DNA from: Verrucomicrobiales bacterium
GTDB lineage: Bacteria > Verrucomicrobiota > Verrucomicrobiia > Verrucomicrobiales > SLCJ01
Assembly: GCA_046075565.1 (NCBI GenBank)
Contig: JBJTQJ010000014.1
Span: forward strand, 1 to 64,000
DNA: 64,000 nt
Reading direction: 5' to 3'
The position numbers and the translations under genes are program-made. Positions 1 to 64,000 of this stretch are shown here, piece after piece. The notes beneath the pieces were generated by a model. It was given only the letters and a program-made list of their open reading frames with translations, was not told where the DNA came from and ran no database searches. Position 1 is the stretch's first letter. Each line of letters opens with the position of its first letter.

Positions 1-2714
1 TCTACTTGTTCGCGACGTGCCTCTTCTTGGCGACGTTGCATTTCCTCCTGCTGCTGACGACGCTGCTCCTCCATCTGTTCGCGACGCGCTTCCTCCTGAC
101 GGCGTTGCATCTCCTCCTGTTGCTGACGGCGTTGCTCTTCCATTTGCTGACGCCTCGCCTCTTCTTGTTCGCGACGTGCCTCTTCTTGGCGACGTTGCAT
201 TTCCTCCTGCTGCTGACGACGCTGCTCCTCCATCTGTTCGCGACGCGCTTCCTCCTGACGGCGCTGCATTTCCTCTTGTTGCTGGCGGCGCTGCTCCTCC
301 ATCTGTTCGCGACGTGCCTCTTCCTGGCGACGTTGCATTTCTTCCTGTTGCTGGCGGCGCTGCTCTTCCATCTGTTCGCGGCGCGCTTCCTCCTGTTTTT
401 CCGCGGCCTCTTCTTGCTGGCGCTTCATTTGTTCCTGCTGCTCGGCCTGCTGCCTCTCCATCGCCTCGCGCCTCGCCTCTTCTTGTTCGCGACGGGCTTC
501 TTCCTGACGGCGCTGCATTTCCTCCTGTTGCTGGCGGCGTTGCTCTTCCATCTGTTCGCGGCGCGACTCCTCCTGCTTTTCTGCAGCTTCCTCCTGTTGC
601 CGCTTCATTTTCTCCTGTTGTTCGGCCTGTTGCTTCTCCATCGCCTCGCGACGCGCCTCCTCCTGTTTTTCCGCGACCTCCTCTTGCTGGCGCTTCATTT
701 GCTCCTGTTGTTCAGCCTGTTGCTTCTCCATCGCCTGGCGGCGTGCCTCCTCCTGTTCGCCGCGTGCTTCTTCCTGGCGACGCTGCTCTTCCATCTGCTC
801 GCGGCGCGCCTCCTCCTGTTTTTCCGCGGCTTCATCCCGTTTTTCGGCGACCTCTTGCTGCTGCCGCTTCATTTGCTCCTGTTGGGCGGCTTGTTCTTTC
901 TCCATTGCCTCGCGGCGAGCTTCCTCTTGTTCGGCTGCCGCTTGCTCTTGTTGCATTTTGATTTGCTCCTCCTGTTCGGCACGCTGTCTCGCCATGACTT
1001 CCGCTTGCTCGCCTTCTTGTTTCTCCATGGTTTCACGATGCGCCTGCTCCTGCTGTTTGCGGGCTTCCTCTTCTTTTCCAGCGAGTTCTTCCTGCCGCTT
1101 CCTCATTTCTTCCTGTTGTTCGGCCATGGCTTGTTTCTCCTTTTCCAAGGCAGCTTCCCTCTCCCGTTCGCCCTCGGTATTTTTGCCGACCTGCTCTTGC
1201 TCCATCTTTTCCAGACGGGCCTGTTCCATGAGCCGGACTTCATTTTCCTCCCTTTGGCGGGTTTCCATTTGTTCACGTTGACTTTCCCCGGCCTTCGCTT
1301 GTTCCATGAGGATTTCTTCCTCACGAGCCCGCAGGGCTTCCTCGCGCTCGCGGATCGCGGCTTGCTCCAGCTCACGCTGTTGTTCTTCCCTCTGCTCGTT
1401 AGCGGCCCGGGCTTGCTCCATCGCCTCCGCCCGCGCGGCTTCCTCGTTCGCGATGTTCTGATTCTTTTCCATCTCCTCGCGCAGGCGTTCGCGTTCTTCG
1501 TTGGCAATTCCCTCGAAGTGATCCACAGGAGCGGCATCCTTAATTTGTCCAAGTTCCGGCGGGACTGGACAGTGCCCCCCGGTCTCGCGCACGGGCAGAT
1601 CCGGCACACGCACACATGGAACCACACGGGTTGGATCGCCGGGTAGAACAGGAATCGGTCCCGGTGTCTCGCAATGCTCAACGCGGGCACGCGGCGGCGG
1701 GCGGTGGCAAATACGCTCGATTTCATCCCGGCAGGGACCACCGACATTCAAGTGGATCGGGCGCTTGTATCTGTCGTTCGCGCAGATGATGCGGGTCACG
1801 TTGACCGTTTTCCGGATGATCGTGACGTTGTTATACACCGGTTGGCAAACGTTGATGTAGGTATTGGAGATGAAGGTGGTTTGCGGAATGAACGTGTAGC
1901 TCGACGGACCGAGGTCGTAGGAGAAATCAACGCCACTATCGTAGATGGGCGGGAGCGGTTCGGGCGATGGGGGCAAGGGTGCCCAGCCGATGTATTCATC
2001 ACCACGTCTCCACGAGACCCACGCGGGAGCCCATTCCCGCCCGGGAACCCAGATCCATCCGTGGTCGCGCAGTTCCACCCAACGACCATAGTGATAAACA
2101 GCCCAGCCGAAGGGTTCATTCGAGGACCATGCCCAACCTTTATCCGACCAAACCCATTGGCCGTCGAGGTAGGGTCTCCAGTTTTTGTTTGAAGCGACAT
2201 TCGGGCGGAAACAATACCCGTAGCCCTTGACGTCATACCAGCGTCCCAGCGGGGTGAGCTGCTCGTAAAACATGGTGAAATCAGCCACGTCACGCGCGGG
2301 GTCGGGTGCCGGTCCGGGCAGACGCGCCTCCGATTCGGCGAGTTTTTCCGAAAGTTCGAGGCTTTGGTCGCGGGCGGCGTCGGCCTTGGCCAAGATTTTC
2401 TCGTTCTCCTTCCGCAGCCCCTCAATCTCAGCCTGCAACTCCCGGTTTTCCTTTTCGCGGGCCTCGCGTTCAAGTTGGGCGATGCGCTGCTCGAGAGCAG
2501 CTCCTTGCTTCTCGATCTCCTCGGCTTGGCGGTCCAATGCCTCCCGAGCGGCTAGCAGCGCTGTGTTCGAAGCTTCGATTTCGCCTGCATCTACGACGGG
2601 CAGCTGCGCGTTTTCGGCCGCTGGGGGTGCCTCTTTCCGGCACGAAGGCAACACAAGCAGTGCGGCGGCGGCGAGAGTCAATCGGAGGGAAACGGAACGG
2701 GAATGTGGCTTCAT
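1..2714 (-). CDS. Lipoprotein with coiled coil, Trp-rich DUF6600-like domain and very long E/R/Q-rich repeat tail; 3' end runs off the window edge
   Basis: Manual translation from ATG 2714 gives MKPHSRSVSLRLTLAAAALLVLPSC (lipobox), then FYEQLTPLGRWYDVKGYGYCFRP...WRPYLDGQWVWSDKGWAW...PFGWAVYHYGRW...WIWVPGREWAPAWVSW, then EQMEEQRRQQQEEMQRRQEEARR-type repeats. It is absent from the ORF track because there is no stop within the window. Confidence 0.85.
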   Translation of the reverse strand, partial: MKPHSRSVSLRLTLAAAALLVLPSCRKEAPPAAENAQLPVVDAGEIEASNTALLAAREALDRQAEEIEKQGAALEQRIAQLEREAREKENRELQAEIEGLRKENEKILAKADAARDQSLELSEKLAESEARLPGPAPDPARDVADFTMFYEQLTPLGRWYDVKGYGYCFRPNVASNKNWRPYLDGQWVWSDKGWAWSSNEPFGWAVYHYGRWVELRDHGWIWVPGREWAPAWVSWRRGDEYIGWAPLPPSPEPLPPIYDSGVDFSYDLGPSSYTFIPQTTFISNTYINVCQPVYNNVTIIRKTVNVTRIICANDRYKRPIHLNVGGPCRDEIERICHRPPPRARVEHCETPGPIPVLPGDPTRVVPCVRVPDLPVRETGGHCPVPPELGQIKDAAPVDHFEGIANEERERLREEMEKNQNIANEEAARAEAMEQARAANEQREEQQRELEQAAIREREEALRAREEEILMEQAKAGESQREQMETRQREENEVRLMEQARLEKMEQEQVGKNTEGEREREAALEKEKQAMAEQQEEMRKRQEELAGKEEEARKQQEQAHRETMEKQEGEQAEVMARQRAEQEEQIKMQQEQAAAEQEEARREAMEKEQAAQQEQMKRQQQEVAEKRDEAAEKQEEARREQMEEQRRQEEARGEQEEARRQAMEKQQAEQQEQMKRQQEEVAEKQEEARREAMEKQQAEQQEKMKRQQEEAAEKQEESRREQMEEQRRQQQEEMQRRQEEARREQEEARREAMERQQAEQQEQMKRQQEEAAEKQEEARREQMEEQRRQQQEEMQRRQEEARREQMEEQRRQQQEEMQRRQEEARREQMEEQRRQQQEEMQRRQEEARREQEEARRQQMEEQRRQQQEEMQRRQEEARREQMEEQRRQQQEEMQRRQEEARREQV
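6..1500. repeat. Intragenic low-complexity tandem repeats encoding a charged E/R/Q helix, including a near-identical 159-bp duplication
   Basis: Block ttgttcgcgacgtgcctcttcttggcgacgttgcatttcctcctgctgctgacg occurs at 6 and again at 165; many degenerate copies follow. Confidence 0.9.
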
Positions 2715-2814
2715 GGGACTTTGGATGGCAGGCGACGCGGAATTATTCAAATGACTTCGCTTTCTGCCACGGTAACGGCTTGCCGGTGCCTCAGGGCCGG
2801 GGCATCTTGCCGCC

Positions 2815-4104
2815 ATGCTAATCGCCCTCAGGAGTTTTGGGTCCGCAAATCTCGCGATGGGGTTTGCATTGGCCCTGGCAACTGCGGGGCCGGCCCAGGA
2901 CGCGTTGTTCGAACGTCTGCCAATCCGGTATTCGGAAACCACCGCCAAAGACGCGGCCAGCCGGATGATGGCCGACATCGAAGCCGGGCGACTCGTCCTG
3001 CCGAAAGATTCCCCGCGCAACACCCTGCGGGAGGTCTTGCGGGTTCTCCAAGTGCCGGAATGGTCGCAGGTGCTGGTCTTTTCCAAGACAAGCGAACAGT
3101 TCGGCCTCATCCATCCGGGCAATCCAAGGGCGGTATATTTTTCCGATGATGTGTATGTCGGCTACGTGCCGGGAGGGCTGATCGAGATAGCGGCTTCGGA
3201 TCCCGCTCTCGGCATGGTCTTCCACACCATCGATCCGAGGGCACCTTCAGCGAAGCCGACGCGCGATGATTCCTGCCTCAGTTGCCATGCTTCCGTGCGC
3301 ACGGAAAGAATACCCGGAGTGATGGTGCGGTCGATTTTTCCAGATGAGGATGGCCGACCGATCGGCGCAGCCGGTGGATTCGACACAACCGACGCGAGCC
3401 CACTTTCCGAGCGCTGGGGCGGTTGGTATGTGACGGGTCGCCATGGCTTGGCCCGCCATATGGGAAATGTGACCGCCCGTGGCGAGGATGCCGAGCCGAC
3501 CCTCGACCGCGACGCAGGCGCAAATCTTCGCGATCTCGCCGGAAAATTCCCCGCTGGACTTCATCTGCGAGACGACAGCGACATTGTCGCCTTGCTGGTG
3601 CTCGAACACCAATGCCGGATGCACAACCGCATCCACCTCGCCAATCAAGACACCCTGCGCGCCCAGTGGATGCACGAGCAAATCCACCCCGGCACCCCGC
3701 AAGATGGACCGGACACGGCAGTTACGGCGACACTGTCGCGAGTTGCTGATTCCCTGGTGAGGGGCTTCCTTTTCAGCGACGAAGCGGATATCGGAGAGGA
3801 CATCGCAGGCGGGAGCGAATTTGCGCGCCGCTGCGAGGAAGCCGGTCCCAAAGATTCTGATGGTCACTCGTTGCGGACACTGCGTTTGCACCACCGGCTC
3901 TTCAAGTATCGTTGCTCCTACATGATCCATTCGCCGTCTTTTGCCGCCGCAGCACCCGCCTTGCGGAAGGCCACTCTCGAGCGGATGGCCCGGGAGCTTG
4001 CCGACTCCGCCGCCACCGGTTTGGCCCATCACATCCCAGAACGGGAAAGGCAGCAATTGGCGGCCCTGCTCGCCTCGACGATCGCCGATTGGCCGAAGCT
4101 CTGA
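2815..4104 (+). CDS. Secreted hypothetical protein with a single CxxCH (putative c-type cytochrome) motif
   Basis: Signal-peptide-like N-terminus, a CLSCH motif and an ERWGGWYVTG block; the start could be at 2857. Confidence 0.7.
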   Translation: MLIALRSFGSANLAMGFALALATAGPAQDALFERLPIRYSETTAKDAASRMMADIEAGRLVLPKDSPRNTLREVLRVLQVPEWSQVLVFSKTSEQFGLIHPGNPRAVYFSDDVYVGYVPGGLIEIAASDPALGMVFHTIDPRAPSAKPTRDDSCLSCHASVRTERIPGVMVRSIFPDEDGRPIGAAGGFDTTDASPLSERWGGWYVTGRHGLARHMGNVTARGEDAEPTLDRDAGANLRDLAGKFPAGLHLRDDSDIVALLVLEHQCRMHNRIHLANQDTLRAQWMHEQIHPGTPQDGPDTAVTATLSRVADSLVRGFLFSDEADIGEDIAGGSEFARRCEEAGPKDSDGHSLRTLRLHHRLFKYRCSYMIHSPSFAAAAPALRKATLERMARELADSAATGLAHHIPERERQQLAALLASTIADWPKL

Positions 4105-4197
4105 CGGTATCTGCGATTCCGCCCGGTTCCCCGCCAATTCCACTTGGCGAGGAGAAAAATCCCGCCATGATGCGGGGTAACTTTTCCATCTCGGTTC

Positions 4198-5316
4198 ATG
4201 AATTCCCGCGAAGCTTTTCTCGCTCTCACTCTCCTGCCCCGTGTCGGGCCGGTGACGATTCGGCGTTTGCTCGATCATTTCCAGGAACCGGAAGCGGTCT
4301 TCAAGGCGGATGAACGCTCCCTCCAGGCCGTGGAAGGGATCGGCCCAGCCATGGCGAAGGTGATTCATGGATGGGAAAACGAGATCGATTTGGCCACGGA
4401 AAAACGCCGCATCCGCGAAACGGGCGCGAATTTCGTCACCATCCGGGAGGAAAACTACCCCACCCTGCTCAAGGAGATCCACGACCCACCTCCCGGGCTT
4501 TATGTGCTCGGGGACCTTACGGAACGCGACCACCATGCCGTGGCCGTGGTCGGCTCCCGGCGCTCGACCCACTATGGGAATAGCTGCGCACGGAAGCTAT
4601 CCTACCAACTCGCGGCCGCTGGAATCACCGTCGTTTCCGGACTGGCTCGGGGCATCGACACCGCCGCCCACGAGGGGGCGGTCGAGGCCAAAGGTCGCAC
4701 CATCGCGGTGATCGGTTGTGGGCTCGGAAACATTTACCCGCCGGAAAACGAGGGCCTGGCCCGTCGCATCTCCGATGGCCACGGGGCGGTGATTTCCGAG
4801 TTTCCCATCGACCAAATCCCCGACAAGACCACTTTCCCGATGCGCAACCGTATCGTCTCCGGACTCTCGCGCGGACTGCTCGTGGTGGAGTGCCCGGCGT
4901 GGTCAGGGGCCATGATCACTGCCAATCTCGCCGCCGAACACGGGCGCAATGTCTATGCCGTTCCGGGTCCTATCGACCGCCCGAGTTCCGAGGGTTGCCA
5001 CAAATTGCTCAAGGACGGCGCGAAACTGGTGACCTCCGCCGATGACATTCTCGAGGATTTTTCCTGGCTCCTCCCGCCCTCGGAAATACCCGGTTTCAAG
5101 GAAAACCAGGAGAGTCAGAAAGCAGCGAATCGCCCTGCTCTCGAAGGCGAGGAAGCTCAGATATTCGCGGCCATCGATGCCACCGAATCCCATATTGATG
5201 CCATTATTTCCCAGACCGGCCTGCCTGCTTCAACAGTGTCAGTTTCGCTACTCAAGATGGAGCTTAAGCGATTGGTAAAGCAGCTTCCTGGGCAGTTTTA
5301 CACGCGTTTGCAGTAA
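4198..5316 (+). CDS. dprA: DNA-processing protein DprA
   Basis: AVVGSR, VSGLARGIDTAAH and FPMRNRIVSGL motifs; C-terminal winged helix. Confidence 0.97.
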   Translation: MNSREAFLALTLLPRVGPVTIRRLLDHFQEPEAVFKADERSLQAVEGIGPAMAKVIHGWENEIDLATEKRRIRETGANFVTIREENYPTLLKEIHDPPPGLYVLGDLTERDHHAVAVVGSRRSTHYGNSCARKLSYQLAAAGITVVSGLARGIDTAAHEGAVEAKGRTIAVIGCGLGNIYPPENEGLARRISDGHGAVISEFPIDQIPDKTTFPMRNRIVSGLSRGLLVVECPAWSGAMITANLAAEHGRNVYAVPGPIDRPSSEGCHKLLKDGAKLVTSADDILEDFSWLLPPSEIPGFKENQESQKAANRPALEGEEAQIFAAIDATESHIDAIISQTGLPASTVSVSLLKMELKRLVKQLPGQFYTRLQ

Positions 5317-5646
5317 GAGGAAATCCGCTCGAAAAAGCAGGCCAAAAGCCAACGATCTGGACAATTTACGCGGGTCGCGTAAAAAAACGGCGACTCATCC
5401 CTCAGCTCGAAGAACAAAGTTGTAGCCCGCTGAACACCGGCGTCCCCTCGCGTCTCCCGGCAGGTCAGAATAGAGCTCCTTGTGACCACCCACCCACCCC
5501 AGATTTACCAGCTCTGATTTTCCGCGGAAAACGTAACAAGTCGGGAAACTTTGTCCCGGCAGGGAAATTTGCGCCCGTCCTTGCCAAAGTCCGCCCATTC
5601 CGCCACAGTTCGGGTTCGCTGACCCTAACCACAGACCATTTTCCCC

Positions 5647-8193
5647 ATGTCCAGAACGCTTATCATCGCCGAAAAGCCCAGTGTCGCGGCCGACCTCGCC
5701 AAGGTCTTGGCCAAGGCTCCCGGCATGGGCAAATTCGACAAGGTCGGCGACCACTACGAAAACGAGGCCGCGATCATTGCTTCGGCGGTGGGCCACTTGG
5801 TCGAACTGAAGATGCCCATGACGGCAGAAGGAAAGAGCCTGCCCTGGAGTTTCAAGCACCTGCCGGCCATTCCCGAGGAATTCGAGTTGGCCCCCATCGA
5901 GGATTCGAAAGAAAAGCTGCGCTCCATCGTCAAGCTGGCGAAGCAGAAGGATGTCTCCCGTATCGTCAATGCCTGCGACGCCGGGCGCGAGGGGGAGCTC
6001 ATTTTCCGCTACATCCTGCGCATCGGGAAAATCGACAAGCCCATCAACCGCCTCTGGATGCAGTCCATGACCGCCGGCTCCATCCTCGACGCTTGGAAAA
6101 CCTTGCGTGACGATGAGGAAATGCGCCCCTTGGCCGACGCGGCCGTCTGTCGTTCGGAGGCCGACTGGCTGGTTGGGCTGAATGCCACCCGCGTGCTCAC
6201 CGCCTTCAATTCGCGCCATGGCGGGTTCACGCTCACCCCCGCCGGGCGCGTGCAGACTCCAACCCTCATGATCCTCGCGGAACGGGAGAAGCTCATCCAA
6301 GCCTTTGTGCCGCGCGATTACCATGAAGTGCTCGGAACGTTTTCCGTTGTCTCCGGCACCTACCCCGGCCGCTGGATCCAACCCGATTTCAAAAAGGATC
6401 CCGACGACGACCAGAAACGCGAGGAACGCATCTGGACGTTGGCCGAGGCCGAAGCCATTCGCAGCCGGTGCTTGGGCAAGACCGGCACGATTGAGGAGGA
6501 AAAGAAGGAACTCAAGCAGTCCGCCAAACCACTCTACGACCTCACCAGCCTTCAACGGGAGGCCAGCGGACGTTTCGGCTTCTCGGCCCGCCGCACTTTG
6601 GACTTGGCCCAAAGGCTTTACGAGCGTTACAAGGCGCTCACCTACCCGAGAACGGATTCTCGCTACCTGCCGGAAGACTATGTCGGGGCGGTGAAGGACA
6701 CCCTTGGCAATCTCGCCGGCGACTTGCACGACGACCGGGCCGGATTTGCCGCACGCGCTCTGGAGAAGAACTGGGTCTTCAAAACTTCGCGCGTCTTCGA
6801 CAACAAAAAGGTCAGCGATCACTTCGCCATCATCCCGACCGGCCAGGTGCCGAAGGATCTCGATGCCGACCTTGCGAAGATTTACGATCTTGTTGTCCGG
6901 CGCTTCATCGCGGTCTTTTACCCGCAGGCCGAATATGATGTCACAACCCGGCTCACCCGTATCGCCCATGCGGACGGCGTGACCGATACCTTCAAGACGA
7001 ATGGGCGGGTGCTCCGTGTTCCCGGCTGGCTTGAAGTGTATGGCCGTGCCGCCGAGGTCTCGGTTGGCGAAGAAGCCGATCTCGCGCCCGTTTCCCCGGG
7101 AGAAAAAGCCGCCGTCGCGAAATTGGAAATCAAACACGACGTGACCAAACCACCGGCGCGCTACAACGAAGGCACCCTGCTTTCCGCGATGGAAAACGCT
7201 GGCAAACGCGTCGAGGACGAAGAACTCGCCGAAGCCATGAAGGAACGCGGACTGGGAACTCCCGCCACGCGTGCGGCAACGATTGAAGGTCTGATCGGTC
7301 AGAAATATGTCGCCCGCGATGGTAGAGAGCTGGTTGTCACCCCCAAAGGACTCGACCTCGTCAATCTGCTATCAGATATCGGCATCGAAGCCCTCACCTC
7401 GCCGGAGATGACCGGAGACTGGGAATACAAGCTCCGGCAGATGGAACACCGTGAGCTTCCCCGGACGCGCTTCATGAGCGAGATCAAGGCCATGACGCGC
7501 ACCATCGTGCTGAAGGTCAAGCAGGCCGCCGAGGAGTCCGCGCGCCGGGTTTATCCTGATCTCAAGGCCACTTGTCCGGCTTGCCGCGGCACGGTGATCA
7601 ACCACACCGACAACTACTATTCCTGTGCCAATCCGGAATGCTCGTGGCGCATGAAAACTTATGTCGCCCAGCGCGCGATCACACCGGCTGAAGTGATCAC
7701 CTTGCTTGAAAAAGGCAGCGTCGGTCCCTTCTCCGGATTCAAGAACCGCTTCCACAAGGAATTCGAAGCCGCTCTCGAAATCGACGACAAGGGCAAGGTG
7801 CAATTCCGCTTCGCCGATCAGGGCGATAGCGAGGAGAGCGACCCCGCCAATCTGGGAGAACCCATCGCCCGCATTTCCTTGCCCGGTGGAGGGGACGCTC
7901 CCGTCTATGAAACCGAAAAAGCCTATCTTTGCCCGGACCTCAAATCACCGGCCGAGCCGAAAGGCGTGCGCATCTCCAAGCAGATCCTGCAGCGCGCGAT
8001 TCCCCGTGACCAGGCCATCAAACTCTTTACCGAGCATAAGACCGACCTACTCCAGGGATTTGTCTCGAAGAGCAAACGCCGCTTTGCCGCCCATCTCGTC
8101 TTCGATCCCAAGACCGGGAAAATCGGATTCGAGTTCGCCGAGCGCAAAGGCCCGCCACGCAAAGCCGCTGCCAAAAAGAGCAAGGAGAAGTGA
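5647..8193 (+). CDS. topB: DNA topoisomerase III (type IA)
   Basis: [36 protein letters not shown], catalytic LTYPRTD, and C-terminal repeats. Confidence 0.93.
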
Positions 8194-8203
8194 GCCCTGT
8201 GGC

Positions 8204-9550
8204 TCACTTGACCGCACTTTCAAAAGGAAGCGGCGGGCGGGGTCCACTCGGCTGGATTTTCTCGAAGACGGCTTGCAAGGCCGCCTTCGCTTTTTCCGCT
8301 TCCGGGTCATTTTCGGCGGCGGGTTTTTCAAGCGGAAGGGAACGACCATCGATCAACTTCCCGTCGTCCCGGAAAAGCCGGAAATTCCCATCGAACAGGG
8401 TTTCGCCACCGTGCCGCTTGCCCAAGGCATTGTGGGTCCAAACACGAGGGATACCCGGTTTGCCATGAATTTGAGGCACGAGACTGCGGCCATCAATGGA
8501 TAGGGTCGCGGGAATCTTCGTATCCGCTAGCTCGCAGATGGTCGGGAAAAGATCGACCACATCCACGAGGTCGTCGCAGGCTTTGCCAACAGGCACGGCG
8601 GGTGGTCCCCAGACCAGGAACGGAACATGGCAGCCCCCGTCCTTGAGTTCGAACTTGCCCCCATTGACGTTGCCGGCGGTGGTGTGGCGTGTGTGTGGCA
8701 ATTCCCCCGGCTGATCGGCTTTCGGATTTTTGAAGTCGGCCTCCCAGGTGTCGTTGTCGCCCATGAAGAAAACATAGGTATTGTCGCGGATGCCGAGGGC
8801 CTCGACTTCGTCTAGCAATTTGCCGACGAGTTTGTCCATGTAGTGGATGAAATTGGGAAGGCTGGCCTCTCGCCCGAGTTTGCGATCATCCGGTGTCTCC
8901 ACCACCGGCCAATGAGGCAACAATTCGTTGTGCAGAATAAGGAAAGGCTTGTTCGTCGCCTTCGCTTCCCTCATCCGCGCGATGACGAATTCCACGAGCA
9001 CGTCCGGACCGAATCTCTCGGCGATGTCGTCTCGGAGTTTCCCATCATGATTGAAGGTGGCATTCCAATGGCGGTCGGTCTTTTTACCATTGAGATAGAT
9101 CTGCCAGACACACCACGAATCGAAACCAGCGTCGCGGATATGGTTCGGGTGGTGCTGTAGTGTAGCGAGCTGCCATTTTCCAGTCACACTGGTTTGATAT
9201 CCGTTGCCGCGGAGCTGCTGGGCGAACGTGGGCATCTTCTGGAAATCCACGATTTTCTTCGTGCCATTGTGCACGGGAAGCACGTCGTAATGCCCGTGGC
9301 GATTCGTGTAAAGACCCGTGTGCAGGCTCACCCGTGACGGCGTGCACACCGGGCTCGTGTAGGCGCGATTGAACTTCAGCCCGTTCGCCGCCATGCGGTT
9401 GAGATTCGGCGTTTCGAAATCCAGACCGCCATAGCAGTTGAGCGCCTCGTAACCTATGTCATCCGCGAAGATGAGGAGGATGTTCGGACGAGGAGCGGAT
9501 TGCGCGACCGAGCAAAAGCAGAACAAAATGACGGCGATGATGGTTTTCAT
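8204..9550 (-). CDS. Sulfatase (formylglycine-dependent, S1 type)
   Basis: Signal peptide, RPNILLIFADD, CTPSR and GKWQL. Confidence 0.93.
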   Translation of the reverse strand: MKTIIAVILFCFCSVAQSAPRPNILLIFADDIGYEALNCYGGLDFETPNLNRMAANGLKFNRAYTSPVCTPSRVSLHTGLYTNRHGHYDVLPVHNGTKKIVDFQKMPTFAQQLRGNGYQTSVTGKWQLATLQHHPNHIRDAGFDSWCVWQIYLNGKKTDRHWNATFNHDGKLRDDIAERFGPDVLVEFVIARMREAKATNKPFLILHNELLPHWPVVETPDDRKLGREASLPNFIHYMDKLVGKLLDEVEALGIRDNTYVFFMGDNDTWEADFKNPKADQPGELPHTRHTTAGNVNGGKFELKDGGCHVPFLVWGPPAVPVGKACDDLVDVVDLFPTICELADTKIPATLSIDGRSLVPQIHGKPGIPRVWTHNALGKRHGGETLFDGNFRLFRDDGKLIDGRSLPLEKPAAENDPEAEKAKAALQAVFEKIQPSGPRPPLPFESAVK

Positions 9551-9906
9551 ACGAGAGCGAACACGTTTTCAATCTTCGGGTTGGTCGGCCGGCTGCGCGG
9601 GTTCAGCAGTCCACGCGAGGAACGACGGGTTTGTTCGACTCCTCGTTGGCCGGAGCCGGGTGGCAGAGAGGCAAAAAACAGAAAACAGAGATGCAAGTTT
9701 TTGCGGTGATGCTCATTGCGTGGTTCATACCGGAGAATTCACCGGGAGAAAAGCCCCATATTGGCCTTTTCCCGCGGAAAACTAGGCCTCTGGAATCGTT
9801 TTTCCTCGTCGACGAGAATGTCCTGTTTGCACCGGTCGGCATTTTTTGTCCGCTGGCATTGGCTTAGTCCATCACCACACGGGGTTTGGATGTCAAAGTC
9901 CAACCT

Positions 9907-11307
9907 TCACTTGCCCGAGGGAGCCGCCGGATCCTCGCCATAATGCGCAAGGTGACGCACTCGCCATGAGGATGGTTCGCGGAAGAGCGGATTGGGCGAG
10001 CGTGTTTCCCAATTGCCGAGTTGCTTCAACATGGCGCGGGTGCGTGCCGGCTGTTCCAGGGAAACATCCCGCGTCTCTCCGGGATCCTGCGCGAGATCAT
10101 AGAGCATGGGCAGGTGGTCGGGCAGGCGGATGAGTTTCCATTCTCCCTCGCGCACCGCGGAGCCAACCGTATATCGCCACTTGAGCGAGGGGTGCGGTGA
10201 CTCCTGCGTCTTCTCCTGCAGAAACGGAAGCAGATTCAGGCCATCGAACCGGGCGTCAGGGCCGACGACACCACCGGCTGCCGCGACAAAGGTCGGAACA
10301 AGGTCGAGGGAAGAAACCATGGCATCGACCTTCTTTTCTTTCGGCAAAGCGGCGGGCCAGCGCATCAGCATCGGCACGCGGATGCCGCCCTCAAGCACGG
10401 TAGTCTTCCCGCCACGGAAGATCCCATTGGTTGACCCGTTGCCCATACCCGGAGCGGACGGACCTCCGTTGTCGCTCAGGAAAACGACGATGGTATCGCG
10501 TTCGAGATTCTGATTCCGGAGTTCATCGAGGATCTTACCCACGTTCTGATCAAGGCGATAAACCATGGCACAATAGGTGCGGCGTCTTTTGTCCTCGATG
10601 TTTGCGAAACGCTGCAGGTCACTCTCGGTCGCCTGCATCGGCGAATGCGGTGCGGCGAAGGAGGCGAAGAGGAAAAATGGTTTGTCCTTGTGGCGGCGGA
10701 TGAAGTCGACGCACTCGTCTCCTTGGTCATCGGTCAGGTAGGTGATGGGCGAGGGTTCTTTGTAAGTGCAAAGGAGAGGTCCGGCCATCGCTTCCTCACC
10801 ACCGGGTTCGGCACGGAAATAGTCGTGGGCGCCACCGAGCCAACCCCAGAATTCATCGAAGCCACGTTTGGTCGGATGAAATTGCGGTCTCTCCCCCTGA
10901 TGCCATTTCCCCATGATGCCTGTCGTGTATCCCAGCTTCTTCAGCCGATCCGCGATGGTCGTCTGATTCAATGGCAGTCCGATGGTTTCCGGATGATGGC
11001 CGGGTTGTACGGGCGCGAGATTATCGTAGAAGCCAAAGCCAATCGGATGTTTACCGGTCATCAATCCGGCGCGGGATGGCGCGCAGACCGGAGAGGTGAC
11101 ATAAGCATTGCTAAAATTCACCCCGCTGCTGGCGAGGCCATCGATATACGGAGTGGGAATATCCTTGCTACCGGTTACCCCGAGGTCGCCATATCCGAGA
11201 TCGTCGGCAAGCATCAGAATGATATTGGGACGCGTGGCCGACTCCGCCGGCACAGAAACCGGGAGAATGATGGCCAAGGCAGCAAGAATTAGGGCACCGG
11301 GCTTCAT
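9907..11307 (-). CDS. Sulfatase (formylglycine-dependent, S1 type)
   Basis: Start reassigned to MKPGALIL (ATG 11307); RPNIILMLADD, CAPSR, GKWH and SDNGG. Confidence 0.93.
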   Translation of the reverse strand: MKPGALILAALAIILPVSVPAESATRPNIILMLADDLGYGDLGVTGSKDIPTPYIDGLASSGVNFSNAYVTSPVCAPSRAGLMTGKHPIGFGFYDNLAPVQPGHHPETIGLPLNQTTIADRLKKLGYTTGIMGKWHQGERPQFHPTKRGFDEFWGWLGGAHDYFRAEPGGEEAMAGPLLCTYKEPSPITYLTDDQGDECVDFIRRHKDKPFFLFASFAAPHSPMQATESDLQRFANIEDKRRRTYCAMVYRLDQNVGKILDELRNQNLERDTIVVFLSDNGGPSAPGMGNGSTNGIFRGGKTTVLEGGIRVPMLMRWPAALPKEKKVDAMVSSLDLVPTFVAAAGGVVGPDARFDGLNLLPFLQEKTQESPHPSLKWRYTVGSAVREGEWKLIRLPDHLPMLYDLAQDPGETRDVSLEQPARTRAMLKQLGNWETRSPNPLFREPSSWRVRHLAHYGEDPAAPSGK

Positions 11308-11315
11308 CTGTAATC

Positions 11316-11744
11316 TTACGATGAGTTTTTCATGGTGAAGTCGGCGAAATCGAAGCCAGGGGCGACGCCGCACTGCACGAGGGTCCAATCGCCAAGGGAA
11401 CGCGCGGCCTGCCAATGACGGGCCGGCACGATGGCTGAAGGACTTTTTTGATCCGCATGGGCGCCAATGATGATGCTGTGCTGGTTTTCGAATTCCGGGT
11501 CGCGGAGCAAAAGCTCGAGCGGCGCTCCGTCACACCAATGCCATGTTTCTTCGGAGAGCACACGATGCCACGCACTAGACTCGCCGGCGCGGAGCAGGAA
11601 CCATATCAACGTAAAGGCCGCGCGCGGCCCGCGTCCGTCGGCCGGATGAACGATTTCCGTCGATCGGTGGATCTCGCGGTAGGCTCCTCCTTCGGGATGA
11701 GGCTGCAGGTTCAGTTGACGGATGATTTCATCGGCAGATCTCAT
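11316..11744 (-). CDS. Cupin_5 (DUF985) family protein
   Basis: LQPHPEGGAYRE, SAWHRV and VAPGFDFADF. Confidence 0.9.
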   Translation of the reverse strand: MRSADEIIRQLNLQPHPEGGAYREIHRSTEIVHPADGRGPRAAFTLIWFLLRAGESSAWHRVLSEETWHWCDGAPLELLLRDPEFENQHSIIIGAHADQKSPSAIVPARHWQAARSLGDWTLVQCGVAPGFDFADFTMKNSS

Positions 11745-11750
11745 GAGGGC

Positions 11751-11790
11751 AAAAGAGGACGGGCGGGGCTGTCATGACAGCACCCGCCCG
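11751..11790 (-). terminator. Probable intrinsic terminator after rpsR
   Basis: Minus strand reads cgggcgggtgctgtcatgacagccccgcccg (hairpin) followed by tcctcttttg. Confidence 0.55.
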
Positions 11791-11821
11791 GGAAATCCTG
11801 GAAGTTCGTGGGGACGAAAAA

Positions 11822-12061
11822 TCAGGGAAGGAGATTGACGGCACGAGCGCGTTTGATCTCGCGGGTAATCTGGCGATGCAGACGAGCGGAGACTCCGGTG
11901 GTGCGGCGGGGCAGGATTTTGCCGGTTTCGGACGTGAACTTCGAAAGGAGTTCAGGATTGGTATAGACAATCTTCTCGACCGGGATGTCGATGCGACGGT
12001 GGGGCATCGTACGGTTGGCGCGGCGGAAATTGGCCCAGCGTTCTTTGGTTTTCGGTTCCAT
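11822..12061 (-). CDS. rpsR: 30S ribosomal protein S18 (cysteine-free form)
   Basis: LLSKFTSETGKILPRRTTGVSARLHRQITREIKRAR. Confidence 0.95.
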   Translation of the reverse strand: MEPKTKERWANFRRANRTMPHRRIDIPVEKIVYTNPELLSKFTSETGKILPRRTTGVSARLHRQITREIKRARAVNLLP

Positions 12062-12086
12062 GATGAGGTGAATTCGGGGTCGGTGA

Positions 12087-12260
12087 TCAGCGAATTTCGC
12101 GGTGCACGGTCCGGCGGTTCAGGAAGGGGTTGAATTTGACCTTCTCGAGACGACCGGGGGTGCGGAGGCTCTTTTTGTTGCGGGTGGTCACGTAGCGCGA
12201 GGTCGGTTTTCCTTCCGCCTTGGCTTCTGTGCACTCGAGGATGATAATATCGCGGGGCAT
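12087..12260 (-). CDS. rpmG: 50S ribosomal protein L33 (57 aa, not in the ORF track)
   Basis: Manual translation [57 protein letters not shown], directly upstream of rpsR. Confidence 0.95.
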
Positions 12261-12299
12261 GGTGTCGTCTCTTCGGTGGGCGGGTAAATTACCACACCC

Positions 12300-13601
12300 T
12301 TAATCTTCTTCAACTGGAGATTCTTGATTTTCTTCACCCTCCTCGTTGACCCCGAATACGGGCCGGCTGCCCCGGAAGGTGCTGCCGTTCATTTTCCGCT
12401 CTTTTTCAATGATTTCCTGGCATTCCACGGTGTAGCGGGCGAAGGGAATGGCCTCCAAGCGGACCACCGGAATCGCCTTGTAGGACATCTCACACATCCC
12501 GTAACTGCCGGCCTCGATGCGTTTGATGGCCTCCTCGATCTCGTAAAGGGCGTCCTGCTCCTGGGAAAGGAGACTGAGGGCGAAATCCCGGTCGTAGGCG
12601 TCGCTGCCGGCGTCGGCCTGGTGCATTCCGAAGGCGGAAGCCGTCTCATTGGTCCCGTCTCCGCGCAGGTTGTTTTTGGCCAGACCGTCCATCGAATTGA
12701 TCAGGGTATCGCGCAGGTCGAGCAGGATTTGCTTCTGCTGCCTGATGAAGGCGGCACGGAGGGTGGACTTGAGAACGGGAGGCGGGGGTGGCTCGGGAGC
12801 CGTGGCCTTGGCCTTGAGGGCCAGCGGGCGCGGACGAACAACCTCACCGGTGCGGCGCTTGAGTTTGAGTTTGAGCTTGAGTTTGACCGACTTGCCGGCT
12901 TCGGCGGATTTCCGGTCGGAGGCCTTGACAGGGGAAACCTTGGCCGGAACTTCCTTGGCAGGAGCGGGGACTACGGGTTTCTCCTTGCCTTTCGGCGCGG
13001 GTTTGGCCGCAGGCTTGGCTTCGACCTTCACCGCGGGTTTGGCGACTGCCTTCACCTCGGCTTTCGCAGTGGGTTTGGCCGGGGGTTTGGGAGTGGACTT
13101 GGTGGCTGATTTTGAAGGCGCGGGAGCGACGCTCTTCTTGACTGGAGAGGGGGCAGATTTTGGAGACACTTTGGAGGTAGGTTTCGCCGGGACCGCTTTG
13201 GCGGAAGCCGGTTTGGAAGATGATTTTCCACCTTTGGCTGGGGCGGGCTTTTTGGAGACCGCCGCCACGGGCTTCTTGACCGCCTTTGCGGATGCTTTGG
13301 CCTTGGGTGCAGGCTTGGCTTTCACGGCAGGTTTCGCTTTGGAAACGGACTTCGCCTTGGAAACGGGCTTTGCCTTTGCCGCAGGCTTCGTCTTCGCAAC
13401 GGGCTTCGCCTTTGCGGTCGGCTTTGCTTTGGAAGCGGGCTTGGCCTTTGCCGCAGGCTTCGCCTTCGCGGCAGGCTTGGCCTTCGCGGTTGGCTTTGCT
13501 TTGGAAGCGGGCTTTGCTTTGGAAGCGGGCTTTGATTTTGCGGGAGCGGGCTTTGCCTTTGCGGCAGGCTTTCCTTTGGCGGGAGCGGTCTTCTTGGCCA
13601 T
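12300..13601 (-). CDS. dksA: DksA/TraR family transcription factor with a long Lys/Ala/Pro-rich N-terminal extension
   Basis: C-terminal MHQADAGSDAYDRDFAL...EIEEAIKRIEAGSYGMCEMSYKAIPVVRLEAIPFARYTVECQ; start reassigned to MAKKTAP at 13601. Confidence 0.85.
   Translation of the reverse strand: MAKKTAPAKGKPAAKAKPAPAKSKPASKAKPASKAKPTAKAKPAAKAKPAAKAKPASKAKPTAKAKPVAKTKPAAKAKPVSKAKSVSKAKPAVKAKPAPKAKASAKAVKKPVAAVSKKPAPAKGGKSSSKPASAKAVPAKPTSKVSPKSAPSPVKKSVAPAPSKSATKSTPKPPAKPTAKAEVKAVAKPAVKVEAKPAAKPAPKGKEKPVVPAPAKEVPAKVSPVKASDRKSAEAGKSVKLKLKLKLKRRTGEVVRPRPLALKAKATAPEPPPPPVLKSTLRAAFIRQQKQILLDLRDTLINSMDGLAKNNLRGDGTNETASAFGMHQADAGSDAYDRDFALSLLSQEQDALYEIEEAIKRIEAGSYGMCEMSYKAIPVVRLEAIPFARYTVECQEIIEKERKMNGSTFRGSRPVFGVNEEGEENQESPVEED
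13300..13580 (-). repeat. Approximately 18-bp tandem repeats encoding (A/S)KAKP(A/T/V) hexapeptides
   Basis: KPASKAKPASKAKPTAKAKPAAKAKPAAKAKP... in the translation. Confidence 0.9.
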
Positions 13602-13762
13602 ATACCAGTGTGGAATTTTTCCGGCGTTGGTTCCCCCGATGCGGGGGTGGCCGAAAAAGAGGCGGCCATTCTTACGTGCCGTCATCCCCGGATGCAACAG
13701 GAAAAGACTCTTTCACGCTCGATTTTTCGGGGAACAGCCCCCGGAAGATTCCCGGAAAGGGA

Positions 13763-13791
13763 TTGGCGCACGCCGTCGGCTCCGCTATGCT
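13763..13791 (+). promoter_or_regulatory. Putative sigma70 promoter of the deoB operon
   Basis: TTGGCG-N17-TATGCT, ending 9 nt before the ATG. Confidence 0.5.
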
Positions 13792-13800
13792 CACGGCATC

Positions 13801-14946
13801 ATGCCGAAACGTGCCGTTCTCATCGTGCTGGATTCCGTGGGTATTGGTCATGCCCCCGATGCCTCCGCCTATGGTGACGCCGGTGCGGACACCCTCGGTC
13901 ACATCCTCAAAGTCATACCCGATCTCAAACTTCCGAATCTCGACGATCTCGGACTGGCCATGGCACGCGCGGGGGCGGCAGTGGAAACTCCTGTCGGGCT
14001 ACCGGCGCGGGTTGGGGCAGCGGCGACATGGATGACTGAAGCCTCGGCAGGCAAGGACACGACGACCGGCCACTGGGAGTTGGCGGGCGCGGTGCTTGAC
14101 GAACCCTTCGCGACCTTCGAACAATTCCCGCAAGATCTCGTGGAGGAAATCGGAGCAAGCTGTGGCGTACGTTTCCTGGGCAATGTGGCGGCATCGGGAA
14201 CGGAGATCCTCGATCGCTTGGGAGCGGAACATCTGGCAACCGGAAATCCAATCCTTTACACAAGCGCGGATTCCGTCCTGCAAATCGCGGCGCACGAGGA
14301 AGCGTTCGGTCTTGATCGGTTGTATTTGGTTTGTAAAAAGGCGAGGGAAATTCTCGACCAGCGCGGGTTACGGATCGGACGGGTGATCGCGCGGCCTTTT
14401 CTTGGATCCATCACGTCCGGTTTCCAGCGCACCTCGAACCGGCATGATTATTCACTCAAACCACCACCGACCGTGCTCGATGCCGCCCGCACTGCAGGAG
14501 TCAAAGTCATCGGCGTCGGGAAAATCAGCGATATCTTCGCGGGCCAAGGAATCGACGAAAGTCACCCGACGCGCTCGAACGCCCATGGCATGGAAACCCT
14601 CGATCGACTGACCGCAAATCCTCCAACCCGAGACGAACTCATCTTCGCCAATCTGGTGGATTTCGACATGCTCTTCGGTCATCGCCGCGACCCCGCCGGA
14701 TACGCGCGCGCCCTTTTGGAATTCGACGGCTGGCTTGGATTATTTCTCGCGCGCGGACATGACGACGGATTTCTCATGATCACCGCAGACCATGGAAATG
14801 ATCCGACATGGAGCGGCACGGACCACACGCGCGAACGGGTCCCATTGCTCACCGTCGCGTCTCCCCGGCCATTGGAAACAGGCACCTCTTTCTCGCAGGT
14901 GGCGGACCTGCTATCCAGTTACTTTTCTCTCCCCCGCCCCACGTGA
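13801..14946 (+). CDS. deoB: Phosphopentomutase
   Basis: LIVLDSVGIG, GKDTTTGHWE, YTSADSVLQIAAHE, DFDMLFGHRRD, TADHGNDP and HTRERVP. Confidence 0.96.
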   Translation: MPKRAVLIVLDSVGIGHAPDASAYGDAGADTLGHILKVIPDLKLPNLDDLGLAMARAGAAVETPVGLPARVGAAATWMTEASAGKDTTTGHWELAGAVLDEPFATFEQFPQDLVEEIGASCGVRFLGNVAASGTEILDRLGAEHLATGNPILYTSADSVLQIAAHEEAFGLDRLYLVCKKAREILDQRGLRIGRVIARPFLGSITSGFQRTSNRHDYSLKPPPTVLDAARTAGVKVIGVGKISDIFAGQGIDESHPTRSNAHGMETLDRLTANPPTRDELIFANLVDFDMLFGHRRDPAGYARALLEFDGWLGLFLARGHDDGFLMITADHGNDPTWSGTDHTRERVPLLTVASPRPLETGTSFSQVADLLSSYFSLPRPT

Positions 14947-14951
14947 ATCCC

Positions 14952-16193
14952 ATGATCCCCATTATCCTCGCCATCGTTCTCGGAATCTATCTGCTGCGTA
15001 TCACAGCCTCGCTGATGAACCTGCGGTCGCTGCGTCCGGAGCCACCGGAGGAATTCCGCGAGCTGGCCGCCGATGGTGTCTACCAACGCGGGCAGGAATA
15101 CACCCGTGCGAAAACAAGGGACTCGCTGGTGGAAGAAACGGTTCATTTAGCCGCGTTTCTTGTCTTCTGGTTCGCAGGTGGTTTCGCCATGCTCGACAAG
15201 TGGTCAGGAGGTTGGGGACTTGGGCCGATTGCCACCGGCACTCTCGTCATCGCCATCCTCGCCGCCATGAATTGGCTGCTTCAACTCCCCTTCGAAATCC
15301 ACCACACCTTTGGCACGGAGACCCGCTTCGGCTTCAACCGCACGACGCCAAAAGTCTTCATCACCGACATCCTCAAATCCTTGCTGCTCGGCGCCATCAT
15401 CGGTCTGCCCTTGGTGGCGGGGTTGCTTTGGCTTTTCGCCCGCTGGCCGGACGCGTGGTTGTGGGGCTGGCTGGGATTTACCGTTGTCATGCTTGCCCTG
15501 GCCTTTCTCGCCCCGAGCATTTTGTTACCCCTATTTAACAAATTCGAACCGATGCCGGATGGACCTCTGCGCTCGGGCATCGAGAAACTCGCCGATAAAT
15601 GCGGCTTTCCTTTGGGCGGGCTTTTCGTGATGGACGGCTCGAAGCGTTCGACCAAAGCCAATGCCTTCTTCACCGGATTCGGGCGCAACCGCCGCATCGC
15701 GCTCTACGACACGCTCATCGAGCGTCACAGCAGCGGGGAACTGCTGGCCGTGCTCGCCCACGAGATCGGCCACTTCCGGCTCCGCCATGTCTGGCAACAA
15801 CTTGGAACCGCCTTGCTCTGCAATGGCCTGCTCTTCTTCCTGCTCGGTTATGCCCTCCGCGCTCCGGAAATCTATCGCGCCTTCGGCCTCTCCGGCGAAG
15901 CCCCCTTGCCCTTGCATTTCGGACTGGTGTTTTTCCTCGTGCTTTATTCACCGATAGGTCAAATCCTCTCCATCCTTCGCAACATCCTGAGCCGGCGTCA
16001 CGAGTTCCAAGCCGATGCCTACGCCGCCCATGCGACCGGTGAAGCAACCGAACTCGCCACCGCCTTGAAGAAACTTTCCACCGATAGCCTGAGCAACCTG
16101 ACCCCACACCCGCTCGTCGTCTTGCTTGATCACAGCCACCCGCCGGTGGTCGAAAGGCTGCGCGCCCTCGCCCTCCTAGGATCCAAGCATTGA
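14952..16193 (+). CDS. M48 family zinc metalloprotease (Ste24/CAAX prenyl protease-like)
   Basis: Multiple TM helices, DGSKRSTKANAFFTG, HEIGH, EFQAD and SHPP. Alternative GTG start at 14943 overlaps the deoB stop. Confidence 0.92.
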   Translation: MIPIILAIVLGIYLLRITASLMNLRSLRPEPPEEFRELAADGVYQRGQEYTRAKTRDSLVEETVHLAAFLVFWFAGGFAMLDKWSGGWGLGPIATGTLVIAILAAMNWLLQLPFEIHHTFGTETRFGFNRTTPKVFITDILKSLLLGAIIGLPLVAGLLWLFARWPDAWLWGWLGFTVVMLALAFLAPSILLPLFNKFEPMPDGPLRSGIEKLADKCGFPLGGLFVMDGSKRSTKANAFFTGFGRNRRIALYDTLIERHSSGELLAVLAHEIGHFRLRHVWQQLGTALLCNGLLFFLLGYALRAPEIYRAFGLSGEAPLPLHFGLVFFLVLYSPIGQILSILRNILSRRHEFQADAYAAHATGEATELATALKKLSTDSLSNLTPHPLVVLLDHSHPPVVERLRALALLGSKH

Positions 16194-16215
16194 CTCTCCA
16201 CCATCAACGCACACC

Positions 16216-17451
16216 ATGCACGTTCCCACCCTCATTGCCCGCAAACGCGAAGGCGGCCGTCTCGAAGACGCCGAAATCCGCGCCATCATTCGTGATTTCA
16301 CCAGCGGATCGTTGCCCGACTATCAGATGGCAGCGCTCGCCATGGCCATCTATTTTCGCGGCATGGACGCGGAAGAAACCGCCTCGCTCGTGCGCGCGAT
16401 GAAAGAGAGCGGTGACCATTTCACTTGGCCGGATGGCCATCCGACGGTGGTGGACAAACACAGCACCGGGGGCATCGGGGACAAGATCTCGCTCGTGCTC
16501 GCGCCCCTGCTCGCCTGCGAGGGCCTCTGGGTGCCCATGGTTTCGGGTCGCGGACTCGGCATCACCGGTGGCACACTCGACAAACTCGAATCGATTCCCG
16601 GATTCAACACACGTCTCGACATGGACACCGCGCGCGCACAGATCGAACGCATCGGCGTGTTCATGATCGGGCAAACGGATCGCTTTTGCCCGGCTGACCG
16701 GAAACTCTATTCGTTGCGCGATGTAACCGCCACGGTTCCAAGCATCCCATTGATTGTCGCTTCGATCATGAGCAAAAAACTCGCCGAGTCGCCCGACCGA
16801 TTGGTTCTCGATGTAAAATATGGCAGCGGCGCCTTCATGAAAACCGAAGCCGAGGCGCGCCAACTCGCCGACGCCATGGTGGCGACCGGGGAAGCCACCG
16901 GCACACGCACCGTGGCCATGCTCAACCCGATGTCGGAACCCATCGGCCACGCCGTCGGCAATGCCCTCGAAGTCATCGAGTCGGTTGATTGCCTGCGTGG
17001 GAAGGGTCCGCTGGACTTGGAAAATCTCACCCTCGACCTTGCGGCGGGTGTCTGTGATACCCCGCGGGTAGAACTCGCCGCTCGCCTGCGCGACGGCTCG
17101 GCTTGGGAAAAATTCCGCGAACTCGTCGCGGCCCAAGGTGGTGATGTCGATGCTCTGGAGGACTTGGCCCGTGTTCACACCGCGCCGGTGATTCGGGAAA
17201 TCCCTTCGCTGGCCAGTGGCAAATTGATCGCCTTTGATGCGGGCATCATCGGTCAAACCGCTCTGGAACTAGGGGCCGGCCGCGCCCGCGCCGATGACTC
17301 CGTGGATTTCGCTGTCGGCTTCGACCGCCTAGCCAAATGCGGACAAGTTCTTAAATCCGGCGAATCCCTCGGGCGTGTCCATGCCCGCGACGAAGCAGCT
17401 GCAGAACGCGCCATCGCAGCGTTGCATTCTGCCGCGCGTTTCGATCCGTAA
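16216..17451 (+). CDS. deoA: Thymidine/pyrimidine-nucleoside phosphorylase
   Basis: DKHSTGGIGDK, SGRGLGITGGTLDKLESIPG, SIMSKK and DVKYGSGAFMK. Confidence 0.93.
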   Translation: MHVPTLIARKREGGRLEDAEIRAIIRDFTSGSLPDYQMAALAMAIYFRGMDAEETASLVRAMKESGDHFTWPDGHPTVVDKHSTGGIGDKISLVLAPLLACEGLWVPMVSGRGLGITGGTLDKLESIPGFNTRLDMDTARAQIERIGVFMIGQTDRFCPADRKLYSLRDVTATVPSIPLIVASIMSKKLAESPDRLVLDVKYGSGAFMKTEAEARQLADAMVATGEATGTRTVAMLNPMSEPIGHAVGNALEVIESVDCLRGKGPLDLENLTLDLAAGVCDTPRVELAARLRDGSAWEKFRELVAAQGGDVDALEDLARVHTAPVIREIPSLASGKLIAFDAGIIGQTALELGAGRARADDSVDFAVGFDRLAKCGQVLKSGESLGRVHARDEAAAERAIAALHSAARFDP

Positions 17452-17517
17452 TCCGGAGATCTAACCCCACTTCTTTCTAGTTAGCATCAGATTCAATGGA
17501 TGGAGACCAGTCTTCAA

Positions 17518-17618
17518 GGCAAGACCGGGACGGTCTTGCTACGACTCCGGTGGATGCTCGCACGCGAAATCCCCTTGATTTTCCATGCCCACTGTAGCAA
17601 GAGCGTCTCGCTCTTGCC
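17518..17618. repeat. Pair of oppositely oriented GTAG-type REP palindromes
   Basis: 17518-17542 reverse-complements to gtagcaagaccgtcccggtcttgcc; 17594-17618 reads gtagcaagagcgtctcgctcttgcc. Confidence 0.75.
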
Positions 17619-17699
17619 CCGCAGGGATACAGCGAGGGAGCAGAAGCCCCTGATTGATCTTTTCACTAAGCAATAGGCGTTGGTTCTAGCTCGCATTAC

Positions 17700-20600
17700 T
17701 CACAACTTGGCCACCAACTCCAGCGCCTCGGCTAGGCGGGCGGGGCCGTCCTTGCCGTCGAGGCGGGGAAATTTTCCATCCACGAGGATAAAGTCGCCGC
17801 TGCGGCGGACCATGAGTTTGTGCCCTTGGATTTCGATGCTTTGGGCACGGGCACGCGCCCCCTCGACGCGCAAGGCCGTGGCATCGGCGAGAACCCGGGC
17901 CGCTGGCGGGAGCGGGCCGAATCGATCCCGCCAGTTCGCAACGAGGGCTTTGAGTTCCTTGCGGGTGACGCATTCCGCGAGTTGTTTGTAGGCGAGAACC
18001 CGTTGCGATGGTTCGGTGATCCACGAGGCCGGCAGATAAGCCGCTGTCGATTTCGGCCGACTGGCGTGTTCGGATTCGGAAAAGGCGAGAAAGTCCGTAT
18101 GCAGGACGGTTTCCACGCGCCCACCGGTGGCATGTCCGCTGAGTTTCGCCACCGATTGGCGTAGCAACTGGCAATAGAGATCAAAGCCGATATTGGCAAT
18201 GTGGCCGCTTTGCTGTACGCCAAGCAAACTGCCCGCGCCGCGGATTTCGAGGTCACGCATGGCGACTTTGAATCCGGAACCGAGAGCTGCGTATTCCTTC
18301 ATGGCGTTGAGTCGCTTGCGCGCATCCCCCGCCGCCACAAGATGACGCGGCAGCATCAGGTAGGCGTAGGCCTTGGCGCCGGAACGACCCACGCGCCCGC
18401 GCAGTTGGTAGAGATCCGCCAGCCCGAAGAGATCGGCACGGTCGATGAAGATGGTATTCGCATTCGGGATATCGATGCCGGATTCGATGATGGTGGTGGC
18501 GACCAGCACGTCGGCTTGCCCGCGCACGAAGGTATGCATCACTTCCTCGAGGTCATGGCGATCCATTTGCCCGTGCCCGACCACAACCCGAGCACCCGGA
18601 ACGAGAGCGCTGATCTTCTCCCGCACCTTCTCGATGGTCAGCACGCGGTTGTGCAAATAAAAGACCTGACCACCGCGGCGCAATTCTTCCTGCAACGCGG
18701 ACCGGATGACCCGTTCATCGTAAGCACAGACGATGGTGTGGACCGGGAGGCGGTTGGGCGGTGGCGTTTCGATGGTGCTCATCTCGCGCAACCCGACCAA
18801 CGACATATAGAGCGTGCGCGGGATGGGCGTGGCGGAAAGCGTGAGCACATCGACGAGCCGGAAGATTTCCTTGAACCGCTCCTTGTGTTTCACCCCGAAT
18901 CGTTGTTCCTCGTCGATGACCACCAATCCGAGACGCGCGAAACGCACATCAGGTGAAACGACACGGTGCGTCCCGATGACCATATCCACCGAACCATCGG
19001 CCAAGCCCGCGACAATCGCGTCTTGTTCCGCCGAACTCTGAAGACGGCATAACAACTCGACACGCACCGGGAATCCCGACATGCGCTCGCGGAAAGTGTC
19101 ATAATGCTGCTGGGCCAACACCGTGGTGGGCACGAGCACGGCGACCTGTGTGCCGCCCATGACGGCCTTGAAGGCGGCGCGAATCGCGACTTCCGTCTTA
19201 CCGAATCCCACATCACCGCAGATGAGCCGGTCCATCGGGAGCGCGGCTTCCATGTCTTCCTTGACCTGGCGAATGGCCTTGAGTTGATCCGTTGTCTCCC
19301 GGTGCGGAAAGCTATGCTCGAATTCCCATTGCCACCGCGTGTCAGGCGGATGAGCATGGCCTGCGATGGTCTGCCGCTGGGCCTGCACGCTGAGCATCCG
19401 GGCCGCATAGTCCATGATTTCCTTCTCGGCCTTGCGTCGGGTTTTTCCCCATCGGGCGTCGCCGAGCTTGGATAGCGTGGGCAGGGCATTGCCCGCACCA
19501 ACATAACGCGAGACGAGGTGCGACTGATCGAGCGGGACAAATAGCCGAGCCTCGTCGGCGTATTCGAGCACGAGAACCTCGCGTTGACCACCCTGGGTTT
19601 CCTCAAAGGCCATGCCACGGTAAATGGCGATGCCATAATCCGCATGCACGACGTTTTCGCCTTCTTCGAGGTCGCGCGCGTCCACGGCATGGCGGATCCG
19701 ACGTTGTTCGGCCTCGCGGTTGAACTTCCGCCGCGCCCGGTGGATGGGAAAGCGTCCGAAGATCTCGGCGGCCGAGAGCACGGCCAGCTTCGCCGATGGA
19801 CAAGTGAAACCGAAGGCAAGCGGGGCAACCCGTCCGTCGAGAGCCCCTAACAGATCCGGCTCACCTTCGAAGAGCCCGTGGAATCGTTCCTTCTCCCCTT
19901 CGTTCTGGAAAAGCAATGCCACCCGCCAGCCGTCCACTTTCCAACGCGCCACATCGCGGGCGAAGGACGCGTGTTTTGCTTCCGAGACCAGCAGGTCCCC
20001 GGCTTCGAAATTGCCAACCGGATTGCCATGGATGGCCAGCGCGGGAGAAATGCCTCCCTCCGGGTCATCATCGATCCAAAGTGGCACGCCTTCGATGGCT
20101 TCACCAAGAGCAATGGGCAAATCGCTATCTCCAAGCCAGGACCGGAGTTTCTCCATCTTTCCACGCTCGCTCTCGCGGTCGAGGAGGATTTCACATTTCG
20201 GAACCCGGCGGATGCTTGTCTGGGAATGGAGATCGAAGTCACGCAACGACTCCACAAGATCGCCGAAGAACTCGAGGCGTGTCGGCTGTCCGGCTTGCCA
20301 TGGGAAAACATCGAGGATACCGCCGCGAATGGCGTATTGGCCGCGCGCGAAGACCTGCGGGTGGGATTCGTAGCCCGCTTTCCGGAGATGCGCCGCGAGT
20401 TCCTCCATTTCCAACGTTTCGCCTTCGGAAACCACGCGCACCTTGCGGCGGAAACCACCGGAGGCTGGCACTTCTTCGTCCAAACTGCGAGCGACCAGCA
20501 CGACCGGTTCGCGTTCGGTGGAAGCGGCGATGGCGGCGAGCACATGCAAGCGTTCGGCGAGGATCTCGGGGTCGGCGGCTTCGACCTCCACGGGAAGATG

Positions 20601-20894
20601 TTCCTCCTCGGGCAGGAAATACGGACGATGCCCCCAGGTCTCCAATTCGGCCACGACGCGTTCTTGGTGCCGCAAGTCCTGACAGACCACCCATAAACGT
20701 TTCTCTGGCGCAACGCGGGCGAAACACGCGGCGATGAAAGCCTGGCCGCTCGTGGCAATGCCGCCGAAGTGTCCGGCTCCGGCGGTGGCCAGTCCTCGCA
20801 AGGTTTGCGCAGTGATGGCGTCGGCAAGGAAACGCTCCGGCAGATCACGCGCTCCCAACAACGGGATGGGAGATGAAGGCGCGGCGCGGGTCAT
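17700..20894 (-). CDS. mfd: Transcription-repair coupling factor
   Basis: UvrB-like N-terminus, RID/CarD domain, GDVGFGKTEVA, DEEQRFGV, SATPIPRT and QLRGRVGR; start uncertain. Confidence 0.96.
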   Translation of the reverse strand: MTRAAPSSPIPLLGARDLPERFLADAITAQTLRGLATAGAGHFGGIATSGQAFIAACFARVAPEKRLWVVCQDLRHQERVVAELETWGHRPYFLPEEEHLPVEVEAADPEILAERLHVLAAIAASTEREPVVLVARSLDEEVPASGGFRRKVRVVSEGETLEMEELAAHLRKAGYESHPQVFARGQYAIRGGILDVFPWQAGQPTRLEFFGDLVESLRDFDLHSQTSIRRVPKCEILLDRESERGKMEKLRSWLGDSDLPIALGEAIEGVPLWIDDDPEGGISPALAIHGNPVGNFEAGDLLVSEAKHASFARDVARWKVDGWRVALLFQNEGEKERFHGLFEGEPDLLGALDGRVAPLAFGFTCPSAKLAVLSAAEIFGRFPIHRARRKFNREAEQRRIRHAVDARDLEEGENVVHADYGIAIYRGMAFEETQGGQREVLVLEYADEARLFVPLDQSHLVSRYVGAGNALPTLSKLGDARWGKTRRKAEKEIMDYAARMLSVQAQRQTIAGHAHPPDTRWQWEFEHSFPHRETTDQLKAIRQVKEDMEAALPMDRLICGDVGFGKTEVAIRAAFKAVMGGTQVAVLVPTTVLAQQHYDTFRERMSGFPVRVELLCRLQSSAEQDAIVAGLADGSVDMVIGTHRVVSPDVRFARLGLVVIDEEQRFGVKHKERFKEIFRLVDVLTLSATPIPRTLYMSLVGLREMSTIETPPPNRLPVHTIVCAYDERVIRSALQEELRRGGQVFYLHNRVLTIEKVREKISALVPGARVVVGHGQMDRHDLEEVMHTFVRGQADVLVATTIIESGIDIPNANTIFIDRADLFGLADLYQLRGRVGRSGAKAYAYLMLPRHLVAAGDARKRLNAMKEYAALGSGFKVAMRDLEIRGAGSLLGVQQSGHIANIGFDLYCQLLRQSVAKLSGHATGGRVETVLHTDFLAFSESEHASRPKSTAAYLPASWITEPSQRVLAYKQLAECVTRKELKALVANWRDRFGPLPPAARVLADATALRVEGARARAQSIEIQGHKLMVRRSGDFILVDGKFPRLDGKDGPARLAEALELVAKL

Positions 20895-21048
20895 GGGAAG
20901 AGCGTTACGATCCGCGCGCACCGGGCGGCGTCAAGCTTCGGACATCCTGACCTCAGAGGAAGCGGCATGAGCCTGGTTGAACCTTGCGGTTGTGCCAGAA
21001 GCCGGGCCAATGCGCCGCACCTTGGCTCACCGCTGGAACACGCGCCTT

Positions 21049-21366
21049 TCACGGGACATCAAGCCGCCGAAACTCCCCCGGAGCGATGGTCTCGACAGCC
21101 GCCTGAACTGCTTTGGAGGCGGCAAGGATGCGGCGGAGATCGTTGGAAGTCAGTTCGAGGATAGCAATCCGCCGATCGGCCAGATTCTGCTGGTAGCGAA
21201 TGTTCTGGTCGGAAGTGATGAACAGGTCAAATTCCTTTTCCGCAAGGCAGAGCAAATCGCCATTCTTGATTCCGCACCACCCGTGCCGCTGGGCGGTAGT
21301 GCAATCGTGGCCAATGAACAGCTTCTGCATCGGCCAAGGCACGCATTCATCAAGCGGAATCTTCAT
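21049..21366 (-). CDS. DUF5615 PIN-like toxin (VapC45-like)
   Basis: MKIPLDECVP...GWCGIKNGDLL...FITSDQNIRYQQNL; ATGA overlap with the upstream antitoxin. Confidence 0.85.
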   Translation of the reverse strand: MKIPLDECVPWPMQKLFIGHDCTTAQRHGWCGIKNGDLLCLAEKEFDLFITSDQNIRYQQNLADRRIAILELTSNDLRRILAASKAVQAAVETIAPGEFRRLDVP

Positions 21367-21575
21367 GTCATGGCAAGCAGGGCCGATTCGGAGCGTTCCA
21401 GCAACGAGCGAGCAGCCTCTCGGGACACCGACGGGAAACATTCCAAGAACTCTTCCAATGTGTAGTTGTTCTCCAGATAATCGAACAAAGTCTTCACTGG
21501 CACACGCGTCCCCTTGAAAACGGGAACCCCGCCCAGGATATCGGGATCAACCGTGATCAAATCCGTGGCGTTCAT
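21363..21575 (-). CDS. DUF433 antitoxin
   Basis: MNATDLITVDPDILGGVPVFKGTRVPVKTLFDYLE...EEFLECFPSV. Confidence 0.92.
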   Translation of the reverse strand: MNATDLITVDPDILGGVPVFKGTRVPVKTLFDYLENNYTLEEFLECFPSVSREAARSLLERSESALLAMT

Positions 21576-21582
21576 ACTTTCC

Positions 21583-21611
21583 ACCCTAATTCCAACCATC
21601 GAGAGTGTCAA
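21583..21611 (-). promoter_or_regulatory. Sigma70 promoter of the DUF433-DUF5615 TA operon
   Basis: Minus strand TTGACA-N17-TAGGGT, 7 nt before the ATG. Confidence 0.65.
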
Positions 21612-21670
21612 CGGTAGAGGCAAGACTCGCGGAGCTGCGTCAACCGTCCGCCCGCTCCGGGAACTCCATC

Positions 21671-22312
21671 TCACTTCAGGTATTTCAACGCCACGAAGCC
21701 ACCCACGCCCACGATGGTCACTGCAAGCAGGACCCACTCGAGGTATTTCTCGATGAACGGACGGATTTTCGCTCCGTAATGGTGGATCAACCAGGCCACG
21801 AGGAAAAACCGGAATCCACGCCCGACGATGGAGGCCACGATCAGCAGGGGCAAGCTGTAGTGCAGGAAGCCCGAGGCGATGGTGAAGACTTTGTAAGGAA
21901 TCGGTGTGATGGCGGCGATCAGAATACCAAGGAAGCCGTATTCATTATACCAGGCTTCGACCTTCACCCAGGCGTGTTTCTCCGGATCGAAAATGTTGAT
22001 GATCCGCACACCGACGGGCTCGTAAAGCGCATGGCCGATATACCAGCCGAAAACCCCACCGAGAACGGAACCGACCGTGCACCAGAAGGCGAGTTTGGCC
22101 CATTTCTGTGGTTTTGAAAAGCAGAGTGCGATCAGCAGCACATCGGGAGGGATCGGAAAGAATGATGATTCGATGAACGCGATCGCGAAAAGAATCGGCA
22201 CGGCATGGGGGTGCTCGGCCCAGCCCAGGGTCCAGTTATACATGCGGCGAATGATGCCCGGCTTCTTGGCCGGGACGGTAGCGGGCGGGGAGACTGATTC
22301 CGGTTGGTCCAT
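21671..22312 (-). CDS. YqaA/DedA family membrane protein
   Basis: AFIESSFFPIPPDVLL, TPIPYKVFTIASG and GRGFRFF. Confidence 0.9.
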   Translation of the reverse strand: MDQPESVSPPATVPAKKPGIIRRMYNWTLGWAEHPHAVPILFAIAFIESSFFPIPPDVLLIALCFSKPQKWAKLAFWCTVGSVLGGVFGWYIGHALYEPVGVRIINIFDPEKHAWVKVEAWYNEYGFLGILIAAITPIPYKVFTIASGFLHYSLPLLIVASIVGRGFRFFLVAWLIHHYGAKIRPFIEKYLEWVLLAVTIVGVGGFVALKYLK

Positions 22313-22513
22313 AAGAGCGCCAAATCTGCGGGCAAGCGGGGATGGGGTCAAGCCCGACCGTTCCGCAAAAACGCGGGTGGATAATCCGTCTGGTTTCGGT
22401 CCGCTTACTCCCGGCCCGCGGCCATGACGGGTAGAGCCTGATTCCAGGAACAAAAATCTGATTCTTCAGGAGGCGGCGCTTGCAATCGCGGGGACCCGCC
22501 CGGATCGTAGAGG

Positions 22514-23716
22514 GTGACGTCCCGTCCCATCGCGCTACACCCTTTTCCCCAACCCGTTTCCCTTACCGGAGCGGGGCTTGCCTGCGCTTTGGGTATGGAT
22601 TTGCCGAGCTGCCTGGCAACAATTGTCGACGGACCTCCGGCGCTGCGGCCGCTCGCCGAATGCGGCCTTCCCTTTCCGGCAGGCCTTGGTGCCCTGCCCT
22701 GCGGGTGGGTGCCGGACCGATCGTTTTTCAAGGGCCGACGCTATGGAGCCGCAGCCAATGCCGCTATCCATGTGGCCCGCGAAGCCATCTCCGCCGCCAA
22801 CTGGGGGAAAGAGGAAACCCGCTCCGCTTGGCTCTACGTGGGCACCAGCCGGGGAAATGTGGGCGAACGTGCCGGGGCATGGACCGCGCGGCGGGCCATC
22901 AGAAAGTTCGCCGCCAGCAATACCATGCACAGCGAAATCGCCGCTGCCGTGAGCCTCCGGCTCGGTATCGATGGCCCATGGCAGGTGATCAGCAACGGTT
23001 GTGCAGCAGGTCTCGACGCCCTCGGCCACGCGGCCCTTGCCGTGGCTCTGGGATGGACTCCGCGAGCGGTCGTGGTCGCCGTGGATTTGCCATTGGTTCT
23101 CCCTTTGCTCGAGGACTTCGCCAGCACCGGATTGCTTTCGACCCACCATCGGAATGACCCGTATGCGAACGACACGGCGGGTTTCTTCCCGGGGGAAGGT
23201 GTGGCCGCGCTAATCTTGGAATCCGCAGGATCTGGCCGCCGGGTTTGGGCGAACCTGCTCGGCTACGCTGCCAACAATGACGGGCACGATGCCATCGGCC
23301 TCCCGCCGGATGGTGCTCCACTGGCCGAATTGATGCAGGCTCTGGCGGCACTTGCACCGGGACCATTGGCCGGCCTTGTCTCCCATGCCACCGGTACCTC
23401 CGCCCACCGCACTTCCGAAACCGCCGCCCTCGACCAGGCCTTTCCACGCGAGACCGCCCGCCCGGACCTTTTCGCCTTCAAACCCTTCACCGGTCATGCC
23501 CTCGGGGCCAGCGGACTGGTGGATGTCGCGCTTCTGGCCGGATTTTTCGCCCGTGGATTGGGCCCGGTCAATCCCGTTGGACTGAGCGCGCCCTCGCCGG
23601 GCTGGGCTTTGCCGGAGAAATCCCGCAGCCTCGAAGCAGGTGAGACCTACCTGAAAGTCGCAGCGGGAATGGGCGGCCACAACGCCGGGATGTTGATCCA
23701 ATCCCCCGCCGTGTGA
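22514..23716 (+). CDS. Beta-ketoacyl-ACP synthase-like protein (FabF/FabB fold)
   Basis: Cys-His-His triad: SNGCAAG, SHATGT, KPFTGHALGASG; ends GMGGHNA. Confidence 0.85.
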   Translation: MTSRPIALHPFPQPVSLTGAGLACALGMDLPSCLATIVDGPPALRPLAECGLPFPAGLGALPCGWVPDRSFFKGRRYGAAANAAIHVAREAISAANWGKEETRSAWLYVGTSRGNVGERAGAWTARRAIRKFAASNTMHSEIAAAVSLRLGIDGPWQVISNGCAAGLDALGHAALAVALGWTPRAVVVAVDLPLVLPLLEDFASTGLLSTHHRNDPYANDTAGFFPGEGVAALILESAGSGRRVWANLLGYAANNDGHDAIGLPPDGAPLAELMQALAALAPGPLAGLVSHATGTSAHRTSETAALDQAFPRETARPDLFAFKPFTGHALGASGLVDVALLAGFFARGLGPVNPVGLSAPSPGWALPEKSRSLEAGETYLKVAAGMGGHNAGMLIQSPAV

Positions 23717-23745
23717 AAAAAGTTTTGCCCAGACGTCGGAAAAAG

Positions 23746-23774
23746 TTGCAATCTTTCAGCGAATTTCTTATTCT
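23746..23774 (+). promoter_or_regulatory. Sigma70 promoter of the prepilin-like gene
   Basis: TTGCAA-N17-TATTCT. Confidence 0.6.
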
Positions 23775-23871
23775 AAACTTGTCCGGCCGAACCGAGTGAT
23801 TCACGCCGGTCGTCATAAGCGGGTACGAAAGTCCCGCGCCTTAAAAACAAGCAAAGAAAGCACTACTACCC

Positions 23872-24582
23872 ATGAAACTGAAACATGCGAAACCCCACGG
23901 GTTCACTCTGATTGAACTCCTGGTTGTTATGACCATCATCGCCGTGCTGGCCACGGTCGGCTTCTCCGCCTTCGGTAAGGCGCGTGAAACCGCAAACCGC
24001 ACCGCCGCCACGTCGAACATGAAACAAATCCACTTGGCCATGTCCGGCTATGCTTCGGATAACAACGACGCATTCCCAGACAAAAAGGGTGCGGCCGCTT
24101 CCGATGTGGCCGCCACCACCGCCAACCAGGCATTCAGGAAGCTGATTCCCGGTTACCTGACCGACGAGCGCACCTTCCAAGTCAAAGGTTCGCCATCGTC
24201 GAGACACAACGACGGTAACACCGATCAGGAATCGGATCGTTTGGCTGCTGGTGAAAACCACTACGCCGTGGGTGCTGATATGACCGCCACTTCGAACGGC
24301 AACTATCCCCTCATTTGGGAAACCGGCACCTCGGGCGATGAGACCTATGCTCCTAGTTGGACGAAGGGCAACCGCGACGTCTGGGGCGGTTCGTGGTCCG
24401 ATGGTTCCGTGCTGATCATCACCGTCAGCGGTGGCGTGCAGCAGAAGAAACTCGATCTGCCGAGCAGTGCCAACGAAGGCGAATCGGCCACCATCGTCAA
24501 GGACGGCCAGCGCACGATCTTCGAGCAACGCAAGAACGCCAATTCCAACGCCCGTGGCCTGGGTCCTGAGCGCAAGGAATAA
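23872..24582 (+). CDS. Prepilin-type N-terminal cleavage/methylation domain protein
   Basis: HGFTLIELLVVMTIIAVLA followed by SNMKQI. Confidence 0.92.
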   Translation: MKLKHAKPHGFTLIELLVVMTIIAVLATVGFSAFGKARETANRTAATSNMKQIHLAMSGYASDNNDAFPDKKGAAASDVAATTANQAFRKLIPGYLTDERTFQVKGSPSSRHNDGNTDQESDRLAAGENHYAVGADMTATSNGNYPLIWETGTSGDETYAPSWTKGNRDVWGGSWSDGSVLIITVSGGVQQKKLDLPSSANEGESATIVKDGQRTIFEQRKNANSNARGLGPERKE

Positions 24583-24611
24583 TTGAACGAGCTTCTTGCC
24601 TGATTCAACCC

Positions 24612-24643
24612 GCCTCCCGGTCCTCGTGGCCGGGAGGCTTTTT
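24612..24643 (+). terminator. Rho-independent terminator
   Basis: gcctcccgg-N9-ccgggaggc followed by ttttt. Confidence 0.85.
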
Positions 24644-24672
24644 CTTTCTTAAGATTCTTCCTGCCCCACCCC

Positions 24673-25104
24673 ATGCTCGACGTCGCCTGTGCCATCATCC
24701 TGCGTGCCGATGGCACCGCCATGGCCGCCCGGCGCGGGCCGACCATGCGACTGCCCGGGCTATGGGAATTTCCCGGCGGCAAACTCGAACCCGGGGAATG
24801 CTCGGCTGGTGCCCTCATGCGTGAAATTGAGGAAGAACTCAGGGTCAGGATCCGCCTTTTGCGGGAGTTACCACCGGTGGACCATCACTACGCTGACTTC
24901 TCCATCCGGCTGCACCCCTGGATTTGCGAAATTGCCCAGGGCGAACCCGAGCCCATGGAACACGCGGAAATCCGCTGGGTGAATGCGGCCGCCTTGCCTG
25001 ACTTGGACTGGGCGGCAGCGGATCTTCCCGTGTTGGAAGCTCTGCTTGAACTCGCGCGTTCACCGGGAGAGAATCCCGATCTTCGGCGATTGATCGGGAG
25101 ATAG
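24673..25104 (+). CDS. MutT/NudG-like NUDIX (deoxy)nucleoside triphosphate pyrophosphohydrolase
   Basis: WEFPGGKLEPGE...ALMREIEEEL Nudix box; WAAAD. Confidence 0.92.
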   Translation: MLDVACAIILRADGTAMAARRGPTMRLPGLWEFPGGKLEPGECSAGALMREIEEELRVRIRLLRELPPVDHHYADFSIRLHPWICEIAQGEPEPMEHAEIRWVNAAALPDLDWAAADLPVLEALLELARSPGENPDLRRLIGR

Positions 25105-25327
25105 TTCACCCTCACGATTGGGCATGATGAAAAGCCGGAAGCCGGTGGTTGAGCGCAGTGGCACCACAGGGTCTTCCGAGAGATCTGCCGCACCCCGGCC
25201 GGGGGCAAGAGAAAGGGAATCCGGGTCCGATGGTGTCCCGCGCGAGACCCGGTGAAATTTGTGATCCGCTGATCTTGACCATGGTCGATTTTTCCCCGAT
25301 GGTTTGCCCCACTTCCACCGACCGCCC

Positions 25328-26923
25328 ATGAGCAAGACCCGAGTTCTCGTCGCCGACCCGATTGCCGAAGCCGGCATCGCCGCCCTTCAAGAAGATCCAA
25401 GCCTGGAGGTGGATGTGCGCATCGGCATTTCGAAAGAGGACCTGATTCGCGACGCCGGCCTTTACAACGCCATCGTCGTTCGTTCGCAGACAAAAATCGG
25501 TGCGGATGTGATGGCCAAGGCGGACAAACTCCGGGTCATCGGCCGGGCCGGGGTCGGGGTGGACAACATCGATGTCGAAGCCGCCACCGCCCGCGGGGTG
25601 ATTGTAATGAACACCCCCGGCGGCAACACCATCTCCACGGCCGAACACGCCTTTACCCTCATGATGGCCATGGCCCGCCACATCGGCCACGCCCATGCCA
25701 GCACTTCCGACGGCAAGTGGGAGCGCAAAAAGTTCGAAGGTGTCGAGTTGTATAACAAAACGCTTTCCATCCTCGGCATGGGACGCATCGGCTCGGAGTT
25801 CGCCCGCCGCGCCATGGCCTTCGGCATGCGGGTGATTGCCTTTGATCCCTACCTCTCCGCCAGCCGGGCCAAATTGATGCGCGTCGAACTGGCCGAGTCC
25901 CTCGAAGACGCGCTCAAGGAGGCCGACTTCATCACCATGCACATGCCGATGACGCCGGAAACAAAACACATGCTCAATCGCGATCGCCTCGCGCTCTGCA
26001 AGAAGGGTGTTCGCATCGTGAACTGCGCGCGTGGCGGACTCATTGACGAAGATGCCCTGCTGGAAGGTCTTGAAAGCGGCCAGGTTGGCGGTGTCGCCCT
26101 CGATGTTTTCGAAAACGAACCCCCGCCCGCAGACCATCCCTTGCTCAAACACCCGAAGGTAACGCTCAGCCCGCACCTCGGGGCCAGCACGGCCGAAGCC
26201 CAGGAAAACGTGGGCATCGAGATCGCCTTGAATGTGCGGAAGCACCTTCAGGACGGCACCGTGATCAATGCCGTCAACATGCCGAGCATTGATGAGAAGA
26301 CGTTGGCCGTGGTCGGCCCCTACCTGACCTTCGTCGAAGCACTGGGTCGCATGGCCTCCAACCTCGCGCCCGCCAATGCCGATCGTTTCCGCATCGAATA
26401 CAGCGGCAAAGTCGCGGAGATGGACACCTCGCTCATTTCCCGCGCCGGCTTGGCCGGTTTCCTCAAACATGCCTTCGACGCCCACAGTCTGAATTACCTC
26501 AATGCCCCCGCCCAGGCGAAAAAACTCGGCCTGCAGGTGAGCGAGTCGCGCAATCCGAACGCGGTGGATTTCACCGACCTGATTCTCATAGAGGCCATCA
26601 GCGGAGACACCACCACCACCGTCGCCGGCACCTTCTTCGGCGGACGTCCGCGGGTCGTGCGCATCAATGACTACATGGTGGAATGCGAGGCCGCCGGCCA
26701 CATCCTCATGGTCGAGAACAACGACGCTCCCGGCACGGTCGGCATGGTTGGCACCCTGCTCGGCAAACACCAGATCAATATTGCCAACATGGCGCTGTCA
26801 CGGAATGTCGAAGGTGGCACCGCCGTCACCCTCATCAACACCGACAGCACCATTACCGAATCCGTGATCGAGGAATTGCGCGCCCAGCCGAACATCCTCG
26901 CCGTCCGCGCCATCTCGGTCTGA
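25328..26923 (+). CDS. serA: D-3-phosphoglycerate dehydrogenase (long ASB+ACT form)
   Basis: RAGVGVDNID, GMGRIG, NCARGG, PHLGASTAEAQ and a C-terminal ACT domain. Confidence 0.96.
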   Translation: MSKTRVLVADPIAEAGIAALQEDPSLEVDVRIGISKEDLIRDAGLYNAIVVRSQTKIGADVMAKADKLRVIGRAGVGVDNIDVEAATARGVIVMNTPGGNTISTAEHAFTLMMAMARHIGHAHASTSDGKWERKKFEGVELYNKTLSILGMGRIGSEFARRAMAFGMRVIAFDPYLSASRAKLMRVELAESLEDALKEADFITMHMPMTPETKHMLNRDRLALCKKGVRIVNCARGGLIDEDALLEGLESGQVGGVALDVFENEPPPADHPLLKHPKVTLSPHLGASTAEAQENVGIEIALNVRKHLQDGTVINAVNMPSIDEKTLAVVGPYLTFVEALGRMASNLAPANADRFRIEYSGKVAEMDTSLISRAGLAGFLKHAFDAHSLNYLNAPAQAKKLGLQVSESRNPNAVDFTDLILIEAISGDTTTTVAGTFFGGRPRVVRINDYMVECEAAGHILMVENNDAPGTVGMVGTLLGKHQINIANMALSRNVEGGTAVTLINTDSTITESVIEELRAQPNILAVRAISV

Positions 26924-26942
26924 CCCGCGTCCGGATCCGGCC

Positions 26943-27647
26943 ATGATTGTCTCCTGCCCGTCGCCCGGTTGCGGCCACGCCCACCGGATTCCGGTTTCGG
27001 CGCTCGGGGAAAGACTTTTATGCGTATCCTGTGGATGTGGTTTCCGCGCCGCCGAACGCTGGTTCGAAGGACGCGATTTCGTGATCTACGATCTTGAGAC
27101 CACCGGCTTGTATCCGGAGCAAGACGAGTTCATCCAGATCGCGGCGGTGAGATTCCGTGACGGTTGCCTTTGCCGGGGCGAAACATTCCACGCCTACGCG
27201 CGCCCGCGACGGCCCATCTCCTCATTCATCGAAAACTACACCGGCGTGACCAATGCCCATGTGCGTGGGGCCCCGCGGCCGGAGGAAGTTCTCGCCGACT
27301 TCGCCGGCTTCAGTGGCAACGCGACCCTCATCGCCCACAATGGGAAGCGGTTCGACGCGAAATTCCTCGAAGCCACCTGCCACCGTCACCGTCTCTCGGC
27401 CCGCCCGGTCGAATGCATCGACTCGATCCAATTGTCGAAACTCGCCTTCGGTAGAACCCGGGGCATCGGGCATTCCATGGATCACCTCATGTCGCGCCTC
27501 GGTCTCGGCCAGGGAAATTTCCGCCGCCACGACGCGCGTGGTGACGTCGAGGTGTTAGGAGAAGCCGTGGCCCGGCTGCGGGACCTGCTCGGCCTCGACA
27601 AAGCGCTCAATGGAGTCGCGAGGCACCAGACGTTGTTGCCGGTGTGA
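26943..27647 (+). CDS. DEDDh 3'-5' exonuclease (DnaQ/PolC-like) with an N-terminal zinc finger
   Basis: ExoI DLETTG, ExoII AHNGKRFD, ExoIII HDARGD; N-terminal CPSPGC...CVSC. Confidence 0.88.
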   Translation: MIVSCPSPGCGHAHRIPVSALGERLLCVSCGCGFRAAERWFEGRDFVIYDLETTGLYPEQDEFIQIAAVRFRDGCLCRGETFHAYARPRRPISSFIENYTGVTNAHVRGAPRPEEVLADFAGFSGNATLIAHNGKRFDAKFLEATCHRHRLSARPVECIDSIQLSKLAFGRTRGIGHSMDHLMSRLGLGQGNFRRHDARGDVEVLGEAVARLRDLLGLDKALNGVARHQTLLPV

Positions 27648-27712
27648 CATTCATAAAAAACGAGCACGGGCAGGCCGGCATGTCTCACACTTTTCTCCCC
27701 TGCAGGGCGGCT

Positions 27713-30067
27713 TCAAAGACGCGGGAGTTCTTCTCCTTCAAGTCCGGGAGGGAGTTCCGGTCCCGGAGGCGGGGGTATCACCGGATCATCGAGCACGGGA
27801 AGATCATCGGGATCTAACCCCTCCGGCACGAGTGGTTCGGGTTCGGCCCCGAGGCGGAGGAATAACTCGACGGCTTCGTCGCGCGCGCCGCCGAGACGCA
27901 GTGATTCTTCGTAGGAACGTTTGGCTTGCACGGGGTCAGCGGAGCCCGGTTTGGTGTGGACAACCGCGAGATTGTAGTGGGCGAGGGAGTAATCCGGTTT
28001 GACCTCGATGGCTTTCGCGAAAGCGGTTTCGGCATCGCGGATCTGACCGACATCAAGGGCGACCAGACCGAGATAGAGCCATGCCTGCGGATTCGCGGGC
28101 TGCAACACGAGGCTGCGGTTCAAGCGATCCACGGCCAACTCGGGTTGCCGGAGTTTCCAATGGCACACACCGAGCATGAGATGGGCGAAAGAGTTCGTTT
28201 CTTCGCGAGCCAAGGCATCCTGGAACTTCGGGATGGCATCGCCGAATTTTTCCTGCTTCAAGAGGCTCACCCCGAGGTTACAGACCATGCGCACGTCGGC
28301 GGGGTCGGCTTCCACGATCAGCCGGTAGGTTTCCTCCGCTTCCTGGAAATTTCCCCGGCGGAATGCAGATTCCGCGGTCGTGGCGAGGCTGCGTTTCTGC
28401 GCGTCGAAGGTGGCGGCGGCATCGGGGCGGGTATCGTCGGGTTCCTCTGGGGCGGGATTGGCGGCGACTTCAGGGGTGGTGGTGGCGGGGCCCTCCGGGT
28501 TTTCAGCAGGGTCTCCGCCGAAAAACTTGCCGCTGAGTTCCACACCGGAAAGCGCGCGAATCTCATGGTCCTGGAGGCGGGCCACTTCCTCGGGCGTGGG
28601 TTCGGACCCTTTGCCTTCAAGTTGGTCAATGTAGCGGATCAGGGCTTTGGAATTGATCTCCAGTTTGGCCAATTCCGAGAGAAGCATATTGCGCGCCCTC
28701 GCCCGGTAAACCTGCTGCCGCAACTGGCGCACGACGATTTCCCGCAGGGTCCGGTTTTCTTCGGCCATGAGCGGATCGGCGGCGGGAGGTGCTGCTTCCA
28801 GAGCCGACTTCGCTTCGGAAAGTTGCTTTTCCAGCAAGCTCATGCGGTCGCGGAATTGTGCGTTCTCCTTGCGGGCGCTTCCGAGTTCGCCCTCGACTTG
28901 TATCAATCGCTCCTTGAGGCCGGCGATGAGGTCGGTGTCCTTTTCTTTTTCGGCCGCGAGCGCCTTGATTTTTTCCCGCATCTCGGCCAATTCTTTTTCC
29001 AGACGCTTGTTGGTCGCGATGAGCGCGGGCTGCCCGTCCGTTTGCACCGCCATGGCCGCGAGCTGATCGCGTTCAGCTTTCCAACGATCCCGCTCCGCCG
29101 TGAGCACGCGGATGGTATCCTCGAAAGTCGCGGAGTCCCGGCGAGTGGAAGCCAGTTCCGCCTCGATCCGCGCCAGTTCACGGGCGAACCGCTCGTTTTC
29201 CTTTAAGATTTCTTTATTGCCCTGGGCAACTCCTTCCTTGATACCTTCCGCCTTGCCCTGTTCGCGGCCCTCTTTCTTGGCCTTTTCGGCCGCCGCCGCA
29301 ATCTTCGCATCCATGTCAGCCAGCTTCTTCTCGAGTTCGGTGGCGCGGGCGCGTTCGGCGACCCCGCTGTTGATACCCTTCTCTTGCAGGGCAGCCAACT
29401 CCTGCTTCGCCTTGTCCCGTTCCTCGCGGAATTTGCGCGCCTCGTAAGAGGAGAGATTGCGCAGGTTTTCCACCTCGGCCAGCCGGCTCTTGAGCGCATC
29501 ACGTTCACGGGCAAGGGCTTCTAGGGTCTGGCGGGCTCCGACCTGCTGGCGTTCAAGTTCCTGAATCCTCATCCGGGCAAACGGATCATCCACCACTGGC
29601 GGCGGAGCGGGCGGACGCACGACCACCGCACCAACCCCAGGCTGCGGACCTCCGTCCTTCGGAAGAGCCACGCCGGGGGGCAATGGGCGGGGATCATTCG
29701 CCGAACGTCCGAGACCTTCTTTGGCGGCTTTCTCCGCCACGCCATTGATTTGCTCGCGCATTCCGTTGCGGCGGAACTCGACCATGGCCGGTTTCCAATC
29801 CGGGTGCTCGCGGGCGATCTGATCGTAGACCTTCGCCGCCGCCCGATACTGGTCGTAGGCCGTCTTGAATCCCCCGGCCCGCTCGGATTTCATGCCATCT
29901 TCGCGCAGTTGCCAGGCCTCGAGGAACATCTCACTGGGACCTTTCTCCGCGCCTATCCCATTGGCCACAAGACAAATCAGGGCGAGCGCCATGACCAACC
30001 CCCGCGTTCTGGCAGAACTGGGAAGCTGCGCTTGGTCGGGGAGCCTATGGGTTGGGGTTCGGGGCAC
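27713..30067 (-). CDS. Secreted coiled-coil and TPR repeat protein
   Basis: Signal-like segment (likely start near 29992), long E/K/R coiled coil and C-terminal TPRs (NLGV, LGVCHW, YLGL, YNLA). Confidence 0.85.
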   Translation of the reverse strand: MPRTPTHRLPDQAQLPSSARTRGLVMALALICLVANGIGAEKGPSEMFLEAWQLREDGMKSERAGGFKTAYDQYRAAAKVYDQIAREHPDWKPAMVEFRRNGMREQINGVAEKAAKEGLGRSANDPRPLPPGVALPKDGGPQPGVGAVVVRPPAPPPVVDDPFARMRIQELERQQVGARQTLEALARERDALKSRLAEVENLRNLSSYEARKFREERDKAKQELAALQEKGINSGVAERARATELEKKLADMDAKIAAAAEKAKKEGREQGKAEGIKEGVAQGNKEILKENERFARELARIEAELASTRRDSATFEDTIRVLTAERDRWKAERDQLAAMAVQTDGQPALIATNKRLEKELAEMREKIKALAAEKEKDTDLIAGLKERLIQVEGELGSARKENAQFRDRMSLLEKQLSEAKSALEAAPPAADPLMAEENRTLREIVVRQLRQQVYRARARNMLLSELAKLEINSKALIRYIDQLEGKGSEPTPEEVARLQDHEIRALSGVELSGKFFGGDPAENPEGPATTTPEVAANPAPEEPDDTRPDAAATFDAQKRSLATTAESAFRRGNFQEAEETYRLIVEADPADVRMVCNLGVSLLKQEKFGDAIPKFQDALAREETNSFAHLMLGVCHWKLRQPELAVDRLNRSLVLQPANPQAWLYLGLVALDVGQIRDAETAFAKAIEVKPDYSLAHYNLAVVHTKPGSADPVQAKRSYEESLRLGGARDEAVELFLRLGAEPEPLVPEGLDPDDLPVLDDPVIPPPPGPELPPGLEGEELPRL

Positions 30068-30157
30068 GGGGGGACAAATTACCGGGATCTCCGAGAATTG
30101 TAAATCACCAAGCGCTCCCCCTCTCCGATTTCGTTTCCCTGGAAAACCGGGGCGAGG

Positions 30158-32041
30158 TCAGCGCTCCGAGCCCGACTGGTTCCCAACGATGACCGGCTTT
30201 TCGCAAGACGGTTCCACCCGGATATCCACGCTAGCTCCCCGGAATCGATTCTCTCGGATGACCAGTCCCGCGGTGTTTTTGGCGGAGACGCCGCGTTCAT
30301 TGAAAAAGTTGCCCACTATCCGGATGTTTTCGTGCACCGGCTCGGCGGGATCGGGATGGTCCGTCTCTGGTTTGATTTCGATTCCCCCGCTGGCAAAGTG
30401 GTTGCCTTTTATGAGCATGTCGCGCACCTGCCCCGACTCGAACCAACTCCCGGCATCCCCGGCAATCAGGATCCCGGCCATCGCCGTGTGGTCGAAGACA
30501 CAGTCCTCGACCACCACCTTCCCACGTGTGCTGAGCAGGAACCCGCGGCAGGAAGCATTCGAAACATGGCACCTTCGGATTTGGACATCGGGACACCAGG
30601 TGAGATTTTCCACTGCATCATTCTCGCTGAAGCGGGGAGCAGCGGCGTCCAGGGTCAGCAGCCATTGTTTGCCCGAATCATCACCGGGGGCTCGCGAGAT
30701 CGAATTCACCCGGCAAGGCGGGTTTCCAGGATACTCGCGCAGTTTTTCGTGCGAGACCACCGCTACCATGTCCCCCGGTTGAAATGGCGTGAAGCCGTAG
30801 GTCTGCCGGTGCATGAATGCGACGAGTAGTTGATCGGGTGCGGGTTGTCCGGTGACACGCAGGTAAGTGCCATGCACATTGATGGCATCATCCTGCAATC
30901 CGGAGAAACGGCAATCCTCGACCCGGATGGTTCCGCGGCATCCGGAAAAATGCAGGGCATCCGCCCACGCCGGACAGGTGCGCAAGGAATCCTCAGGCGG
31001 CACGACGAGCACCCGCTCGAAGGCGATGTTTTCCGTGAACTGGCTCACGATACCCATGCCGGTGAGCGCGTGGAATACACAATCGCGGAAGACGAGATTC
31101 CGGCACCGGTTGTTGTGGGCACCCACCGTATCACGGGTCGTATTGCGGAATTGGAACTGATGGCCTTGCCGCAATGGGTGTTGGCCAGCCTCCGCGAATT
31201 CAAATCGAATCCGACCGTCGCCCAAATCTTCCGCTCGACTTGCCGAAGGAAAGTCCGCTCTCATACCCAGACGCCAGCACTTGCCTTCGGCCGGAATCGC
31301 CTCCTGCACCAAAGTTTTTCCCGGCCCGAGATCACCCGTCCACGAAAAGACACCATTGTCCACGCGATAGGCCGAGCCTTCTGCAGCTCGCACAATGGCG
31401 TGAGCGGGACCGGATTCAAGGACCCGGAATTCCGATACCGTGGGACGCTCCAGATCAAAGACCAGGCCCTGCCAGTGGATATCTACGCTGTGTTCATTCA
31501 CGAATTGGATTATTCGTCCTGCGAGAAGAATCTCCGCGCGTGCGGAAGCCCAGCTGTCCGTTCCTTCGATGCGGAAATGACGCGCCTTTTCGACGAGGAT
31601 GCCGACCGGACGAGGAAGTGTGGGATCATCACAGGCATTCGAGATAAACCACGACCTCCGCAAGGCACCATCGGCAGCGATACGATGACGCCCTGGCAAG
31701 AATTGGACGACCACCGGCTTGTCCGCCGTGCCCGTGCCCGACAGCCTGAGCGAAAGCCGATGCTCCCCGGGCGCGATCACCACCCGGTCTCCGGCGGCAA
31801 GATTCAATGCGTTCACGCCCGCGAAACTTTTCCATGCCAGCTTGGCATCGGTGCCGGCGTTCGCATCATCACCCCGCGTCGGATCGACATGGTAGGTTGT
31901 GTTGCCTGGTGAAGGACGCAACAACTCCAGTCGCGGATACGCGGGAGAATCTTCTGCCGCAGCCGAACCGACGCGCCAGAAAGCGATGGAGAACAGGAAA
32001 ATGAAAATGTAACGAAAACCGGAGCAAGATGATACCGACAT
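30158..32041 (-). CDS. Right-handed beta-helix glycoside hydrolase, GH110 alpha-1,3-galactosidase-like
   Basis: ADALHFSGCRG...DDAINVHG, FMHRQTYG, RGFLLSTRGKV and WFESG; signal peptide. Confidence 0.82.
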   Translation of the reverse strand: MSVSSCSGFRYIFIFLFSIAFWRVGSAAAEDSPAYPRLELLRPSPGNTTYHVDPTRGDDANAGTDAKLAWKSFAGVNALNLAAGDRVVIAPGEHRLSLRLSGTGTADKPVVVQFLPGRHRIAADGALRRSWFISNACDDPTLPRPVGILVEKARHFRIEGTDSWASARAEILLAGRIIQFVNEHSVDIHWQGLVFDLERPTVSEFRVLESGPAHAIVRAAEGSAYRVDNGVFSWTGDLGPGKTLVQEAIPAEGKCWRLGMRADFPSASRAEDLGDGRIRFEFAEAGQHPLRQGHQFQFRNTTRDTVGAHNNRCRNLVFRDCVFHALTGMGIVSQFTENIAFERVLVVPPEDSLRTCPAWADALHFSGCRGTIRVEDCRFSGLQDDAINVHGTYLRVTGQPAPDQLLVAFMHRQTYGFTPFQPGDMVAVVSHEKLREYPGNPPCRVNSISRAPGDDSGKQWLLTLDAAAPRFSENDAVENLTWCPDVQIRRCHVSNASCRGFLLSTRGKVVVEDCVFDHTAMAGILIAGDAGSWFESGQVRDMLIKGNHFASGGIEIKPETDHPDPAEPVHENIRIVGNFFNERGVSAKNTAGLVIRENRFRGASVDIRVEPSCEKPVIVGNQSGSER

Positions 32042-32105
32042 GCGCAGGAGGTAACGCGGAGGTAGCGGGTGAAGTGTCAGAAAAGACACTCGCCGCATCT
32101 GGTAT

Positions 32106-32591
32106 TCAACCCGGAATCCGGTTCAGCGACCACAAGGTTCCATTGAGCACGGCGGCAAAACCAACCCAAGCGAGGTAGGGCCAGAGCAAAGCGGCGGCCA
32201 AACGATCCACCCGGTGGAATGCGATGATCGTCCAAGCGATGGCCGCCCAGAGGAAGAGGATTTCCACGAAGGCGAGGTCGGGACGCCGCAGACCGAAGAA
32301 CAACGGTGTCCAGGCCGCATTGAGGGCGAGTTGCACGAAAAAAATGGCAAGTGGTCGGCGTTGCGCGGAAAAAACACCCTGGCGCCAGACCAGCCAGGCC
32401 GCCACCGCCATCATGGTGTAAAGCACCGACCATACCTTGCCGATCAACGATCCCGGAGGCGTCCACGAGGGCTTGATCAATTCGGCATACCATTCGCCGG
32501 GCATGGACCACGCTCCCGGCACCACAGCGGCGAAACAAATCAATAACCAACCACCGAGGCCGAGCACGGACTTGCCGGAAATTGTCTTCAT
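32106..32591 (-). CDS. tspO: TspO/MBR family tryptophan-rich sensory protein
   Basis: WYAELIKPSWTPP, QLALNAAWTPLFFG and PYLAWVGFA. Confidence 0.95.
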   Translation of the reverse strand: MKTISGKSVLGLGGWLLICFAAVVPGAWSMPGEWYAELIKPSWTPPGSLIGKVWSVLYTMMAVAAWLVWRQGVFSAQRRPLAIFFVQLALNAAWTPLFFGLRRPDLAFVEILFLWAAIAWTIIAFHRVDRLAAALLWPYLAWVGFAAVLNGTLWSLNRIPG

Positions 32592-32689
32592 GTTTGTAAC
32601 CTATGATTCCGAATCCCATCGCATGCCATGACAAGCCAGACTAGGGACACGCGGTTTACCGAGTAACTGGAATCCGGGTCATGGCCGCC

Positions 32690-34918
32690 TCATGGAGTCT
32701 TCTTTCCGGCGGCGGCGATGCTTTGTTGGATCTGGGCCCCGGCGGCGGTGGCCATGGTCCGGATATTTGCGTCGGGGTCGGCCTGGAACTTGGAGGCAAC
32801 TTCCAGAGCGAAGGGCTTGGGCACGATAGCGATGCCATTGAGCATGACGCGTTTCTTATCGCGGGTGTCGGCAAGGATTTCCGCTTGTCCCCACCATGCG
32901 CGCTGTTGGGCGTCGGTCCGCTTGCGATCGCTATTCATGGCAAGAGCCCGCACAAATGCCTCGAAAGCGACCGTCTTGATCGCATCGGAATTTCCGCTCG
33001 TGGCGAGGCTGGCGAGCCGATCCAACTGGCTATCATCCGGCCAGTCACGCAGGGCGAGAACCGCCGCGATCTTCAGGTCAACGTCGCCGGTGGTCAAAAC
33101 ACGATCAATGGCTTTGGCGGCGGCGGGACTGCCGGTCAGGCCGAGCAGGGCGAGGGAAGACTGTTGGGTTTCCTTGGAGACATCGGAGGCAAGGCCCTTC
33201 TCGATTGCCGGCACAAGTTTCTCTTTGGATTTCGCCCGTTCCATCAGCACTTCCATGACCTGCTTGGCGGTCATGCGGGTGCCGCTGCCCTTGGTCTCGA
33301 TCATGATCCGCATAAAATTCTCGGCGTGCGTCTCATCGGCGAAATTGCTCATGGCCTGAACGGCGGTTTTGGCATTCTCGTCGTCGGCGGTGATTGCGAT
33401 ATTGGTCAATTCGGGGATCGCGTCTTTCATCCCCCTCATGGCGATCACGCCCATGAGCTTGCGCTGGATACTCCCTTTGGTCTTGCCAAGCTGAACGAGA
33501 ATGGCATCCTCGACGCCTTCGCCTCCCATCTGCTCGAGTTTCGACTTCACCCTTCTCTCCAGATTCTCCCGATCATTGGCGGGCATTTCAGCCGGAGGAA
33601 GCAAATAGGGCGTGATTAGATTCACCATCTCCGCGCTACCACTCGTGTTGCTTTCGTCATTCACATATTCGATGACGCGCTTTTGTTCCTTCTTGGCTCC
33701 GCTGCCGGAGGAGAGCTTGGCAACCGTGCCTCCGATGATCAGCACGCCGCTGATGATACTGATAATAGTCCATTTCAACACCGGTGATTTTGCCTGAGGA
33801 CGCTGATAATGGGAATGCAGCACTTGCGGCTGGGCAACTTCGATGGGACCGGCAGTCGGCCCCTGAACCACGGGAACTTGAGAAGAAACCGGTCGAACGG
33901 GAGCACTGCCGAGACGCACGGCACCGCTGCCAGCGCGCACGGGTCCGGAGCCAGGGCGGACCGGACCGGAACCTGCCATGGGCGAAGAAACCGGAGAGGC
34001 GGTGGCGGCCGGCGGAGCGCTGAGCCGAGGAGAAGCGACGGGGGTAGCCCCGGGAATGATGAGCCGGGGCGCGGATTGGGAGCCGGGAATGACGAAATCC
34101 GCATTGAAGAAAACCTCGAGGGCCTCCTGGGCGTTTACGGGTCGCTGGTTCACATCGCGATTCATCAACCACATGATCCAGTCGCAAGTGCGTTTGGTCA
34201 GGTCGGGCCGGATATCGAGCATCGGCGTGAGCCGGTGCGAGAGGTGAGCCGACATAACCTCTGCGGCGGTGTCGCCGTCGAAGGGGTATCGACCGGTGAG
34301 GCCGTAATAATACATGCACCCCATGGCATAAAGGTCGGTGCGGCCATCCAGCGGCAGACGCTCGAACTGCTCGGGTGCCATGAAGTGAATGGAACCGAGA
34401 ATGGCATCGTTGAGCCCGATCGTCTGCTGGCTCGGTTTGGGGCTGAACTTGGCGAGACCGAAATCGAGCAATTTGAATTGGAACTTGCCGCTGGGCAGCC
34501 ATTTCACCATGAGGTTGGTGGGCTTGATGTCGCGGTGCACAAGCGCCTTATCTTGAGCGGCTATGAGCGCTTCCAAGGTCTGGGAGACCATTTCGGCGAA
34601 GTCGTCTTCGGTGAGAAGCCCGCGATCCACGACCTGGTCGAAGGTTTCGCCATCCACGAGTTCCATGACCACGAAGACACCGTCGGAGTCGGTGCCAACA
34701 TCATACACGGAAACCACATTCGGGTGCTGGAGGGCTGAAAGCAAATGGGCTTCTTTAAAGAGACTCTTGGTCGGATCCTCGTCAAAAGCCTCGCTTTCCT
34801 CGGGTGGGAGCAGGCGTTTGACCGCCACCTCACGTTGCAGGTGGGTATCAAAGGCTCGGTAAACAGCACCGATGCCCCCTTGGCCGATTTTCGCCTTGAT
34901 TTGGTAGCGCTCGCTCAT
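32690..34918 (-). CDS. Membrane Ser/Thr protein kinase with a C-terminal HEAT-repeat region
   Basis: IGQGGIGAVY, VAVK, HRDIKPTN, DFG and MAPE; Pro-rich linker, one TM helix, then HEAT-like helices. Start MSERY at 34918. Confidence 0.92.
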   Translation of the reverse strand: MSERYQIKAKIGQGGIGAVYRAFDTHLQREVAVKRLLPPEESEAFDEDPTKSLFKEAHLLSALQHPNVVSVYDVGTDSDGVFVVMELVDGETFDQVVDRGLLTEDDFAEMVSQTLEALIAAQDKALVHRDIKPTNLMVKWLPSGKFQFKLLDFGLAKFSPKPSQQTIGLNDAILGSIHFMAPEQFERLPLDGRTDLYAMGCMYYYGLTGRYPFDGDTAAEVMSAHLSHRLTPMLDIRPDLTKRTCDWIMWLMNRDVNQRPVNAQEALEVFFNADFVIPGSQSAPRLIIPGATPVASPRLSAPPAATASPVSSPMAGSGPVRPGSGPVRAGSGAVRLGSAPVRPVSSQVPVVQGPTAGPIEVAQPQVLHSHYQRPQAKSPVLKWTIISIISGVLIIGGTVAKLSSGSGAKKEQKRVIEYVNDESNTSGSAEMVNLITPYLLPPAEMPANDRENLERRVKSKLEQMGGEGVEDAILVQLGKTKGSIQRKLMGVIAMRGMKDAIPELTNIAITADDENAKTAVQAMSNFADETHAENFMRIMIETKGSGTRMTAKQVMEVLMERAKSKEKLVPAIEKGLASDVSKETQQSSLALLGLTGSPAAAKAIDRVLTTGDVDLKIAAVLALRDWPDDSQLDRLASLATSGNSDAIKTVAFEAFVRALAMNSDRKRTDAQQRAWWGQAEILADTRDKKRVMLNGIAIVPKPFALEVASKFQADPDANIRTMATAAGAQIQQSIAAAGKKTP

Positions 34919-35000
34919 GGACCTTTGGTCGGAATTTGGGGGATCCCGGAGTTTCAGGCAATTCGGAAATGCGGAATTTCGGGAATTCTGGTGGAAATTT

Positions 35001-35321
35001 TTACGATTTGGTCGGCCATTCCAATTGGAGAGTCCCATTTTCGACCCGAAGCCGATACACCAGGACCCCGGAGGCGGCGGGCGGGGTCAGGGCCTCCCCG
35101 GTCCCGAGGTCGAATCTGGCCCCGTGCCACGGGCATACCACGCATCCGTCTTCGATCCAGCCGTCGGACAATGGGGCTTTGGCGTGCGGGCAGACGTCAT
35201 CCATGGCGAACCACTGCTCCGTGGTGCGGAAAACGGCGATCCGGGTCTCCCGGACGAGAAAGCAACGCGACGCCCCGGATGGGAATTCGGCCACGGGGAG
35301 CAGGGAAATCCAATCGCTCAT
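35001..35321 (-). CDS. Rieske (2Fe-2S) ferredoxin
   Basis: CPH...CPWH motifs; start MSDWISL. Confidence 0.92.
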   Translation of the reverse strand: MSDWISLLPVAEFPSGASRCFLVRETRIAVFRTTEQWFAMDDVCPHAKAPLSDGWIEDGCVVCPWHGARFDLGTGEALTPPAASGVLVYRLRVENGTLQLEWPTKS

Positions 35322-35332
35322 TCGCAGCTCTC

Positions 35333-35761
35333 CTAGTAGGCACCGGAGTTCCTGTCTTCGTTCGTGTGGTGCCGGGCGGCGTTCAGGTAGAGTTGCTCCT
35401 CGATGCACTTGGTGAGCGTCGCCATGTCCACCGGTTTGCCGAGCATGATTAGTTCGCCGGATTCGGCCACACTGTGGCGGCTGACCTCATCGCGGGCGAC
35501 GAGGGCCGTGAGCATGATGACGGGAATCCGCGCGGTCTGGCTGTTCCGCCGGAGTTCCGTGACCACGTCTCCCCCGTCCATACCGGGCATCACGACATCA
35601 AGCAGGATGAGGTCGGGCAGAAAAATCCGCGCCGCCTGGGCCGCTCGCTGGGCCTGGTTTTCCTCCTGAACTTCATAAATTCCTGTTCGTTCGAGGTTGA
35701 ACTTGAGCAGCTTGGTAAAGCCGGCCTCATCGTCCACCACGAGAATGCGTTTTTTTATCAT
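35333..35761 (-). CDS. Single-domain response regulator (CheY-like)
   Basis: ILVVDDE, LLDVVMPGMDG, MLTA and KP. Confidence 0.93.
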   Translation of the reverse strand: MIKKRILVVDDEAGFTKLLKFNLERTGIYEVQEENQAQRAAQAARIFLPDLILLDVVMPGMDGGDVVTELRRNSQTARIPVIMLTALVARDEVSRHSVAESGELIMLGKPVDMATLTKCIEEQLYLNAARHHTNEDRNSGAY

Positions 35762-35776
35762 AGGGTTCTCCTTTTT

Positions 35777-37075
35777 CTAATCAGATTGAACTTGTATCGA
35801 AGCGCCGTCGTCGCGCAACTTCTCCTTTTGCCCTCCACTTTGGATGGCGCGCAGGGTGACGGTCATGCAGGTGCCCTTGCCCGGTTCACTGCGGCAAACG
35901 ATCCTGCCGCCGTGGAGTTCGATGATTTTCCGGCAGATAGAGAGGCCGAGGCCCGTGCCCTCACCGGTGGGTTTGGTCGTGTAAAACGGGTCGAATATCC
36001 GCTCCATTTCGGCGGCCGGGATACCGCATCCGGTGTCCTCGACGGAAACAAATACCACTTTGTCGCCGCGACGCAGCCGCTCGGCGGCCCGGCTCCCCGT
36101 GTCGGTGGGTTCTCCTTCGGCCATCACCCCGAAACGGGTGGACACCCTCAGGGTGCCTCCGCCGCGACCCATGGCGTGCAGGGCATTCAAGAGCAAATTG
36201 AGCAGGACCTGCTCGAACTTTGGCACGTCGAGGGAAACACTCGGCAGCTTATCGGCCAACGAGACTTCCAGTTCGACATTGGTGCGAAGGCGATCGTGTT
36301 TGGTGAACAGGAGTGTATCGCGGATCACCTGGTTCAGATCCACGTTGCGGAATTCGAGATGCCGCGAGGCCGAGAAATCCACCAGCCCGTGGATGATCTT
36401 TTCCGCACGTCGCACCGCCTTCCGCATCTCTTCCAGGATTTCGAGGAAATTCGGGTCGACGTCGTCTGGGAGTTGGCTCAGGTATTCCACGCCCATGAGG
36501 ATGAGCGCGAGGGGATTTTTCACTTCGTGGGCGACCCCGGCAGCGAGGCGGCCGACAGATTCCAGTTTCTCTGCCTGGATGAGCATCTCCTGGGTGCTAC
36601 GCAGCTCGAGGTTGGCGGCCTCAAGGTTACGATTGAGTTGCAGGAGTTGGCGCTCCGCCTTCTTGCGCGCGGTGATCTCAGTGCTCATGCCTGCCACTCC
36701 GGCGATACGCCCGCTTTCATCATAAACCGGCATTTTCATGGCCAGCCAATGCCGCTCCTCACCGCGCACGACCGATGACTCCTCGAAGTTCAAGGAACGA
36801 CCGGCCATGATCACGGCCGTGTCGTGGGATAGATACATATCGGCCTTCGCGGCGGGAAACAAGTCCTGGGGACGACGACCGAGAATCTCCGAGCGGTCCA
36901 TCCCGATGAGTTGCTCGTAAATGCGGTTCACCATGATGTAGTGACCTCCCAAATCCCGCACAAAAAGCAGCATCGGAGCATTGTCCACGATCTGCCCGAG
37001 CAGGGCGTGGCTCAACTTGAGATCGACGGTTTTCTGCGGAGGATCAGGATCCATGGCTGGACTCTTCCGCCTCAT
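35777..37075 (-). CDS. Cytoplasmic PAS-domain sensor histidine kinase
   Basis: PAS domain, AGVAHEVKNPL H-box, NLLLNA, DTGCGI and GTGLGL; no TM helix seen. Confidence 0.93.
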   Translation of the reverse strand: MRRKSPAMDPDPPQKTVDLKLSHALLGQIVDNAPMLLFVRDLGGHYIMVNRIYEQLIGMDRSEILGRRPQDLFPAAKADMYLSHDTAVIMAGRSLNFEESSVVRGEERHWLAMKMPVYDESGRIAGVAGMSTEITARKKAERQLLQLNRNLEAANLELRSTQEMLIQAEKLESVGRLAAGVAHEVKNPLALILMGVEYLSQLPDDVDPNFLEILEEMRKAVRRAEKIIHGLVDFSASRHLEFRNVDLNQVIRDTLLFTKHDRLRTNVELEVSLADKLPSVSLDVPKFEQVLLNLLLNALHAMGRGGGTLRVSTRFGVMAEGEPTDTGSRAAERLRRGDKVVFVSVEDTGCGIPAAEMERIFDPFYTTKPTGEGTGLGLSICRKIIELHGGRIVCRSEPGKGTCMTVTLRAIQSGGQKEKLRDDGASIQVQSD

Positions 37076-37111
37076 GCTTCCAGATTATTCCCCTATTGGC
37101 AACCATTCATT

Positions 37112-38707
37112 GTGCAAAAAACCCTGGAAATCGTTCTTTGTCCTGAATTAGCGGATCAATCTCCGGCCCAACGAGCCGCTGCGGCCAAGGTGCTGGGCCT
37201 CCCGGAGGCGCGCTTGACCGGGGTGCGGCTGCGGAAAAAATCCATCGACGCCCGCCACCGTCCCGTGCGCATGCGCCTGCAAATCGAGGCCTGGTGGGAC
37301 GAATCGCCACCGGGAGAACCTCCACCCGTGGCCGATCACACGCGCTACCCAGAGGTTCCGTCGGCCGCGCCCGTGGTCCTCATCATCGGCTGCGGCCCAG
37401 CCGGAATGTTTGCGGCTCTCGAATGCCTTCGCCTCGGTCTCAAACCGGTCATTCTCGAACGCGGCAAGGACGCGTCGGCCCGTCGATACGACCTGCGCCC
37501 CGCGCTCATGGAAGGCAGGATCATCGAGGAATCGAATTATTGCTTCGGTGAAGGCGGAGCTGGGACCTATTCCGATGGCAAACTTTACACCCGCGCGACC
37601 AAACGCGGAAATGTATACGATGTCTATGAAACCTTCGTCGCCCATGGAGCATCGCCAGAGATCCTCACCGACGCCCACCCGCACATTGGTTCGAATCGCC
37701 TGCCGAATGTCGTCAAAGCCATGCGCGCCACCATCATCGATCGCGGTGGTGAGGTTCATTTCCAAACCAAGGTGACCTCCTTGCTCGTGGAGGGCTCCGG
37801 CGCGGGCCGCCGCATCCTCGGCGCACGCACCGCCGACGGACGGGAATGGCTCGCTGATGCAGTCATTCTCGCCACCGGCCACTCCGCCCGCGATATTTAT
37901 GCCTTGCTCGCCGACGAAGGTATCCGCATGGAAGCGAAACCATTCGCCGTGGGCGTGCGCATCGAGCACCCCCAGGGATTGATTGATCGCGTGCAATACC
38001 ACCTTCGCCCGGAAGAATCACGCCCATGGCATCTGCCGGCCGCCCGTTACAATCTCGCCTGCGAAATCGAAGGCCGGGGCGTGCATTCCTTCTGCATGTG
38101 CCCGGGCGGCTTCATCGTGCCCGCCGCCACCTGCAACGACGAGGTCGTGGTCAATGGCATGTCGCTGGCCAAACGTGATTCGCCCTTCGCCAACAGCGGA
38201 CTCGTCGTGACCGTGCAACCGGAAGACACCCTTGCCTTCGAAGCCGAACACGGCATCCTCGCCGGCATCGCCTTCCAGAAATGGCTCGAACGGCGGGCCA
38301 AGGAAGCCGGAGGCGGCGGACAAACCGCGCCCGCCCAACTCACGGGGGACTTTCTAACAGGACGCATCTCATCCGAAACCCTGTCCACCTCATACAAACC
38401 CGGCCTCAACTCCGCTCCGATACACGAGCTGCTTCCGGAAGGGATCGTGACACGCATGAGGGAAGGACTGAAACGCTTCGGACGCTCGATGCGCGGATTC
38501 ACCGGGCCGCAAAGCCAGATGATCGGATTCGAGACCCGGACTTCATCACCGCTGCGGATTCCGCGGGACAGTGCAACCCTCGAACACCCCGAAGTCCGTG
38601 GACTCTTCCCAACTGGGGAAGGCGCCGGTTTCGCCGGCGGCATCGTCTCCGCCGCCCTCGATGGCATGCGTGTGGCCAAGGCTGTGGATGCGGTTGTGCG
38701 GAGATGA
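37112..38707 (+). CDS. Uncharacterised NAD(P)/FAD-dependent oxidoreductase
   Basis: GCGPAG, FGEGGAGTYSDGKL, FCMCPGG and GEGAGFAGGIVSAA; start reassigned to GTG 37112. Confidence 0.9.
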   Translation: MQKTLEIVLCPELADQSPAQRAAAAKVLGLPEARLTGVRLRKKSIDARHRPVRMRLQIEAWWDESPPGEPPPVADHTRYPEVPSAAPVVLIIGCGPAGMFAALECLRLGLKPVILERGKDASARRYDLRPALMEGRIIEESNYCFGEGGAGTYSDGKLYTRATKRGNVYDVYETFVAHGASPEILTDAHPHIGSNRLPNVVKAMRATIIDRGGEVHFQTKVTSLLVEGSGAGRRILGARTADGREWLADAVILATGHSARDIYALLADEGIRMEAKPFAVGVRIEHPQGLIDRVQYHLRPEESRPWHLPAARYNLACEIEGRGVHSFCMCPGGFIVPAATCNDEVVVNGMSLAKRDSPFANSGLVVTVQPEDTLAFEAEHGILAGIAFQKWLERRAKEAGGGGQTAPAQLTGDFLTGRISSETLSTSYKPGLNSAPIHELLPEGIVTRMREGLKRFGRSMRGFTGPQSQMIGFETRTSSPLRIPRDSATLEHPEVRGLFPTGEGAGFAGGIVSAALDGMRVAKAVDAVVRR

Positions 38708-38847
38708 TAGTGACCTATACTTCCTCAACGACTATCACTGCAGTGTCGAAACGTTCCATCATCGAGGGTATTGTTGAAGACGTGAAAAAATCATTGCCCC
38801 CTCCTGTCACCCCCAAAAAGGACTGACGATTGGGCTTCTCCTTCATG

Positions 38848-39062
38848 AACCCTGAAGGGGTTTAGCACCAAAGCCCGGGGTTGGGCCGAAGGGCCTACCC
38901 CGGGATAGTTTCAAATCATGAGAGTCGAACCCTGCAAGGGTTCTGTCCCCCGCTTGACACGACAAAACCCTTACAGGGTTTGGCAAATTCCCTTCTCCGA
39001 TCCCCGGGGTAGCCCGGCCAGCCGCGCAACCCCGGGCTTCGGGACACAATCCCGTTGGGATT
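38848..39062. repeat. About 215-bp foldback element of nested inverted repeats (REP-cluster/MITE-like)
   Basis: aaccctgaaggggtt / agcccggggttg / ctaccccggg / aaccctgcaagggtt is mirrored by aacccttacagggtt / cccggggtag / caaccccgggct / aatcccgttgggatt. Confidence 0.8.
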
Positions 39063-39167
39063 GAACCGGAAATCCGAAGATGTATACGCTCAAACCTGTC
39101 TCACCGCATTTCCATCAAGGTCAGGATGTCTTTGCCTTGCCTTTACAGTAGACTTCTTCCATCGCTA

Positions 39168-40541
39168 CTACGGCTTCCCGAAGTTGGCGAGATTATCGCG
39201 GAGGGCTTGATCAGCGGTCGCACGCCAAGCGACGGATTCTTCCGCCTTCACGCGGTTCACTCCGGTGAATTTGGCGGGCTCGAAGCCCTGCGCCGACTGG
39301 CGGACGGCTGCAGCCGCGCTGGTGAGGGTGCTGATGGCCTTTCTCCTCACATCCTGTTCATTGGGTTTGATCTTCTTGGTGCTCGCATCCTCTGCCGCAT
39401 TGAAACCCAGCAACTCCGCCACCGCCGGGAACTTCTTGTGGTCCTCGAGAACCTGCATCGGAGATCCTCCGTTGCCCGCGAGGCCTTCGAACTGGATCTG
39501 GCCAGCGGCATATCGCGCGCAGGCGAGCGCCGAGGCCACGCGTGTCATCGCATCATACTCGGCGATCATCCTACCCTCCGTCAGATAAGCGGCCACTCCC
39601 ACTGTCTTCCAATCCATTTCCCCGAGCGGACGCAGGAAGGCGCTGTTCATCGCCGAAAAACCGCTCACACCCCGTTGGAACAACTCGCCGCGTTTGGCAG
39701 CGGGCAAAGCGATGATGCCTAACAAACCGGCATCATTTGCATCAAACACCGCCGCGCCTCCGACCGGCGATCCCGAGCCGACAATCAGAACCGGTTGCCC
39801 TGCCGCCGGCGGCGTCCCCTGGACCGCGGAACTCCACGGGTCTCCTTCGCCAAGAACGATCAGTCCCATATTCTCACGCAAGGTGCGGTCGGCGGGAACC
39901 CACTCGAGTGCGGTGAACCCCTCGGCTTCCTGCACTTCCAAGCGGGCGACATCCGCCGCGCCCGCGACTTGCAATTGCCCGAAGCGCGTGAGTTTGTTGC
40001 CATTCGCGGCGGTGATGGTGAGCTTCTGATGCCCACCGAACACATGCGCAGCCGTGTAAAGCCAGAGTTTGTCCCCTTCGCGCACGAGAACACCGAATCC
40101 CTTGCCGCCTTCGCCCTCGATCACCACCAGCGATTCGCGTTTCTTCGTCGCCTCGGCACGCATGTCGGCGGGAGCCTGTCCGTCGTTGGTGGGCATGGAA
40201 ATACCCGCCCGGGAAAGGAGCGATTTGGCCGAGGCCAATTCCCGATCCAACTGGTAGGCCTTCTCCATTTGCTGACGCGTGTTCTCGCGTTCCTGTTCCA
40301 TCTGTTTGATCAGGTTTTCTTGATCCTCGCGGGACGCCTTCTCGATGGCGGTCATTTGCTCTTGGAGTTGCTTCTCGCGCACCAGGGCGGATTCCTGGGC
40401 GATGCGAATATCCGCTTCCAGACGGACACGCTCGGCCTCCCAGGCCTCCCGCTCGGCGTCCAAGGATCCATCCTTGCATCCGGTGGGCAATAGAATCAGG
40501 GCAGGCACAAGACAGGCAATGGCACGGAATCTCGTTTTCAT
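39168..40541 (-). CDS. Lipoprotein with a coiled coil and a trypsin-like (S1) domain
   Basis: Lipobox LLPTGC, coiled coil, GKGFGV, TAAHV and DVARL; the Ser motif is atypical. Confidence 0.7.
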   Translation of the reverse strand: MKTRFRAIACLVPALILLPTGCKDGSLDAEREAWEAERVRLEADIRIAQESALVREKQLQEQMTAIEKASREDQENLIKQMEQERENTRQQMEKAYQLDRELASAKSLLSRAGISMPTNDGQAPADMRAEATKKRESLVVIEGEGGKGFGVLVREGDKLWLYTAAHVFGGHQKLTITAANGNKLTRFGQLQVAGAADVARLEVQEAEGFTALEWVPADRTLRENMGLIVLGEGDPWSSAVQGTPPAAGQPVLIVGSGSPVGGAAVFDANDAGLLGIIALPAAKRGELFQRGVSGFSAMNSAFLRPLGEMDWKTVGVAAYLTEGRMIAEYDAMTRVASALACARYAAGQIQFEGLAGNGGSPMQVLEDHKKFPAVAELLGFNAAEDASTKKIKPNEQDVRRKAISTLTSAAAAVRQSAQGFEPAKFTGVNRVKAEESVAWRATADQALRDNLANFGKP

Positions 40542-40744
40542 AAAGGAAATAAGCTACCCTTCATGGGAGAACATTTCCGGCCTCCAGACAAGGAAAATTT
40601 CACGGAAATCGGGGACCGGAATCCCCGATTGTCGCCCGCGAAAACAACGGAATTCCCACCCCTTAGCCGGGAAAGACACCGAAATCCCTCGCGACGGCAG
40701 CTTTTCTTTGCCCGAAAGGCGGATCTGGGTATGGTCTACACCCC

Positions 40745-41359
40745 ATGGCACTCGAGAAAATTTCTTCCGTAACCGGCACCGGTGTCTTCATTCCGGGGGC
40801 CGACATCGATACCGACCGCATTATCCCGGCCCGCTTCATGAAGTGCGTGACCTTCGACGGGCTCGGCGAATACGCGTTCTATGACGCGCGTTTCGACACG
40901 GATGGAAAACCAACCGAGCATCCCTTGAACGACCCACGCCACGAGGGCGCCTCCGTGCTGGTGGCCGGCCTCAATTTCGGATGCGGTTCCTCCCGTGAAC
41001 ATGCCCCGCAAGCCCTCTATCGTTATGGCTTCCGCGCCGTAATCGCCCAGTCCTTCGCCGAGATTTTCTTCGGCAACTGCACCACTCTCGGCATCCCCTG
41101 CGTGATCGCCGACGAAAAAACCGTCGAGGCCCTGCGCGCCGCCATCGCGACCGACCCCAAAGTCGAAATCACGGTTGATGTAGCCGCCCGCGAGGTTCGC
41201 GTAGGGGATCAGAAGTTGCCGGTCACGGTCACCGATTCGGCCCGCGAAGCCCTTTTGGCCGGAAAATGGGATCCCATCGGCGATTTGCTCGAAGGCGCGA
41301 CGGATGTCAATCGCACGGCTTCGGCGCTGCCCTACATGAGCTTCACGCCGGGCTCCTGA
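40745..41359 (+). CDS. leuD: 3-isopropylmalate dehydratase small subunit
   Basis: DIDTDRIIPARFM, NFGCGSSREHAP and SFAEIFFGN. Confidence 0.96.
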   Translation: MALEKISSVTGTGVFIPGADIDTDRIIPARFMKCVTFDGLGEYAFYDARFDTDGKPTEHPLNDPRHEGASVLVAGLNFGCGSSREHAPQALYRYGFRAVIAQSFAEIFFGNCTTLGIPCVIADEKTVEALRAAIATDPKVEITVDVAAREVRVGDQKLPVTVTDSAREALLAGKWDPIGDLLEGATDVNRTASALPYMSFTPGS

Positions 41360-41383
41360 ATCTCTCCCCCGCCCCGCTTTTCC

Positions 41384-41998
41384 ATGGCTTGCGACCTCCG
41401 CCACGAGTTGGAGCTGGCCCGGGAAACCGGTGCTCCAGTTTGTGGTATCGACGAAGCCGGGCGTGGGCCATTGGCTGGCCCGCTCACTGTGGCGGCGGTG
41501 ATTTTACCGGAAGGTTTTTCGCTCCCCGGATTGGATGATTCGAAGAAACTTACCGCCCGGCGCCGGGATGTCTGCCATGCGGCCTTGATGGCCAACTCGG
41601 AAGTCCGCTGGCACTGCGAGGTCATCGAAACGGAGGAAATCGATCGTCTCAATATCCTCGGGGCCACCCGCGCGGGCATGCGCCGGGTCGCTCTCGCCGT
41701 CGGAGCTGCCGCCGCGCTCATTGATGGATTGCCCGTGCCGGATTTCCCCATCCCCCAGCGCGCCCTCGTTGGGGGCGACGGGCTTTCGCTTTCCATCGCG
41801 GCCGCCAGTGTCATCGCCAAAGTGACCCGCGACCGCATCATGATGGAAATGGATCGGCTTTATCCGCAATATGGCTTTGCAAAACACAAGGGATATGGCA
41901 CAAAGGAGCATCTCCGCGCATTGCAAACCCATGGGCATACTCCGATCCATCGCCGCTCGTTTGCACCCGTTGCTCAGGCGACCCTGGGCCTCGGATGA
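41384..41998 (+). CDS. rnhB: Ribonuclease HII
   Basis: GIDEAGRGPLAGP, DSKKL, IAAASVIAKVTRD and HKGYGT. Confidence 0.96.
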   Translation: MACDLRHELELARETGAPVCGIDEAGRGPLAGPLTVAAVILPEGFSLPGLDDSKKLTARRRDVCHAALMANSEVRWHCEVIETEEIDRLNILGATRAGMRRVALAVGAAAALIDGLPVPDFPIPQRALVGGDGLSLSIAAASVIAKVTRDRIMMEMDRLYPQYGFAKHKGYGTKEHLRALQTHGHTPIHRRSFAPVAQATLGLG

Positions 41999-42368
41999 TC
42001 TCGGACGTGGGGAAATCGGGCGCATCGGTGAGCGTATCGCCGCGCTCACCCTCACCGCCCGTGGATACAAGATCCTGTGGCGGAATTTCAAATCCAGCCA
42101 CGATGGCGAAGTCGATATCGTGAGCCGCCATCGCGACACTCTCGTTTTTTCCGAAGTAAAGACCCGCACCGGCGACTCGCACGGTCGCCCTTCGGAAGCC
42201 GTCACCCCCGCCAAACAACACCTCATCCTCCGCGGAGCCCGAGAGTGGCTCTCCCGCCTGCCGGATCCCGATAACGTGCCCACCCGCATGGACGTGATCG
42301 AAGTCATCCTCACCCCCGGAAAAAAGCCGGAAGTGACGATCATCGAGGATGCTTTCGGGGATGAGTGA
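41931..42368 (+). CDS. yraN: YraN family protein
   Basis: GERIAA...GYKIL.RNF...GEVDIV...FSEVKTR; start uncertain (41931, 41961 or 41970), overlapping the end of rnhB. Confidence 0.88.
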   Translation: MGILRSIAARLHPLLRRPWASDDLGRGEIGRIGERIAALTLTARGYKILWRNFKSSHDGEVDIVSRHRDTLVFSEVKTRTGDSHGRPSEAVTPAKQHLILRGAREWLSRLPDPDNVPTRMDVIEVILTPGKKPEVTIIEDAFGDE

Positions 42369-42482
42369 AAAACTATATTCTGCAAGCCCTCGGGCGAGTG
42401 GAGCAAAATCAGTGCGAAAACGCCACGCATGAACGATCAGACGGCGCGTTCGCAAATCCTCCAACTTCGGACTCCACGCTTC

Positions 42483-42932
42483 TCATGATGCTCTAGATTC
42501 CGGTATCCAGTGCTCGAAGTTCAACCCTTGCTGCTCGAATTTGAAGAAATCATTATCCCGGGAGACCCAAGTGCAGGCATGCTCGATGGCCACCGCCGCA
42601 TGTTGGGCATCGGCGATGCTTTTGCCCGTGGCCCCGGTTGACCGACAGAGGCGGGAAACCAATTCCCAGTGCCGCTTGCCGGGAAGCAGCCAATGGCCAT
42701 TCGCCTCGTTCATCATGGCATCAATAACCGCCAAAGCCTGGGGAAGCGGTGTGGGGCCATTGGGAAAACGCGGGTTGGTGACAATCCTCACGAATCCCCC
42801 GGCCACCAAAGGCGAAAGCCCGAAGGCGTGCTTCCCAAGGATCGTCCCCTGCAATCGAGCCCGATAGTAAGCATGGTCCAACTGGTCTTCCCGATGGGCA
42901 TAAACCAGGATATTCACATCGAAGGCAATCAT
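42483..42932 (-). CDS. vapC: VapC PIN-domain ribonuclease toxin
   Basis: MIAFDVNILVYA, FVRIVTNPR, DAQHAAVAIE and SRDNDF. Confidence 0.92.
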   Translation of the reverse strand: MIAFDVNILVYAHREDQLDHAYYRARLQGTILGKHAFGLSPLVAGGFVRIVTNPRFPNGPTPLPQALAVIDAMMNEANGHWLLPGKRHWELVSRLCRSTGATGKSIADAQHAAVAIEHACTWVSRDNDFFKFEQQGLNFEHWIPESRAS

Positions 42933-43183
42933 GGGCGATACTCGTGTAGTTCTTCTGCCACCATGAGTTCAGCCATTTCTTGCGGACTCGTATCCACCCG
43001 ATTTGCCCGCTCCGGAGCAAAAGTTGGCATTTGGAAAGGCGCATCCGAGGCGGGCAACAACGGTTCACGGAACGCGGTAAGAAGAGCGTCATTCACCACA
43101 GCACTGATACTAGTGTTGCGCTCGGCTGCCCGCTTCTTTGCCTCAAGAAACAAAGCGTCATTGACAATGAGGGTAGTTCTCAT
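42929..43183 (-). CDS. vapB: VapB antitoxin (ribbon-helix-helix)
   Basis: MRTTLIVNDALFLEAKKRAAERNTSISAVVNDAL; 4-bp overlap with vapC. Confidence 0.9.
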   Translation of the reverse strand: MRTTLIVNDALFLEAKKRAAERNTSISAVVNDALLTAFREPLLPASDAPFQMPTFAPERANRVDTSPQEMAELMVAEELHEYRP

Positions 43184-43191
43184 GATTACGC

Positions 43192-43219
43192 ATCATACGT
43201 ATGCACGCTTAATTTTCAA
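43192..43219 (-). promoter_or_regulatory. vapBC promoter with a palindromic operator
   Basis: Minus strand TTGAAA-N16-TATGAT; palindrome CATACGTATG (43194-43203) overlaps the -10 box. Confidence 0.65.
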
Positions 43220-43486
43220 GGATAATTTTCGTTAATCGCCCCTTTGGGGATGCGTTCACCCAGTGCCTGCTTCCCGGCCAGAACGCAATGATCGCTTGCC
43301 TGCGCTGCCACGCACCCCGGCCTCTTGGAAGATTTGGCGCCTGCCTGTTGAATGCTTTGGGAAGTTGATCTTGTGCAGTCGATCAAGGAGATGCTATTCT
43401 CAACCTCGTGGTCGGCTCACCCTGCCACACATTCCCATGGCCCGATGCCCATCCCGCATCGTTCACAAACCACACCCCACCACCCA

Positions 43487-43831
43487 ATGAATATTCCGGA
43501 ATCTGATTGGCGTCGTTTCAAGGAAGTGCATGGAATCCTCATTCAGCGATATTGCTCACAAGTCTTGGAAGAGCTTCTCGAAGTGGCTCAAGGAACGGAT
43601 CAGAGCCCGCACGACCGTTATTTGAAGATCTTTGGCATGATTCGGGATCGTGACAAAGAATTGGGCCGTGTCTTCGATGATTTCCGCCGTTCAACTGCGG
43701 TGTCCCAGTTGGGGCTCATGCGATCCATGGGGCTTCTAGCCGATGAAGAACTGGCTTCATTTTCCGAGGAGACTCGGCAGCAAGTGGACAGTTACGCCGT
43801 CATGGCTTCACGGCTTGGGGAACCGGACTGA
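43487..43831 (+). CDS. Small helical hypothetical protein
   Basis: MNIPESDWRRFKEVH...RYC...FDDFRRSTAV; protein-like ORF, start reassigned to ATG 43487. Confidence 0.7.
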   Translation: MNIPESDWRRFKEVHGILIQRYCSQVLEELLEVAQGTDQSPHDRYLKIFGMIRDRDKELGRVFDDFRRSTAVSQLGLMRSMGLLADEELASFSEETRQQVDSYAVMASRLGEPD

Positions 43832-43877
43832 CATGGCAAAACCTAACTCCGATTCTGTCGGGGCTACCCCTTGATCC

Positions 43878-43953
43878 GTAGCGGCACGTCTTCCCGTGCC
43901 GAGTGAGCGACGCTCCACCCCCAGAAAGCGCCGTCGCTGCCGGCGCACTCCAA
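43878..43953. repeat. REP-like palindromes
   Basis: gtag+cggcacg-tcttcc-cgtgccg hairpin, and aaagcgccgtcgctgccggcgcactccaa. Confidence 0.55.
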
Positions 43954-43998
43954 CACAGGGGCTAAGATTGGACACCGCACTCGACAGGTAGCTCTTGA

Positions 43999-44383
43999 TC
44001 ACGAACCGGCCTCGTCACCCCAAGAGCTGGGAAGAATCCCAGCAGTCCAAAAGCCTGCGGCGCTCTCGCGCATCAGCGCCGCAGGCTCTGGACTGTCACC
44101 GTAGATAGTGCAGTAGCCGACAGCCTCCAGCCCGGCAAACGCCATCCCCCTAGCGTCGCCAATCGCTTCCCCCTCATCAAAGTCATCCGGAGCGACAAAT
44201 CCCCCCAAAGCCGACAACCTCGCCACCGCTTGCCAGGCGTGAGCCCGGTCCTCGGACTTTTCCCAACAGCGCAAAAAAGTCTTGCGCCAAAGCGTCGTGC
44301 GGACAGGATTCTTCCAAGGCCGCTCGAACGAGCCCCGCCTCGGCAAGGACGGAGTCTGCCCTTCCGGGTCGCTTTTTCCCCAT
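43999..44383 (-). pseudogene. Possible frameshifted gene relic, divergent from the cassette (possibly an integrase N-terminus)
   Basis: MGKKRPG...LAQ joins TFLRCWEKSEDRAHAWQAVARLSAL in another frame; no catalytic tyrosine-recombinase motifs seen. Confidence 0.25.
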
Positions 44384-44458
44384 AACAACGACCGGTCGCT
44401 CAATAAAACTGTTAGCGGAAAAAACAAGCCCTCTCATTCGCGCAATCGCACAGATTCC

Positions 44459-45282
44459 ATGAAAAACTTCTACTACGTTGACGCCACCCAGGAAGTCCAG
44501 GGGCCTTTGCCGCTTGAAGAACTTGACGCGCTCCATAGGTGCGGAAAGATAACTGCTATGACCCAGGTATGCTTGGAAGGAACAGAGGTTTGGACGCCAT
44601 TTTAACAACTTCCCCGACCTTCGGCCCCAAAGGAAGAGCCAAGAAAAGCAGAAGCACCCGCTACTTCTTTTGGACTCTGGTAAATTGCCCTGCCTGCGGC
44701 AAATCCGTTTCTAGGAACGCGCCATCGTGTATCGGTTGCGGAGAGCCGCTAAAAACGCCAGAAGAGATTCTCGCCTCAGGCCATGCAAAAGCAATAAAGC
44801 CGGACGAGACTATCGGAATTCTTCTTTTAGTTTTGCCCACGGTTTCGGCTCTCCTGATAGTTTTCTGGATTGGTAGCATGAATTTACTTCAAAATCCGGG
44901 ATCGACTCTTGCGTTCATTGTGATTGCCACAGTGATTGCGTGTGGGCTTTTAGTTGGATTTGAGGCCAACCAACTCGGGGTTGGCAGCGACACAGATATC
45001 GACGATAAAGGAAGCAAGAAGACAGGACCTGTTGGCTGGGCCGTATTCACGATGCTTATGTGGGTTATTGGATATCCGGCTTACATGGGGCATCGCTCAA
45101 AATATGGGGCGAACGATTTATTATTTGGTGCCATCTTGACCACTTTCCTTTTCATAAGCGCAATCTTTTATATCAATTATGCCATCGAGGAAAAGAAGGC
45201 ACAGGTTAGGGCGGGTGTTCGTGAAGTTCAGAAAGAGCTAGACGATTTGGAGAGAAGTTTCCGCTACAACAGCAACCGCTAA
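44459..45282 (+). pseudogene. Disrupted GYF_2 (DUF4339) + zinc-ribbon + four-TM membrane protein
   Basis: MKNFYYV...QGPLPLEEL...TQVCLEGTEVWTPF stops at 44603-44605; CPACGKSVSRNAPSCIGCG and the TM helices continue in the -1 frame. Confidence 0.7.
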
Positions 45283-45363
45283 CAAGCCGTGCGTGGCAAC
45301 CGGCGATAGCGCCCCTGGTTGAATTTGGAGCTTGCCCCGCCGGTGCCACCACTCTACATTGGT
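45276..45363 (+). other. attC recombination site (R' degenerate)
   Basis: R'' CCGCTAAC, 5-nt spacer AAGCC, then GTGCGTGGCAACCGGCG pairing with CGCCGGTGCCACCAC with an unpaired C and A, 5-nt spacer TCTAC, and R' ATT in place of GTT. Confidence 0.8.
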
Positions 45364-45497
45364 TTTTGAAGGTTGATTTGATAGCGATGCGTTGTGCTGC
45401 CAGTTCAAAAATCAAAAATCCGCACTCGTCACTCGTCAATCACGGGGTTTCCCGATAACTTTCAATCTGCCTGACGGACCACACTAGCCCGCGCCGC

Positions 45498-47126
45498 TCA
45501 CTCCCGGAACCTCTGCGCGATAGGCATGCGTCGGCCGATGCCGAATGCTTTGGTGGTCACGCGGAGACCGGGCGCGGCTTGGTGGCGTTTCCATTCGTTG
45601 CAATCGACCATGCGGATGATCCGGCGGGTGGTTTCGGCATCGAAGCCATCGGCGATGATTTCGTCCCCGCTCCAGTGGCGTTCGACCAGACGTTCGAGTA
45701 TGGCATCGAGCACCTCATAGGGCGGGAGTGAGTCCTGGTCGGTCTGGTCCGGGCGCAACTCCGCGCTCGGGGGTTTGGAGATCGTGCCGGGAGGAATGAT
45801 TTCTTTTTCCCGGTTCATCCAGCAGGCGAGATCGTAGATGCGGGTTTTCGGCACATCACTGATGACCGCGAGTCCGCCGCACATGTCGCCGTAGATGGTG
45901 CAGTAGCCGACCGCCAGTTCACTTTTGTTACCGGTGGTGAGCAGCAAATGACCGAACTTGTTCGAGATGGCCATGAGAGTCACGCCGCGCAGACGCGCTT
46001 GCAGATTTTCCTCGGTCACATCGGGGGCGCGACCCGCGAAGACGGGCGCGAAACTCGCGAGGGCGGCATCGACCATCGGACCAATCGGCACGGTGTGGGT
46101 GGTGATGCCGAGATTGGCGGCCAAGCGCAGGGCATCGGAAATACTATGGTCGGAAGAGAAAGGACCTGGCATCAGCACTCCGAACACATTCTCCGGTCCG
46201 AGGGCTTCCGCCGCGAGGGCGGCGACCATGGCGGAATCAATGCCGCCGCTGAGGCCAAGCACAACCGATTTGAATCCACACTTGCGCACGTAGTCGCCAA
46301 GACCGAGCACGAGAGCGGCGTGTAATTCCGAGCATGGCTCCATCCAGACGGGCTTGATGACGGGTGCGTCCAACTCCACAACCCTTTCGCATTCCTCGAA
46401 ACCGGGCAAGATCGCGCGGGTGGCACCATCGGCGCCCACCAGCAATGAATGGCCATCAAAGACAAGTTGGTCATTGCCCCCCACGGCGTTCACATAAACG
46501 ATGGGCACACCCGACTCTCGAGCGGTTTCCCCGAGCATTCTGGATCGGGTCTCCGGTTTTCCGAGATGGTAGGGCGAGGCGCTCAGATTGAGGATCAGTT
46601 TCGCGCCTGCTCGCACCAAATCGGCTGCGGGATCGCGGCGATACAATGGCGCGGGCAAATAGTCCTCATCCCAGATGTCCTCGCAGATGGTGATACCACA
46701 CGGCAGACCGGCGAGTTCGATCACCTGGACTGAATCGGCCGGTTCGAAGTAACGTGCTTCATCAAAGACGTCGTAGGTGGGCAGACGGGTTTTCGCGATT
46801 TGGTGTTTTACCTTCCCCCGCTCAAGGACGGCGGCTGCATTGAGAAAAGGAGCGCCCTGGCCAGTAAGGTTAGGCGCGACATAACCGACGAGTAAGGGAA
46901 CTTCCCTGGTAGTGAGCGCGAGTTCCTCCAATGCGGAAAGTGTTTTCGGCAAGAAAGCGGACTTGAGAATCAGATCCCGCGGAGGATACCCGGTGATGGC
47001 GAGTTCGGGAGCAACGATGATTTCAGCTCCGGCTTCGACAAGCCTACGGTAACCCGCCGCGACACGGGCCGTGTTGCCGGAGATATCTCCCACCGTGGGA
47101 TTGATTTGCAGAAAACCGATGCGCAT
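45498..47126 (-). CDS. nadE: Glutamine-dependent NAD+ synthetase
   Basis: CN-hydrolase domain (PEL, KTRLP, ICEDIW) plus LSGGIDS, ENLQARLRG and TGNKSE. Confidence 0.96.
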   Translation of the reverse strand: MRIGFLQINPTVGDISGNTARVAAGYRRLVEAGAEIIVAPELAITGYPPRDLILKSAFLPKTLSALEELALTTREVPLLVGYVAPNLTGQGAPFLNAAAVLERGKVKHQIAKTRLPTYDVFDEARYFEPADSVQVIELAGLPCGITICEDIWDEDYLPAPLYRRDPAADLVRAGAKLILNLSASPYHLGKPETRSRMLGETARESGVPIVYVNAVGGNDQLVFDGHSLLVGADGATRAILPGFEECERVVELDAPVIKPVWMEPCSELHAALVLGLGDYVRKCGFKSVVLGLSGGIDSAMVAALAAEALGPENVFGVLMPGPFSSDHSISDALRLAANLGITTHTVPIGPMVDAALASFAPVFAGRAPDVTEENLQARLRGVTLMAISNKFGHLLLTTGNKSELAVGYCTIYGDMCGGLAVISDVPKTRIYDLACWMNREKEIIPPGTISKPPSAELRPDQTDQDSLPPYEVLDAILERLVERHWSGDEIIADGFDAETTRRIIRMVDCNEWKRHQAAPGLRVTTKAFGIGRRMPIAQRFRE

Positions 47127-47141
47127 GAATGGAAGGGAATT

Positions 47142-47894
47142 TTACCAGAATCCGTAACGACCAGTGGCCATCACATGGATCCCGAGAATGAGATTGGCGA
47201 CGCCATGCGCGACCACACAGGCAGTGAGACTGCGGGTGCGGACGGCGAGAGAATACAGCAACAGGGCCCAAAAGAAAGCGGCTGCGTAATCGGCCGGCTG
47301 GTGCACCAGGACGACACCGCAGACTGAACCCACGAGCGCCCGCCAGTGGTGGGTGCCAAATGGGACGGTCCACATGCCATGATGGGTCGGGACCAACCAG
47401 CGCATGAGGAACCCGCGCCAGAAGACTTCCTCCAACAGAGCTACCACTACCACCATCCGAAGGAACCGCATCACGATGGCCAGCACGGGAACCGGCGCTT
47501 CCGAAGGATCAAAACCTTGCATCCTCGCCTGCACGCCCAGGTAGGAAAGCCAGCCAGCCGAATCTTTGTCATACCCGAGACGGTGATAGAGTTCGCAAGG
47601 CAGAATCCAGAGCGCGATGCCGACGGCACCCACGATTAGGCCGAGGCCGAGATGGCCAAGCGAGGGGACATCAAATTGATACTGTTTCCACCACCAGACG
47701 AGCAGAGCGCCGCAGAGGACGGTCTGCAAGGGATACACCCACTGTTCCGGTGCGCGCACATACCATGGGGCGTCGGGCGAATTTTTTCCGAAGTTGACGA
47801 GCAAGAGCAGCAACTGGAAAAACACCAGCGGCGCGATGTGGGCGAGCGAGCGGTCCTTTCGCCAATTCTGGATGGGTGAGGAGGCCGCGCTCAT
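47142..47894 (-). CDS. CAAX prenyl protease-related protein (CPBP/Abi family)
   Basis: EEVFWRGFLMR and AHGVAN motifs, multi-TM; start reassigned to MSAASS. Confidence 0.85.
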   Translation of the reverse strand: MSAASSPIQNWRKDRSLAHIAPLVFFQLLLLLVNFGKNSPDAPWYVRAPEQWVYPLQTVLCGALLVWWWKQYQFDVPSLGHLGLGLIVGAVGIALWILPCELYHRLGYDKDSAGWLSYLGVQARMQGFDPSEAPVPVLAIVMRFLRMVVVVALLEEVFWRGFLMRWLVPTHHGMWTVPFGTHHWRALVGSVCGVVLVHQPADYAAAFFWALLLYSLAVRTRSLTACVVAHGVANLILGIHVMATGRYGFW

Positions 47895-47920
47895 GGTTAT
47901 GGGTGGTTGGAACGAGTTCC

Positions 47921-49120
47921 TCATCCCGCCTCGGCGGCGGGCCGGAGCCCGAGTCGCCCGACGAATCGTTCCATCCGGTTCATGGCTTCCTTCAGCTCTT
48001 CGAAACCGGTAGCATAACAGCAACGGAGGAAACCCTCGCCACACGAGCCGAAAGCCGTGCCGGGAACAGCGGCCACCGCCTCCTCGTCGAGCAGACGGCG
48101 GGCGAATTCCTTGCTGGTGAGTCCCGTGGGGCGAATGTCGGGGAAAACATAAAAAGCCCCGCCGGGTTCGAAAGTCGGCAGGCCCATGGCATTGAGACGA
48201 TCCACGACCATGCGGCGGCGTTGGTCGTAGCTGCGGCGCATCATTTCCACGGCGGCGGCTCCGTTTTCCAGTGCCTCCAGCGCCGCAAACTGACTGGTAA
48301 TCGGTGCGCAGAGGATGCCATACTGGTGGATCTTCATCATCGCTTCGATCAGCACTTCCGGCGCACACGCATAACCGAGACGGAAACCGGTCATGGCAAA
48401 GGCCTTGGAAAATCCGTGCAGGAGCAAGGTGCGCTCCTTCATGCCCGGCATGGCCGCGATCGAGGGATGCGCTTTGCCATCGTAACGCAGTTCACTGTAG
48501 ATCTCGTCGGTGATGACGATGAGGTCGTGCTTGATGGCCAATTCGGCGATGCCGCGCAATTCTTCAGGTTCGATCACCGCACCCGTGGGATTTGTCGGAA
48601 AGTTCAACATGATCACCCGCGTGCGGGGCGTGATAGCGGCCTCCACATCGGCGGCGCGCAGTCCGAAATCATCTTCCGGTTTCGTCGTCACCACGACAGG
48701 CACTCCGGAAGCGAGGCAAATCGATGGCGAATAGGAAACATAACAAGGCTCGTGATAAATCACCTCGTCACCCGGTTCAAGCAGAGCGCGGAAGGCGAGA
48801 TCCAAGGCTTCGGATACCCCGACCGTGATGAGCACTTCCTTGAGTGGCTCGTAACGCACATGGAAAAAGCCCTCGACATATTTGGCCACCGCCTCGCGCA
48901 GTCTCGGCATACCGAGATTCGAGGTGTAGCTGGTCATCCCCTTCTCGAGCGAGAAGATGGCAGCCTCGCGGATATGCCATGGGGTGACGAAGTCAGGTTC
49001 ACCCACGCCAAGGGAAATCACCCCTTGGCGGGCCTGCACGAGTTCAAAAAACTCGCGGATACCGGAACGAGGAAGCCCGGCGACATGGGAAGCAATGCGG
49101 ATACCCGATGATGAACTCAT
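47921..49120 (-). CDS. Class I/II PLP-dependent aminotransferase
   Basis: LGVGEPDF, NFPTNPTG, DEIY and GFSKAFAMTGFRLG. Confidence 0.95.
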   Translation of the reverse strand: MSSSSGIRIASHVAGLPRSGIREFFELVQARQGVISLGVGEPDFVTPWHIREAAIFSLEKGMTSYTSNLGMPRLREAVAKYVEGFFHVRYEPLKEVLITVGVSEALDLAFRALLEPGDEVIYHEPCYVSYSPSICLASGVPVVVTTKPEDDFGLRAADVEAAITPRTRVIMLNFPTNPTGAVIEPEELRGIAELAIKHDLIVITDEIYSELRYDGKAHPSIAAMPGMKERTLLLHGFSKAFAMTGFRLGYACAPEVLIEAMMKIHQYGILCAPITSQFAALEALENGAAAVEMMRRSYDQRRRMVVDRLNAMGLPTFEPGGAFYVFPDIRPTGLTSKEFARRLLDEEAVAAVPGTAFGSCGEGFLRCCYATGFEELKEAMNRMERFVGRLGLRPAAEAG

Positions 49121-49144
49121 GGTAAAAAGAGAAATGGTTCGGGA

Positions 49145-49630
49145 TCAGGGCGCGACCGAAAGCCGCTCGTTCTCGGCGGTTCCTCCGACCAGGAACCCAC
49201 CTTCCTTGTAGGCCTTCAGCACAAAGTGGGTGGCGGTGGAGAGCACGCCTTCGAGGGTGCTCAATTTTTGGGAAACGAAACTGGCAATCTCGCGAAGGTC
49301 GCGGCCGTGGATGAAAACCGCCAGGTCATAACCGCCGCTCATGAGATAGCAGGCACGCACTTGGTCGAAGCGGGCGATGCGCTGGGCCAGACGATCGAAC
49401 CCACCTCCCCGTTCCGGGGTCATTTTCACTTCGATCATGGCGACCACTTCGTCGCGTTCCGCTTTCTCCGGATCGACGATAGCTTTGTAGCCGAGGATCG
49501 TGCCATCCGCTTCCCATCCGGCCAATTTGGCGACCACTTCCGAGGAGGGCAGGCCGGACTTGGCCGCCAGATCATCGATCGGGCAGCGGGCATCCATTTT
49601 CATCAATTCGAGCAGGGGGTCATGGGGCAT
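49145..49630 (-). CDS. Lrp/AsnC family transcriptional regulator
   Basis: N-terminal HTH, ILGY, YLMSGGYDL and STATHFVL; upstream of the aminotransferase. Confidence 0.92.
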   Translation of the reverse strand: MPHDPLLELMKMDARCPIDDLAAKSGLPSSEVVAKLAGWEADGTILGYKAIVDPEKAERDEVVAMIEVKMTPERGGGFDRLAQRIARFDQVRACYLMSGGYDLAVFIHGRDLREIASFVSQKLSTLEGVLSTATHFVLKAYKEGGFLVGGTAENERLSVAP

Positions 49631-49772
49631 GGCGGGAAACTTGGGAAAGTCGGATGGATAACAAACACCAGCCGAGCGGGAAAATCCACCTGAAATACCC
49701 CGGATTTTTGCCCTGCGCTCAGCGAGCGGTGGAGCCTCTGCCGTTCATTCCCACGTGAATATCCATTTCAGG

Positions 49773-49878
49773 GGCAGGGACCGCTGCCCTCAGCGGTCCG
49801 AGAGATCGCGAGGCCATCGGAAGTGCGAGGACACGGCGACTACGCCCCCGCGGACCGCTGGGGACAGCGGTCCCTGCC
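49773..49878. repeat. REPIN-like inverted REP doublet
   Basis: ggcagggaccgctgccctcagcggtccg ... cggaccgctggggacagcggtccctgcc with a 50-bp spacer. Confidence 0.85.
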
Positions 49879-49963
49879 TTGTCGAGGGGAATATCGTGTC
49901 AAATGAAGTGGTGACCCGCCTAGGCTAGCCTGCACCTCATGCCCCCAAGCCTGCGCATCGGCC

Positions 49964-51253
49964 TTACGGCGTCTCACCAGCGATGATGTCGTCGAGGGTC
50001 TGGCGGCGGCGGACGACGCGGGCGCTCTCGCCGTTGACCAGCACCTCGGCGGGCAGGGAGCGGGAATTATAGTTCGACGCCATGACGAAGCCATAGGCCC
50101 CGGCGCTCATCAGCGCGACGAGGTCGCCCGCCGCGAGCGGGGGCAACTCGGCATCCTGCATGAAAAAGTCGCCGGTTTCGCAAATTGGACCGACCACATC
50201 CACCTTCTCGCGGTTTTCCCCGGTCGGCTGGCGGAGCGGCACGATCTCGTGATGGCCCTGATAGAGGGCCGGACGGATGAGGTCGCCCATACCCGCGTCG
50301 ACGATTTGGAAGGTTTTAGCCGCCCCCTTCTTTGTGTAAAGCACTCGGGTGAGCAGCACCCCGGCGTTGCCGACGATCAGACGACCGGGTTCAAGCAGGA
50401 CGCGCAGGCCCAAATTAGCCAACTCCGGCACCAACCTCTGGGCATAGAGATCGAGGGTGAGCGGACGTTCTTCTTCCGGCAGACGCTCCCACCAACCCGG
50501 GTCGCCGCTTTCCAGAGAACCGTGGTAAACGATTCCGACTCCCCCGCCAATGGAGAAGAATTCGATGCCATGTTTTTCCTTCAGATGCCGCGCCAGTGGA
50601 GTGACCTTGCGCACGGCTTCCTCGAAAGGACCGACCGAGGTCAATTGCGAACCGATGTGCATCTGCACGCCGCGCAAACGCAGGTGAGGGAACAATGCGG
50701 CCTTCTCGTAGGCTTCGGCCACCCTTTCGAAGTCCACGCCGAATTTATTCTCTGACTTTCCGGTGGAAATGTATTTGTGGGTTTTGGCATCCACATTCGG
50801 GTTCACGCGCAGGGCAACTGGAGCGACAACGCCCATTTCACCGGCGATGGCGTTGATTGTCTCGAGTTCCGCTTCCGATTCGGCATTGAAACAATAAATC
50901 CCCTGTTCCAGGGCATAGCGGATCTCATCCGCGGTTTTGCCAACGCCGGCGAAGGTGCATCGGTCGGCGCGACCGCCCGCCTTGAGCACGCGGAACAACT
51001 CACCGCCCGAGACGATATCGAATCCGGATCCCAGATCGGCGAGGGACTTCAGCACCGCCAGGTTCGAGTTGGCCTTGACCGCATAACAAACGAGATGATC
51101 CAACGGCGCGAGGGCTGCGTCGAGACGCTTAAAGTGATCGGAAATCGTGCCTTGGCTGTAAACATAGAGGGGCGTGCCGTGATCACGGGCGAGATCGCCG
51201 AGAGCCACGCCCTCGCAGTGGAGTTGACCGTCTTGGTAGTGGAAGGAATGCAT
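49964..51253 (-). CDS. lysA: Diaminopimelate decarboxylase
   Basis: YAVKAN, HIGSQ, EPGR, GPICETGD and GAYG..MASNYN. Confidence 0.96.
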   Translation of the reverse strand: MHSFHYQDGQLHCEGVALGDLARDHGTPLYVYSQGTISDHFKRLDAALAPLDHLVCYAVKANSNLAVLKSLADLGSGFDIVSGGELFRVLKAGGRADRCTFAGVGKTADEIRYALEQGIYCFNAESEAELETINAIAGEMGVVAPVALRVNPNVDAKTHKYISTGKSENKFGVDFERVAEAYEKAALFPHLRLRGVQMHIGSQLTSVGPFEEAVRKVTPLARHLKEKHGIEFFSIGGGVGIVYHGSLESGDPGWWERLPEEERPLTLDLYAQRLVPELANLGLRVLLEPGRLIVGNAGVLLTRVLYTKKGAAKTFQIVDAGMGDLIRPALYQGHHEIVPLRQPTGENREKVDVVGPICETGDFFMQDAELPPLAAGDLVALMSAGAYGFVMASNYNSRSLPAEVLVNGESARVVRRRQTLDDIIAGETP

Positions 51254-51301
51254 GGTGGGATGGGAAAGTTCGGGAAGATGGTGAGATTGCGGCCCCGACC
51301 A

Positions 51302-53257
51302 TCATTCGCCTTCATAACGAAGGAGGAAGAAGGTATGACGCGGATCATTGCCTTGGAACCGCCGGATCTTGGAGAAAAACCGGGCGTCGTCAAGCAGAGT
51401 GAATCCGTCCGGAACAGTCGCCCGGTTGAACGACTGCAAGCCGTAAACCACATACAGAGGCGATTTGCTCTCTCGTGCGACTTGGATCAGTTCCTCCAGT
51501 TCTTGCCGCGAACTGATGAATTTCGCTTTCGGATCGTAGATGTCGTGGAGAATATCGCTGCCGAGCCCATAACCCGCGGTGAGGGCCTGCCCTCCGGGAC
51601 CAGCCTCACGCAGATTGGCAAAGGCGTCGCGGATTTCCGGAAAGGGTTCGTGCGGGTTGCGCACCAGATTGGCCACCTGGGGCATGGCGGTGGCGAGGAA
51701 AAAGCCAAGTGCGGCGGGCAGGGCCATGGCCAATCCCCCGCCCCGTCGCCAGGCTTTGCCCGCAAGATGGCTCCAGACGATGGCCCAGCCAACCACCACC
51801 GCCGGGAGCAGGAAGGTGGAAAAGCGCGGATAATAATACCAGTCCAGCGCGGCCGTGATCAATAGATGGGCAATTCCCGCGAGAGGCACGGCCATCAGAA
51901 TCCACCCGGCCAAATGATGCCGTTTGATCGCCCATAACCATCCGCCGATGGCCAGCAAAACCGAGACCCCGATCAAACACCATCCGGCGACGGGAGCTGA
52001 GCCAAAAAGCGAGGTCCAGGTCACGATGGCGTGGTCGCCGGGTTGGGTGGGCACATCATGGGGCAAACCGAGAAAAAGATGACTCAGGAAATCGGACAAG
52101 TTGCCCGGATCGAGTTTCATGAATTCCTCCTCGGCGGGTGCGCGGGTTTTCGAGGCATGGAGGAATTGCAAAAGATTCGGTCCCATCACCTGGAGGAAAA
52201 CCGTCGCGCCGACGACATTTGATAGAACCAAGCGCCCGAATTGCGGGAACATCGGACGTTGTTTGCGAGCCCCCACCACAACCATGATCGCGGCAAGGAA
52301 GAAGGCCACACTCACCCAGAGATGCATGAGGGATGCCCAGAGCAACAGTGCCTGGGCCAACCCGAAGCCGAGCCACCATCGCCATTTTCCGGAGTCCAGG
52401 CCCTTGATCAACGTCCAAGCGGCCAAAGCAGCGGCAAATATCCCCGCCGAATAGGAACGCGCGTCCACTCCCCATTGGATATGCCATGGATGCACGGCTA
52501 ACAGAACGGCCGCCACCAATCCCGCCGTTGTGCCTCCGAAGCGCCGGGCCAGGGCGGCCACCAGCAAGATGGTGGCGAGCCCGTAGACCATCGATGGCAA
52601 GCGCACGACCCATTCCCGAAATTCCCAGCGATCCGCCCCGGTCGTGGAGCGCCAGCTTTCAAGGCAGGCCCGGGCAGGCACGCCGATGACCGTGTGATTG
52701 GTCGGCTTGCGGAAATGGAACCAGGTGTCATGCCATGATGCCTCGCGAAAAACCGATCCTCCCCCTTCCCCGGTTCCTTTTCCCGCATCATGGGATCCGG
52801 AAACACGCTTCATTTGTAGGCCTTCGTCGTGCCAAAATCCCCCGGTAAAGGTCGTCCAGCGAAGTCCCAGAGCGAGAGCCAGGCAAGCGACCAAGGAAAG
52901 TGGATAGAGCCAGCGGCTGCGGCCGCTTCCCGTTTGTGGGGCCTCGCTCACTTCCGCTGCCGGAGCCTGCCAACGCCGATGCCAAAGCGGTGAGGTGGCG
53001 GCCGCCAATGCGAGCAAAACGGCATTCCCGATGGCGAACCAATACATGCCAAAAGCGGCGTAATCCTTCACCGGAGCCCATGTCCCGTCGGTCCAGGTTT
53101 GTGCCAGCCTTGGCGTGGCCTTGGCCGCATCCCCGGCAAAGCTCCGGGAAAGCAGGAAAAACCCCACGGCTCCGGCAAGGAGCAGCACGACCAACCACAG
53201 GCGCTCCCGCCGTCCAGAGGGAGTTGTCGGTGGATTTGTGTCGTTCCTCGGTTTCAC
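51302..53257 (-). CDS. GT-C fold (PMT/GT39-like) membrane glycosyltransferase
   Basis: FWHDE in the first periplasmic loop, RLPSM and ARSY; many TM helices. Confidence 0.75.
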   Translation of the reverse strand: MKPRNDTNPPTTPSGRRERLWLVVLLLAGAVGFFLLSRSFAGDAAKATPRLAQTWTDGTWAPVKDYAAFGMYWFAIGNAVLLALAAATSPLWHRRWQAPAAEVSEAPQTGSGRSRWLYPLSLVACLALALGLRWTTFTGGFWHDEGLQMKRVSGSHDAGKGTGEGGGSVFREASWHDTWFHFRKPTNHTVIGVPARACLESWRSTTGADRWEFREWVVRLPSMVYGLATILLVAALARRFGGTTAGLVAAVLLAVHPWHIQWGVDARSYSAGIFAAALAAWTLIKGLDSGKWRWWLGFGLAQALLLWASLMHLWVSVAFFLAAIMVVVGARKQRPMFPQFGRLVLSNVVGATVFLQVMGPNLLQFLHASKTRAPAEEEFMKLDPGNLSDFLSHLFLGLPHDVPTQPGDHAIVTWTSLFGSAPVAGWCLIGVSVLLAIGGWLWAIKRHHLAGWILMAVPLAGIAHLLITAALDWYYYPRFSTFLLPAVVVGWAIVWSHLAGKAWRRGGGLAMALPAALGFFLATAMPQVANLVRNPHEPFPEIRDAFANLREAGPGGQALTAGYGLGSDILHDIYDPKAKFISSRQELEELIQVARESKSPLYVVYGLQSFNRATVPDGFTLLDDARFFSKIRRFQGNDPRHTFFLLRYEGE

Positions 53258-53414
53258 AAAGATACCATGGCCAGATGGAGCCGCCGGGCAAGAGGAAGCG
53301 CCATATCAGGGCGGAGCGCCAGAAGAAGAACGAATTCGGCTTGCATTGCCGTTTGGAAACCCCGATCTTCCCTTTCGCTGGAAATTCCGCTTCAATGCTC
53401 ACCCATTGATTCAC

Positions 53415-53870
53415 ATGCCTTACCGAATCTGCAAATCCCTCGAAATCGAAAATGGACACATGTTGTCCCTTCACCCTGATAAGTGCCGATTTCCCCATGG
53501 CCATACCCGCAAGGTCGAATTCACGCTCGAGGCGGCGGAGTTGGACGCGGCAGGCATGGTTTGCGATTTCAAGATCATCAAAGAGGCGGTGGGTGATTAT
53601 CTGGAGACCTTTGACCATGCCCTGTGCATGAACACCAAGGACAAAATGTATCAGGTATTCAAGAAAGCCTATGGAGAGAGGGTGATCGGCTTTGAGAATA
53701 CGGAACCCACTACGGAGGTCATGGCCAAGGAATTCTTTGATGCTTGCACCCGGCATTTGCAAAATTATGCCGACGCGCCCACGGCTGCCTACCCCCTGCG
53801 CGGCAATGTGAAACTCATCTCCGTGCGGGTTTGGGAAACCAGCAGTTCATGGGCCGAATACTCCATCTGA
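53415..53870 (+). CDS. queD: 6-carboxy-5,6,7,8-tetrahydropterin synthase
   Basis: CRFPHGH, DFKII, FDHA, PTTE and VWET; start reassigned to MPYRIC. Confidence 0.88.
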   Translation: MPYRICKSLEIENGHMLSLHPDKCRFPHGHTRKVEFTLEAAELDAAGMVCDFKIIKEAVGDYLETFDHALCMNTKDKMYQVFKKAYGERVIGFENTEPTTEVMAKEFFDACTRHLQNYADAPTAAYPLRGNVKLISVRVWETSSSWAEYSI

Positions 53871-53878
53871 CCCGCTCC

Positions 53879-54712
53879 ATGGCCAAGAAGAATCTCCCCG
53901 ACATCCAAAAGACTCGCGACACCCGCGGCATCCCCATCGAGCAGGCGGGCATTTGTGATCTTGCGTATCCGATTCATGTGCTCGACCGAGAGGGCAAACC
54001 GCAACGCACCATCGCCAACATCTCCATGTCGGTGCATCTGCCGCACCACTTCAAGGGCACCCACATGAGTCGGTTCCTGGAAATTCTCTCCCGTCACGAA
54101 GGAGAGATCACCATGCGCACGCTTCCGGCCATCGTGAAGGAACTCGAGGAAAAACTGGAGGCCGAGAGCGCGCGGGTGGAGGTCGAATTCCCCTACTTCA
54201 TCGAAAAGGCCGCACCGATCAGCGGAGCGAAAGCCAAAGTGGCCTGTCAGGTCCGTTTCCTTGGTGAATCGAAAAAATCGCGACGCGACTTCGCCTTGCG
54301 TGTCGAGACCCCGGTCATGACCCTCTGCCCGTGCAGCAAGGAAATCAGCGACTACGGCGCGCACAATCAGCGCGGCCATGTCACGATCGAGGTGCGCACC
54401 CGCCGCACCAAAGGTGGTTGGGACATGATGTGGATCGAGGACTTGGTGGAAATTGCAGAAAAGTCCGCCTCCGCCCCGATTTACGCGCTATTGAAACGTT
54501 CCGACGAACGGCATGTGACCATGCAGGCCTACGACAATCCGGTATTTGTCGAAGACCTCGTGCGGAACGTGGCCGTCCGTTTGAAGCGGATCAAAAGCGT
54601 CACCTCCTTCGAGGTCCGCGCCATCAATCAGGAAAGCATCCACGCCCACAATGCCTTCGCCTGCGTGGTCTGGAAACGAACGGGTGACGCCAAGCGTCAT
54701 CGCTCGTCGTAA
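53879..54712 (+). CDS. folE2: GTP cyclohydrolase type IB
   Basis: LPDIQ, KGTHMSRF, TLCPCSKEIS..GAHNQR, NPVFVED and ESIHAHNA. Confidence 0.95.
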   Translation: MAKKNLPDIQKTRDTRGIPIEQAGICDLAYPIHVLDREGKPQRTIANISMSVHLPHHFKGTHMSRFLEILSRHEGEITMRTLPAIVKELEEKLEAESARVEVEFPYFIEKAAPISGAKAKVACQVRFLGESKKSRRDFALRVETPVMTLCPCSKEISDYGAHNQRGHVTIEVRTRRTKGGWDMMWIEDLVEIAEKSASAPIYALLKRSDERHVTMQAYDNPVFVEDLVRNVAVRLKRIKSVTSFEVRAINQESIHAHNAFACVVWKRTGDAKRHRSS

Positions 54713-54839
54713 CGGCGGCAAGATTTCAATTGCGGAGGGCCACGAAATCGCCATGGCGTCCCGGTTAAGCGTCCCACATCCATGTGCTGTTCATTTCACC
54801 GTGTAAGATTGGCGTCGGACTCGCGTATCTCAGGCCCAA

Positions 54840-56363
54840 GTGAAACACGTTTTCCATCTCCTTTTCGCCACCTCTTGCATCGCCCTCGCCCGCGCCGATT
54901 CGCACGCTGTCATTGCCGGAAATGAGGATGCCGCCCGCGCGGCCTATCCCCGGCCGTTCTCCCGGCCTCCTTCCGTGGGTCAAGACTACGATACATGGCG
55001 AGATGCCAAAGGTCCCGACATCGGCGAGACGATGGTTGACCCGAAGCGCCTGCCCTCACGCGTCGACAACTCCACCCGCCCGGAATTCCCTCCCATCTAC
55101 AAGCAGTATGGTGGTGCCTGCGGTCAATTCACCGCCATCGCCTCGATGCTCACGTATGAAATGAATGTCCACGGCGGCACGCACGCCGATACCGAAGCAC
55201 GGCGATTCCCTGCCGACTTCTCATGGAACATGATCAACAGCGCCAACAAGAGCAACGGTTCGGAAGCGTATCACGGCTGGGAAGTGGCCAAACACATCGG
55301 CATCCCTACCGTGCAATCCTACGGCACGGTCCACCGTAAGGAAGCCGGTCCTTGGCCGAATGGCTACCAGATTTGGCGCGAGGCCATGGAGTATCGTGTC
55401 GCAGGCTACCGATACACTCCCGCGCAAACCGTCGAGCAAATCAATGAAGCCCGCGGTTGGCTCTTCGACCGGAACAACCCCAGGGAAGGCAAGGAATCCA
55501 TAGGTGGGCTGCTCGCGCTCGACGGACGCATGGGTGAATTGGAAAAAGTCACCCGAACCATTGCCGAAGGAGGGCATCTGGCCGGCGAAGATGTCTGGAT
55601 CCGCTGGGGTCCGACCGGATACGGACACGGCATCACTTGCGTCGGATATGATGACAATGTCGGTTTCGACGTCAATGGCGATGGAAAGATCACCAACGAC
55701 ATTGATACCAATGGCGATGGCCGGGTCACGCTGGCTGACTGGGAGCGTGGCGCCTATATCGTCGTGAACTCATGGGGTGAGAAGTGGTCGAAGGACGGCA
55801 AAATCTATCTGCTCTATAGCGCCATGATCGATCCCACGTGGGAGCGCGGCAACTACCTCGGGCGCATCGAAGTTGCCCGCCAGATTCCACGCCGCACCCT
55901 CAAACTCAGACTCACGTGCGACAATCGCGCCGATCTGCGCGTGAAGATCGGGATCGCCCGTAACAAGGATGCCGAACAGCCAGAACATGAGTTCGCCCCA
56001 CAACCTCTGAATGGTTGGCCGCTCTTCGGCGAACGAGGCCAGGTGGGGAAAGTGCCCCTCGCCGGCCCCGGCGATTCCTCCCCCGTGGAAATTGGCATTG
56101 ATGTCACAGACCTGTTTGGAAAGCTTGGTCCCGAGGCCGCTGATGAAGCACGCCTGTTCGTGCGTTTTGACCGCACCAAAGGCAGCAAGATGACAGGCGA
56201 ATTGCAGGCATGTGCGGTCCGCAGCTATGATGCGAATGGCGGGTTTGTCAGTGAAGAAGTTGTCGAGATTGAAAATGGAACCTTCGGCCCCGAGACGCTG
56301 AAGATTGCGACTTGGATCGGACAAGAAACCACCAATCTGCCGACGACTCCGGAGCCACAGTGA
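54840..56363 (+). CDS. Secreted papain-like (C1A) cysteine protease
   Basis: LPSRVDNS, QYGGACGQF, GHGITCVGYDD and VVNSWG; GTG start with a signal peptide. Confidence 0.8.
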   Translation: MKHVFHLLFATSCIALARADSHAVIAGNEDAARAAYPRPFSRPPSVGQDYDTWRDAKGPDIGETMVDPKRLPSRVDNSTRPEFPPIYKQYGGACGQFTAIASMLTYEMNVHGGTHADTEARRFPADFSWNMINSANKSNGSEAYHGWEVAKHIGIPTVQSYGTVHRKEAGPWPNGYQIWREAMEYRVAGYRYTPAQTVEQINEARGWLFDRNNPREGKESIGGLLALDGRMGELEKVTRTIAEGGHLAGEDVWIRWGPTGYGHGITCVGYDDNVGFDVNGDGKITNDIDTNGDGRVTLADWERGAYIVVNSWGEKWSKDGKIYLLYSAMIDPTWERGNYLGRIEVARQIPRRTLKLRLTCDNRADLRVKIGIARNKDAEQPEHEFAPQPLNGWPLFGERGQVGKVPLAGPGDSSPVEIGIDVTDLFGKLGPEAADEARLFVRFDRTKGSKMTGELQACAVRSYDANGGFVSEEVVEIENGTFGPETLKIATWIGQETTNLPTTPEPQ

Positions 56364-56398
56364 AATCTGATTCGTGGGTGGTCGGAACCCATCCGCGT

Positions 56399-56449
56399 GC
56401 CGAGCTGGCTTACCCTTCGTAGCCGGTAGGGCGAAGTAAGGGGCTCGGC
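56399..56449. repeat. Imperfect hairpin between convergent genes (REP-like or bidirectional terminator)
   Basis: gccgagc..cttac.cttcg...cgaagtaag..gctcggc. Confidence 0.5.
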
Positions 56450-56482
56450 GTTCCCGGGAGGAATGGCCTCGCGACGACTGTC

Positions 56483-57871
56483 TCAACACCCTAACAAGCC
56501 TGCCACAGCTTCCGCCGCATCGATGTCACTGCCCACGGCATTCGCTCCTTGGCCGAGATACACCGGCTGATCGAGCGGATCGGTCGTGACCAGGCCATGA
56601 CTTCCTTTGACGAGTGTGGGATCAAGAGGCACGACTTCGAGCAGCCCGCGTAAGCCGAGCTTTTTCTTGGCCAGAAATGACAGGATTTTCAGTTTCGGAA
56701 ACGCCAGTGTCGGGTCGATGTGCAGTTCGCAAGGATCGTAGCCGGGCTTACGATGGATATCGATGCAGCGGGCGAAATCGGGAGCCTGCTGGTCATCGAG
56801 CCAGTAATAATAGGTGAACCATGCATCGGGTTCAGCCAGCACAATCAGGTCACCAGCGCGTTGGCCAGCCGCTGTATCGGGCGTCCATCCGAATTCCGCT
56901 GGTTCGCAAACGCGCGCAACGCCGGGTTCGCCAGCGAGGAGGGATTTGACTTCTGCGAGGGGTAGCCCGCCCTGCACATAAACATGGGCGACCTGATGGT
57001 CGGCGACAGCAAAAGCGCGCGAGGCTCCGGCATCGAGAAGTTCGAGGCCCAGTTCGTCTTTCACCACGAGCCATCCGGCGCGACGGAGGACACGATTGAG
57101 AGAAACCGGTCGCGAAACAGGAGTGATGCCGTATTCGGAAAGAATAATGACCCCGACATCGCGGGCCTCGAACCAGTCGACGAGATCGGTGACAAGGGTA
57201 TCGACAGCCGCCAGTTCTCCGGCTGTGCCCGGGTCGTCAGGTCCGCTGCGTTGGAGCGGGTAATCGAGATGGGGTAGATAAACAAGCTGGAGAGTTGGGC
57301 GATGCTTTTCCTCGATCCAGCGGGCGGACTCGGCAATCCAGCGGCTGCTTTCAATCCCCGCCGCCGGTCCCCAGAAGTGGCGGAATGGAAAAGGTCCAAG
57401 CTGGTCAGGGCGCTGGATTTCAAAGCGCGTTTCCGGCGGAGTGGTGTAGATGTCGAAGATTTTCCTGCCGTCGGCCGGATACATCGGTCGCGGGGTGAGG
57501 GCATGTTCGACCTCGGAATACATGTTATACCACCAGAAAGTCTTGGCCGTGGTCGCTCCCGGGCGGGCTCGGCGGAGCCGGTGCCAGATTTTCTGGCCGT
57601 TGACGAGGGCGTCCGGTTGTTTCCAAAACTGAACCTCACACAACTCGCGGTGATACCAGCCATTGCCGACGATGCCATGCCCGGCGGGCGATTGGCCGGT
57701 GAGAAGGCTGCTCTGGGCCGAACAGGTGAGCGCCGGAAAGGTCGGGGGAAATGCAGCCAGACCGCTCCGGTCGGCCCGGGCCCGCAACCGGGGCATGGAT
57801 CCGCTTTCCAGGTGTCGCCGGGTGAGCCCGACGACATCGAGAACGACCCACCGGTTGTTTTCCTGCGCCAT
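56483..57871 (-). CDS. Alkaline phosphatase superfamily nucleotide pyrophosphatase/phosphodiesterase, EboF-like
   Basis: VLDVVGL, FPALTCSAQ, HGIVGNGWY, YLPHLDY, AVADHQVAHVY, DIHRKPGYDP and VKGSHG. Confidence 0.85.
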   Translation of the reverse strand: MAQENNRWVVLDVVGLTRRHLESGSMPRLRARADRSGLAAFPPTFPALTCSAQSSLLTGQSPAGHGIVGNGWYHRELCEVQFWKQPDALVNGQKIWHRLRRARPGATTAKTFWWYNMYSEVEHALTPRPMYPADGRKIFDIYTTPPETRFEIQRPDQLGPFPFRHFWGPAAGIESSRWIAESARWIEEKHRPTLQLVYLPHLDYPLQRSGPDDPGTAGELAAVDTLVTDLVDWFEARDVGVIILSEYGITPVSRPVSLNRVLRRAGWLVVKDELGLELLDAGASRAFAVADHQVAHVYVQGGLPLAEVKSLLAGEPGVARVCEPAEFGWTPDTAAGQRAGDLIVLAEPDAWFTYYYWLDDQQAPDFARCIDIHRKPGYDPCELHIDPTLAFPKLKILSFLAKKKLGLRGLLEVVPLDPTLVKGSHGLVTTDPLDQPVYLGQGANAVGSDIDAAEAVAGLLGC

Positions 57872-58008
57872 GGGCCAAGATGGCGCAGTGGCTGCTTTCA
57901 GGCAAGCTTGGCAAAACACCGCTCGATAATCTTTGATTCCATCTTTCATCCGTTCCAAAACGTTCTTTTATCTGGAAGCAAAATTTTCCCTGAAAAATGG
58001 GAAATGCC

Positions 58009-58017
58009 TGCTATACT
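58009..58017 (+). promoter_or_regulatory. Possible extended -10 promoter of gltBD
   Basis: TGCTATACT in an AT-richer intergenic region. Confidence 0.35.
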
Positions 58018-58148
58018 CCCGGTCCCCGTCGGAATGCCTTGGAAATCTAAGGTGTTGGCAAACTGCAGGATTGAAAAATCCGGCCGATTGCCCGACTCAA
58101 TTCCCCGGTTTGGCCGGTTAAACCACCCCAGCCCCTATCGAAAAGAAA

Positions 58149-62834
<4,686 letters not shown>

Positions 62835-62886
62835 TCCGCTAGCAACAAATCCTTTACCACACTCTCTCCCCAACCAGCATCCATCC

Positions 62887-64000
62887 ATGGGCAAAGCCAC
62901 CGGATTCCTCGAAGTTGACCGCCAGACCATTCCCGACCGCTCGCCGCTCGAGCGTCTCAAGGATTGGAAGGAAATCCATGAACACCGCGACGACAAAGCG
63001 GTGGGCAAACAAGCGTCGCGTTGTATGGATTGCGGCACGCCTTATTGCCACACCGGGATCATGATCAGCGGGATGGCCAGCGGCTGTCCGATCAACAACC
63101 TGATTCCCGAGTTCAACGATCTCGTTTACCGGAATCGTTGGAAGGAAGCCCTCGAACGCCTGCGCAAGACGAACAATTTCCCTGAGTTCACCGGTCGCGT
63201 TTGCCCGGCCCCCTGCGAAGGTTCCTGCGTGCTCGGTTCCATCGAACCGGCGGTGACAATCAAGAACATCGAATGCTCCATCATCGACCGGGGATGGGAA
63301 GAAGGCTGGCTGACCCCGCGGGTGCCCGCGCACCGCACCGGGAAAAAAGTTGCCGTCGTCGGCTCCGGTCCGGCAGGTCTCGCCTGCGCCGATCAATTGA
63401 ACCAAGCCGGCCACACCGTGACCGTCTTTGAACGCGCCGACCGTCTGGGTGGGCTCCTCATGTATGGCATCCCCAACATGAAACTCGACAAAACCGAAGT
63501 TGTCGAGCGCCGCGTGCAACTCATGCGCGATGAAGGCGTGCAATTCATCACGAATGCCAACATCGGCGTGGATGGTGAATGGACGTCCGCACGTTTGCAG
63601 AAAGACTTCGACGCCATCGTGCTCTGCTGCGGTGCCACCCAAGGGCGCGATCTCCCCATCGACGGACGCGACGCCAAGGGCGTTTACCTCGCGATGGAAT
63701 TCCTGACCGACAACACGAAATACCAGCTCGACCACGGGTTTGATGGGAGCAATCCCACCCTCAACGCTACCGGCAAGGATGTCGTGGTGATTGGCGGTGG
63801 TGACACCGGCACCGACTGCGTTGGAACAAGCCTGCGCCAGAAATGCAAGAGTGTGGTCCAGCTTGAGATCATGCCCCGTCCGCCCGAATCCCGCGCCGCC
63901 AACAACCCTTGGCCGGAATGGCCGAAGGTTTACAAAATGGATTACGGCCAGGAAGAAGCCGCCGCCGTGCAAGGTGCGGATCCACGTCACTACCTCGTGC
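62887..64000 (+). CDS. gltD: Glutamate synthase small subunit (partial, runs off the window edge)
   Basis: Manual translation [13 protein letters not shown]...[13 protein letters not shown]...[16 protein letters not shown]...GSGPAG...GGGDTGTDC. Confidence 0.96.

What the first reader, a model, noticed from the sequence alone, without database searches (positions are those of the whole stretch)
44411..45363. Hidden integron gene cassette with a complete attC fold and matching core sites, but no intact integrase
Seen: the cassette opens with GTTAGCGG (44411) and its gene ends with the stop codon inside CCGCTAAC (45276-45283), the exact reverse complement. This is followed by a 5-nt spacer, a stem with two single-base bulges (C, then A), a variable loop, a 5-nt spacer, and ATT where R' GTT is expected. 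The enclosed DNA is visibly AT-richer than its flanks. Established: R''-L''-L'-R' with extrahelical bases, a stop codon within R'', and a complementary TTRRRY at the cassette start are hallmarks of integrated integron cassettes. Inference: this is a solitary cassette or relic integron, immobilised by a G>A change in R'.
Basis: partly seen in the sequence, partly recalled or inferred. Interest (0 to 1): 0.8.

Follow-up and report, generated by a model that had tools for sequence, protein, structure and literature searches.

The report
Integrase-less integron remnant beside nadE
This is a real but decayed piece of an integron: a docking site (attI), one captured gene cassette whose gene is now broken, and its folded recombination site (attC), left without its integrase gene; it is an ordinary kind of genomic relic, though unusually easy to read.

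Summary
All motifs are at the stated coordinates. The 88-nt element at 45277-45364 is a genuine integron attC. A covariance model built only from other attC sites gives one hit in the 64-kb window, exactly there (E 4e-7). Sister sites sit in one-strand cassette arrays in this and related genomes, with compensatory stem changes.

New findings:
- The left flank (44343-44411) is a homolog of the attI site that follows intI in related Verrucomicrobiota integrons (profile E 1.3e-12). Only two strong hits occur in the genome; the other is the attI beside the genome's own intI on contig C68. The locus is therefore a relic integron, attI-cassette-attC without intI, not a cassette dropped at a random site.
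- The cassette gene (GYF + zinc-ribbon + membrane protein) is a pseudogene with one TAA stop and one frameshift. A homolog is a bona fide cassette in another genome's integron.
- The genome keeps an integron integrase elsewhere (363 bits, cut-off 265).
- The G>A in R' is not fixed. A depth-19 metagenome contig reads G there, so immobilisation by that base is unsupported.

Known kind (CALIN/SALIN); moderate interest.

The parts
44343..44411 (+). attI remnant. It has a conserved upstream block (about 44354-44376), one GACCGGTC box (44390-44397) and the core TCAATAAAACTG, ending at the crossover G (44411). About 27 nt (one repeat box) is missing relative to relatives.
   Evidence: A profile of 20 relatives' post-intI regions, searched over the whole genome, gave C68:11127-11244 at E 3.7e-19 and C14:44343-44425 at E 1.3e-12; the next hit was E 0.0073. 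blastn put 25 of 26 hit loci 30-235 nt past the intI end, on the same strand. The strict core pattern occurs once in G000, at this place, with 0 control hits.
44412..45358 (+). The gene cassette (947 nt), from the TT after the attI crossover to the first base of R'.
   Evidence: Its start, (G)TTAGCGG, is the reverse complement of its own R'' CCGCTAA(C). The same rule holds for three successive cassettes in the C68 integron and in relatives' arrays. GC is 0.497 against 0.596 for the genome.
44459..44605 (+). Cassette gene, piece 1: the GYF_2 domain, closed by an in-frame TAA at 44603-44605.
   Evidence: Pfam GYF_2, 31 bits. It matches residues 1-69 of homolog P0002 with 1 TAA inside. Intact homologs of 260-271 aa carry GYF_2 and a zinc ribbon in one frame.
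44641..45282 (+). Cassette gene, piece 2, in another frame: zinc ribbon plus 3-4 hydrophobic segments. Its stop, TAA 45280-82, lies inside R''.
   Evidence: It matches residues 62-253 of P0002. Weak zinc-ribbon Pfam hits. Hydropathy. The frame change falls at about 44641-44675. Contigs of 4 runs showed no indel and no change at the stop.
45277..45364 (+). attC site. R'' 45277-83; spacer; L'' stem with bulged C (45292) and A (45299); 32-nt loop; L' 45338-52; spacer; R' 45358-64.
   Evidence: CM R1, built without this site or its sequence family, gave one hit in the window: 34.6 bits, E 4e-7, covering the full model. On 21 family sites the stem is 89.8% paired, with 5 pairs changed on both sides and a covariation score of 0.167 against 0.092 in shuffles (0 of 500 reach it).
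45358..45358 (+). First base of R'. It is A in the window and G in run X1.
   Evidence: In one search, the X1 contig (1325 nt, depth 19) reads G, and the X3 contig (151 nt, depth 2) reads A.
45359..45487 (+). Right flank: a 129-nt intergenic repeat. Its homology to a paralog starts exactly at the TT after the crossover.
   Evidence: 88.4% identical to C40:66002-66130, where the preceding base is G. The left arm of the C40 copy's 13-nt inverted repeat is absent from the window.
45498..47126 (-). nadE (glutamine-dependent NAD synthetase), the chromosomal neighbour that converges on the relic.
   Evidence: Pfam NAD_synthase 258.8 bits and CN_hydrolase.

Best explanation
The locus is the remnant of a chromosomal integron of the Verrucomicrobiota type, in which intI, attI and the cassettes all read the same way. 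What survives is the attI site (44343-44411), one cassette inserted at its G|TT crossover (44412-45358) and that cassette's attC (45277-45364).

The integrase gene that should lie just upstream of attI is gone. The cassette gene, a GYF / zinc-ribbon / membrane protein of unknown role, has decayed through a nonsense codon and a frameshift.

Mechanism, inferred by analogy with studied integrons: an IntI tyrosine recombinase once bound the double-stranded attI and the folded bottom strand of attC. The two bulged bases mark which strand is used. It exchanged strands between the G and TT, and this is why the cassette's first bases complement its own R''.

Today the module is passive DNA. It could move only if an IntI made elsewhere, such as the one on contig C68, accepts these sites.
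For: **Shown**
- The attC is found by an independent CM: one hit in 64 kb, both strands, E 4e-7, with exact R''-to-R' ends.
- The same CM finds dense one-strand arrays in relatives: 71 hits in 20 loci, and 74 hits in 50 of the 80 intI loci. All 74 are on the intI strand and 72 of 74 lie downstream of intI.
- Stem covariation on 21 family sites.
- The cassette start complements its own R'' over 8 of 8 bases. This rule was verified in the C68 array.
- The left flank is an attI homolog.
- No intI is on this contig. No intI remnant was found in 43100-44345 by blastn or by tblastn with 8 IntI proteins (best E 0.22).
- Homologs of the cassette gene are fused and intact, and one is a cassette between two attC sites next to an intI-like ORF in G199.
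- The gene is patchy: 7 of 301 genomes and 5 of 57 genera of the order.
- The stop and the frameshift appear in contigs of 4 runs.
- G151 carries a second example of the same architecture, attI, one cassette and one attC with no intI on the contig.

**Inferred**
- That an intI once lay here.
- The recombination chemistry.
Against: - No trace of an intI gene remains, so loss in place is inferred and not seen.
- The 20 relatives used for the attI profile were picked by BLAST similarity to this flank, which biases the profile towards it. Even so, its best hit was the C68 attI, which played no part in choosing the 20.
- The window's attI lacks one repeat box (about 27 nt) and has a different box type (GACCGGTC) from the C68 attI.
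- The right-flank homology to C40 starts exactly at the crossover, yet the matching left half of that repeat is nowhere in the window. A simple one-step history does not explain both flanks.
- The whole-genome run of the CM through the genome search did not list this site. Its first look scored only 150 of 363 candidates.
- The fold energy alone is not unusual.
- The runs come from one study and may include the source of the assembly, so they are not independent.
- The join to the genes left of 43987-44095 runs through a multi-copy repeat.
Confidence: 0.85

Rival explanations
1. A free cassette was inserted de novo at an ordinary genomic secondary site (attG, consensus GWT) by the IntI encoded on C68. 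This is the attG route to a SALIN and would involve no former integron at this locus.
For: The genome encodes an IntI above the family cut-off. SALINs made this way are documented (bioRxiv 10.1101/2022.09.11.507474, passages read). The right flank is a chromosomal repeat whose paralog has GTT at the exact junction.
Against: The left flank is not ordinary DNA. It matches the attI profile at E 1.3e-12, one of only two strong hits in 3.9 Mb, and the crossover aligns with the attI crossovers of relatives. The left half of the C40-type repeat is missing.
Confidence: 0.06
2. The module is not dead. It is an integrase-free satellite docking site that is still served in trans by the C68 IntI, so cassettes can enter and leave it.
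For: IntI is present elsewhere. In run X1 the attC has the canonical GTT. The attI core is well kept. A second orphan attI with one cassette exists in G151, which also has intI elsewhere. Cury et al. note that cassettes lacking a nearby intI may still be mobilised (PMC4889954, passages).
Against: - The cassette gene is a pseudogene and sits at about 19x in X1, which argues for stasis.
- No joints, empty attI or alternative cassette appeared in contigs of 4 runs, although contigs drop rare forms.
- The window's attI box type differs from that of C68, and one box is deleted.
- The 5' region of the C68 intI differs from relatives and holds a genome repeat, so its start is uncertain.
Confidence: 0.08
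3. It is not an integron site at all: a terminator-like hairpin or a REP/MITE repeat that happens to resemble an attC.
For: The fold z-scores are unremarkable. Rfam has no hit. The region is rich in other repeats.
Against: CM hit with exact ends. Family members lie in one-strand arrays downstream of intI, and each R' complements the next R''. Compensatory stem changes are present. An attI lies at the other end.
Confidence: 0.01

Closest known systems
SALIN / CALIN (single attC site, or cluster of attC sites, lacking an integron integrase)
   Same: One attC-bearing cassette with no intI on the contig, in a genome that has intI elsewhere. The proposed origins listed in PMC4889954 (passages) include loss of intI and rearrangement. 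SALINs are common: 3400 were found in 2469 of 21,105 genomes (bioRxiv 10.1101/2022.09.11.507474, passages).
   Different: Here an attI site is still recognisable at the cassette's 5' end. That decides the origin in favour of a former integron and against attG insertion. Those surveys do not search for attI, because it is unknown for most integrons.
Complete chromosomal integrons of Verrucomicrobiota with intI co-oriented with the array (this genome's C68 integron; loci L048-L127)
   Same: Same attI core ending CTG|TT, same attC geometry with the AAC-AAGNC start, and the same direction of attI, cassette and attC.
   Different: There is no intI and only one cassette. One attI repeat box is deleted and the cassette gene is broken.
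Class 1 attC sites such as that of aadA7 (architecture recalled from the literature, not from a call)
   Same: R box, 5-nt unpaired spacer, a 3-bp stem, a first extrahelical base, a 6-bp stem, a second extrahelical base, a terminal stem and a variable loop. The bulges read C then A on the top strand (G and T on the recombining bottom strand).
   Different: No sequence similarity. The loop is conserved across a whole bacterial order in this family. The partner integrase is a distant IntI.
Cassette insertion at attG secondary sites
   Same: The right junction falls at a GTT of a chromosomal repeat.
   Different: The left junction is an attI and not the other half of that repeat.

Membership tests
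integron attC site | Conserved AAC in R'' | tested here: met
   CGCTAAC at 45277-83.
integron attC site | Conserved GTT in R' | tested here: inconclusive
   The window and the X3 contig (depth 2) read ATT. The X1 contig (depth 19) reads GTT.
integron attC site | Imperfect palindrome with unpaired spacer and two extrahelical bases in canonical spacing | tested here: met
   5-nt spacers, then 3 bp, bulge, 6 bp, bulge, 6 bp. 14 of 14 scored pairs are Watson-Crick. The top-strand MFE reproduces it.
integron attC site | Detected by an attC covariance model | tested here: met
   Own model R1, built from 8 other attC sites: 34.6 bits, E 4e-7, the only hit in the window. IntegronFinder's model was not available. 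Rfam gave no hit.
integron attC site | Structure kept by compensatory change among relatives | tested here: met
   5 stem pairs changed on both sides. Covariation 0.167 against 0.092 in shuffles (0 of 500 reach it) and at most 0.092 when slid. One degenerate site, C43b, was left out of the alignment.
integron attC site | Recombined as a folded bottom strand by IntI | not testable with these tools
   Needs an in vivo or in vitro assay.
integron gene cassette | Starts with TTNNNN complementary to its own R''; one ORF ending at or within the attC | tested here: met
   8 of 8 complementary bases. The stop codon lies inside R''. The rule was verified in the C68 array.
integron gene cassette | The gene family is seen as a cassette elsewhere | tested here: met
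   The G199 homolog lies between attC sites at L025 2228-2353 and 1344-1470, next to an intI-like ORF.
attI site of this intI clade | Sequence homology to the region that follows intI, with the crossover aligned | tested here: met
   nhmmer E 1.3e-12. 25 of 26 BLAST-hit loci are at the post-intI position. Conservation ends at CTG|TT.
attI site of this intI clade | Lies directly downstream of an intI gene | tested here: not met
   No intI on contig C14. No remnant in 43100-44345.
complete integron | intI within a few kb of the attC site(s) | tested here: not met
   TIGR02249 hits lie only on C68, C124, C108 and C5.
SALIN | A single attC with no other attC and no intI nearby | tested here: met
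   R1 finds one site in 64 kb at E up to 10. No intI on the contig.

The most novel reading that the evidence does not exclude
Integrase-free attI sites are kept as working satellite docking sites. One IntI, encoded elsewhere in the genome, would serve several scattered attI sites, making a distributed integron. The orphan attI-plus-one-cassette modules in G000 and G151 would be two instances of this, not dead relics.
Probability: 0.08. Interest if true: 0.6.

Novelty: new member of a known kind. Interest (0 to 1): 0.35.

Why it matters
Solitary cassettes are common, but their origin is usually undecidable because attI sites are unknown outside a few integron classes. Here the attI of a Verrucomicrobiota integron clade can be read from 20 and more loci: repeat boxes plus the core TCAATAAMACTG|TT. 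That decides the origin of this solitary cassette: a former integron that lost its integrase, not an insertion at a secondary site. The same profile could be used to sort other CALIN and SALIN elements in this phylum. The locus also gives a natural pair of attC alleles, GTT and ATT at the cleavage triplet, for testing whether the first-base rule found for IntI1 holds in a distant integrase.

Tried and rejected
- **Rfam** over the whole window: 0 matches. This is uninformative, because no family reached threshold.
- **Fold energies**: not distinctive.
- **Relaxed geometry scan**: no better than the reversed-genome null, 58 against 72 hits. The strict scan gave 4 against 1, but it needs an exact GTT and so cannot see the window's site.
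- **Empty-site comparison in relatives**: the nearest genomes share only about 66-75% nucleotide identity in nadE. In G001, yraN and nadE lie about 74 kb apart. No informative empty site was found.
- **A nadE duplication left of the cassette**: only a 32-nt piece exists (29 of 32 identical).
- **The 142-aa minus-strand ORF 43999-44427**: no Pfam hit and no homolog in 300 other genomes of the order. I treat it as non-coding.
- **Left half of the C40-type repeat**: not in the window.
- **Similarity of the left flank to the C68 attI alone**: only suggestive. It was 15 of 24 anchored identities, with 45 of 100,375 GTT sites as good, and a 33-nt block reached by 4 of 6000 nulls. It became convincing only with the relatives.
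- **CM R1 on the degenerate sister sites** C43a, C43b, C103 and C5: no hit at E 0.1.
- **Whole-genome CM run through the genome search**: it listed only the three training sites and one weak hit, and not the window site.
- **Earlier findings of the scan**: none for this genome.
- **Contigs of 4 runs**: no excision joint or empty attI was seen. Contigs cannot show rare forms.

Full report
**1. The observation**

- GTTAGCGG lies at 44411-44418.
- Its exact reverse complement, CCGCTAAC, lies at 45276-45283, with the gene's TAA inside it.
- A 5-nt spacer follows, then a stem of 3 + 6 + 6 bp interrupted by a bulged C (45292) and a bulged A (45299).
- After that come a 32-nt loop, the returning arm, a 5-nt spacer and ATTGGTT (45358-45364).

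The enclosed DNA is AT-richer. It is 0.497 GC, against 0.583 and 0.597 in the flanks and 0.596 for the 3.9-Mb genome.

Taken alone, the hairpin is not remarkable.
- The bottom strand folds at -20.5 kcal/mol, z -1.60, and 12 of 200 shuffles do as well.
- The top strand gives z -1.09.
- Rfam gives nothing over the whole window.
- A relaxed scan for this geometry finds no more sites in the genome than in its reversed copy, 58 against 72.

The case therefore has to rest on comparison with other sequences.

**2. It is an attC site**

The genome holds an integron integrase on another contig: C68:10107-11048, TIGR02249 at 362.8 bits against a cut-off of 265, with no stops. An array follows it on the same strand. 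In that array each cassette begins with the exact complement of its own R'':
- GTTCTCC with GGAGAAC
- GTTATCC with GGATAAC
- GTTCTGC with GCAGAAC

A strict scan for the canonical geometry found 4 sites in the genome against 1 in the reversed genome. Two of the four lie in that array and one at the start of contig C25.

I built a covariance model, R1, from eight such sites of the long type (124-129 nt). Three came from this genome, three from the integron of G199 and two from G020. None belongs to the window's sequence family.
- Over the 64-kb window, both strands, E up to 10, R1 gives exactly one hit: 45277-45364 on the + strand, 34.6 bits, E 4e-7, full model length.
- The same model finds 71 sites in 20 loci, in dense one-strand arrays.

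A limitation: the whole-genome run of R1 through the genome search scored only 150 of 363 first-look candidates. It listed just the three training sites and one weak hit, and not the window site.

**3. A family of sister sites**

By sequence the window's site has five relatives in its own genome, with E of 3e-21 or better; the next hit is at E 0.47.
- C25:401-487 is 82% identical.
- C103, two sites on C43, and C5 are more degenerate. R1 does not detect those four at E 0.1.

The same sequence also turns up at 75-88% identity in other genomes of the order. I collected 16 such sites from 12 loci in 8 of those genomes.

I aligned 21 family sites, leaving out the indel-ridden C43b.
- The L''/L' stem is 89.8% paired.
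- Five pairs show changes on both sides, for example GTGGCA/TGCCAC becoming GAGGCA/TGCCTC or GATGCA/TGCATC.
- The covariation score is 0.167, against 0.092 in shuffles (0 of 500 reach it) and at most 0.092 when the partners are slid.

In relatives' arrays the R' of one site complements the R'' of the next.

**4. The left flank is an attI**

Relatives of the C68 IntI were fetched from public genomes: 80 loci, all titled as Verrucomicrobiota MAGs or similar, at up to 77% identity.

In 50 of those 80 loci, R1 finds 74 attC sites. All are on the intI strand and 72 of 74 lie downstream of intI. In this clade, therefore, intI, attI and the cassettes read the same way.

A blastn of window 44250-44440 hits 26 of the 80 loci. 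In 25 of them the hit lies 30-235 nt past the end of intI, on the same strand.

The alignment shows three conserved parts:
- a conserved block, CCCTTCCGGGTCGC;
- repeat boxes;
- a core, (G/C)ACCGGTNGNTCAATAAMACTG|TT, after which all sequences diverge.

The window reads CGACCGGTCGCTCAATAAAACTG|TTAGCGG.

A profile of 20 relatives' sites was searched over the whole genome and gave two strong hits: the attI beside intI on C68 (E 3.7e-19) and the window at 44343-44425 (E 1.3e-12). The next hits are at E 0.0073 and 0.021. The 20 sites were chosen by similarity to the window, which is a bias. The top hit, however, played no part in choosing them.

The window's copy lacks about 27 nt, which is one repeat box. 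The strict core pattern occurs in 4 of 301 genomes of the order, with 0 control hits. In G000 it occurs only here.

**5. No integrase here**

The own-genome TIGR02249 search finds nothing on contig C14. A blastn of 43600-44345 against the intI loci, and a tblastn of 8 IntI proteins against 43100-44420, give only chance-level hits, the best at E 0.22.

The region to the left looks like scar tissue.
- It contains a palindromic repeat (43987-44095) with many copies in this and other genomes.
- It contains a 32-nt fragment of nadE-like sequence.
- Its 142-aa ORF has no homolog in 300 other genomes of the order.

**6. The cassette gene is broken**

Intact homologs (P0002-P0004, 260-271 aa) carry a GYF_2 domain, a zinc ribbon and a hydrophobic C-terminal half in a single frame. 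The window matches them in two pieces:
- residues 1-69, with a TAA inside (44603-44605);
- residues 62-253, in another frame.

This amounts to one nonsense codon and one frameshift near 44641-44675. Contigs of four metagenome runs from one study show no indel and no change at the stop, so these lesions are not slips of this assembly alone.

The gene is patchy, found in 7 of 301 genomes and 5 of 57 genera of the order. In G199 a homolog lies between two attC sites next to an intI-like ORF. The gene family therefore travels as a cassette.

**7. The G>A in R'**

The window reads ATT at R'. The 1325-nt contig of run X1 (depth 19) covers 44250-45418 with only two differences, and one of them is G at 45358. 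A 151-nt contig of run X3 (depth 2) reads A, as the window does. That X3 contig also carries the window-specific bases on both sides of the repeat node, which supports the join from attC to the nadE side.

The A is therefore a variant and not a fixed lesion. For IntI1, changing the first base of the triplet in only one partner lowers attC x attI recombination 1e3-1e4-fold, and matching changes restore it (PMC2811028, abstract and section 13 read). By analogy the A allele would be poor against the GTT of this attI. That is an inference for a distant integrase.

A relative's site in G024 also reads ATT.

**8. What remains unexplained**

The right flank (45359-45487) is 88% identical to an intergenic repeat on C40. 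The homology begins exactly at the TT after the crossover, and C40 has G before it. The left part of the C40 copy, including the left arm of its 13-nt inverted repeat, is absent from the window.

One possible history is an attC x secondary-site event that joined the array to this repeat, followed by loss of intI. I cannot test this.

The box type of the window's attI (GACCGGTC) differs from that of C68 and resembles other relatives. The relic thus stems from a second integron lineage and is not a copy of C68.

**9. Comparison with what is known**

Clusters and single attC sites lacking an integrase (CALIN, SALIN) are well described. Proposed origins include loss of intI, rearrangement and insertion at secondary attG sites (PMC4889954, passages; bioRxiv 10.1101/2022.09.11.507474, passages).

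This locus is a new member of that kind. Its small distinction is that attI is recognisable, which settles the origin. G151 holds a second orphan with a full-length attI (E 2.8e-26), one cassette, one attC (63.9 bits) and no intI on the 53-kb contig. In G207 and G089 the same core lies 147 and 177 nt past an intI.

Searches for prior descriptions of attI in Verrucomicrobia found 7 papers holding the terms, none about this site. I judged that from listings and abstracts only, apart from the passages of PMC4889954 read.

**10. Verdict**

The immobilising mutation is not supported as stated. The finding belongs to a known kind and is of moderate interest.

Noticed in passing
G000 contig C68:9867-13990 (L011): A complete integron. 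intI is on the + strand, attI runs to the crossover G at 11232, and there are at least three CM-supported attC sites (11899-11991, 12485-12611, 13239-13325) plus a probable fourth near 13735. The cassettes include a DUF4304 protein and a RelB/ParE pair. An IS3-like transposase start sits at the contig end.
   Followed up: partly
G000 C68:10070-10097 and 9542: The region just upstream of the conserved IntI core differs from relatives' N-terminal extension and contains a copy of a short genome repeat (5 copies of its first 22 nt in the genome). The true start of this intI is uncertain.
   Followed up: partly
G000 contig C5:5650-6518 (L010): An ORF on the - strand begins like an IntI (TIGR02249 positions 4-46, 33 bits) and then breaks off. 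About 300 nt away on the + strand lies a degenerate member of the window's attC family (6432-6518). This may be a second relic.
   Followed up: partly
G000 contig C43:12468-13793 (L008): Two degenerate attC-family sites lie 1.2 kb apart on the - strand and flank a 340-aa ORF. This is a small integrase-less cluster. The CM does not detect these sites.
   Followed up: no
window 43987-44095: A palindromic, REP-like repeat with at least eight further copies in G000 (C115, C60 x3, C52, C31, C112, C10) and copies in G029 and G025.
   Followed up: no
window 44094-44125: A 32-nt fragment, 29 of 32 identical to the nadE segment that encodes AVGYCTIYGD, in the same orientation as nadE and 1.4 kb away from that gene's end.
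   Followed up: partly
window 45359-45487 and G000 C40:65943-66130: A 129-nt intergenic element, 88% identical between the two loci. The C40 copy is longer, has 13-nt terminal inverted repeats and lies between two convergent genes. Its central motif (window 45397-45442) recurs upstream of intI on C68 (9415-9449) and in L099, L060, L067 and L079, and in several copies in G009.
   Followed up: partly
G151 contig C11:40678-41254 (L128 4678-5255, - strand): A second orphan module in another family of the order: a full-length attI, one 172-aa lipoprotein-like cassette and one attC, with no intI on the contig. intI genes lie on other contigs of that genome.
   Followed up: yes
G024 contig C187 (L035 2786-2874, - strand): Another member of the attC family whose R' reads ATT in place of GTT.
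   Followed up: no
window 42483-43183: A VapC (PIN) gene with a small upstream antitoxin-like ORF on the - strand, in a stretch of lower GC (0.51-0.55) between yraN and the relic.
   Followed up: no
alignment A2: The loop of this attC family, normally the variable part of an attC, is well conserved across genomes of different families (consensus ATAACGTCCCTAGTTGAATTCGAGCTT).
   Followed up: no
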